A stretch of DNA of 55,202 nucleotides, filler included, from Jimgerdemannia flammicorona (Eukaryota): the NCBI GenBank assembly GCA_003990765.1. It is 3 parts of 3 records of this genome, joined end to end, with 100 filler letters (N's around TTAATTAATTAA, not from the genome) between each part and the next. Parts side by side here need not be neighbours in the genome. Positions count along the whole stretch, not along the records: positions 1 to 18,336 come from RBNJ01002233.1; 2 more parts are not named here. One strand, 5' to 3'. A program made the position numbers and the translations under genes. Below the pieces are notes generated by a model. The model was not told where the DNA came from. It saw only the letters and a list, made by a program, of their open reading frames with translations, and did not search any database. Of the stretch, positions 1-55,202 are shown one piece after another (positions within the stretch are counted from its first letter, which is position 1; each line of letters opens with the position of its first letter).

Positions 1-724
1 GCCAGTGGGAACGGGCTAAACGAGGGCAAAAGAGTATTGGGGGGGGGGGAAGGTGTGGAGGTGGCGAATGGGGTTGACGGTTGCAAATATCAAGACTGCC
101 TCGTGACTCACCTCAAAAATCACGGGACGACTGTCATTCCGAACTGTGCTATACGCCTGATGTTTCATGGTTATTTAGCTGCAATTATGCCTAGCCAAGA
201 TAAAAAATAAATGGAAGAAATAATACCCTAATGCCCCAATGTTCTAACCCACAGCATGTGCGCTAAATTCCCAAACTGCCTACGACGCCGCGCCACAATA
301 AAACCCACATCATCATTACAGACAGGCGGCTCCATAGAAGGACTGAAAGTCTTGCTTGGCCTTGCAACACAGCCACACCCAAACACTTATGACACTTATG
401 CATATTTTTAGTAGGTAAATAAATACCCGACGCCTAGCTGTCTTGGTTACGAACCCCCTTATTTGCAACATCGAGTCCCTAAAAAACTATTTGATATCCC
501 CTGTCCATGTCGTAACTGGTGAGTTAGTGAAGTAAGACCCGACGGCAAAGCCTTTCTCGGGTGCCCGAAATAGACAACAGTTGGTGTATAAAAGAGAGAG
601 GCGTCCTCCCGTCCTTTTCCAAAGCCTTCTTTTTTTTTTTTTTAATTACCTAATTCGTTACCCCCAACAATCCTGCAAGGTCGGAGAAAATCAGATCACA
701 AACCCTTTGACATCAGTCAGAACC

Positions 725-756
<32 letters not shown>

Positions 757-777
757 ACGCACATCCAAACTGCAACC

Positions 778-2048
778 ATGCCGATGGAAAGAATGTGCTG
801 CTGCTTGCCGCTTCGGGCGGCGACGATCTTCCTTTCCCTGGCCGCCGTGGTGAGTATCATAAAATTAACGGATGAGCGTGTTTTTACTTTCTTCACGCGT
901 TGATTGATCCACATCGCTCACCTCGCTACCCCTTTCCAATCCTCCAGCTCGGGAACGGGGCAGCGCTTGCTATGCTGGTATGGAAAAAACCTGGTAAGGG
1001 TTCCCTACTCTCTCACATCCAACTTCTCGTTCCATACCATGTCTCTTGTTCTCATCAATCGATTACCCTTCACGTAGATATCTTGAACGCCTTCCCCGAC
1101 GATCTCAAACTGTACTCCACCATCCTCTATTATGCCTCATTGGGCATTTCCGGAACCTACGTCCTCATAGGCCTTCTCGGCTTCATTGGTGCCGCTCGGG
1201 TACGTGCTCCCGACCCAGCCTACCGCCTCAATCCTATTCCACCATCATAAACTAACGCACATACCCCCTCTCTCACAGCGCGTTCGCATTTTGGTTCAAA
1301 TATTCAACTGGATCAATTGGCTACTGGTCTTGCTGATCGTGAGTGGAATGCTCGCGATCTGGGTCTACGTACTGACGCACAAGCAGCAGTTCGTAGACGA
1401 CTGTTCGGCATGGGCGGTGCGGTTCGCCGCCGCCAATACCACAAACCCCTCCTTCGACAGGGCTTCACTTCCATTATCCTTGTTCCCGGACACCGATGGC
1501 GGGAGATGCGCAGACGACCTGCAAAAGTTTATTACTTGGTGGGGGGTCGGCACGTTTGTCGGTGGGTTCTTGTGGGTAAGTTGAGCTCTGACCTCTAGTT
1601 CGACGACGTACTTGCTTTGCTCCAGGCAGAGCAACATTTGATATGAACTCCCTTTCCCCACCCTCAGATCTATTTCTCCTCGGCGATTGGCGCCTACGCT
1701 GGCGAGCTCCGACGCCAGGCTCGGGACAGGAAGGGCAGCCGCACGATCAATTCCTTCAAGCCGATGAGCCAGCGCGATCTTTACCAGCCGCTGACGCCCC
1801 CCGCAGTCGTCCCGAGGCCGAGCCAAGAGGGATTGACGGCCGCCGCCGCCGCCGCCGCCGCCGCCGAGGAGGAGGAGATTGCGAACGAGGAAGAGGAGCT
1901 AGCTGCGATGAAGGAGCAGGAGCTGGCGGTGAGGGAAGCAGCTCACGCGCACGGCGGAGCGGCTCACATGCACGGCGAGGCGGTAGCCACTCATGGCGAG
2001 CCCGAGAGCGCCGCCGACGCCGAACGCAGGGTTTCGAATGCCGTATGA
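778..2048 (+). CDS. Four-TM (tetraspanin-like topology) membrane protein, 5 exons (~778-849, 948-993, 1078-1199, 1279-1575, 1668-2048)
   Basis: GT..AG introns give a continuous frame: MPMERMCCCLPLRAATIFLSLAAV / LGNGAALAMLVWKKP / DILNAF..GLLGFIGAAR / RVRILVQIFNWINW..C..C..GGFLW / IYFSSAIGAYA, then an Ala/Glu-rich tail to TGA 2048. Confidence 0.75.
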
Positions 2049-3264
2049 GAAGGCGGAGATGATGCACTTACCAACATTTTTTCGTATTTTGTATTAAGAG
2101 TAAACTTTCGTTTTTTTTTTTGTTTTGTTACCGTTCGATAAATTGTGCTATTGATGGCCAATGTACGCGTCTTGCCGAGCATTGCTCTTTTCCTCTTTGT
2201 CTCGCATTGTTCCCTTTCATCTTGCCTTGCCTTGTTCCTTTTCGTCCTGAGATACTATAAAAATCCTCTCCCAATGACTCTTCTTTCTGCCCATCAAGCA
2301 CACGTCGTCGCTGGTACAGCGGTGCTCATCCATCTCTTCAATGCCAATCGTGCCAACCCCGCCTCCATCCAAGAGGCGCCTCCCCAAGACCCACGCCACA
2401 AGAATCTGGATCTACGAGAAGGACGTGGTTGCCTCCTGCGATAACCAAGATAACCAAACAGGAGGTCTCAATAAATCCTGGCGATCCGCTGTGGAATCAA
2501 GATGGAGATACTAATAGCGTCCGGACGGAGCTGTCCCTGGGCAGTTGGACATAGGCAGTGTTGGCCAATCCTGTCCATCGGAGTCCGACTCATTCATCGG
2601 ATTTGTCACATAGTTTTGCAATTTCCATTGAACATTCATACGCTACATCGGTTTCTATCTGGTGCTGATCACGGGAGTCATGGGATTTTTCGTTCGTAGC
2701 AACGCAGCATCAACGCTTTTCGATGATAAAAAAATCCATTCCATCATCCCACTCTTCCCACGTTGACATGCACCCCACGCCACGAGCTCACAGCCCTCGT
2801 GGCTCAGAGGCTCGGGCGAAGCTCCCATAAACAGCTCACAAAACGCCCACATAGCGATCCATTTTTGACACGCCAGCACAGCCCCTTCGTTTGCTGTGCC
2901 TTTTTCTTTTTAAAAAAGGTAACACACACATACACACATTGTGGCGGACGCGCGTTCGCTTGTAGGTACTATAATCGACGAACGAATGACAGAGTTTGAA
3001 TGAAGAGAATGGGTGAAGAAAAAAAAAAAAATACATACAGAGGGAAGTATGGTTCTCGTGACTCGAAACAGAAAATACTTCCAAAACTAAAGTCGAGGAG
3101 AGGGGGACTAGTATCAAGCGTATTTTACATCTGAATCCGTCGCGCTACATCACCGTGGCATATAAACTATATCGCATCGCTGAAATGTATTGTACCAAAG
3201 ACAAAAAGAAGAAAAGAAGAAAAGAAACGCGCGCAAACATACAATCCCCCGGACATATTCAAGC

Positions 3265-4396
3265 TTAGTAACCGGCAGGGACCACCGGCCGATGACCCGA
3301 ACGGGCGTCCATGTCGCGGAGCTTTTGGTGCCCGTTGATATTGCGCTTGAGGCGCGCGGCGTAAGCGCCGACGGCGGAGGCAAAGTAGATCTGTGATATG
3401 CGATATGGTTCATGATGAGGTTGAATAAATACATATATCCAAGAAAAATTGATGTAGGATATACCCGGGTCTCATTTTTCAAACCTCAACCTACCGAAAG
3501 CATGTTTCCGATGAACACAGAGACGCCCATCCAGACGATAACCTTCTGTACATCACCCTGGCATGCGGATGCGTTCGAGTCAACAAAGACGAGAGAGGAG
3601 AGGGTGGAGTTGTCGTTCTTATTGATAGCGATGGTGCCGTTGACGGTGGCCGGGTTGATAATAGCAGTGCCGTTCTGGGAGACGGTCGGGCCCGAGGGGG
3701 AGGCCGCGATACAATTGGACACAATGTTGTCTTTCTCCACCAGGAGGTAGATCCATGCGCTGAAGGAGGCGATGAACGTGAGCGTCACCATCACCCAGTT
3801 GACCACGTTAAAGGTGATCACCATCGGACGGCTTTGCTAGTGTAGTGGGGGAAAGATGGGAGGAGAATTAGAGCGAATTTCTCATTGATTTTTCGCTTGC
3901 CGAAAATTCGAAATTTGGACCTACCGCCAAGCTACCGACGAGACCGAACAGACCACCGAGGGAGTAGACCAATGAGACAGCGACACATGAGTAAAATACG
4001 GGTGTAATGAGCGAGCTCGATTCCGGGAAGTATGCAAAAATGGCTAGGGATCGGTCAAAACGAAAAGGTGTTGTAAATTAGGAAGTGAAGGTTGAAAGGA
4101 TGAAGCTGGGCCTGTCAGGACCAGGGGAGAGATCGGTAGATCGAACCACTTACCCTGCTTTCTTAAGAAGAGGATGACAGTTTCACTGGCCCAACTGAAC
4201 TGCAAGAGTGGGTAAGAATATGGGAGGGAGGGAGGGAGGGAAGGAGGGAGGGTAATGAGGTGAGGTCTGATTGTCGTGTCAACTGTTTGCTACGCGAACC
4301 TTGTTTGGAAAGTAGGTAACGTACCGTAAGAACCAATGCGATGATAAAGACACCCGCACGAAGCGGGATGCAGCAGCAACAAGTATCCATGCCCAT
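3265..4396 (-). CDS. Paralog of the 778-2048 four-TM protein, multi-exon
   Basis: MGMDTCCCCIPLRAGVFIIALVLT / ...PMVITFNVVNWVMV..NC..CQGDVQKVIVWMGVSVFIGNMLS / IYFASAVGAYAARLKR..PAGY* (TAA at 3265-3267); motifs and intron positions match gene 1. Confidence 0.75.
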
Positions 4397-5072
4397 AGTT
4401 GAAGTGTGAGTGTGAGTCTCGAAAAGGTGTTCTGTTTTTCCAAGAAAGCCTGCGATTTTACAGAAATAATGGTCAACGTAGAAACACCGCCTGGTGGCTT
4501 GGTCGCAGTCTTCTCCTTACTAGGACAAGCACGGCCACAAGCTTCGCAAACCCATCTTCGACCACTATTAATAGCCCCACGCTAAGGCTTAAGGGTATGC
4601 CGAGACCACCACCATAACGTCACCTACAACTTCACCTCCGCACTTCCATGCGAGACACACGCGCCGCTTACAGAATACGTCATAAGGAGTAAGCCGGCGC
4701 AGGATACCAACTGTCGCATCTTATTTTTATCTCTGTGGTATGCCCGGTGCCAAGCGACAACCGTATCGATTCCTGCGCGCGGAAGACTGACAGCTCCTGT
4801 GTTATGTCACACGATGATTGTGTAGATATCGTTCGTGTCAAAAGTGGCAAGCCGTGCGATTCCCGTTTTATGTCACCAGCCACCTCGGACTTGCCACCGC
4901 TACATGTGGTTTACCTCCGAGTTATTTATTGCCCAGGACCCACCAGTTCGATCCCAAAAAATAACTGCATTTTTTTTTTTTTTTGCACCTACTAATACCC
5001 CATACACTGTTTTCCGACTAATTGGACGTAACTATTTGTGGTTCATTTCGATGAACGACCTGTAGATCCAAC

Positions 5073-5666
5073 TTAAAATTTCTGCTTGTTGATCCACTTA
5101 TTAAGGAAGTCCAAGCTGTTGGCGGGCTGATCATAGGGAACCTGTGGAAAAGGAGGAAAGCCAAGAAGAATGAATTTTAGATTCTCAACCGCAACAACCA
5201 AGAGAAAACGAAATCGTCACCTACCATGTGGCCGGCGCCAAACACCCGCAAGAACGTAAACTGTCCGTCGGCAGTGCTGCGGACCTCTCCGGCGACTTCA
5301 CCCGTGATATCCGACACCCAGTCGCGGTCAGCGGCGGCTTGGAACTCCTTTTGGCCCTTCCAGGGTAACTCGAGCGTCCATGCCTTGTTGCCGTACCAGT
5401 TGCAAATGAAGTCGGCGTCGCCTAGGAAAGATGCGAGGTGGGGTTAGGGCCGTTTTACGTTGGTTGATCGGACCGGAGATGCGAATGAATAGAGGGGAGT
5501 TGATGCAGAGAGGAAGACTTACCGGCGTAGATCAGGACACGGATGCCATCCTCGAGGACAGGGTTGAGGGAGCGGTGGTAAGGGCGCATCCTGTATAGCG
5601 CGTTAAGGTCTGATGTGAGCAAAAGCAAAAACGCATACATGTCGTGTGTGTGCAGAATCCACAAAT

Positions 5667-5719
<53 letters not shown>

Positions 5720-7390
5720 TATATATACCAATCACCGGCCAACTGGAACCTAAAGTTTATTTCCATATTGCAGCTCTCATACTTTGTTACCTTAACCCCA
5801 AGCTCGTTCTTCACATCCTCCCTATTCAGATAGGTCTGTATAGCCCCTAGGATCTCATAGCACAGATTCCCGCCCTTGCACTCCTTCCTCACGTCATACA
5901 GGTTCTTCCCCGTCTGCTGGTAGGGCTGAATGTGATCCTTGTTGCACTTGGACGCGGCGGGGAGGCACGAGAAGACATTCTGCGAGTCGTAGCAGTTCTG
6001 AATAAGGCGCGCGCAGGCCGGGTAGGCGTCGCGCATAGTGCTACAGGTACGCTCGTCGAGCACGGCGCCATAAGTCGAGTTGCACCCCATCTCCGCGTAG
6101 TACTTGTACTGCACATACGGATCCGTCAGTCCGTTGCCGATCAGCAGGGAGGCAAGGTTCACGGGCTTGAGTGTTGAGGCATGTTCCCGCAGCGTCAACG
6201 AAGTGAAGTGGCCCTTGTTGGCGCCGTGGATTTGTTCAGCGATCGCGGGGATGTAGTGACCGGCGTCTGTGAAATCGAGTGAGAAATTGCTCGGTGTGAA
6301 AAGTCGTTTGATTGTATGATCGTGGGAGCGAATGGTGGCGTCCAAGGGGATGATACATACAAGATTCACCAGCGATATTAAACTCGAGCTTCTGGTATTT
6401 GGGGAACTCTTTGAAGAAGAGCTGGAGGAAGGCGTAGACGTCCTTGGCAGCGGCCACCGTGTTGGTGGCTGAGCCGCTGCCGTAAGAGTAACCGACGTTC
6501 AGGGGCTAATATGAAGTAGAGGCGAGATATATATTACTATTGGCGATGGGAGAAAACGGACACCGACGTCGACAACAACCGAAACGTTCACCAAAAGTCG
6601 AGCAATACCTGGTCCAGGAAAACGACGCTAGCGTTGGCGTTCCAGGAGTACGGGTTCACAGTAGTGTCGCTACCGTCGTCGCTAACCATGCACGGACTAT
6701 GTGCGCGTTTCAGGATGAGGAACAGAAATTGATTAGATCTAACATGAATTAAAACACATACAATCCGGCAATCGTTTTTCATATCAATTTGGCATGGTGT
6801 CATTTTACACGGAAACCCACCCAAGCTCCATAAATAAGCCAGTCAAGGACGAGCAGCCAGGACCACCATTGAGCCAGAGGATCAGGGGATCGGTTGCGGG
6901 CTTATTACGAGACTCAAAGAACCAAAAGAAAAAGTGCTTATCGCTGCTGACATCCAAGTAGCCGGCGATCTACGGAGAGACGAGGATTAGTCGTTTGGTC
7001 TAATTACTGAATATATGATCGGCATTCCCTATGTCCACAAACTCAACCCACCTGTTTCACGTTCGGATCGCATAGCGCGGGCTCCTTATACCTGAACGTA
7101 TACTCTGGGAACGCCGGGTGAGTGAACACGTTGACCCACTCGTCGGCCTTCTTGTCCTCACCCATGATCCCGTCCACGACGCCGCCGACCTTCTTCCCGA
7201 CGTTATCGAGGATCTCGTCTACCTTGGGGTTCCAGATCGCGTTGAGACCGTCGAGCTTCTGCTCGACGAGGCGACCAACGTTGACGAGGCCGGCGAGGTG
7301 CGGGATGAGCTCGGCGTGCGCTGTGAGGCTCGAGAGGGCGATGACGGCGCTGAGGGAGGCCACGGCCGCAAGAGGGCGCGTAAAAATCAT
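5073..7390 (-). CDS. PRC1: Serine carboxypeptidase S10 (carboxypeptidase Y-like), multi-exon
   Basis: Signal/propeptide, [33 protein letters not shown] nucleophile elbow split by an intron, [27 protein letters not shown]; stop TAA at 5073-5075. Confidence 0.93.
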
Positions 7391-7505
7391 TACCTTGGAG
7401 AAGATGAAGTTGAGGTGATTTTTGGGGGGGGTATTAGCTTCTAAGAGGGGAGAGTGTCGAAGGAAGAAAGGAGGATGCCGAAGGAGAAAGGGGTTGGCAG
7501 TGCAG

Positions 7506-7557
7506 CACGGCAGTCACGGCAGTCACGGCAGTCACGGCAGTCACGGCAGTCACGGCA
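7506..7557. repeat. 9-bp tandem repeat (CACGGCAGT) x~5.8 in the divergent CPY/HAP2 intergenic region
   Basis: Five perfect units plus a 7-bp partial unit, read directly. Confidence 0.9.
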
Positions 7558-8271
7558 TCCACGTTGGACTGGGAACTTTACACTCATGTGACCACGCCCT
7601 CCAAAACCTTAAATGCTCACCAGATGTATTGGGATGGGGGGGCAGCGCCATGTTCCTCTTTGTCCTCCTTGTTTACGACGCGACCCTAATTTTCGGCCTT
7701 GGACCATGACGCTGGACCCGAGGATCGGAGAAAGCAGAGCGGAATATCATAATGCCGATGTCTCAATTATTATGTGTCTAAAATTGGACGTGCTCCAGTT
7801 TGATCAAACGGAACCTGTTTGCAATTAGCATGTGTTGGCACGTGACAAAACGCAAGGAATGCATAAAGGGCATTGCAGTGCAGGTCATCAGACGCAAGGT
7901 TCAGGTGTACTTTTGTGGATGACGTCACCCAATAATTTTTTTATGGGGTGCTCTCTTGCGCGGACCCCGGAATCGATTGGGCGCGGTTATCGGTGAAATA
8001 ATCTGTTTGGCTTTCGTAGGGCCAACCATTCCTCTCGATTATTGGGCTACGGTTCGTCCACTAGTCTTCAAGGTGAGTGAGACTGACGCGACCGTGCCGC
8101 CACGCGACGACTTGCGACGCAAAAGGGGGACTGCGAACAACCTTTGCCTCTCCGCTCTTCTCTAACCAGCGGGCTTTCCTTTGCTACCCTCATCAACCAC
8201 CCCTGCCATCTCATGCCCAACCTCCCCGGACGAACTCCCCCCCTCCCCCACAGAATATTACCACCACTACC

Positions 8272-8528
8272 ATGACTTCGCAACAGCCGCAGACTCAACA
8301 GCTTGCCCAGCAAGCCCAGACTGCACAGGTCTCGCAAGCCCAGCCGCAACCCAGCGCACAGACCGTTGCAGTGATTCCGACCGTGTCGGCGCCGTTCGAG
8401 ATGGCGGCGTACCAGACTGGGACCGTGCTGGTTGATGCGGTAAGTACCACCATGAAACCTTATTAGACCCAAGATGGCTGTCGGCCCGGATGCCGACGAG
8501 ACTATTTGTGTGTTATTTGTGTGTGTGT

Positions 8529-8561
<33 letters not shown>

Positions 8562-9523
8562 ATCGTGCTGGCCAAGAACTACTATTTTCTTCTGACATTG
8601 TAACCCTCCCTTCTGTGACGGCAGAATTTCCAAAGTCTCACCTATCCGCCAGGCTACGCTATGGTAATGAATTCAGCGCCATCTGCGGTCGAGGACGCAA
8701 GTGAGCCCCTCTACGTCAATGCAAAACAGGTATGTTGACTTGGGCGTATTTGACATTTTACCAAAGCCCCTTCGGCACTAGCTCGAAAACCTCGACTGAA
8801 GACCACAACAAATGATGACGAAACACCCTTCGTCAAATTTTCTGTTTCATCCCAGTACCACCGCATCCTCAAGCGGAGACAGGCCCGTGCCAAATTGGAG
8901 GCCGAGAACAAGCTGGCGAAAGGGCGGAAGGTTGGTAAACCGCTTTTTTTGTTTTTTGTTTTTTTTTTTTCTTTGTGTTTAGACTGCCCATTATTATATC
9001 ACACGTTCGCGGTACTGCTTTCCCCTTTGGCATACCAGCCTTGAAAATTGTTAGATCCTTCTTGCTAATATTTGCCACTGTCACCGCTTTGCCTCTCATA
9101 TTCTATGAAAACTAATCGAATTGGACCCCACCCCTGTCCTATCCCCGCTGCATGCTGTTTTCACGTTATCATGCACCTCCAAGCAGAAGTATCTGCACGA
9201 GTCACGCCACAAGCACGCGATGCGACGCCCGAGAGGGCCAGGCGGTGAGTTGTCGAAAGGCGGTTTTATTTGTCTCTTAGTAAACGTAAATACAGTTGCT
9301 TACATGACGTTCTCATTACGGTCTAGGCCGTTTCCTCACCGCTGCCGAGATCGCCGACCGCGACCGTAACGGCGACAAGGACGATGCCGAATCGAGCGCG
9401 AGCCCCCCAGACATGGGCTCGACGCATCATCACCACCCGCAGGAGATCCAGGCCGGGCGCGCCGACTCGAGCATCGTGGCGGCACTGAACATGAACGGGC
9501 AGGGGAAGGCGCAGCGCGCGTGA
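8272..9523 (+). CDS. HAP2: CCAAT-binding factor subunit Hap2/HapB/NF-YA, multi-exon
   Basis: Gln-rich N-terminus; spliced core [34 protein letters not shown]/..[26 protein letters not shown] at 9521-9523. Confidence 0.93.
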
Positions 9524-10164
9524 TTGGGATGCTGGAACGATAGTGGACATGGCGGATATGGCCGGGTGGATGGCCATGGAGAGGTCGTAGATGTGAAGAC
9601 TGGGGTCCAGTCTGTAGGTTGTCGATTTTTATCGTATCCACAATTGCTCTATTGTCCAACTTATTTCCTCGCCTTGTAAATGATGGCGGATGTTTTCCGT
9701 GGTCCCTTGATCCTTTCGTCTGGGCTACTACGTTATTTCCTCTGCTGTTGTATAGATCGTTTTGTTTTCACAGTACCTGTAATGTCCTCGTGGACAAACA
9801 TTTTTGTTCGAAAAAGTAGGTAACTTTGTGCTCGGTAATTGACACCGACTATTGTTATACTTATCAACTCGTAGTGCCCTCTCCTCTGTTCTGCTTGTTC
9901 CCCACCCCTTTTTACATCCTCTTTCTTGTTGGATAAAATCCATGTATGTATGTTATGTAATTAGTTTCGCACTTGTGCTCTTCTTTTTTTTATCCCTTCT
10001 CTTTTTCTTCCCCCCTCCCCCTTCTTCATATTGTATTATCTTTGGCATCCGCTGGCATTTGTTAATACAATTTCCTTTCACGACGTTGGCTGTGTATTTA
10101 TTTCGGGGTGGACCTCTAATAAATCCACGTCACTTCCCCTTTTCCCCTCACTATACCCGCTGCC

Positions 10165-11397
10165 ATGAACTTCCGCGTTCTGTTACCCATCGCGGTGTTG
10201 CTTTCAATAGTCTCCATCCAGACTTCCGCTCAACAATCACGACCTTTGACCTCCTCACTCTACCGGCAACGGTTTACGAAAACCCTTCACCGCCTCCAAC
10301 ATCACCAGCAGCCCACCCCAACCACCTCAACTCACAACCTAGGTGTAACTACGTCTGCCGGCCCTAGCGTCGGTCGCGTGCGCGACTACTTCCTCACTGT
10401 CGAAGAGCTAGACTGGAACTACGCGCCGACGAAATGGGACCATCTGTACGGCAAATCTCTCAACGACTCCATGGCCGCCCTTTACACGGTCCACTCTCTG
10501 AACCCACCGCGCGTCGGGGCCGTCTACCGCAAAGCGGCCTACCGAGCCTACACGGACGCTAGTTTTCGCATGCGCATCTCGCACGACTCTTACCTCGGCA
10601 CTTTGGGGCCCGTGATCCGCGCTGAGGTCGGTGACCGCGTCCGCGTGCGGTTCAGGAACATGGCGTCAAGGAACTACTCCGTGTACCCGTATGGTGTCGT
10701 CTCGCGATACGATCGAAGCAAAAAAGCAGGTGCACCCATTACACCGGGGGAGGAGCATGTTTATGAATGGGATATTCCCGACCGTAGCGGGCCAGGGCCA
10801 AAAGATCCATCGTCGCTCGTCTGGGCATACGTCTCCGACGCTAACCCCACGCGAGACCTCCACTCGGGTCTCGTCGGCCCGCTGATAGTTTACAAGCGCG
10901 GCCTACTCGAACCGGGTATACTGTACCCGACCAAGCAGGACTTCGACCAGGAGATTGTGACGATCATGATGGTCAACGACGAGAACCGGTCGCACTACCT
11001 CACACAATCCCTCGCGCTCGCAGGGCTACCCACTTCCGCCGGCATTGACCTGACAGACGCGACCTTCCGCGAGTCAAACCGCATGTACAACGTGAACGGG
11101 TTCGTCTTCAACAATATGGAGCCGCTGATGCTCGTGCAGGGCTCCCGCGTCCGCTGGTATCTCATGACGCTCGGCGACGAGATCGACATCCACACAGCGC
11201 ACTGGCACGGTGCCACCACCCTCATCGGCGGGCACAGGCTTGACACTGTCGAGCTGCTGCCAGGGACGTTCCGCACTGCGGATCTGGTGCCGGATAACCC
11301 GGGACAGTGGCTGTTCCATTGTCATGTCTCCAAGCATATGATGGCGGGGATGTCAGTGTTCTATCAAATACTGAGCACCAATGGGGAAGAGTGGTGA
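10165..11397 (+). CDS. Secreted two-cupredoxin-domain ceruloplasmin/hephaestin-like multicopper protein (single A-type domain), intronless
   Basis: Signal peptide; WNYAP, YRKAAYRAYTDASF, LGTLGPVIRAEVGD, GPGPKDP, DLHSGLVGPL, IDIHTAHWHG, NPGQWLFHCHVSKHMMAGM. Confidence 0.88.
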   Translation: MNFRVLLPIAVLLSIVSIQTSAQQSRPLTSSLYRQRFTKTLHRLQHHQQPTPTTSTHNLGVTTSAGPSVGRVRDYFLTVEELDWNYAPTKWDHLYGKSLNDSMAALYTVHSLNPPRVGAVYRKAAYRAYTDASFRMRISHDSYLGTLGPVIRAEVGDRVRVRFRNMASRNYSVYPYGVVSRYDRSKKAGAPITPGEEHVYEWDIPDRSGPGPKDPSSLVWAYVSDANPTRDLHSGLVGPLIVYKRGLLEPGILYPTKQDFDQEIVTIMMVNDENRSHYLTQSLALAGLPTSAGIDLTDATFRESNRMYNVNGFVFNNMEPLMLVQGSRVRWYLMTLGDEIDIHTAHWHGATTLIGGHRLDTVELLPGTFRTADLVPDNPGQWLFHCHVSKHMMAGMSVFYQILSTNGEEW

Positions 11398-11857
11398 AGG
11401 TGTTGCGAGAGGAGGCGGAAGGTGTTGAGGGGAAACGGGCGGTGGTGTCGTTGAATGAACAGATGAACGGATAAACAGTGATTTTTATTTTGCGTGGGTT
11501 GTTTCATTATTCATGTATTTTTTAGATGCAGGACAAGTCGACATGCTAGAGAATGTATGAACGAACCATGTGATGACGTGATCGATGCGCAAAGTTCATC
11601 GAACGTTGAATGGAACAATGAAATTAGATGTACATACTTTTGTTTCGTTACTAGAAATAGTTACCTAATAGTCTTGCCTAGCATTATTGTACCCCCAGAT
11701 TATAGCCTGTTATTACCACCCCCGGCAGCTTAGCGACTTTTGTGAATGCCATTACTAATTATCATTGAATTTCATCTCAATCCTTTGGCAATAATGAAAA
11801 TAATACAGCCCAGTATCGCTGGCTATGCTTTTTTTTTTTTTTTTTTTTTTTTTTTTT

Positions 11858-11895
<38 letters not shown>

Positions 11896-12456
11896 GTGGT
11901 TAGTGATTTTGGCCAATTTGACCCATGATTTTTCGGGCCAAACAATTGAGATGAATATTTTTCTCATCTGGATGTCGATGCTGGATGATCATGTAATCCT
12001 ACCATAGACGGAGTTTGAAGGCACCCCAGCGCCCCACGCAGGAGCCCTTGTGCAGGCGTGTGGTACCAGGCTGTGGGCCCTATGTATTGAGGTGCTTATT
12101 TGATGATGTTGGGCCTTTCAAAATGTAATCTGTTGACATGAGACTTAATGGTGAACAATATATTGGAAGGGGGGGTCTCTGGTTGATGATATATTTATAT
12201 TATGATTTCATTGTAATGGAACTATCCGTCCTATGTGCAAAGCAGTATCTGGATACATTTCCATAGACAGCAATCCGTTAAATTCTGGGGGTACTGAAAT
12301 TCGGCAGGTTGCCTAATCCTGCGCGTGCCACTCCCTCCATATTTTTGTGGGAGGTCCACGAGCCCAAACAAACATACATATACATTGACGCGATAGCTCT
12401 TTCCGGGACCAGGGTAAAACACCCAAACCCATTCCACTCCTTCCTCTCTCAACACC

Positions 12457-15400
12457 ATGACCCATCAACAGCGCTACCCGCAGGAGCAGCGCCCCATCAA
12501 CACACACATCGACCCGCGGGTCTCGCCCAACCTGACCTCGCGACCCACACCCAGCCCGCGAGGCTCGCCCGGCCTGCGAGTCTCACCCGCCTCGCGACTC
12601 ACACCCAGCCCGCGAGGCTCGCCCGGCCTGCGAGTCTCACCCGCCTCGCGACTCACACCCAGCCCGCGAGGCTCGCCCAGCCCGGGATTCCCGCCCAACT
12701 CGCGCTACTCCTACACTGGACACCTTTCTCCACAGTCCACATATGATCCACTGGCCGCCGTCTTCCTCGCTGTCCAGCAGCGCGACGTGAATTACCTCCG
12801 CACCGTACTCGACCGAGACCCGCTCGATTTGAATGCGGCACGAGATCGCGAGGGGCGTACGCCGCTCATTCTCGCGTCCGCGGAGGGGGCGTTTGAGATT
12901 GTCAGGTTCTTGTGTGGCGTGCAAGGGATAAATCTGGATTTGCAGGGTAGGTTTTGGGGGCATCTTTTCGGAGGTGTTTTGTCTGTGGCGCTTCGTACTA
13001 TATATCTCATCATCCGGTCCCTCCCGTTCAACAGATTATGAAGGTAACTCGGCGATACACCACGCATCCTTAGTTGGGTGGGCCGAAATCGTCGACCTCC
13101 TGATACAAGCTGGTGCCTATGTCGAAATCGAGAACGATGTGGGTACATTCCTTCCCCGTTTTCCCCCCTGCTTACTAGGCACTCCGAAACTGAATATTTC
13201 TTTTGGGATTCGTCTGAAACAGCAACACCTCACCCCTCTCATCGTCGCCGCCTATAGTGGCCAGGCCGAGGCATGCGCGCGGTTACTGGACGTGGGCCGC
13301 GCTGACCTTAACCACCGCGACGGCTCGGGCAAGACAGCGACCATACTGGCGGCGTATGAGGGGCATACCGATTGTGTGAATGTGCTACTGAAACGTGGAG
13401 CGAATATTGATGCGCAGGATCAGGTAAGAGGATGAGGAGGGTAGAACGTGCACCTGATGATGGTAGAGGTTAGGTTGTCTTTAAAAATCAACGACTCAAA
13501 ATTTTTCAATTTTTAATAAACGCACGCGCCGTGCCATTCGCACCCATCAGTACGGTTGGACGGCATTGATGCTCTCCGCCCATGCAGGCCAAATGGAAAT
13601 GTGTCGCCTCCTCCTCGTCAATGGCGCCAACCGCAACATCCGCAGTGGCAGCAACAAAGACGCAATGCTCCTCTCGCGGGACGCAGGTCATGCGGCGATC
13701 GCGGACATGATAGCGACTGGTGGCAGGATGCCGTCTACCCCCCGACCTCCAGGTGCCTCCTATGCCGAATACGGCGTGAAACCACCGCCACCGAAGCCGC
13801 CTGTGACCCCGAGACTCTTTGGCGATGTTCCAATAGATCGAGATAGCTTGGGCCTTGTAATACCCAAACACGACCCCAGGCGCGGCCGCGACCGACTGGT
13901 ACCAAGAAGCCAACGGCAGCGGGGCAACCCGCTATCCATGGGCGGGGCAACCTCGTCGATGCAATGGATCTCGCCGACGCACGGGCGGACGCCACTCAAC
14001 CCTGGCCAGGCGCAGCAGCGGTTGGGCGAACGGCGGGGCCCGGGGGACAACGTGGCGGACCTGCCGCCGCCCTCCAAGGAGAACACGGCGTGGGAACTCT
14101 TCGCGGTCGCCGTCACGTGCTGTTTCCCCAATATCTGCCTCAAGGGGATGGGCAAGAAGGATGCGCAGAGTAAGCAGGCGTGGCGCGAGAAGTGTGCGCT
14201 CTGCTTCGTCATCTTTCTCATCTCGTGCGTCCTTGGCTTCCTTACCTTTGGGCTGTCGTCGTTAGCATGTCAGAAGATCGTGCCCATCTACCCGCAGGAA
14301 GTCGCCGCACGGTACGGGGTCAACTCGACAGGTGCGAGGGTGATGATCGTGCGCGGGCAGCTGTATGATCTTGCGAGCTTTTTTAAGTACGGGTTCCATC
14401 GTCCCATCCTGCCCTACACCGACGCCGACCTAAAGCCGACCATTGACCAACTGTACGGGCAGGATATCTCGGCCCTCTTCCCCGCTAACCCCAACGTCTC
14501 CGGCTGCCCCTTCACGCCGTTGAACGGGCAGCTCTCGCTCGCGTGTAACTTTGAGGGCGACCCGCGGTGGCACTGCCACACGTCCAAGAACTCCAACTCC
14601 ATCCTTAAGTCGCTCAACTTCAACGGCCTCTGGGTCGCCTACACCTGGGACAACATTACACGCGGCGATGGAGGCCGTAAACTCTTAGCCTACAACGAGA
14701 AGGTCTTCGACGTTAGTTCTTACCTAAACCTCTCCCAGGATCAATGGTATCTCGGCATAGACATCAACCACCGTGCCCAGGTCTACGAGTGGATCAGCTC
14801 CTCCGTTGGCAAGGACATCACTCACGACGTGACCCGCAACCCAGCACACAAGGTCTTCATCCCCTGCTTCGAGGACCAGTTCCTGGTCGGCAAGGTCGAC
14901 GGCACCACAATCGGCTGTTACGCTACCAACTTCATCATCATTATCGAGACCGTTATTCTGATGGGCATCACGATCATCAAATTCGTCTCTGCCGTGGCAT
15001 TCGACTGGCTCTTCTCCCGGAAGCTCGGCAAGCTCAGCCGTGAGATAAAGTCCGGCGACAAGATATCATACGTCATGCTCCTTGTCACGTGCTACTCGGA
15101 AGGCGAGGATTCAATGCGCACCACCCTCAACTCCCTCGCCGCTTGCAAGTACTCGGACCGCCACAAGCTGCTCCTGGTCATCGCTGATGGAAATATTACG
15201 GGGTCGGGCGAGAGGCGCAGTACGCCTGACGTGTGCAAGTCGTTGATGGAGAGGCAGTCCCCGGACGAGCCCGAGCCGCAGTCCTACGTCGCCATCGGGT
15301 CCGGGCCAAAGGCACATAACATGGCGCAGGTGTACACCGGCTGGTACGTTTTCTTGGGACACCGGGTACCCATGATACTCATCAATAAGTGCGGGACTCC

Positions 15401-17025
15401 GACCGAACAGGGAAAACCCAAGGCGGGGAATAGGGGAAAACGCGACTCACAGCTGATTATGATGCAATGGTTAAGTAAGGTTCGTTGGCCTTGTCTTACT
15501 AGCTTCTCGAGGAGTTTGCTTTTTTTTTTTTTTTTTTTCCTGATACTCGATGGTATATTAAGCAAGCGCATCCATGATTCTCAACTGATATCTTGTGGAA
15601 TATTCAATCAGATCACATTTAACGAACGTATGACGCCACTTGAATTTGACCTTTTCGAAAAAGTGCGTGGCCTTGTTGGAGTTACAGCTGATAAATACGA
15701 AATGGTTTTGATGGTGGACGCCGATACCCGTATGTACTGTCTTATTCGATTGTCTTGTTTGTAAACCTAATCGGTTCTCTCAGGTTTGAGTATATCAATG
15801 ACTTACTCTTGTAGTAGTAAAACCTGACTCGCTGGCGAGGATGGTGGCGGCAATGGAACGGGATCCGGAGGTAATGGGTCTATGTGGGGAAACCAAAATT
15901 GCAAACAAGTCGCAGAGTTTTACGACCATGATCCAGGTTGGTTTCGTTTTATTATTTATGACGAACCAAATGATTACGTAAAGACTTGGTGATTTCACTT
16001 GCTAACGCATGGCTGAAAATATCATTATAGGTGTTCGAATACTATATCTCACACCATCTCGGCAAAGCATTCGAATCCATTTTCGGTGGTGTCACATGTC
16101 TTCCCGGCTGTTTCTGCATGTACCGTGTGAAGGCCCCAAAGTACGGAGGTTACATCGTCCCGATCCTGGCCAGCCCCGAGATCGTCGAGATGTACTCGTC
16201 GAACGTAGTGGATACGCTGCACCAAAAGAACCTCCTCCTGCTAGGGGAGGACCGGTACTTGACCACGCTCATGATCCGCACCTTTCCCAAGCGCAAGATG
16301 ATGTACGTGCCCAAGGCCGTGTGCAAGACAGTGGTGCCGGACAGCTTCAGCGTGCTTCTTTCGCAGCGCCGACGCTGGATCAACTCGACCATCCACAACC
16401 TCATGGAGCTCATTCTCGTTCCCCAGCTCTGCGGCATCTTCTGCTGCTCCATGCAGTTCGTCGTCTTCCTCGACCTAGTTGGCACCATCGTGTTGCCCGC
16501 CGCGCTGATGCTCTTGATCCTGCTCATCGTTGTCGGGACTGTGTTTCACCAGGACGTTCTATTGCCGCTGCTGTTCATGTCGGCGCTGTTCGTAATGCAA
16601 GCAATCTTGATTTTGCTCACAACGCACAAGCCAGTGTATGTGCTGTGGATGCTCGTGTACATCTTTGCCATTCCTATTTGGAATTTCGTGTTGCCCGTCT
16701 ATGCGTTCTGGCACTTTGATGGTGAGTAGGACAGACCACTGTGTGTTTGTTGTGTCCTCCTCCCTCGGTAATGATGATTATCGTCTCTAACCTCACCCCA
16801 TTTCCCACAGATTTCTCATGGGGTGCGACCCGCCAAATCCAGGGCGTAGACACAGGCCACGGCGAAGGAGCCATGGAAGTCTTTGACCCCTCAACAATCC
16901 CGATGAAAAAATGGCAGGACTGGCACCACGAAAAACGGCGGGCACAACTGATTCAGCGACAGAGAGGTGGTACGATACGCCGGGTTCCCTTGATGAATGA
17001 TAAAGTGTTTGGTGGGCATAAATAG
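12457..17025 (+). CDS. Chitin synthase (division 2, class IV/Chs3-like) with N-terminal ankyrin repeats; exons ~12457-12946, 13035-13138, 13223-13423, 13551-15479, 15612-15730, ~15815-15935, 16031-16721, 16811-17025
   Basis: Ankyrin motifs ([42 protein letters not shown]); AWREK + TM; cytochrome-b5-like luminal region; [48 protein letters not shown]. Confidence 0.92.
12548..12682 (+). repeat. 54-bp coding tandem repeat x~2.5 ([18 protein letters not shown])
   Basis: Near-perfect in-frame duplication visible in both DNA and translation. Confidence 0.9.
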
Positions 17026-17257
17026 TTGTTGGTGGGTTTGTAAATTAGGATGAATGTAACAACATATTAATATCCTGTACTTATATAAGAGGTGGGAATG
17101 AAAACCATCAGTGGCTAGGGAAAATTATCAAACTCTTTTCAAGTTGTGCAAAAATGAGATATAGGAGGAATTGGCTTCTAATGTTGTGACTGGCATTGTA
17201 TGAGACGCCACGAACACGAACCTCCCAAACACCACGATCTTTACCCTTTCTCGCGAC

Positions 17258-18182
17258 ATGGTGAGTATGAAACATTATCTATCTACTGGCCGAAGAAATC
17301 GACACTAACACCCTTGTTCTTGATACACTTATGTATTTAGCCTATTCAATACATTTCTACAATCGTCAAGGACGAAGGTAAATTCGACATATAATCCCCC
17401 GAAAATGTACTCTCCACCGAACACTCACCTAGTTCAACTTTCGCGGATAATGTTCAGCCCACCAAGATGGCATCTGGTCCGTTGCGTGGTCCCGCAACAC
17501 CAACCTTGTTATCACAGGGTCGGCCGACAACACGGTCAACTGCTGGTAGGCGTTTACTCTTGGACTTTTTTATATCCTCTCTACCAGGTCACAACAACTC
17601 AAAATCGAATCTTGTCGGTCTCGTGGATTGCTTGAAGGGATGGTAACTCGAGTACGCTCAAGTGTACTCTGAAGGGTCACCAACTTGGTGTAATATCTGT
17701 GGACGTGAACGCTAGGGGGACAGGTACGAAACAGACTTATTTGGGTAGACTTCAAATTAATGTGAATCGGAGAGAACTTTACTTTCTGCTGCTGACGCTT
17801 TGATTAGTGGCCGCTTCTACCTCCGTCGACTCGCAACTTCGCCTTTGGGACATTGAGAACCAAGGCGTCTGCCTCAAAACCATCAACGCCGGGCCAGGTA
17901 CGTGTACCTCTTCATATGTCTATTTTCATAAGACCTTTCTCCCACCGTCCTCAACACTCTCGATTCGCCACAACTTTGTGTGCTCACAGATGCTATTTCC
18001 TCTGTTGCTTTTCCTCTGTTGCTTCACATTCAGCGGAGGCCTGGGCGGTTAAATTTAGCCCCGACGGTCAGTACTTGGCCGCAGGCTCGCATAAAGGTGA
18101 TCTCAATATTTGGGGCGTCGAGAGCGGCGCGAAGGAATTGACATTGCAGACGCGAAAAAAATTTCTGCTGTGCACGGCTTAT
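17258..18182 (+). CDS. SKI8: WD40 protein Ski8/WDR61/Rec14, 5' part (cut by contig end)
   Basis: ATG-only first exon, then AHQDGIWSVAWS..TGSADNTVNCW, GHQLGVISVDV, AASTSVDSQLRLWD, AGP/AEAWAVKFSPDGQYLAAGS. Confidence 0.8.
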
Positions 18183-18336
18183 GTTCGTATTGATCGTTGC
18201 TTGGAGAAGTTGGGGTGATGTTTTGGAAATGGCGAGGAAGTAGGGCATTGAAAAAATGGCCTGTGATAAAGAAATCCCATCATGGAATAACCAACTCTGA
18301 GTTCCTCCTTCCTTCCTTCTTTCCTTTTTTTTTTTA

Positions 18337-18436
18337 NNNNNNNNNNNNNNNNNNNNNNNNNNNNNNNNNNNNNNNNNNNNTTAATTAATTAANNNNNNNN
18401 NNNNNNNNNNNNNNNNNNNNNNNNNNNNNNNNNNNN
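18337..18436. other. Artificial contig linker (N44-TTAATTAATTAA-N44)
   Basis: 100-bp N run with a central six-frame stop palindrome. Confidence 0.97.
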
Positions 18437-20289
18437 GCAAGGCTGGACTCTTTTTCTGAAAAGAGGGCCCAGAACAACCTTATGCCGTATTTTCTGAGAT
18501 GCGCAGAGTTGGGTTTCAAGTTGAAGACATCGACGGCGATAGATCGACCTTCTTGGATTTCTTCAAGGTTGAAAGAATGGCTTTCAACGAGCTGTGCCAG
18601 ATAATCATCAGCGGCGGAAACCTTGACACAGACTCTGGTTTCTTTGGGATTGGTGCTGTTGATATCCTTTGACAAGGATATTAGCATATTTGTGAGTGTG
18701 TGGGGGTGTAGGTGTGTGTTCTCTCCAGTTTTGACGGCTCTCCAGTTTGACGGTTAAACCGATTCGCCGGATCTGTCCTTTTCGGGTCAAACCCGGTTTG
18801 TGATACGAACCCGCTCATGGGTAAGACAAAGAGAACCACTATTATTTTTTCCTATTCTATTTATTCCTTTTATCATTTCCTGATCCTCCCAACATCTCCA
18901 GAACGGATATTATTTCGTCGGAACCTGACTTGCTTACAGAGCTCTTGTGGTTGATGTCGGTGGAGCTGACATGAACGCATAAATGGCATCGGCATTCTTC
19001 GCATGATTATCTCACTATCGTCTCTTCGTCTGTTCCCTGGCTTAAGCCCCAGCAACAACTGGATTAGGCGCTCACCGACGTTGCTTGAGTGAGATTTCCT
19101 TGTCCTTTGCTCATGTTTCGGCTCTTCCTCCCGTTTATCGAACCCGTTCCTGGCATCATATTTCCCCAACATACACACACACACACAGATCGTTTCCTCG
19201 GGCTTTTTGACTTACATGGATTTCGTGGTCTTGCAGATACTGGCGGAGAAGAAGCTGCAGTGAGGTCATGTCGTATCTCGGGGGATCGTTTTTTTTGTTA
19301 GCATGAATATTTTGGATGACGGTCGAGGTTAGGAGTTGAACGATTATCTTAAATACCAATAAAGGTCGTGCTAATGAGGGTGGGTGGAAATGATCATGAG
19401 GGACCCCAAAGACTGGTACGACCATGGCGGTGGCATGTAATTATCGACCAGACATGATCAAAAACAGGCATGCACACGAGTCCAACCCCACACGGCGAAT
19501 TCCCCCAACCTCTCCCGTACCCACCTTTGATCGGGCATTCCTCGGCCGTCTGCGGCATGTTGGCATCCTCGATCTCTGCCATAATTTCGGACTTCGCCTT
19601 GTTCTGCGGGCAAAAGACGTGGAGATACGATTTGAGAACGAAGACTGAGTCACATATTTATGAGGGGAAATCATCAAGTGAGGTTGGGAAGCTCACCTCG
19701 GTTCCCCAACCAGGGGAGAGAATGCCGCCGGGGAAATAGACATGGACGTTGTGCGAGACCTAAGGTGGTGGAGAAAATTTGTTGTGAAGTGAGACGGAAT
19801 AGTGACAATGAATATAACAAGAGCGAGTGCATGTGCATATCGCAGTGTGGGGACCCCCGCGCGTGAAATAGCCGCCTTTACAACCAAACCCAACACCTTT
19901 CTCCTCTGGGGACCACAAAGAGCCTACCACGGATCACGTGCTTGGCCAGCGCATATTCACTGTACCCGAGGGGTTGGCCAACACCATTTGTCATCATTTG
20001 GACGTTTTTACCTCCCATTGTTCTTTGGCCTCCCATTTTGTATTCCTGTTTGCGGATCTCGTTTGCACACTCCATCAATATTTCAGGCGATTGATTTTTG
20101 TGGGCTTTCCCGTTTTCCTGCCACTTTTTTTTTTTTTAGGGGTCTTCTACTTCCTCTTCTCCCTCTTGCCAACATATAGCTATTTCACATAAACACGGCC
20201 ATATTCATTCCTTCGCGTTAACTGTAACCATGGAAAAGGTCAGTATACTTCTATCAACTTCTTCATGAGAAATGAGATCAGGCTGTCTC

Positions 20290-20506
20290 CGCCATGTAAT
20301 ACCTGTCATGCCAGATGTCTGCTCCCGGTTATGCGTCCAGGGTTTGGGCCTTCAGAATGGGCTATGGGCTATTATTCGCTCTAGCCGGTCTTTTACACGG
20401 GTTGCTTAAGCTCTGACTCCATGAAAGTCAGCTTTCCCCGCTAAGTAATACCTGTCATGCCGGATGTCCGCTCCCGGTTATGCGTCCAGGTTTTGGGCCT
20501 TCTGAA
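20290..20506. repeat. Imperfect ~65-bp direct repeat, period 149 bp
   Basis: GTAATACCTGTCATGCC.GATGTC.GCTCCCGGTTATGCGTCCAGG.TTTGGGCCTTC.GAA starting at 20296 and 20445. Confidence 0.85.
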
Positions 20507-20783
20507 AGGTGATGACGCATGTCCAATGTGTGACCTGGAATCCGGCTTGACCAATTCCATTAAATGATTTCTGGTCTCCAGTTATGTTTCGTAGCCATAC
20601 GGTCATACTAACTATGTTCCTCTGCCTATTAGTATTTATGCAAAGTGCCGAGTAACGAGAAAAAGGACAAAGAAGCCGCCTTCCTTAAAACCGTGTTGAG
20701 CCCTTTCACCCCCGTCAAGTTTTATAAAAAATTTCGATACAAGGGAGCAGGAACATGCAATGTAAATAATCCACAGATTCTCC

Positions 20784-21058
20784 TTGGTGCACACGAAGAC
20801 AGTGGATTCTGTCTTTGCACGGACAGCGATACTCCTGATGATCGGGTTTCGATTTGATGATCGTATTATCAAGGACAGTGGATTCTGCTCCATTGGCCGT
20901 GCCGTGCGAAGAGAAACCAATATCACTTCTTGGTGCATACGAAGACAGTGGATTCTGTCTTTGCACGGACAGTGATACTCCTGATGGTCAGGTTTTGATT
21001 TGGTGGTTTTATTGTCAAGAACAGTGAATTCTGCTCCATTGGCCGTGCCATGCGAGAA
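20784..21058. repeat. Tandem duplication of a ~130-bp unit, period 146 bp, with internal GACAGTGGATTCTG sub-repeat
   Basis: TTGGTGCA.ACGAAGACAGTGGATTCTGTCTTTGCACGGACAG...CCATTGGCCGTGCC.TGCGA starting at 20784 and 20930. Confidence 0.88.
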
Positions 21059-21737
21059 GTACCATTTCTTGTTAATATCAATATCTTTTTCTTGAAGCAT
21101 GCAAAGGTAAGTTTTGTTTTATTTTTAATTTTCAGGATCAAGTTGATCAAGTTGACTAATAAATGAACACCTATATGTGCAATGGCAAGAATCACATTGA
21201 GGTTGTCCTGAAGGTTCACCAACCTTGGACGCATCGACGGGGCAGTTACTGGGCTTCGGAATCGAGACTCAGAATGGTAATGTGTTGATGGATCGGGTTC
21301 TGGCCTTCGCCTATGTCGACGCCTCGATGCATTTTGTGCCTTCTCCACATGTCTCGTCGCATGATGAGCCGCGATCCTTCTCTTGTTTTTTCAACCACTT
21401 CCTTCAAGTTTTTTCATGTAAGGATGAATATTGTGGCTTACTTGCTGCGCGACATGATCAATCTCATCTTTCCTTTTCTTTTTCTTAGAAATTAATTGAA
21501 TCACATCCCCGGCATGGTGTCGTCCACGCCGGCGGAATGGAGTGTCGTTCCCCCGTGGTTCGGCTTCATCACGCATAGTGATGCCCGCCACACCCCCAGC
21601 ACGGTGTCGTCCACACTGGGGAGGGTGTCGTTCCCAGTGGTTGACATTGTTGCGTGTGAGCTTGGTGATGGTCTCTATCGACAAATCACTTCACTTATCC
21701 TCTATCATCTGTTCCCTCCTTTTTCTTCCTGCCTCAG

Positions 21738-24017
21738 ATGAACGTCGCTTCTGGGAGGAGGATGTGGCACGCGTAAGTTCCTTTAGCTCAAAATTAATTT
21801 TATTCATTAGGATGGTTATGCTTTTATAAGATTATAATTATCGGGGCTAAATTGTTTTTCGTTTTTATTATCTAAACTCTAGCTGCGTCTGAAGCGAAAA
21901 GCGGATTGACGTACTTTGGAGATCACTTCTACAGCCGTCAATCATGAAATGAGAACCGTTCTGGATTTTTATGGTGAGAAATCAATGGTACATATCCACT
22001 GAACATGGGGAGCTGGCAAATCAGGATGAGGTATATGAAGTGAAGTAAATGTGTTCAATTATTAAGGGTTTGACTATTCATATGATGAGCACAATAGACA
22101 GGAGTTTACTGAAGGCGGGCTTACCGATGAGAGCGATGAACATGTCTATTTCGAGGACGAGGAAGACGAGGTAGTATGAGCTTGTACATTTACTGCGAAG
22201 TGGCAACATGTTTTGTATCTCATTCCGATTTCCTCTCCACAGACTTCGAAATCAAGAGCTTCGGGGCCGATCATAGCTCCTGCCACTATACGGTTTATAT
22301 GGAATATTTCGGCAATTACGAAGGGCAAGCTGTCGATCCTGCCCTATTTCTGGAGAACAATGAAGAATACAACATGGGCACTCATTTTTACCAGCCTTTC
22401 GATCACGGTGTGTGGGAAACATGGACCTCGAAGTCTGGTTCGAAAGTCCATAACTTCTTAAAGGCAGCAGCAAGAATTAAAGGTCATCAGTTGAGGTGAG
22501 TATTCGTTGTATTCTTGATGGCCATCACCGATTTTGCAGCCAGCTGACTACATTCAAATTTCTTAGGCCTGAAGTCTGGGGCATCGTTCGTTGCAGCCTA
22601 AATATTGCAAATGCCAAGTGGTGTAACAAGGAAGAATACGCCGAAATTCAGAGAAGCACCAAAAGTCAAAGTGTAGTCAATTCTCCAGAGCTAGTCATCA
22701 AGCTGTTGAGACAGGTACCGATCTCTCTCGTCATATCTTCTTGCGTTTGGTGATTTCCTTCGCTTTTTGTACTGTAACCCCTTCATTGGCCACAGAAATT
22801 GCTTTCATCTTTGGAAAGAGATCAAAATGAGCGAGCTGATCACGAGGCACTGTTTCTCGATGGTGACGTTACGACTACAGGAGGAATTTACTACAGATGC
22901 TTTCGGAAATTTCTCCCTCCCTGGCACCGCAAGACCTCTCGACCAAGTTCTTCATGCAAATTATAACCCGATTGTGAGTGATTTTTGTCCTTAGTTGCTT
23001 GTACTTGCGATGTCCGATGTCCATGCTGAATCATGTCTTCCCACTCCTTAGCACCCAATACATTTTTCCCGAGAGTTCCATCATGCAGCAAATCGGCGTT
23101 TCAGAAGCTAGTTACGCTGCCTACATCATCCACCCTTGTCTCATCGACCTTCTCTTAGGCATGGAGGACTGTGTGCATTACGAGCCGTAAGCACTCGTCC
23201 TGACCTTTCTTTCAGCAAAAATCTTGTTCGTTATTCATTCCGAACTCCTCTTACCTTCTTCAAGCGGTGAGAACATTCTTGACTCGATAGAATTGTGCCA
23301 TGAACATCGAAAATCCACAAGCACTTTTAAGCAGAAAGCTGACGGGATCATGTTTACCCGTATAACGAGATCTCTAGTTAAGATTGGACATTTGGAGATG
23401 AGCGGTGGCTACGATCACAAGGAGATACCATGGTCAACCTGGGATGGATGCTGCAAAGGTCCTGTCAGCTGCGCCTATATGTTAGAGGAGATTGGCGAAC
23501 GGTTTCGTGGCGTCTCTGAGGACTTATGCCGAGACCAGTCGTTTCCTTCATGACCCTTTTTTTTTTTTGCCACTCGTCTGATATTGTTCTTTCGCTTTTC
23601 AGGGAATCAGATCGAGCTTTGGCAGATGTATTGTCAGGCTCGTGGCATCTTGCAGCTTGAGAAAACTCACAAGGCCATCGTTCCTATGAGCTTCGCGGGA
23701 CAGCGCAAACATCTATTCGATTTCGTAGTCTTCTTGTGGGATTTAAAGGTATATTAAGTCAATTTCTTCTCATATGTAATTGTCCATCCATTGTTTCCTC
23801 ACCTCACCATATCCCTTGTTCTCAACACGGCTTGTTGAAAACTGCTCAATGGATCTCTCAGCTGCGAGAAGAAGATGACAATAATCTGTCAGGGGTCTCT
23901 GATCTCTCTGGCGGTCTCCCACCTCATCCGCTCACCCTGAACAAAGAGAAGCTCAAAACGACCGTCATGGTCGTGCTGCCAAACAGCAATAGCCTCAGCT
24001 CACCCATTCGACAATAG
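21738..24017 (+). pseudogene. Decayed multi-exon gene with a C-terminal restriction-endonuclease-like (Crinkler/CR-REase-type) domain
   Basis: Spliced pieces DERRFWEEDVAR, acidic linker, SEASYAAYIIHPCL, KQKADGI..IGHLEMSGG..D..CKG, IELWQM..VP..FLWDLK; in-frame TGA codons in the exon at 21883-22030. Confidence 0.55.
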
Positions 24018-24239
24018 CTGGACAACTCTCGTTTAAAGTCAGTTGACAGACCCCGATAAAGCCTGTACATTTTTTTTTTTTTTTTCGGTTGCACGTCTGA
24101 GCGAAATTAGTACACGTTTCCGTTAACCATCTTCCGATTTCACCTAGCCCTCGACTACTGTGCCACCGTACCCGATGTTACTGCAGTAGTATTACCGATG
24201 ACTGGGCATATCATATACTGCAGTAATTAAATACTACCA

Positions 24240-24493
24240 TAAAATAAAGGCAAATCTGTAATTATTTTATTACAATCAGCACAATAAAAATCTTTCTCAT
24301 AATATTACAGAAACACTTATCGATTCATCATCTGTTAATAATATATATATTATATTTCAATTTATCAAGAAGATTGTCATAATATCCTTTATATTATTGT
24401 TGCCTTTTATTTATCAAATTCTCATAAAATTGTATCTCTCAACTGTGAACATCTTATATTGACAATCATTAAGTGTATCACTTTATCCTCTTA

Positions 24494-24524
<31 letters not shown>

Positions 24525-25640
24525 TATTATTTTTACAAATACCAAGACACTTTATTAGCCCTAATCTATACTATATATGTATATATAAATGTCCTCTTAT
24601 CACAGCAGCCTCAGAGAATTAGGTTCAGAGAGTCCTGGAACTCTCAATCTTCTTCTCTTATTTACCTTATCCTCTGAGCTATCCAGATGTTATATTCTTC
24701 TTTAGCTATCTAATATTCTCCCTCAGACCTCAGCTCTAGCAGCTACATCACTACCAATACTCTTTTAGGAATATGTCCCCTCTTACCTGGCCCCTGCAAC
24801 TACTAGGTCTATATAATCTTTAATATTATAAACTATTACTATTCATTAGATTTCTCAATTATATTTATCTCTCTCTCCCAAACATCCATCTCTAATAATA
24901 GTTTATAAGAACCCAAAGACCCATAATTCTTCCCAAATCACTCTATATATTTTCTACTCTCTCTGCTAATTACTGCTATAAAGTTACCTCAACCACTTCT
25001 CCAGCTCTCTACTATATACTGCTCTAATAATTCTTCAATATTTTCAAAAACTTTTCATTTCTCTATATCTTGAAAAGATATGCTCTGGTATCTGTACCTC
25101 TATTACTCAACTTCTCATACTACTTATACTCTTAATAGTCTTCAATATACATTCACTCAGTCTTATATTTTAATATAATATCTTTTCCAGAAACTGCTAC
25201 CAAATTACTCAGAACCTGGGAGACAGTAGTTGCTGCAAATTATCTATTCATTTTTATATCTGAACTTATCCCCACTTCTCTCCAAACTCAGTTCTCTGCC
25301 AATCTATAGATTATCTCTCCAAGAATCTCACCCTCAGCTACTTTATAATATTCTTTAATATGTATTTACTCAGCCCTTTATCTCCTATCTCCAAGAGTCT
25401 CAAATCTCACCACCACCTCTATAAATCTCCTTCTTCTACCTTCTTTAGCTTCTGTACTCTCTTATATATATTATTTTTATTATTTTTATTATAAATCTTA
25501 TTTTATTATATAAAATAATTCTATCTAAACCTCTTTATATTTATTTACTTTAAAATAGAGTAATAATATTATAGAGTTAATAAGATTGAAAGATATCTAC
25601 TCAAGTGAGTTATAAATATATTTTAATATAACTTAACATA
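24240..25640. mobile_element. Heavily mutated AT-rich, CpG-poor transposon relic (probably an old LINE)
   Basis: G-poor/C-rich strand bias like the adjacent LINEs, almost no CpG, abundant TpA, no long ORF. Confidence 0.45.
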
Positions 25641-25645
25641 AGTAT

Positions 25646-25891
25646 TGTAACAAACCAAAACATATCACCCGAATTATAACTTAGTCAGATGGCACAAATA
25701 ATTAGCATACTTAACCAGATGACATGGGCTCTCAGCATGATATGACTTCCAGTATATCATAGTTACTTATGACTGCCACACTTATAATTAGCCAGACATA
25801 CCAAATAGGGTCTGTTTACTCTGTATACTGCACAGACTCTGTACACCTGCTATAAGTAGCAAACCTATAGTTAGCCACAAGTAATCAGATA
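25646..25891 (+). mobile_element. Possible LTR fragment interrupted by a LINE tail
   Basis: Composition switches at TGTAACAAACC (LTR-type 5' end) and the segment ends abruptly at the LINE poly(A). Confidence 0.3.
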
Positions 25892-26044
25892 TTTTTTTTT
25901 TTTTATTTTTTTTTTTTATAGTCACTTGGACTCCTTTATTCCACTAGTCTATAGAATTACACTATTTATGTATCACATTGATTACCCTAGAACAACAATG
26001 AACCCAACCCTCCACTATTTGATAATAATACAAGGAAGTGCCCT

Positions 26045-29000
26045 TCAGCCTATACCTTCTTTCCACCTCACCCCCTTCTCACCAAGTATGAGGTGCTCCT
26101 GACTCCTCTGAATAATGTCTAACACCTTCCTCATGGCCCCCAACTGGTGCCTCTTTCCCTGATACCACCACCCTTGCACCACTTCCAAGAGTAACCCCTT
26201 CCACCGCTCCACCAATTCTCCAATTCCCATCCAAGGATCTCTCTTGAACACCCATCACCAGTGCACTGCCATCAGTACCCAGATGCCAATAATCCGACCC
26301 AGGCCTCCCCAGATGTCCCCAATTTCTCCCACCAGTCAACGCTTGATCACCCGACAAGTGGGGCCCCCTGCCTGCTCACTCTCTACTCCCCAATAACCTT
26401 CTAATGTCTGCCAAAATCCTTCAACCCCTGGACAATCTGCCAGAACATGCTCCAGTGTCTGCACTACTCCCCCATCCAGCTCACAACACCACTCACATTC
26501 CTTTACACCTTCATCCACCATCCACCCCATCCTGTACCCCAGCATGACATTCCTCCACAGAAATCACCACCATACCACCCAGAACTTTGGTGGGGCAATC
26601 TTAAGTAGAGAGGTCCCCCAACTCCAAATCTGGCCCCACTCCCACTCTTCTCCAAACCCAGCCTTCTACCAACCAACTGGCCACCTCTTGCATGGTCCTG
26701 TCCAGATCCACTCCATTGCCCCAGTTAAAGAGTATTCTACCAACAAATGGCCACCAATATGAATCACACCAAATTGCCACCATTGCTGTTCAGGGTTCTC
26801 CTCTTCTCCACCAGGCTTCGGGCCCATAAGTCCCATTGCTAGCCAAGCTTCTACAATACCCCACCAGAATCCCCGATATCGCAACCTGCCAATCTTTCCA
26901 ACCTGGAGCAAACCTCGCATATCCTTCCGAACCTCACTCCGGGGGCAGAACCTAACTTCTCAATTGTCCATAGCCAGTTTGCTCCAACCCTCACCTCCTA
27001 ATTCTGCCATTTGACAACCCCACCAGCCCTGCAGTACCTTCAGCTGCCTTCTAAAGTCCACCAGCCCCAGACCTCCATCTATCTTTGGCATCACCATTAT
27101 CTCCCAACTAATCTGTGATCTCCTTCTCTGCCATAGCCATCCTTTGACCACCTTCTTCAGTTTCTGTACCACCCACCCTGGAAAGTCCAGGTGGTACCCC
27201 AAGTACTACAGCTTCGGCAACCAATATACATTCAAGACTACAATCCTCCCAACCAAAGAGAATCCCCTCCCAGACCAGCCCACCAAGGCATTCTCCAACT
27301 TCTGTATCAATTCACACCACCACTCTTTCGGCAGCACTGTCCCATATACTGAGAACCAGATACCCAAATATTGGACTGCCTCCCCAGAACCAACTAATTG
27401 TCCAAAATGTCCATGCTCCCCCAAGCCAGTGCCAAGCTCCATAGTCTCACACTTGCCCCAGTTCAGCTTCACCCCTGCCAGCATCTCATACTATCCTACC
27501 CCTTCCTGCAAGCTCGCTACATCTTCCACACTGCCTAACCCTACCACTATGTCATCCACAAAGGCCCCCAGCTTCCAGACCACCTCCCCCATCTTCAACC
27601 CAGTAAGCCTCCCCTTCAGCCATGCTAACAAGGGCTCCAAAGATAAAATATAAAGCAGGGGCGAAAGAGGATCCCCCTGTGGCACACCTTGCCCTAAGAA
27701 AAACTCCAGGCCACTCCACCCATTCATCAACATTACAGCCCAGCAACCTTGCACCAGATCCATCAGTTTTTGAGCCTCCTCCATGCCAAACCTGGCCTTC
27801 CATAGAACTGCCTCCAAGTAGTTCCACCTCACCCTGTCATACGCCTTTTTCTGATCCAAGAACACTATTCTTCCATCTACTTGCCAGCTTCTACAACCCT
27901 CCAAAACATTTTGCACCCAGGCTGTGCTGTCTCAAATCTGTCTCCCCTTCACAAACCCTCGCTGTTCATCACCAACCAATCTGCCAATCCATTGTTGCAT
28001 TCTCCCTGCCAGAATCTTGGAGACCAACTTCCTATCCACATTCAGTAACATGATGGGCCTCCAGTTCTGCCACACACGTCTGTCCCCTTTCTCCTTGTAG
28101 AGCAGCAAGACTAGCCCCAAGAAGCCATTACCAATCCAGCAGCCTTCCCCCAGTGTAAAGTTTGCCATTTCCATGAGCCATACCCCAAACTCAGTTTGAA
28201 ACTCCTTTCAGAACTCCCAGGGCAGTCCATCCTCCCCTGGTGACAAGCCCACCTGCACTTTCCTCAGAACCTCCAACACCTCTTCAAGGGTCACCCTACC
28301 CATTACTGTCCCACCAATTGCAGGCTCTGCCACTACTGGCCAGCTGCCAACCAAATTGTTGTTATCCTCCAGTGCTGCCTCTCCCTCCACCAGCCCTCCA
28401 TCATCCTGCCATAGGGAGCACCATCTACCAGAGATCTTCCCAAGCATGTCCGTGATATCTGTCACCTCTGTTCCATCCTCTCGCAACACTGAAGCCCAGC
28501 TGTGCCACACCCTCCTGGCCTTCAATATTCTGGATAAGTATTTGGTGGGTTGCTCTCCTTCTTCCAACCACTTTACTCACAATCTTACCAGCAACCCATC
28601 TACCACCCTATCTTCTGCTGCCTTCAAATCTGACCGCAACTCAGCCACCTCCTTGATCAACAGGGAGCGTCGATCCCCTGGGGCATTCTCTCCTTCCAGA
28701 AGTTTTAGTCACCAGTGAAGCCCCTGCTCCACTCTCTTTTCTCTATCCTTCTGCTCCCTTCCAGCTACCTCCCCTATGTCATGCCAATATGCACCTGCTA
28801 GATGTTTAAATTTCCCCCACCACTGTGCTATTGACTGGCCACTGTTCTTCCACCATGCTACTTCCTGTCCTGCGATTGTAACAAACTTGTCCTGCTCTAC
28901 CTGTCGCTTGAGTAGTGCCACATTAAGTCGCCATCTTCCTCTGCCACTACTGGCTGCCTGGAATCTCCCACACACCTCTACACCCCAGTGATCTGACCAG

Positions 29001-29680
29001 GGACACCACCATACCTCTGACGAATCCAAAATATTACCCCAGTGTTCTGCTACCAGGATCCAGTCAATCCTCATCCCAACCAAATTCTCACCAATTGGAT
29101 GCCACCTAGTAAATGGCCCTGACTTCTCACCTCGATGTTGTCATACTCCATCAACTAATCCCATTTCCTTCTCAGCTTGAAGCCATCATGAGAGCCCAGT
29201 GGAAACTGCTACACCGACTCCACCATCCGACCTATCTAATGTCCTATCATGCACCATGTTGAAGTCCCCTCTCGGCATATCTAGCCCAATCTCATCTCGG
29301 CCTCCCCAATCCAGCCAACCTTCCACCCATTGGTTTCACTCTCTGCCAACTGCTGGCAGATACACTGAGCCAACCACCAATCCATCACCAGCTCCTTCTT
29401 TCAATCTCCCCCAGACCAATCGATCACTATATATCTCAACCTCCTTTAGCTCTCCTCTCCCCAAGCCAACCAAGATGCCCACCTGCTCATTCCACCCTGT
29501 ACTACCATACCATTCCTTGCTCCACTCCTCATAATCTTGCTCCCCATAGGCCCAAATGTCCTGCAGAAATACCACATCATACCTCCTATTCTTCAGCTAC
29601 TGAAACAGACACCTTCACTTCACTCCATCATGCAAACCATTGACATTTAGTGATAATATACGTAGACTGTTCATCATCAT
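26045..29680 (-). pseudogene. LINE ORF2 (AP endonuclease + reverse transcriptase + C-terminal Cys/His finger) with many stops
   Basis: LSLNVNG, VFLQD, DFN, RIDWI..SDH, SPGEDGLP, NWRPI.LLNVD.K, LDQ.KAYDRV, GVPQGDPLSPLLY, AFVDD, YLGI, CEWC..TLEHVL..C. Confidence 0.92.
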
Positions 29681-29692
29681 GAATATAAATAT

Positions 29693-31384
29693 TTAAAGCT
29701 CAGCTGGAGTTGCCACCACCTTTTCAGCCCTACCACAGATTATTGCCTTCCATTCCTTGCAGATAGCCCTCCAGATGCAGGCTCCATTCACACCACTGCA
29801 GAAGGCATCCACCTGCTCTGATGCCACCCTTCTGATATCGGCCATATGGTCCTCATCTATCTCATATTCTTCATCATCCAGAAGTGCTGCCACCATCGCT
29901 GTCACCAACTTCAGCCCCTGTAATACCACATTGAGGAACTCTTCCCAGGCCTCCTGCGATCCATTAAATACATCCACTTCCTTGATATCCTCCTCTGCAA
30001 GTTCCTCGAGTACTGCCTGATACCAGTCATCCGCTGTCATCACCATGGGCCCAGGAGTGGCTGGCCTTGGGGTCCTGCTCAGCTCCTGCAGCATTTCTCT
30101 ATCCACCAACACATTAGAAGCCACATCCACCAGGTCATCCTCCTCAGTACCCTTCTCCAGCCGAACTACTTTGCCTGCTTCTGGGCATTCCCAATGAACA
30201 TTTGCTGCTCCCGCCATGTGAACATCCTCCAACTGGGTCTCCGGTACCACCTCAACAGCCTCCTCAAAGCCCCCAGTGTTCGCCTCCTCCTTATCAGCCC
30301 ACTTCCCCTTTACTGGTACATGAGTAGAGTTCTCCACTCCCCCTAGTTGTGAAAAGGATACCTCAGCCATCTCCACCTCTTCCATCTGATTTTTGGCCAT
30401 CTCTACTCTTTCCTTTTCCTCCTTTTCTGAGCCCTGGAGGACCATCTGCAGGTGCTCCCAGTTTGCCCTTCACCACCTCTTCCTCCTCCCATCTGTCAGG
30501 ATCCAGATCCAGTCCTTGGCAAACTCCTCCCATCTCCTCTTCCGCAATTCCTTCACAGCCTCTCTCTCTTCTAGAGCAACTAGCAATTCCTCCTCCTCCT
30601 GTTCAGAACCCTTCCTTCTCCACACTTTGCACTCCTGCCCTCCAATATGAATCACTTCTGGCTAGTCCCTCCCTAGCCCTGTGGCCTCCTTGCCCTCCAG
30701 TCTCACCATCACCTCGCAATTGCCATTCCTCAGCTTGGTCCCCTCCCAGAACATGAATCCGAAGTCAACCATCTCGCCAAATGCCCCCAGTGCCTCCACC
30801 ACCATTCCTTTGGTCTCCTGTCTCCCCAATGTTGGCAGCCCTTCAACCACCAGTTACACTGCCCATGGGTCCCACCTCAGGCATCTCGCCATGCTGACCT
30901 TAATGCTCTTTATGACCAGCTCCTTCTCCAGGGCCTTCACCATCTCCTCCTCCTTAACAAATCCTATCTCAACCACCTCTGCCGATGCGATAAACTTCAG
31001 TGACTCTGCCCCTGCAATCTCCTCCCCCACTAGCCACAAGACTTCTCTAGCAGACATCTCCAGCTCTAAAAAATTCGCTGAAATGGCCCACGTCGATACC
31101 GACTTGTGGAAGAAGGGATGCACCACCAGTTCACCAGAACCTGCTGCCATCATTGTCTTCTTCTTGTTCTCCGACACTCCAGCAGTCACCCCAGCCACTG
31201 GCCCAGCCCCAGGAATACCAGTCCCAGCCACACCACTTCCGGACCCCTGGCCCCTAGTAGGCACCTGACCTGTCACCTGACCAGTCACCTGACTGGTCAC
31301 CTGACCCCTACCCCTGTCAACACCATGTCCCCCCTGCCCTACCCCCATGGGCCTGGCAGCTGCCCTCTTGCCCCCCATTACCAT
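29693..31384 (-). pseudogene. LINE ORF1 (nucleic-acid chaperone-like), interrupted by in-frame stops near 30854 and 30662
   Basis: Collinear same-frame ORF pieces 31384-30854, 30850-30662, 30655-30470, then 30445-29693, directly upstream of ORF2. Confidence 0.75.
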
Positions 31385-31421
31385 GAGCCAACTCTCAATG
31401 CCAGCCTGCCTTCCCTGACCA

Positions 31422-31423
<2 letters not shown>

Positions 31424-31459
<36 letters not shown>

Positions 31460-34403
31460 GTTGCTTGGACTCCTTTATTCCACTAGTCTAAAGAATAACA
31501 CTAGCCATGTATCTCTACGATTACCTTAGAACTACAATGAACCCAATCCATAACTACTTATAATAATACAAAGAAGGGCCATTCAGTCCACACCTTCCTT
31601 CCACCTCACCCCCTTCTCACCAAGTATAAGGTGCTCCTGACTTCTCTGAACAATGTCTAACACCTTCTTCATGGCCCCCAACTGGTGCCTCTTCCCCTGA
31701 TACTACCACTCTTGCACCACTTCTAAGAGTAACCCCTTCCACTACTCCACCAATTCTCCAATTCCCATCCAGAGATCCCTCTCGAACACCCATCGCCAGT
31801 GCACTGCCATCAGCACCCAGACACTGATAATCCGACCCAGGCCTCCCCAGATGTCCCCAATTTCTCCCACCAGTTGACACTTAATCACCCGACAAGTGGG
31901 GCCCCCTGCCTGCTCACTCTCTTCCCCCCAATAACCTTCCAATATCTGCCAAAATCCTTCAACCCCTGGACAAGTTGCCAGAATATACTCCAGAGTCTGC
32001 ACTACTATCCCATCTAGCTCGCAACACCACTCACATTTCCTTACACCTTCTTCCACCATCCACCCCGTCCTGTACCCCAGCATGATATTCCTCTGCAGGA
32101 ATCGCCACCATACCATCCAGAACTTGGGTGGGGCAATCTTGAGTAGTGAGGTCCCCCAACCCCAAACCCAACCCCATTCCCATTCTTCTCCAAACCCAGC
32201 CTTCTGCCAACCAACCGGCCACCTCTCAAGTGGACCTGTCCAGATCCATTCCATCACCCCAGACAAAGAGTATTCCACCAATGGGTGGCCACCAATACAG
32301 ATTACACCAAATTGCCACCATTGCTGTCCTGGGTCCTCCTCTTCTTTGCTAGGTTCTGGGCCCATGAGTCCCATTGCTAGCCAAGCTTCTACAATACCCC
32401 ACCAGAATTCCCTATAACGCAACCTGCCAACCCTTCCAACTTGGAGCAAACCTTGCATGTCCTTCTGAACCTCGCTCTGGGGGCAGAACCGAACTTTCCA
32501 GTTGTCCATAGCTAGTTTGCTCCAACCCTCCCCTCCTAATTCTGCTATTCAACAACCCCACCAGCCTCGAAGTACCTTCAGCTGCCTTCTGAAGTCCACC
32601 AGCCCCAGACCTCCATCTGCCTTCAGCATCACCACAATCTCCCAACTAATCTGTGATCTCCTTCCCTGCCACAGCCATCCTTCGACCACCTTCTTCAGTT
32701 TCTGTACCACCCACCCTGGAAAGTCCAGGTGGTACCCCAAGTACCACAGCTTTGGTAACCAATATACATTCAAAACTATAATCCTCCCAACCAAGGAGAA
32801 GCCCCTCTCAGACCAGCCCACTAAGGCATTCTCCCACTTCTGTATCAATCCACACCACCACTCTTTTGGCAGTACTGTCTCATAAACTGAGAACCAGATA
32901 CCCAGATATTGAACTGCTTCCCCAGGACTAACCAATTGTTCAAAATGTCCAAGCTCCCCCAATCCAGCTCTAAGCTCCATGGTCTCGCACTTGCCCCAGT
33001 TCAGTTTCGCTCCTGCCAGTATCTCATACTGTCCTACCCCTTCCTACAAGCTTGCCACATCTTCCACACTGCCTAACCCTACTACCATATCATCTACAAA
33101 GGCCCCCAACTTCCAGACCACATCCCCCTTCTTCAATCCGGTAAGCCTCCCCTTCAACCATGCCAACAAGGGCTCCAAAGATAAAATATAAAGCAGGGGT
33201 GAGAGAGGATCCCCCTGTGGCACACCTCACCCTAAGAGGAACTCCAGGCCACTCCACTCATTCATCAACACTATAGCCCGGCAACCTCGCATCAGACCCA
33301 TCAGCTTTCGAGTCTCCCCCATGCCAAACCCGGCCTTCCGTAGAACCACCTCCAAGTAGTTCCACCGCACCCTGTTGTAAGCCTTTTCCTGGTCCAAGAA
33401 CACCATCCTTCCATCCACTCACCGGCTTTGACAACCTTCCAAAACATTTTGCACCTAGGCTGTACTGTCTCTAATCTATCTCCCCTTCACAAACCCTCGC
33501 TGTTCATCACCCACCAATCGGCCAATCCATTGTTGCATTCTCCCTGCCAGAATCTTGGAGACCAACTTCCTATCCACATTCAGTAACATGATGGGTCTCC
33601 AGTTCTGCCACACACATCTGTCCCCTTTCTCCTTATAGAGCAGAGAGACCAGCCCTAGAGAACCATTGCCAATCCAGCATCCTTCCCCCAGTGTAAAGTT
33701 CGCCATTTCCACGAGCCATGCCCCAAACTCAGTTTGAAACTCCTTCCAGAACTCCCAAGGCAGTCCATCCTCCCCTGGCAATGAACCAGTCTATGCTTTC
33801 CTCAGAACCTCCAACACTTCTTCAAGGGACACCCTACCCATTACTGCCCCACCAATTGTCGGCTCTGCCACCACTGGCCAGCTGCCAACCAAATTGTTAT
33901 TGTCCTCCAGTGCTGCCTCTCCCTCCACCAGCCCTCCATCATCCTGCCATAGGGTGCACCATTGACTAGAAACCTCCCCAAGCATATCTGTGATATCAGT
34001 CACCTCAGTTCCATCCTCTCACAACACTGAAGCCCAGCTGTACTGCACCCTCCTGGCCTTCAAGATTCTGGACAAGTATTTGGTGGGTCACTCTCCTTCT
34101 TCCAACTGCTTTGCTCACAATCTTGCCAGCAACCCATCTACCACCCTATCTTCTGCAGCCTTCAAATCTGACCACAACTCTGCCATCTCCTTGATCAACA
34201 GGAAGCATTGTTTCCCTGAGGAGTTCCCTCCCACTAAAAGTCACAGCCGCCAGTGCAGCCCCTGCTCTACTCTCCTCTCTCTATCCTTCTGCTCCCTTCT
34301 GGCTACCTCTCCTACATCATGCCAATATGCACCTGCCAGATGTTTAAATTTCCCCCACCACTGTGCTATCGACTGGCTACTGTTCTTCCACTGTGCCACT
34401 TCC
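31424..34403 (-). mobile_element. Second copy of the same LINE family (3' ~3 kb: RT to poly(A)), cut off by an insertion at 34404
   Basis: T-run 31424-31456, then sequence collinear with 25918-28866; same RT motifs with independent stops. Confidence 0.92.
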
Positions 34404-36770
34404 TGTAAGCACACAACCTCCAAGCCACCGAAATTATATGTCACCCTCTGAACAAAGCCACTGAAATCATACGTGACCTTCGAACAAATCTGGAAATCAC
34501 CTGCTTGATTACGAAGCTGAGTCAAACCGAAGTCACAGCACACAAAGCTGAGTCAATACGAAGTCATGGAACACAAGATCTACACAAACAGAACATTACC
34601 AATCAGGACCAAATGTATATATACTGAGCACCGAGACACATCAAATCAGAGAATCAAAACAAACAATAACTACAACTTCCAAACACACAAACATGACCAC
34701 TGAGATCTACAACCGCATCCGTGCTGACATTTGGAATGCCATTGTCAACCGAGCCACACCCCCTCTGCCCCTCATGAATATCCGTAGCCTGGCACCCCTC
34801 TACTTTGTGGAAGCCCAATGGAACACCCTGAACATGCTTAGCGAGGCCCACCGAATAGGACAAATCTCAAGCTACTACCAGATCGGCCGCCTCCTAGAAG
34901 ACATGGTTGAACACCACCATGATACAGATATTACCCAGATGTCTCAACACCAGAAGCTCATTGCCCACAAACATCGAGATCTCTTCTACGAGTACAATAC
35001 CTTTATTCCCCGCCTCCGAGTTACTACCAGCAAAATGGTTGCTACTCTGTCCTATGGCCAAATCGATGACATGATACAAGAAATCAACCACAAGTATCTC
35101 GAATACATCCAGACCACAGATAGAACCTTCCCGCACCCCAATGACCATATCCTGCAAATGCCTCAAGTTGGATATACTATGAAGGATGACTACGATATAA
35201 TCCACTTCGATGAAGACGAAGCAGAAGACAATGATCCCTCTGATGCTGACATGACCTCTAGCCAAGGATCTCTGCCAACTCTGATCACTCCGCCAACCTT
35301 ACCGATGAACTTGCAACAGTTCATAACTGCATACGAGACTTATTGGGACAATGACCACTGGCATGAATACCAACCCGCATTCACCCCTGACTACTTCAAC
35401 TACAATGAAGAGACTGGAGAACACAACCTGTACCTTCAGACAATCCTCGAGATTGAACCAACCACTCCACCACCTGAGTACGAGCGACTTGAACCACAGC
35501 CGCCAGCTTACTACAACCCCGTGACTCATAGTGCTGTAACCTATAGAAGGTATGCAGACAGTGAATCCGATGAAAGTGAAGACAGTACACCCATCCTTCG
35601 CCCACCAACACCTTATCCAGCATATGAAACAGACAATGCTATCCTGTGGGATGGAGATGAAGTCCCAATGTATTACTACCTCAGCCAACAAGGAGAAGTA
35701 ATCCGTGAACCACTCTTCCTAGATGACTACTTCATTAGAGATGATGCAATCGATAGTAATGTCATCGAAGACTACCCAGATAGTGCCTAAACCTATAAAT
35801 AGTCTGGCAGTCATAGTATAGATAGATTAGTCTTGTACGACGTGACTGTGAACTGACTCAGCAGTCAGATGATCTCTTGACATGTCAGATCACACTTGTA
35901 CTACGTGACTGCATTCTGACTCAGCAAGGCACTTAGTGCTACATCCACATTTAGCATAGTCCAGATAGCCCCTCACTAGTATAAATACCCCCTCCCCCAG
36001 ACCTCAGAATCTCAGACTCAAACAGACTTGAACAATCCGAACACAACTCCTGAGCACTTCCCCACAATACTCCTTCACACAACTACTCCTAGTATAGCAA
36101 TATCATGAATAGCAAATAAACCTATTCCATAACCCACAAACCACTCTTAAGTAAATCCGCTCTCTGTTAGGTCCTACTCCTAACCCTGTTATGAAATTTC
36201 CTAATTGGGTATTGTCTGCAGCAATATGCCAATTCGACTAAGCTGGTCTTAGTTTCTTGAACTTCCTGAAATACGGAAAATCCTGAACATCCAGAACTAG
36301 TCCGGAAAAGGACTTTGGTTGAGACGTCAACCCAATCTTGAAATCAATAAGCGTAGAGGACGTACTCCATACGAAATTGATCTTGACTATAAGAAAATGG
36401 TCTTCCAGAATATCCAGAACTTCCAGAAAACCCTTCCAGAACTACGTAATGGTCACCCTAAAAAGTAACCCTCTTACAACTTGGTAGCAGCGATTTACAA
36501 TCCAATTCCGCTTCAAGACACTTCCTCACTCTGCTACAAACCCTTTTGCGAATTCCTACAAGTTGGTATAAAGCCCAACCTCTGAACTGGAATTTATCTG
36601 AACAATCTGACAATCTGGAGAGAATTGAACCTGACGTACAAGGACAATTTGACCTCCACACCTGCAACAAGTGGGATAAACTTCATTCAAAGAAAGAAGT
36701 ACTCAAGTTAAACCAGCAAATAGGCGAAACCCTATTCACCAAACTCCTTGCACTACACCCAGCAAGTCAA
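34404..36770 (+). mobile_element. TG-initiated LTR-like insertion into LINE copy 2; a second element may start at TGTTATG ~36187; runs off the contig
   Basis: LINE homology (copy 1 CTTCCTGTCC) stops at CTTCC|TGTAAG; short enhancer-like repeats, TATA boxes at 34616 and 35980, AATAAA at 36115. Confidence 0.5.
34693..35790 (+). CDS. Intact intronless 365-aa orphan protein inside the insertion (predicted helical N-half, acidic Pro/Tyr-rich C-half)
   Basis: Uninterrupted ORF among stop-riddled repeats, TATATATA ~75 bp upstream, ACAAACATG start context. Confidence 0.65.
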   Translation: MTTEIYNRIRADIWNAIVNRATPPLPLMNIRSLAPLYFVEAQWNTLNMLSEAHRIGQISSYYQIGRLLEDMVEHHHDTDITQMSQHQKLIAHKHRDLFYEYNTFIPRLRVTTSKMVATLSYGQIDDMIQEINHKYLEYIQTTDRTFPHPNDHILQMPQVGYTMKDDYDIIHFDEDEAEDNDPSDADMTSSQGSLPTLITPPTLPMNLQQFITAYETYWDNDHWHEYQPAFTPDYFNYNEETGEHNLYLQTILEIEPTTPPPEYERLEPQPPAYYNPVTHSAVTYRRYADSESDESEDSTPILRPPTPYPAYETDNAILWDGDEVPMYYYLSQQGEVIREPLFLDDYFIRDDAIDSNVIEDYPDSA

Positions 36771-36870
36771 NNNNNNNNNNNNNNNNNNNNNNNNNNNNNN
36801 NNNNNNNNNNNNNNTTAATTAATTAANNNNNNNNNNNNNNNNNNNNNNNNNNNNNNNNNNNNNNNNNNNN
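36771..36870. other. Artificial contig linker (N44-TTAATTAATTAA-N44)
   Basis: Identical to the linker at 18337. Confidence 0.97.
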
Positions 36871-37906
36871 TTTGTTTAAAAACAATTTTTTTTTTTTTGT
36901 AAAATTTTTATCAAAGGTAGAATTATTATATAAAAAATTATTGGTAATTTTTTTTTTAAAAGCTATTATGATTTTAAAAGTTATAAACTTTTAAAATCTT
37001 GCCTCTAAATATAGGTGCAAAACAGTCAAAGGGATAGGAATACCCCTATACATCTGCAGTCTTCTACTTAGAGATTTTTCTTTTTTTTCTTGATTTGGAA
37101 GTTTCCAGTAATTCTTGAAAATATAAGGTGCAATTTTCTTGCCTTGTCCTTGTTTCAGAATGCTTCTGATGGTACTATAGTTTTTCGGTTCCATAGTGGA
37201 TTTGATGTAAATTAGTCTCATATTTATATATTTATTCGTATGCCAGTAGAACATCAGTCACATGCTGAAGCGAAATGTTGCGTCACTTGAAGCAATAAAA
37301 AAAATTTTCACGTTTTTGTGTTAACTTTCTCCCTTATCACGCGCGTTGGTATTATGACGGAAAACCTTTAAAAAATGTAAGGTGCTGAATAAAATACTCA
37401 ACATACGCGTTACCATATTATTAACACCTGTTTTTTTTAAAATGGGGAAGGGGTCCATGTCCAAGGCGTTCAAATATGTCAATCACAACAAATAGATTTT
37501 TCCACGTGACAGTATCATCTTACGTCACACGTTTGCCAGCTTTGTATGTAAACACGAAAAATTATTTACTCAACTCTCTTTTTTTCCACAACTTCAACAC
37601 TCGAGGTTCGTGAGCTCTTTTTTATCTGAGATTTATTTTTGTTTCTTGAAGGCTAGGCCGAGTTTCTCCTGAGCGTCGCGTCGCTTGGGTCCTTTATCTT
37701 TGGTTGCGTCCAAAGATGTCATACTTGCAAGGCTAGGTTGCGTCCGAATTTTTCTCCGGTCGAGTCCGGAGAAGCGCCTCTGCTTTATGTCTTAATTCCT
37801 GAGCGTCGCGTCGTTCGGGTGTCCTTTGTTGCATCTAAAGATGTTACGGCGTTTTGCCTTTTTTTAGAAGTCCCTGAAATCAACCAAAATAAAAGAGGTT
37901 TGAACC

Positions 37907-40900
37907 ATGGACGCTCCAAATGAGGTATTTCGAAGGGCACTAGAGGTTCCATTCGTTACGCCACTATTTTCTAAAAATGCTTTCCGATCTCTGCGTGGTT
38001 GCAATATACTATAGACCCCTCCCATGACCGGAACACCCATAACTATCGACGAAGAAAACGGGGTATAGTATTCTGCTCGAATCTTGCGTTGAAACCTATA
38101 TAAAAACATTGCTGATTCCCAAGTCTTTTTCCAGGGATATCGACCGGATCGCCGACTTGCCCACAGTGACGAGCAGGAAGCCACGGACGAGGTATAGCAT
38201 TCTTGTAGTATTAAAAACATAATACATCCGTTCTGTGTTCACGTGTTTTTCTCGTCTTATATACAGAATTAACAGTACTGAACCGAATCCATTTACATTT
38301 TTTCATGCCAAGAAGACCGCGAGCGAGCCGGAGGACGAGGACGGAGACGAGGTATAACAGTATTCTTATTTCTTGTCTAAAAATGAGCGCCACTTTGGGC
38401 CGCGATTTTGTTAACGCGACTGTTTCTCCCATACTACTCATACACTCCCACACTGCGCGTCATACTTTTGACTGCAAGGAGGAAGCGTCGGAGGACGGAG
38501 ACGAGGTATAGTAGTATTCTTGTTTTCGATCGTACCCGTATATAAGAACACGAGGTATAGTATTCTTGTTTTCGAGGGTCTAACTTGACTAAGATGTACA
38601 ATACTTGAAAAACAATCAGGAGAGCGACTCCGTCAAGGAGGAGAGCGACTCAGACCGCCCAGCGGTCCATGACCGAGGACATGGTATGATATTCTGATCA
38701 TACCCGTGCATAAGATCGCCCACACATACGTCACTATTTTCAAATGCTCCCCGACCTCCGCGTGGCTGATGTTATTAGACAAACCCAGCGGTCCATGGCC
38801 AAAAACGACGCATAAGTATTTTAAGAAAAAGTCTTTAGACTGGAACATAATCGATTTTTTGAATTCATGCGGGATCGAACCTTTTGAACGCAAGATCGAA
38901 TGTTATCTTTCGTGTCTCAAGGCAATCTCGAGAAACGGGAAAGGCTGTAGATCCGACAAAGCACAGCAGCTTCTCAATCGATATATGAAGGCGAGTATCG
39001 TACATACATATACCAACCATATGTACCTTTATTCTGGAGATATCCACGGCGTGACAAAACGCTTCGAGCTACTCTGTCATACAAGGCTTCGAGCCGAGCC
39101 GCTTTGGTGTTGGGGCGAAGGTGACCTTCGAGGTTGTCTACGTTCAAGGCTTCGAGCCGACCTGATACCGATCCTGTTACGTAGGTGACCTTTGAGGTTA
39201 CCCACACAATCGCAGGAACGATTTGGAATGTAAATGGTGTTGTATTGTTTGAGAACAATGTTAATCCCCGAACCCTCTAAACTAGAACGATCGGATTGAC
39301 CGCAAACTCAAGAAATTGGGAAAAGTTCCGCAGCCAAAATTCTTCTCCCACAATGTACATACATAATCCAAAATTCGCGGCCAATTCTCAAGCCGGTATT
39401 ATCAATGGTGGGACCTTTTTGAATTTGTCGTCCGGATATCAAGATGAGGTAGGTGTTAGACTTGTTTATGATCATCAGATATGGGGAATTATTTTCAAAC
39501 TGATTTAATGCTTTACACACAAGATAAATAAAAAAAGGAAAAGTCCCAATGGGGAGCAAGACGTTGAAGTCAAGCGGGTTTGCCTAAACAAAGATATTAG
39601 TAATTTGATTTTGATGCCCTTAGTTGAATATTAATTAACTTCACGATTTCTTGAACAGGGTAAATCAGAGCAAGCCAGAAATGATGATGATTCAATCTCC
39701 TCTGATATTGGAGATGAAAATTCGATTGGAGTAAGTGTTTTTAATATTTACATATTTCAGTTATTTTTATCATGTTTCAGATACAGAAAGATTTGAAATT
39801 GTAATGTACATCCTCTTATAGGATTTCCCGCCGAAAAGTACCATGGGCACAGAAAATTTATTATTTACCCCGCATAAGCAGTCAGTAGAAGATGACATGG
39901 TTAAACGGTAAGTAATTGCGCTGTTCATCTTGCATTGTTTGGGTGCGACGCTTGAGGAACTTCTAACACTTTATTTACGTTGTCTCGCAGATTTATAAAC
40001 GATTTGCCATTGATCTGTGCTTTCGGCATGTCATCTGAGCAACTGGAGCTTGCCGTTGGCCCCAAATTGGCGCAACAGACAATTTCTGTGCGGTCTCAGA
40101 ATCCATCATCATGGACGCCAGCCACCGTGAAATATCTGAATGACGTATTCAGTGTAAGTTTTTCCCTGGAATCGTTGTCATGCATGTGTCCAAGTGGACT
40201 AAAAAGTATATTGACGATACAGAAAAACACCGGGCAACATTTCGAGAGCGCGATCCAGAGCTCTATTGACGACGACGACGATGGACATTTTAGGCTCTAC
40301 TGCAAGAAGATCTTGGTAGACTTGTAAGCTCCTACTAGCTTTTTCAACTCTTTCCATTATTGAGGAAGTGTCACTAAACTATTTCTCTCAAAGCTACCAT
40401 CTTGTAGATTGTAACCCAACGATGTCAAGAGACGTTAGTGAACGAAAATTCATCGTATATAATATTGCGTCTCTCTTCAAATTCTATGAGACAACATTTG
40501 GCACGGTGGCATTTGAATGGATCGAAACACATGCGCGCGCTGCCAAGATTTCAAAGTCGGCGACAATTTCTGAGATTATAAAAGTAGATGCTAAAGGCAT
40601 TCGTCTCTCAGATAACGAGGAGATCTGGCATCTTGAGGTGGCTGGCCCACCGTCAAATCCTACAAGTCGTCATAGCATCGGTGACACCAAGAAAATACTC
40701 AGGACCGACATCTTCAAACTAGTATCCATACTTCGTAATCATCTCGATTGTAAAATTGAGCTTGCAACACGGATAAAGGTCTTTAGCAGTCTTGTGATTG
40801 GTAAGTGGCAATTTTGTGCGGTGATCATGGCGGCTAATACTGGCTATTCGGAGATTCTGAACCATTCTCTATTCTCAGATGACCGATTAACGCTTTACGC

Positions 40901-41220
40901 CATGAATATGCTGGAAGATGGGCGCTTCTTTGCCACGGAGCTCGCAACAACCACCATGCCCTTCACTTTTAGCGGTCGCACTAAATACAAAACTGTGCTC
41001 CGGTTGATGGGAATATTTCATGTAGGTGTTGAACGAAAAATGTGTCATCGCTTGATGTTTGAAGTTTCCTAAATACTCGCGTTCCTGTCTTCCCATGCAG
41101 GATGAGCTCATCACGCAAGCAGCAGTTTTAGAGGAAATAGATTGTGAAGTACTGCGGCCCGAAGGGAAAACTGTTCGAGATGTCTTGAGACTGCCGGAAG
41201 AGCTGATGTTGCAAACATGA
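37907..41220 (+). CDS. Multi-exon protein with a C-terminal restriction-endonuclease-like (CR-REase-type) domain; 5' exon structure uncertain
   Basis: N-terminal YFKKKSLDWNIIDFLNSC exon; C-terminal VSERKFIV..FEWIE..IKVDAKGI..WHLEVAGPP..HSIGDTKK; last exon DELITQ..LMLQT* (TGA 41218-41220). Confidence 0.65.
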
Positions 41221-42641
41221 CAGTTACAAATTGATTTTGAGTTTCACACGATCCATCATGGGTGCTTTTAGACAATCTGCATATGGCTACATTACTGTTA
41301 CTGTAAACAGCTATAAATATAATGTTTGAATCAGAGCTACAAGAATACACTTGAACATGCGTTGGGTAGGAATTATTCCGCCTTCCAATGAAGGAGAAGG
41401 CTATACACCAAGTGGGTGAGATTACATAAAGGAGAATTATCCAGACTTTGATATTTCATTGATGATAATCCTACTACAGTTTAAGAACTTGCCAATTTTT
41501 TTCCTAACAAGATATTTGTCATTCCGGATTATGCAATGAATAGAAAATTACAAGGTCAAAACATTCATCGCTTTTCTGTTCAACCAATTGAATTAAAAAA
41601 CGAGGACTTTTCCAAAGCTGCTTATGAAGCAAATCAGAAGATGAAGATCAAAGGAGAAAGAAAACAAGCGTGAAAGCAGAGAGCACTTTTGGCTTGCTTA
41701 CGGCAATTATTTTATGTGGTGGATATTGAATAATTAAAAAGTTGCAGGCAAAGCGAAAATAAATCTTTAAGTCTGAAAATGAGTGACGTTAAATGTTCAC
41801 TTTGTCTGGTTTTGTTGCAGCATGCCCCATATATTAAGTAAAGTAAAATTTGGCCACTTTTAATTTGTTTTGCTACTACTTCTTGTTGATGCTCCCAACC
41901 AACTTCTTATTAGTGCTTCGATTCGGTTACAAAAATCTCCATTCGAATTGATCTGATTCGTTTGGGAGCACTACTTATAATTAATTAGCAGTTCACTGAC
42001 TTTGTTTCTAAAGATGGAAACCTACTTATAATTCAATGTGACAAGTAGCAATAGTAGAAATCATTGGTTTGAAAATTAATACATAGTAAAAGTATAATAT
42101 TATTTTTTTAAATTTTAAGAAACCAGTACTTTGTTTTTCAGATATATTATTCTTTTCATAGCTCTGTCCATTTATATTTAGAAGCTACAGTTTTTTTCCT
42201 ACTACATAAACTCCTTTTGACCACCTTTGACCAGTGTTTATTTTATTTTATTTTATTTTTGTCCATCATACCAACTGATAGAATGTTGAATATTGCCATG
42301 GGTCGAGAAAATGGCTCATTTTTAAAATTCCACTCGTGGTTTTTTGAGTGACTATAATTTTGGCATACCACATTGTGAAACGTGTACAGCACATTTGCAC
42401 CAACGCGACGAAGGCAATTGATTTTCACATAGGGTCAAACTGGATAAATACAAGACATAATACGTTGCAATCAAATTACATTAAACAAAGAGAAATTAAA
42501 TAAGCCGGTAAGCAAGAAAAAAAAAAAAAAAAGATCAAAGTCAAGCCATCGCATCTCATCCCTTACGGCTCTTAGCTTCTATGCTAATCACCATCCGTCC
42601 CCCGCCACATCATCACCTCAAAAAAGCCCCTAAGAGTACGC

Positions 42642-43742
42642 CTATAACGACCTATAGGAACTCCTCAGCTTCGCCAAATATTCCACTGCCTCTGCCTCAT
42701 TATCCTGCACTGATCTCACGACCTGTTCCAATTCTACCAGCCCGATCCCCGTGACGAACCGCTTCGCGACGCCGTACTTCCATAGCGCGCGCGGCTCGAT
42801 TCCGTCATGCTCCAGAGTGTGCACCAATTGCGCCAGCGGCGTGCGCGTGTAGAAATCGTGCGTCGCCTGCTGCAGTGTCGCGACCAGGTCCGCAGAAAGC
42901 GTCACGCCCGCGTCCCTCTCTTCCTCCTTGCAGGCGGCCTCGGCCACGGAGGAGACAATCCATCGGAGCACCGGCTCGCACGTCAGATCGTACCGCATCA
43001 CGCCCTGCGCCATGAGAAGCTTTGTTAAGAGGGCATACCGCGCCGGATAGATTTGAGTTGGGTGCACATAGGGCGGGGCGTACATCGTCCCAGAGATGAG
43101 CCACGAGGGCGTGACGCGTAGGTAGTTAACACGGATATAAGGCGGCGGAGGCGGCGGGATGCCGGTGGCGGCGACACCCGCCGTGGGGGTCGACGACGCA
43201 GAGGGGGCGTTCGGATTCAAACTTGTACCGGGAAGGATGGTGAACGAGAGGATGAACTCGGTATCGCCGATGAGATGAGTGCCGACAACGTTCCAGGGGG
43301 GCGTAGGAATCAGGCGCTCAACGGCCGGATTGTACCTACCATGGAAGAGGTATAGCGGGCTGGTCGCATGCATCGCGGGCAAGTCGTCGGCAGAGGTTCT
43401 GTCGGCGATGAGCCAGTACGAGCAGAGGACCTGCATGGCCCGCGGGAACATGCTGGTCGAGGTGCCGCTGCATACCTGCGTCGTGTCCTCGCCGGCGTTG
43501 GAACGAAACTCGATCACCCCCTCCGCGTCGTCGTAGCTATGCGCATGCAGGACGATCTCCGTGGCGTTCTTCGTATCCAGCCGGACCAACGCCGTGGTGT
43601 CGGTCGCGCGCAAGGTGTGGTAGATCGATTGCTCGGCGCAGTGCTTCCAGTGCGTGTTGACGGCGCGGAGGAGGTACGCGTCGGAGATGGAAAGGCAGGA
43701 GATGATGTGGGTGAGGAGCTCAGGCGGGAAGGTGGAGGCCAT
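42642..43742 (-). CDS. F-box protein, intronless
   Basis: N-terminal FPPELLTHIISCL..LRAVNTHWK F-box pattern; 366-aa GC-rich ORF. Confidence 0.75.
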   Translation of the reverse strand: MASTFPPELLTHIISCLSISDAYLLRAVNTHWKHCAEQSIYHTLRATDTTALVRLDTKNATEIVLHAHSYDDAEGVIEFRSNAGEDTTQVCSGTSTSMFPRAMQVLCSYWLIADRTSADDLPAMHATSPLYLFHGRYNPAVERLIPTPPWNVVGTHLIGDTEFILSFTILPGTSLNPNAPSASSTPTAGVAATGIPPPPPPYIRVNYLRVTPSWLISGTMYAPPYVHPTQIYPARYALLTKLLMAQGVMRYDLTCEPVLRWIVSSVAEAACKEEERDAGVTLSADLVATLQQATHDFYTRTPLAQLVHTLEHDGIEPRALWKYGVAKRFVTGIGLVELEQVVRSVQDNEAEAVEYLAKLRSSYRSL

Positions 43743-44136
43743 GGTTGGGTGCGGGATGGGGAATAAAGGACTGAAGCGAGTGGGCAGTTTCTATAGTAGG
43801 GATGCGCCTCAGCCAGATCACGTGCTGAGCCACACAATCTTGTTTCATCGATATTGGTTGAATATCTTTTTTTTTTTGAATATCTTGTTTCATCGGTATT
43901 GGTTGAATATCTATCCCCTTCCCGACCCACCTGTTTGCTTGATGGTGTAGACCGTGCGTTCACACGTCGAAAAAACCCCATCAAATCGAATCTTTATGGT
44001 ATTGCACAAAGCATTCACGTGAAAGCATACACTCTACAGCGGCTGTGTCATGCTATGACATGGAGATGTCTATAGTTATTCACCCATTATCCCCCAACCT
44101 CCAACTCGCATCTCCCCAACTAATCTTCAGCCCTCC

Positions 44137-44364
44137 CTAAATCTTGAATCCCAAGCTCCGCATGCACTGCTTGTGTGCCTCAATCAGATCCCCACAGTTC
44201 TCCTCCCCCCTCTCCAAGATACACTGGTCGCGCGGTTTCTTGGTCTCGGGACATGCGCAGCACGGCTTGAGTGGCTTGCCGTCCTTGCCCAGCGGGAGCT
44301 GGTTGGCGGTCGAGGCGGTGGTGGTGGTGTTGGTGGGGGCGGAGGCTGTCAGGGCGGGGGCCAT
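44137..44364 (-). CDS. COX17: Mitochondrial copper chaperone Cox17
   Basis: [46 protein letters not shown] (CCxC + twin CX9C); likely start MAPAL at 44364. Confidence 0.96.
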
Positions 44365-45503
44365 GATTGTGGTTTGAGAAGAGACGGTGGTGGAACGGAA
44401 AGATGAGGATCCAATGCTCTCGGATAGGATCACAGTCCGGATGCTGCCGGTTGTCATGAAATTTATTGTGTGCACGTGATTCATTGCTACGAACTCAACG
44501 ACCAAATTGTTCCTCATGTCGGACTTGAACGTCATACAACAGGCCATGACCATGGATAAAATTGTTACCGTCCCGGGTGCCATCTTCCGTATCGACCTGA
44601 CGGAATCTATGGCCGCGGAAGACATTGCCAAGATTATCACCTGGTGCTGACCGAGGCGGAACGGGTTCGTGTAAGAGGGCGTTCAAGAACGCATTCGTAT
44701 GGCTGGTCCCATAGGATGGAGAGGGAGAAGTTCAAGGATGTGAGCTGTCGTTGCGGGTTTGCGGGTTTGTGGGCCGTAAATTAACTGAATTTTGGTTTTT
44801 TATAAGCTAGAATGATAATGACAACAATGCCAGCGGAAGTGAGGCAATGCCAGCGGAAGTGAGGGCCGCCCAACAATGATGGACGCTGTGGATAGACCGA
44901 TCAGGGTAAACTGCAGAAAATGAAGCATTGGAGGTAACTCTCAAAAGAAAAAGAAAAAAAAAACGGCTTGTGCATCCTTCTTTTGGCCCATAAGTTTTCG
45001 GCTTACAACATACACGATATATTTTAACACCGTCCGAGCTAAGAAATCGGGACCCTGCCTTGAACACGACGAAGTCTGACTGCGCACTCTACTGTTTTTG
45101 ATTGAATCTCGGCAGCGAACGGTCGCGCAAGCCAACAATAGGATTGCCTTCGGCCTGTTAAGGATACATGACCATTTTAAAATAATAGGAACTCCGCCAT
45201 GCCATGGCCAACTCACATGTCCATCGTCTATCCCCTTTTCTTTGGGTTTTTTTTTTGATATATCGAGGACCCAATCTCAAAATTAAATACAGAGATCACA
45301 AGGTTCGAAGGTTAACACTGCGAAATCCCACGTTTGGCTCCACGGGCAGGATACTCGATTTAGGAAAATTGACTTCGTATCAGGTTTAAGGATATTAATA
45401 CTCCGGTAGGTTTATCGCAATCCGGCGCGTTTAACTTTTTGGCCATAATTCACACACTCTCTTTCTACTTCATTCAAGGCTCTTCACTTGGAAACCATTC
45501 AAT

Positions 45504-47821
45504 ATGGCCATCATATTTTTCCTCAGGCAATTCGCCCTTCGGCGACACTCGCGCATTCTGCTTTTGGTGGCCATCGCCTGGCTCCTAATCATCAACACAT
45601 CCATCTCGTTTCGACCTCTCGATAACAGACTTTCTTTGGACTTAAGAACTTACATCCTCCCCCCCCATCGCCCCCTTCAAGCCCCAATCCATCCTCTCTC
45701 CCCGACCGCCAATTTCATCACCCCCGCCCACCTCGACACCTGGACATCCGCCGGACTCCTCCCAGTTTTCTTTTCTTCCTTCACGGACCTCCAGCTCGAC
45801 GTCCTCTACACATGGGTGAATGGCTCCGACCAACGACTCCGCAAGCACCGCAGACCGTTTGACCACATCGTCAACAACCTCATGGACTGGAATGCCCCAC
45901 CGATCTGCCACCCAGCCAGCGCCGCGCCGCGCCAACGTACCCAGGAGGTGCCAACGACCAAGGGGATCCGGGCGGAGAAACGATACCGCGACAACGACGA
46001 GCTTCGATATTCCGTCAGAGGCGTTGAGAGGAACGTGCCCTTTGCCAGAAAAATCACCATTGTTTCAGCCGATTTCCCCGTCCCCAGGCACGCCGCCGTG
46101 CGCGAGACGCAGGTCCCGCAATGGCTACTCCCGTCCGCCCTTGATTCGGTCCCCGAGCGGATCCGCATGGTCCACCATTCGACCATCTTCAACAAGCTAC
46201 ATCTGCCCACGTTTAACTCGCTAGCTATCGAGTCGCGCATCGTGGATGTCCCCGACGTGCTGCCGGTGGTCTTGTATCTGAACGACGATACATTTGTGGC
46301 GGCACGGACGACGATCGCAGATTTCTATACCCCGTTGTTCGGACTCGTGGTTCATACCCATTCGGGATTGTGGGTTGAGCCGGTGAGGAGGGGGAGGAAT
46401 CCGCATGAGGGGGGTGAGTGGGCGTCGTTGGAGTGGTCAAACGAGCTGTTGTGTAAGTACTTTCTTCTTCGTTATCGGGAAGGGGTTATGTTAATATTTC
46501 ACTGTGGTCAAATTACCAATGCGGCCCCTAATCACATATCTCTGCATCAGCTGCCCGTTTTGGCCGCCGTCCCCGTGCCTATGTCTCGCACATCCACCAC
46601 ACCCTCTCGCCACCAATCCTCCGCGAACTCCAACTTGAATGGCCGCACGAGCTCGCCCAGACCTCCTCGAATTCGTTCCCCGGCTCCGACTGGGAGGTTC
46701 ACACGCCCTTCCTATTCACGCACTACGTCATCGAACGACACCGTGAGGCCCTACTGCACTCCTACCTCGCCCTGCGCATTGACGCCGACGGTGATGGCCT
46801 GTGGAGCTGGAGTGAGAGGACGGCCGTACTGGGGCTTGTACACAAGTGGCAGAATGGCGGGGAGGGGGTGTTTCGCGCGCCTCCGCGGGAGACAATGAAC
46901 ATGGCGAAGGAGCGGTTGGCGAGAGCCGGAATCGAGGCGGCAACGGCAACGGAATATTTGTGGGCATCGGCGGATGGGTTTGCCTTTTCTAGAAATGCAT
47001 ATGGTGCAGCTGGAAAGGTGATGGCGGAGGGCGATGCGCAATATGAGCCGGAGGTGCATAGGGTCGAGGAAAGGATGTGTAGCATCAATGTGACGCGCTG
47101 TTTCCCGAGCGGGTTTGAGGATCCCCTTGTGTCGGCGGTGCGCGCGGACTGGAGGAAGGTCGCGTTCGAGGACGTCGCGTGCGGTGATTGTCTCGTCATG
47201 ATGCTCGTCGCCGAGAGTGGGCAGGCGGGGTTGGAGGCGTTCTTGCCGCCGAAGGATGATGGCGTTGTCGCGCGGAATGGGAACCGGGTGAAGAAGGATA
47301 AATGGGACCCGATCACCTTGATTCCGAATCGCGATACATCGAGCGACAAACTCGCCTCGTCCTACAAACCAATCTCACCGATATCTCTAGTCTCACCACA
47401 AACACCCTCGTTCCTGAACCCCTTTGCCACCTCCTCGCCCACTACCCCGCGCCAACGCGCCATCGCCCGCATCCACCGCTATAGCTACATGATCGGCCGG
47501 TCTCGCCACACTTTCGTCTCGCTCCAATCTGCCGACGCCGCGCGCGTCGATCTGCAGAATCTCCTGTCCTCGCGGCCTGACGCCGCCGGTTCGGACAAGG
47601 AAGTGACGGCATTTTTCTGCCTCAGCGACGACCTTGACAGCCCCGCCGAGGGAGAGCTGGAGAAAATGCGGGTTTATATAAAAGAATTCCTCGAGGCGTG
47701 GTTTCCCGGACGGTCATCGTATGAGCGATGGGGATCGGACGTTGAGGGTGTGCCTGGGCCCGAAAATACTGGGCTGGGAGAGGGGGAGATGTTGTTGGAA
47801 GAGATAAGGGGAGGGGTGTGA
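45504..47821 (+). CDS. Stealth-family sugar-phosphotransferase (Xpt1 xylosylphosphotransferase/GNPTAB-like), one intron 46453-46550
   Basis: Type II TM anchor; DVLYTWVNGSD, RYRDNDELRYSVR, LPTFNSLAIES, LYLNDDTF, YVSHIHH, EF-hand-like DADGDGLWSWSE, FFCLSDD. Confidence 0.9.
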
Positions 47822-48714
47822 AAGTGGAATGGGGAAACTTTTGGTTGGGGAAAGGTGGTAGAGAGAATAGAATTGATAATAGGTTGTGATTATTGCGGGC
47901 CAAAAATAACCAGAGACTCTACAATAGCTATGTAATCTTATTTTTCTTTCTTTTCGATCAATTGGAAACAAACTATAATAAAGAACTCACATAGAACTTG
48001 AAAAATAAACATAACGTCCGCAGCAATAACACCCTTTTCTATCTTTCGTGCAATATATGAGAGCGGAATCTTTTATTATGTGTCAAGGCATGCTCTTCCA
48101 TCTGTAAACAAGGTGTTCAACGTCGCCCATGTCTATATGTATGAAAACACTTTCTACCACAATATTCAGCACTTTATCCTATATGAATAAGAGTATCAAA
48201 GCCAAATGATTCGAATTTTTTTTGGGGGGGTGACGAACTCAGCGATCCGCAGCGGCCTTGTGCGACAAACAATTGCGCATTGTCCCCATTTTATTCTGTT
48301 GATCGTCCACGTGTGGACGCGGACGCTGCACCCACACAAAATCGGGCTCCTGCGCGAGGTCCAACACCTCGTGCTCCCGATTGCCATTTCGAAATTCTGA
48401 CCTCGTCGCTTTCTGTGCAACATTCCAGGCCCAAATGTAAGTTTCCCCATACAATTCATTTCGCATATACATTATCTGCAGACATGCAATGAAGCGCCGC
48501 TCGTTTCTTTTGCAATTTGATGCATGTAGCAATTCGCAATTTTATATTTTCGCAATTGATGATTACATCATAAAGGAAAAAGCATTGCCAAATGTCCGAA
48601 GAAACTGAGCATATGATCTTTAATATCAGATAAAAGAACCAACTCGGCCATGGCACATCAAGTTACCACTGCAACCCTTACTACATCTCGCAATCTCAGC
48701 TACCATTGCAATCC

Positions 48715-49902
48715 TTACTGCGTTTTGCATTCCACCACGGACTTCCTAGCCCCCTTCTGCGGAATGGGCTCCCTACAAATTGGACACGTCGCCTCTTTCC
48801 CCATTTTCCTCTCCCACCGCCCAATGCAATCGCCATGAAACACATGACCGCACGCGAGCCTCTTCCGTGCCTTTTCCGACATGTCTCCAAAACAGATGAC
48901 GCACTCGGTTTCAGCCGGCGAGACTTCCCCGTATGGCTTGACAAAGATCTTGAGGCGCGCCCAGAATGCGGTCCCACTCTTCTTCGGTGCAAAGGCATGG
49001 TACGCATTATCGGCTTTCTGCCATGCCTGGTACTCAAACACGCGCGGGGGTGCATCGGCGCTCGTACGACACATCCCGACAAACTTCCACCAACACTTGA
49101 CGAACCCGCACGTGACGGGCTGAACCCAGCTGGCACAGGCGGGGCACTTGGATTCCTGCAAGTCGAGCCATGCGTCCCAGTGGTTGCGGTTCCAGGGAAT
49201 AACGACTCGTTGTGCATAGGCTTTGCAATTTGGGTTTCGACAATCGCCCTCGAAATTGAGTCCATGGGAGGCTGTGCGCCAGTTCGGAGCGTGCTCGTTG
49301 AAGTCGAAGCGTTGGAGGGCGTTCGGGTTTGAGAGGTCGGCGAATTGAATGCCGTTCGCGGTGAGGCCGGTGGAGATTTCTGAACCCAGGGTTGCGCGGC
49401 CGCCGAGGACCGGATAGACTGCGTCGAGAATGGAGAGTTGCGGGGAGATATTGAGGCGGGCGATGCAGTCGGCGATGGTCATGCTGTTTGCGAGTTCCTT
49501 GCTGCCGAAGAGGAGGCGGACGGAGCGGTGGATGCTTTCGAGGTTCAGGAGGCGGAGTTTGAGGTCGTCGACGGTGTCGGTGGGAGCGACGGGGACGGAT
49601 TTGGGGATCGGGTCGGTGGTGCGGATGCGGAGGGTGAGATTTGGGTCGGGCTTGGGGAGCTTTTTGACAAACCAAGAGGAGTTGTGGAGGGCCAGAGAGT
49701 CGAGGGTGGTGAGATCCTCGAAGGAGGTCAGAATGCGGTCGTCGTGCCAGATGAGGATGGTAGAAGCAGTTTCGTTGCCGACGAGACCATGTTGGTCGGC
49801 GATTTGGCGGCGGAGCCAGCCGAGGGTCTCCTCGCCGTGGGTATAATTGACCTTGACGGGTTGAGTCGGAGAGTCAACGTCGATGAGCTCAATGAAGGGC
49901 AT
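48715..49902 (-). CDS. Ubiquitin-like domain(s) + Cys-rich uncharacterised domain + RING-H2 (putative E3 ligase), intronless
   Basis: VAPTDTVDDLK..RLLFGSKEL..TIAD..VLGG (Ubl); FADLS..APNWR..GLNFEGDC.NPNC..CPAC..TCGF..C.W; CVIC..CGHVFHGDC..W..CPICR. Confidence 0.8.
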   Translation of the reverse strand: MPFIELIDVDSPTQPVKVNYTHGEETLGWLRRQIADQHGLVGNETASTILIWHDDRILTSFEDLTTLDSLALHNSSWFVKKLPKPDPNLTLRIRTTDPIPKSVPVAPTDTVDDLKLRLLNLESIHRSVRLLFGSKELANSMTIADCIARLNISPQLSILDAVYPVLGGRATLGSEISTGLTANGIQFADLSNPNALQRFDFNEHAPNWRTASHGLNFEGDCRNPNCKAYAQRVVIPWNRNHWDAWLDLQESKCPACASWVQPVTCGFVKCWWKFVGMCRTSADAPPRVFEYQAWQKADNAYHAFAPKKSGTAFWARLKIFVKPYGEVSPAETECVICFGDMSEKARKRLACGHVFHGDCIGRWERKMGKEATCPICREPIPQKGARKSVVECKTQ

Positions 49903-50341
49903 AATTGATGGTATGTTTTATTATTATTATTATTATTATTTGGGAGAGGGGTTGGCTGAGAGGAGAGGTGTAGAAATAAAGGACGACGGCTCAGAAGTTT
50001 GGCCAATTATGGAAATGGCGTCATGAATAAATCACAGGAAATGTTTCAGGCAGTGGCGGCAGGTAATTATTTGAAATGTCGTAACTCATACATCAACAGA
50101 ACCTACCCATCCGCCAACAAGTTTGCCTAGCCGAAAGCAGACAACGCCCAATACCAACGTAGGCCATTACTTCCGCTCGTCATAACACGTCAACTGGGCC
50201 CTACTTTCATAATACACGATAAAGAACATGAATGTATACGTTAAAAAGTGCCCGAAACCTAGCAAAGCTTCGGGTATATATGTCAAATGAGAAATATGTA
50301 CATGTGCAAAGCCACGATAAAATATCTCCCGGACCCCTCCC

Positions 50342-51341
50342 CTATCTCCCAGCCGGGTACCCCATCTCACATCCGCATGACAACAAGGACAGCACCTGCT
50401 CGACCTTCAACCTAACCTCCATGAACTCGACACCGACCATGGGCCTCACTCCAGCCGCTGACCCGTCACCCACTTCCGCTCTCCCCGCGTCACGGTCAAC
50501 GTGCCACGCTGCGCCGGCGCCGACGCCGACAACGCGCATACGGTACACGACCACAACGTCGCGCCACCTGAGCTCCCGGGTCGCGCCGAGCTGACCGGCA
50601 ACTTCCTCGGACTTTGGAAACTCTGATGTGCGGCGGAACCGGCGACGGGCGGGTGAGAGGAGGATATCGATGTAACAGAAGACCTTTTGAGATCGGGTGT
50701 GGGTAGGGGTCATAGAGATGGAGGTCGAGTCGTGGTAGGGATAAAGAACCAAGGTTTGGTAGGGGCTCGTAGTGGCAGCGCAGTCATCGTCGTCGCGGTC
50801 GTTGAGAATTAGCTTGAACATACTAAGCTCATGCAGGATGGTTGCGGAAGGGGGCTGGACAATGGTGGTGGAAGAGGAGGAGGAAGAAGAAGAGGGGGAA
50901 GCGCAGTCGAAGTGGACGAGGCCGGTAGTGAAGTCGATGTGGGTGTAGTGCGTGGTGATGCCAATGTAGTGGGTGGTTTCAGTACCTGACAACGCCAGAA
51001 TCTGAGGTGTTGTGAATGATATTAATGCCGAGGGTCTCTTTGTTTTGATCTTCAGGTTGGTTTAGGCTTTGCTCAAAATATACCTGGGGCCAAGTAAATA
51101 ATACTCATGACATGCTATAAAGTGGAATGTATAAATGCGGCAATACCTCTAGCCTTGCTTCACCGTACCGTCCAAAAGACGCGGCGGCCATCTTGAGGAT
51201 CTCTGCGTCGACGATGTCACGCCATGTACGGCAGACGTGACGAGCGGACCAGAAGAAGTCGGCGGATACGAAGTGTAGTGTTGTATGAAGGATAATGCAG
51301 ACAAGCTCGTGAGGGATGATGTCGAAGGGAGCTGCTGCCAT
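50342..51341 (-). CDS. F-box-like protein, one intron (~51146-51002)
   Basis: IPHELVCIILH..ARHVCRTWRDIV; GAG|GT donor and CAG acceptor join in frame to ORF 50342-50992. Confidence 0.65.
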
Positions 51342-51534
51342 TTCGAAGGGGTTGGGTTGGGAGGAGTACTGCCAAGCCACCGGATGCACATGTGAAAGCG
51401 TGAGGAATGAGTCAACGTTGAGTCCGTTAAAAAAAAAAAAGGAATGAGTCAACGTCCTTTTACCACATAATTATTCTTGAAAAACACAATCCAGATGCAA
51501 AACCTCTCCTCTCTTCACCGCAACCGCCACCTCA

Positions 51535-52313
51535 ATGCCAAAGTCGCCCTCCACTCGCACCGAAACCGCCTTCATCCTCACCCTCCTCATCTACGACCTC
51601 CTCTGGACCCAACACTTCCTCCGCCACCAGCTGACGTCAGCTGACGTCACCCTCCACCAACACCTACTTGCCCCTCGTGGGCAACGACCAATCTCTGGAT
51701 CCACATTCTACCCTCCATCTTCCCGCTGCTCCTCGGGGGGCCACAGATCTCCTCCGCCTTCCGACGCCACTTCGGATATGCTGTCCATAGGTGGCTCGGA
51801 CGCACCTACCTGGTCTCGCTGGCCGTGGCTGTCGTGCCCACCTTCTGGATGGCATTCGATGCGGATGCCTCGGTTTGGATACGCACGTCCTTCTTAATCC
51901 TGGCTATTGCGTGGGCGGGTAGCGCGGCGGCCGCGTGGTGGTTCGTGGCGGTAAGGAGGGATGTAGCTCAACATAAGCAGTGGGCCGCGAGAAATTGGGC
52001 GTGCGTATAATTATATTTATTTCAAAAAAAAAAATCCAACCCCAATTTTCTGTTCTCGACAATATAATATTATTATTTATTCGTTACTACCCAAACACGC
52101 CTCCCTTTCAGATACACACATGTCATTCCTCTCGTGGGCCGGCTCTTTGGCACTGTTGCGTACCGGCTCATGCGGCTCGGCCTCGAAATCGGCGGCTGGG
52201 CATCGGTGATGTTTACACCCTTGTTGGGCGAGTGGGGCGCATGGTCGGTGTGTGACGAGCCCAAGCGGGAGTATCGCGTGGCCGGAATATGGGAGTACAA
52301 AAAGAGAAGTTAG
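51535..52313 (+). pseudogene. DUF2306-like membrane protein, apparently frameshifted near 51630-51690; intron 52001-52111
   Basis: LWIHILPS..GGPQISSAFRR..VHRWLGRTYL..HKQWAARNWA/YTH is in a different frame from the ATG-51535 first TM segment; its own frame has TGA at ~51642. Confidence 0.55.
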
Positions 52314-52541
52314 AGAAACTATACTTATCATAAATATTAGGCGTCAGTCATACACTCCCTCAACAATCTGTCAATATTTGATTCCATAAATAATATCAGC
52401 TGGCCAAACTCTAACGGCCAGAAAAAGGGGCTGCTACCAGTGGCGCCAGGTGGCGCTCTGCGTAATAACACGTGATCAGCTATTACGTATATAAAGGGCA
52501 ATCGCGCGACTCACCCTCCAAAACCCGATCTCGCCGCAGCA

Positions 52542-54301
52542 ATGACTACGACCGCGACGACCGTGAACCCGAATATGCCACAAACAGACGAGATCGATGC
52601 CCTGGAATCGAACCCACCCGCCGCCCTGTCGCCCCTAGACCCACTGACTCCCGTGACCAAGCCGCTGCTCGACGCCCAGCTGGCTGCCTCGGGCTACTCT
52701 TCGCGAAATCCTGCGCCGACGCCAACGCGGCTAGACGTGTACGATTTTGACGGCACCTCGTTCTTGTCTCCGTTCCCAAATCCTAAGTTGTGGGACCCGA
52801 TGCTGGTCGCCGCGTTGATGGTCGAGGGAGTCTTTGGACGAGGGTGGTGGCTCGATCTCGCTAGCTTGGATGTCGGCGATAGAAAAAAGTTGAGGGAAAC
52901 GGGGTGGGAGGGGTGGTGGAAGAAGGAGACTGTGAGTATTGCGTGGCCTACGAGCTCAAAGTATTAGACTAATAGCTATTAGTGGCAAGGTGTTCGGCTC
53001 CCTTATTGCCTCATTCCTCACCGAATAACAGCCCGCTCCCTCCAACCACCACACCCTAGGTCGCCTGCATTCGCAAATCCATGAGCGATCCCAACACAAT
53101 GACCGTCCTCCTCACAGGCCGGCGCTACCACCCCTTCCACGAGTTGATCCCCGAGATCCTGGCCTCGAAAGGCCTTGACTTCGACCTAATAGGTCTGCGC
53201 CCTGACCCGGTGACGCCTGGTGGTGTGGACGTGTTCCAGACGTCGCTGGAATTCAAGTTATCGTTCCTCACAAACCTCCTCCGCAGCTTCCCCACGCTGC
53301 GCGAGGTGCATATGTGGGAGGACCGCACGCGGCACGCGAAGAAGTTCGACGAGTTCCTGCGCGCATGGGGGCAGAAGGACGGGCTGCAGGTGAAGGTGAA
53401 TGTTGTGATGGAAGCGACGAAAAGGATGGACGAAGAATGGGAGAAGCAAGTAATCCACGGGATTTTGGACAAACATAACGCTAGGGTAGAGGCGATGGAG
53501 GAGGAACGGAAGAGGACGGAGGAGGCGCAGACGAACCCCGTGGATGTCGTGGATGAGCAGACGGTGAAGGAGCAGGGTTTCTCGTTTGAAAGGCTCGCGC
53601 ACTCTAAAATAGTGCTCGAACTCATCCCGCAGTTTACTGTCGTACGACTAGACCCCAAGGGAGTCCAAACCCTGCTTGAGACCACGCTGCCCCGCTGCAT
53701 TCCTCCCCTAAGCACGGATGCGATGAAAACCGGTCCGTGGAGGTGCGGCCACGCAGGGGACGTCATCGTATGCGCGGGTGAACCGACCGAGGACGAGATG
53801 CGCATGCTCGGCGGCATCGGCGCCACCGTGCGCGTGCGTGTCGTCGGCATTGGACAGTCGATGGGACGGGTCTGGGCTGCCAAGGTTGAGGGGTTGGAGC
53901 CCGAGCCGGGGAGCCGCATGACGGGACGGCTGGTGTCTCGACACCCCCATCCGCATGTCGTATTAGCGTATAATCCAGGGTTGGGCGGGAAACGGCCCCA
54001 TGGGGGTCATGTGACGGACTGGATCGAGTTGACGGGTGGGGATGAGTTACGGTTGAGCGGGACGGTAGTCGTGCATAGAGCGATGGGTTTCGTGTCGACT
54101 CGGAAGGCCGCGCAGCCTAGGAAGAGGGAGGTTAGCATCGGAAAGTTGGTTATGCTGTGTTATCCTGAGTTCAAGGGGCCCGCGATTGGGAAGGCGTGCG
54201 CGGAAGTACTAAGGGAGATGGAAAGGGTCGGCGTCAAGGATGAGATTGGGAATGAGAAGGCAATAGAGGCCATTGTGAGGAGGATTAGGTTGGAGGAGTG
54301 A
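52542..54301 (+). CDS. HAD-superfamily Swiss-Army-Knife RNA-repair-like phosphatase with a C-terminal 2H-phosphoesterase-like region; intron 52932-53059
   Basis: VYDFDGT..SPFPNPKLW, VLLTGRRYHPF, FDLIGL, WEDR.RH; C-terminal H..HVVLAY. Confidence 0.8.
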
Positions 54302-55202
54302 AGGTGGGTTTCAATACAGGGGTTTCATTTTCTTTTTTATTGATGACTTTCAGTAACGTCTATGATATTTTCTTTATGAGCAAAGCGTCTTTTTTCCTGG
54401 CATGATTGGCATCCATTTGTACACGCGTTTAGAATCATTGTCATGTGAGCAAGAAGCTTGCAGTCGGACGTAGTGGAGGCTCCAAATGTGATTTTGTTTT
54501 GTTATGACCACCTCTCGGATTTTATCTTTTTCATCTTGTGTCCTCTCTATGATGATTGATCCGTCACATAGACGACACACTCGGGGTCGGGGTGCTGTGA
54601 ACAGCAGTTCCCAGTGCTGGCGAATCACCGCGACAAAATCTCCCCATTCACTGGTCATGTCATTCACGTAATTTTGACAGGCGAAGCGAACTGTGGGCGT
54701 CGTCCACAAGGTCCTTTGTCAAACCCTGACTGACGCCATCGATGGGGTGGAGGGGGAGGACGTAGACGACGGGCAGAAAAGGCCCTTCCTTACTCAGGAG
54801 GCGAGGCCCTTGCCGTTTTGCAAGGGGATATGCGGGAACAAGGGAATTCAAGTGTTGTCATACCAAGTCAATCAAATAAAAATGTGGCGAATCCGCTTTT
54901 GTTTGCATACCGCTTTGAGACGTGGGTATTGTGCAGGGTGTGGAGGATGTGGGCATATAGGCAGGTCAGCACGAGGTCGTTTGTTCGTTCGGTTGGATCT
55001 CGTGTCGCCTGGTCCGATTGTGGCACGACTACGGCCCCGCGATCATGGGGCACTGAGGAGAAAGTCACGTCTGAAATCAAACCTTTCAACCCTTTGCCAC
55101 ACTCCTCCCCTCCTCCCTCCCCTACATCTGCGACATTCCTCGCATGGGTAGACACTGAACCACCCCAACAAGACCCGACCTCCCTCCCCTTCCCCCCCCC
55201 CC

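What the first reader, a model, noticed from the sequence alone, without database searches (positions are those of the whole stretch)
12457..17025. Chitin synthase fused to an N-terminal ankyrin-repeat domain
Seen: about 5-6 ankyrin repeats over four exons. The last repeats ([22 protein letters not shown]..) lie in the same uninterrupted exon (13551-15479) as the [22 protein letters not shown] synthase region, so this is not a gene-prediction merge. Catalytic GEDR and QRRRW are intact. Known: division-2 fungal chitin synthases have a variable N-terminus (class IV) or a myosin-motor-like domain (classes V/VII); ankyrin repeats are not a standard element. Inference: a distinct subtype in which the ankyrin module provides targeting or activation, perhaps replacing the myosin head or the Chs4/Skt5 activator interaction.
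Basis: partly seen in the sequence, partly recalled or inferred. Interest (0 to 1): 0.8.

Follow-up and report, generated by a model that had tools for sequence, protein, structure and literature searches.

The report
Ancient ankyrin-bearing fungal chitin synthase
This fungal gene encodes a cell-wall chitin synthase with a built-in protein-binding (ankyrin) arm, and it belongs to an old lineage shared by mycorrhizal and other early-branching fungi that the classification papers I read do not describe.

Summary
An 8-exon gene (12457-17025, 1289 aa) encodes seven ankyrin repeats, a disordered linker, a membrane-flanked cytochrome-b5-like region and a division-2 chitin synthase with all catalytic motifs. 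One public contig joins all seven introns.

The fusion is old. It recurs in Rozella, Blastocladiella, Zoopagomycota, Glomeromycota, Endogone and Calcarisporiella. In catalytic-domain trees these enzymes lie outside both class V/VII and the other class IV enzymes (99/96, 100/100, 100/95), closer to IV. Their monophyly weakens when one long-branch sequence is added.

Mortierellaceae copies keep the ankyrins but have lost most catalytic motifs. Ankyrin residues W268 and M272 are invariant in 19 of 19 representatives.

Best reading (inferred): a cytosolic docking arm that positions or scaffolds the synthase through a conserved, unknown partner. It did not replace the myosin head, because this genome also has a myosin-type synthase.

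In print I found only a supplementary row calling the Rozella protein a one-off class IV case. The scan had not noted it before.

The parts
12457..17025 (+). Ankyrin-chitin synthase gene, 8 exons, 1289 aa; the ankyrin part of exon 4 has one match in the own genome
12457..12747 (+). Disordered N-terminal tail (aa 1-97; 21% Pro, 14 SP/TP sites) with a 54-bp tandem repeat of 2.7 copies at 12536-12682
12748..13718 (+). Seven ankyrin repeats (aa 98-321) over exons 1-4; invariant W268 at 13557-13559
13551..15479 (+). Exon 4: ankyrin repeats 6-7, linker, TM1, lumenal domain, TM2 and the start of the glycosyltransferase domain in one open frame
13719..14075 (+). Pro/Arg-rich linker (aa 322-440); 9-26% identical to orthologues outside Endogone and Calcarisporiella; pLDDT under 50 in the orthologue model
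14178..14273 (+). AWREK motif and first predicted transmembrane segment (aa 475-506)
14274..14906 (+). Presumed lumenal/extracellular domain with CHS4 (PF22997) and weak cytochrome-b5-like hits, conserved Cys and 4 N-glycosylation sequons
   Evidence: sidedness inferred
14907..15014 (+). Second predicted transmembrane segment, followed almost directly by the catalytic domain (no class-IV-type insert)
15087..16378 (+). GT2 chitin synthase catalytic domain: TCYSE 15087, GNRGKRDSQ 15426, DADT 15717, GEDR 16244, QRRRW 16364
16448..16824 (+). C-terminal membrane helices and the SWG motif

Best explanation
This is a transcribed, spliced division-2 chitin synthase of an ancient ankyrin-bearing lineage that branches beside the other class IV enzymes. 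The ankyrin array precedes the first membrane helix, so it should face the cytosol, on a flexible ~120-residue tether. Its groove binds a conserved cytosolic protein, and that contact positions, retains or scaffolds the synthase at a particular membrane site or life stage. This is the job done by the N-terminal sorting signals of yeast Chs3 and by the myosin head of class V. SHOWN: fusion, splicing, intact motifs, spread across phyla, placement outside the sampled IV and V groups, conserved ankyrin residues, and ankyrin retention in degenerate copies. INFERRED: enzyme activity, topology, binding in trans, and that the binding serves localisation or scaffolding. The partner is unknown.
For: Splicing: 7 of 7 joints in one X2 contig, 6 of 7 in X1. 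Spread: 17 of 22 hits carry Ank plus PF03142; 48 of the best 120 listed (of 4519) and 19 of 150 representatives carry an ankyrin array by my profile; always N-terminal. Tree: in the 159-row tree all 38 ankyrin-bearing rows fall in one 44-row group and 0 of the other 115 rows have ankyrins; 99/96 on 65 rows; 90 under the mixture model, quick search, 42 rows. Flexible tether: orthologue model with ankyrin pLDDT mostly above 90, linker under 50 and pTM 0.59, as expected of two undocked bodies. Binding surface: W268 and M272 in 19 of 19 representatives, K235 in 12 of 17, K301 in 14 of 19, against W 9%, M 35% and K under 5% at those positions in 117 unrelated repeats; that position 5 lines the binding groove is recalled from DARPin work. 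Function apart from catalysis: three named Mortierellaceae proteins are 40-42% identical to the window in the ankyrins but only 30-35% in the catalytic part, against 46-87% for the motif-intact members, with DADT, TCYSE and GNRGKRDSQ lost. Precedent for N-terminal trafficking control: abstract of PMC4207043, passages of PMC12653383.
Against: No partner, localisation or activity data exist. The 19 representatives are related and hand-picked, so invariance is not 19 independent events, and W/M may be structural. Monophyly is not secure: with the long-branch P0174 the ankyrin rows are one side of a branch in only 38% of bootstrap trees, P0174 fell beside class V, and the AU test does not reject joining the Rozella group with class IV (p 0.0985). 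Six of the 44 rows in the group lack ankyrins in their models; some are partial, but P0014 and P0017 have long N-termini without them. Contigs are not single molecules (the X2 contig runs on into the next gene) and cannot show transcription starts. X1 has an unspliced contig over intron 1 with 8 differences, and greater depth over the 3' part. Two of the four degenerate copies keep EDR, and two of the models end or merge before QRRRW.
Confidence: 0.6

Rival explanations
1. The ankyrin array is an intramolecular switch. It folds back on the catalytic domain (autoinhibition or zymogen) and is released by phosphorylation of the SP/TP-rich tail or by proteolysis.
For: The linker is long enough to reach the catalytic domain on the same membrane side; the tail has 14 SP/TP sites; CHS N-termini are described as regulatory (passages of PMC12653383).
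Against: The ankyrins stay conserved in Mortierellaceae while the catalytic domain has drifted to about 30% identity. The model gives no sign of docking (pTM 0.59), though on only 45 sequences.
Confidence: 0.15
2. The ankyrins mediate CHS-CHS assembly: homodimers, or heterodimers with other synthases or with Chs7-type chaperones. The degenerate Mortierellaceae copy then acts as a regulatory subunit of an active synthase.
For: Chs3 dimerises through its N-terminal domain (passage of PMC12653383). The dead copies keep membrane segments and ankyrins. The genome has several Chs7-family matches.
Against: No direct evidence; ankyrin arrays usually bind unrelated partners (general knowledge).
Confidence: 0.15
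3. These are ordinary class IV (IVb/IVc-like) synthases that picked up ankyrins more than once, with no shared special function.
For: Liu et al. 2017 filed the Rozella protein as class IV. AU p 0.0985 for Rozella group plus IV. Rozella's array is shorter and 25% identical to the window's. I did not identify the published IVb and IVc reference sequences in my set.
Against: Class IV without the ankyrin rows is supported at 100/95 and 99/100. Ankyrin rows share the W/M motif of the next-to-last repeat and lack the insert typical of IV (gap -3 to 5 against 6-173). Sub-branching roughly follows the species tree.
Confidence: 0.08
4. Artefact: a separate ankyrin gene merged with a chitin synthase.
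For: Some database models of the same group lack the ankyrin part (Rozella P0059 against P0274).
Against: Repeats 6-7 and the catalytic domain share one exon; spliced joints in two studies; the same architecture across phyla.
Confidence: 0.01

Closest known systems
Class IV / superclass IV chitin synthases (yeast Chs3 type; IVa-c of Goncalves et al. 2016, PMC5122149)
   Same: PF03142 core, AWREK-TM-cytochrome-b5-like-TM front end, no myosin head, no DEK-C; nearest group in the trees (IV plus ankyrin group 99 with a distant outgroup).
   Different: Seven N-terminal ankyrin repeats; no insert between TM2 and the GT domain; falls outside the sampled IV group.
Class V/VII myosin-motor chitin synthases
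   Same: Large cytosolic N-terminal module on a division-2 synthase; TM2 abuts the catalytic domain (gap 1-6).
   Different: Ankyrins in place of a motor, no DEK-C, distant catalytic domain (100/100 apart); coexists with class V in this genome and in Rozella.
Rozella allomycis EPZ33276.1 (P0274), listed by Liu et al. 2017 (PMC5353729, supplementary files 1, 7, 8)
   Same: Ank + Cyt-b5 + PF03142; groups with the window protein; 65% identical in the catalytic part.
   Different: Listed there as existing 'only in 1 CHSIV protein' and absent from the main text; here it is one member of a multi-phylum lineage. It has about four repeats in the current model.
Solved chitin synthases (ScChs1, CaChs2, PsChs1) and ankyrin/DARPin folds
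   Same: GT2 fold and motifs; the ankyrin part matches DARPins and ankyrin-B at 1.4-2 A.
   Different: Only 16-19% identity to the solved synthases; no close (division-2) relative and no Ank-CHS came up in the PDB searches.

Membership tests
Division-2 fungal chitin synthase | Chitin_synth_2 (PF03142) catalytic domain | tested here: met
   E 4e-50 and 1e-117 in exons 4 and 7
Division-2 fungal chitin synthase | QXXEY, EDR, QRRRW, DxD and SWG motifs intact | tested here: met
Division-2 fungal chitin synthase | Cytochrome-b5-like domain between N-terminal membrane segments | tested here: met
   PF22997 45 bits; PF00173 21.9 bits, just under its cutoff; over the cutoff in Rozella P0274
Division-2 fungal chitin synthase | Chitin synthesis from UDP-GlcNAc | not testable with these tools
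   needs an assay
Class IV (IVa-c) | No myosin head and no DEK-C | tested here: met
   no such Pfam hit in exons 1-4 and 7 or in orthologue P0001; exon 8 was not scanned, and the tail after SWG is 66 aa
Class IV (IVa-c) | Placement inside the class IV group of the catalytic tree | tested here: not met
   IV without ankyrin rows 100/95, 83 under the mixture model, quick, 99/100; references include Trichomonascus Chs3 and a Rhodosporidiobolus protein
Class IV (IVa-c) | Rozella-group members excluded from class IV | tested here: inconclusive
   AU p 0.0985
Class IV (IVa-c) | Comparison with the published IVb, IVc and microsporidian reference sequences | not tested
   those references were not identified among my hits
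Superclass IV in the broad sense (everything in division 2 that is sister to V) | Closer to IV than to V in a rooted tree | tested here: met
   IV plus ankyrin group 99, rooted on very distant division-1-type paralogues, quick search, long-branch warning
Class V/VII | N-terminal myosin motor domain | tested here: not met
   ankyrins instead
Class V/VII | Placement in the class V/VII group | tested here: not met
   V is 100/100 without the window protein
   no search for Chs4 homologues was run; needs experiments

The most novel reading that the evidence does not exclude
The ankyrin-bearing form is the ancestral state of the whole class IV side. The Chs3-type enzymes of yeasts and moulds would then descend from it by loss of a built-in ankyrin adaptor, whose job passed to separate proteins (Chs4, exomer). 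In Mortierellaceae the same gene became a catalytically dead pseudo-synthase kept for its ankyrin contact. The trees allow this: the ankyrin rows form an unresolved base to class IV, they share the insert-free junction with class V, and Rozella already has ankyrin, class IV and class V forms.
Probability: 0.2. Interest if true: 0.85.

Novelty: new variant of a known kind. Interest (0 to 1): 0.66.

Why it matters
The classifications I read recognise two N-terminal strategies in division-2 chitin synthases: a myosin motor (V/VII) or a variable tail (IV). A third, ankyrin-based one that reaches back to the Rozella split means that the earliest fungi already had three kinds of division-2 synthase. 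It is kept, sometimes in two copies, across arbuscular mycorrhizal fungi, Endogonales and Zoopagomycota, whose wall building is poorly understood. The small soluble ankyrin domain is a ready bait for finding a conserved chitin-targeting partner. The Mortierellaceae copies offer an apparent natural pseudo-synthase in fungi that can be cultured.

Tried and rejected
Alternative splice sites for introns 2 and 5 broke the frame, except a 3-nt shift at intron 5; the RNA joints matched the chosen model.

A profile search with alignment A2 (45 sequences) was swamped by generic ankyrin proteins and added no new ankyrin-synthase taxon. A viral-contig scan for a closer outgroup found nothing, so the root rests on distant paralogues.

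A complex prediction of the ankyrin domain against the synthase body was not available, so intramolecular docking stays untested beyond the single-chain model. The ESM Atlas search returned only generic ankyrin clusters.

No habitat claim is made.

Literature: 'chitin synthase' + 'ankyrin' gave 138 papers, 30 listed; the 2 opened (PMC8778642, PMC4471660; passages) use the words in unrelated places. Three narrower searches gave 0 papers. Searches were read as listings and led to further papers. Paywalled papers, such as the Rozella genome paper, are not in the library.

The idea of a third superclass equal to IV and V was considered and lowered: the branch to V is much longer and the outgroup joins there.

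Earlier scan notes returned concern bacterial, phage or insect synthases and did not bear on this gene.
Full report
The gene. The window holds an eight-exon gene from ATG 12457 to TAG 17025. With seven GT..AG introns of 84-132 nt it gives 1289 residues and no internal stop. Pfam finds ankyrin repeats in exons 1-4; exon 4 carries both an ankyrin repeat and the start of Chitin_synth_2 in one open frame. The order is: a Pro/Ser-rich tail (1-97), seven ankyrin repeats (98-321), a Pro/Arg-rich linker (322-440), AWREK and TM1, a Cys-containing CHS4/cytochrome-b5-like region, TM2, the GT2 domain with [27 protein letters not shown] and QRRRW, then C-terminal helices and SWG. The ankyrin part of exon 4 has one match in the genome. 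The nearest named relative is an Endogone protein, 87% identical in the catalytic part, so the host is probably an Endogonales fungus (inference).

Splicing. Seven public runs hold the stretch or part of it, two of them most of it; four were laid. In X2 one contig runs from 12649 to 17259 with all seven introns removed. X1, from another study, shows introns 2-7 removed, and an unspliced contig with 8 differences over intron 1. Both runs are only guessed to be RNA, but intron-free joints argue for it. Contigs are not single molecules, the X2 contig continues into the next gene, and starts cannot be read, so a shorter isoform is not excluded. X3 and X4 gave only fragments.

Spread. With exon 4 as query among long proteins, 17 of 22 hits carry ankyrin and PF03142. 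With the Endogone protein, 48 of the best 120 listed (of 4519) carry an ankyrin array by my profile, as do 19 of 150 representatives from the exhaustive search. Over the 274 proteins fetched by then, 70 have ankyrins plus the membrane region, always in that order (the set is redundant and holds fragments). Named carriers: Rozella allomycis; Blastocladiella emersonii; Basidiobolus, Entomophthora, Syncephalis and Coemansia; Endogone and Calcarisporiella; thirteen Glomeromycota genera, some with two paralogues; and Linnemannia and Mortierella. Phylum assignments are from my own knowledge. None of the chytrid, Umbelopsis or Dikarya synthases retrieved had ankyrins. That absence is weak evidence: the searches are capped and gene models drop these small exons, as two models of the same Rozella protein show (P0274 with, P0059 without).

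Phylogeny. Of 202 proteins with a near-complete catalytic domain, 153 remained after removing near-copies; six own-genome paralogues were added. FastTree gave three groups: 44 rows holding all 38 ankyrin-bearing proteins, 18 class V/VII-type rows, and 97 class IV-type rows, with no ankyrin outside the first. On 65 hand-picked rows IQ-TREE gave 99/96, 100/100 and 100/95, with Rozella and Blastocladiella branching first in the ankyrin group. A mixture model on 42 rows (quick search, careful one unfinished) gave 90, 100 and 83. Very distant own-genome paralogues root the tree on class V, leaving the ankyrin group sister to class IV (99; quick search with a long-branch warning). Class labels rest on a Trichomonascus Chs3, a Rhodosporidiobolus protein, and myosin-bearing proteins.

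Results against a clean clade. An unnamed long-branch ankyrin protein, P0174, fell beside class V in one tree, inside the ankyrin group in another (95), and left the base unresolved in the careful run (38% of bootstrap trees). The AU test did not reject joining the Rozella group to class IV (p 0.0985). Class IV without the ankyrin rows stayed at 99/100. So the ankyrin enzymes are either a clade sister to class IV or a grade at its base. An independent mark agrees with their separateness: the gap between TM2 and the catalytic domain is -3 to 5 residues in 18 ankyrin proteins, 1-6 in 7 class V, and 6-173 in 19 class IV proteins.

Clues to function. The AlphaFold model of the Paraglomus orthologue P0007 (45-sequence alignment; the window protein is too long) has mean pLDDT 78.8 and pTM 0.59. 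It shows seven helix pairs at high confidence and a disordered linker, which fits a domain on a tether. Foldseek matches the parts separately to DARPins/ankyrin-B and to division-1-type synthases at 16-19% identity. In 19 lineage representatives W268 and M272 of repeat 6 are invariant, and K235 and K301 at the same repeat position are kept in 12 of 17 and 14 of 19; in 117 unrelated repeats that position is W in 9% and K in under 5%, and M occurs at its position in 35%. That this position lines the binding groove is recalled, not tested. Three named Mortierellaceae proteins and one unnamed relative group inside the ankyrin lineage (99). They keep the ankyrins at 40-42% identity to the window (named three), like intact members, but are 28-35% identical in the catalytic part. 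All four have lost [14 protein letters not shown] and DADT; QRRRW is replaced in the two models that reach it; EDR survives in two. The ankyrin module is thus kept without its own catalysis, which favours binding in trans over a switch on its own active site.

Mechanism. I take it as most likely (0.6) that the ankyrin arm docks the synthase to a conserved cytosolic partner that sets where or when it works. Yeast Chs3 is steered by N-terminal sorting signals (abstract of PMC4207043) and class V by its myosin head (passages of PMC12653383). The ankyrin form did not replace class V: this genome has a myosin-head synthase, a second class V-type copy and four class IV-type paralogues, and Rozella has one V, two IV and this form. 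Rivals are autoinhibition (0.15) and CHS-CHS assembly (0.15).

What is in print. Term searches of the main text found no 'ankyrin' in Goncalves 2016 (part 2 of 8 of its section 3 also read), Liu 2017, Li 2016, Pacheco-Arjona 2014, Torruella 2018, the 2025 review PMC12653383 or the chytrid preprint 10.1101/2025.08.12.668609; of these I saw passages, not whole texts. Goncalves describes division 2 as two superclasses and leaves chytrids and blastoclads unclassified. Li 2016 names only Cyt-b5, myosin and DEK-C as extra domains. Liu 2017 does list ankyrin domains in its supplements, as existing 'only in 1 CHSIV protein', the Rozella one (12 of 13 files searched), although its set includes Rhizophagus and Coemansia (8 of 15 and 8 of 11 rows seen, none with ankyrin). 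Supplements of the other papers were not searched and those of preprints are closed; they, or paywalled papers, may mention the architecture. The proteins sit in public databases under generic or wrong names (many as 'ATP-dependent RNA helicase'). The scan's own notes held nothing on it.

Verdict. Real, old and apparently unnamed: a new variant of a known enzyme kind, best treated as a candidate class on the class IV side, with a likely pseudo-enzyme offshoot. The chemistry is not new and the partner is unknown. Interest 0.66.

Noticed in passing
P0020, P0157, P0192, P0197: Mortierellaceae orthologues look like pseudo-synthases: ankyrins and membrane part kept, most catalytic motifs lost. P0192 is also joined to a RabGAP-TBC domain, probably a merged gene model.
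   Followed up: partly
window:12536-12682: 54-bp coding tandem repeat (2.7 copies). A contig of run X1 skips 110 bases with 2 letters in their place (net 108, two units, in frame), which suggests copy-number variation between strains.
   Followed up: partly
L014 (G000:C2510:2006-5593): A divergent synthase with GEDH and QRRRA in place of GEDR and QRRRW and a DEK-like end; it may be the Mucoromycotina-only group noted in PMC4141765.
   Followed up: no
P0174, P0175, P0061, P0075: Unnamed environmental ankyrin-synthases. P0061 and P0075 group with Rozella; P0174 is a long branch of unstable position.
   Followed up: partly
window:10165-11397 (+): Intron-free small multicopper-oxidase-like gene with a signal-peptide-like start, just upstream (Cu-oxidase_2 and _3).
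   Followed up: no
window:17200-18300 (+): WD40 gene starting about 200 bp after the synthase stop; contigs run from one gene into the other.
   Followed up: no
window:24000-37000: About 13 kb of strong negative GC skew (-0.2 to -0.5) with broken minus-strand frames that by eye resemble a LINE reverse transcriptase; no Pfam hit for the two frames tested. A 412-aa plus-strand ORF at 34552-35790 has no Pfam hit.
   Followed up: partly
window:45435-47821 (+): Stealth-family protein (CR1, CR2).
   Followed up: no
window:48715-49917 (-): Ubiquitin-like plus RING finger protein.
   Followed up: no
window:5455-7513 (-), 42642-43790 (-), 53060-54301 (+): Serine carboxypeptidase S10, an F-box protein and a Swiss-Army-Knife HAD domain protein.
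   Followed up: no
G000, several contigs: Chs7-family matches on 11 contigs (14 matches), which suggests an expanded chaperone family.
   Followed up: no
NCBI names: Many ankyrin-synthases of Zoopagomycota and Blastocladiella are misnamed 'ATP-dependent RNA helicase'.
   Followed up: no
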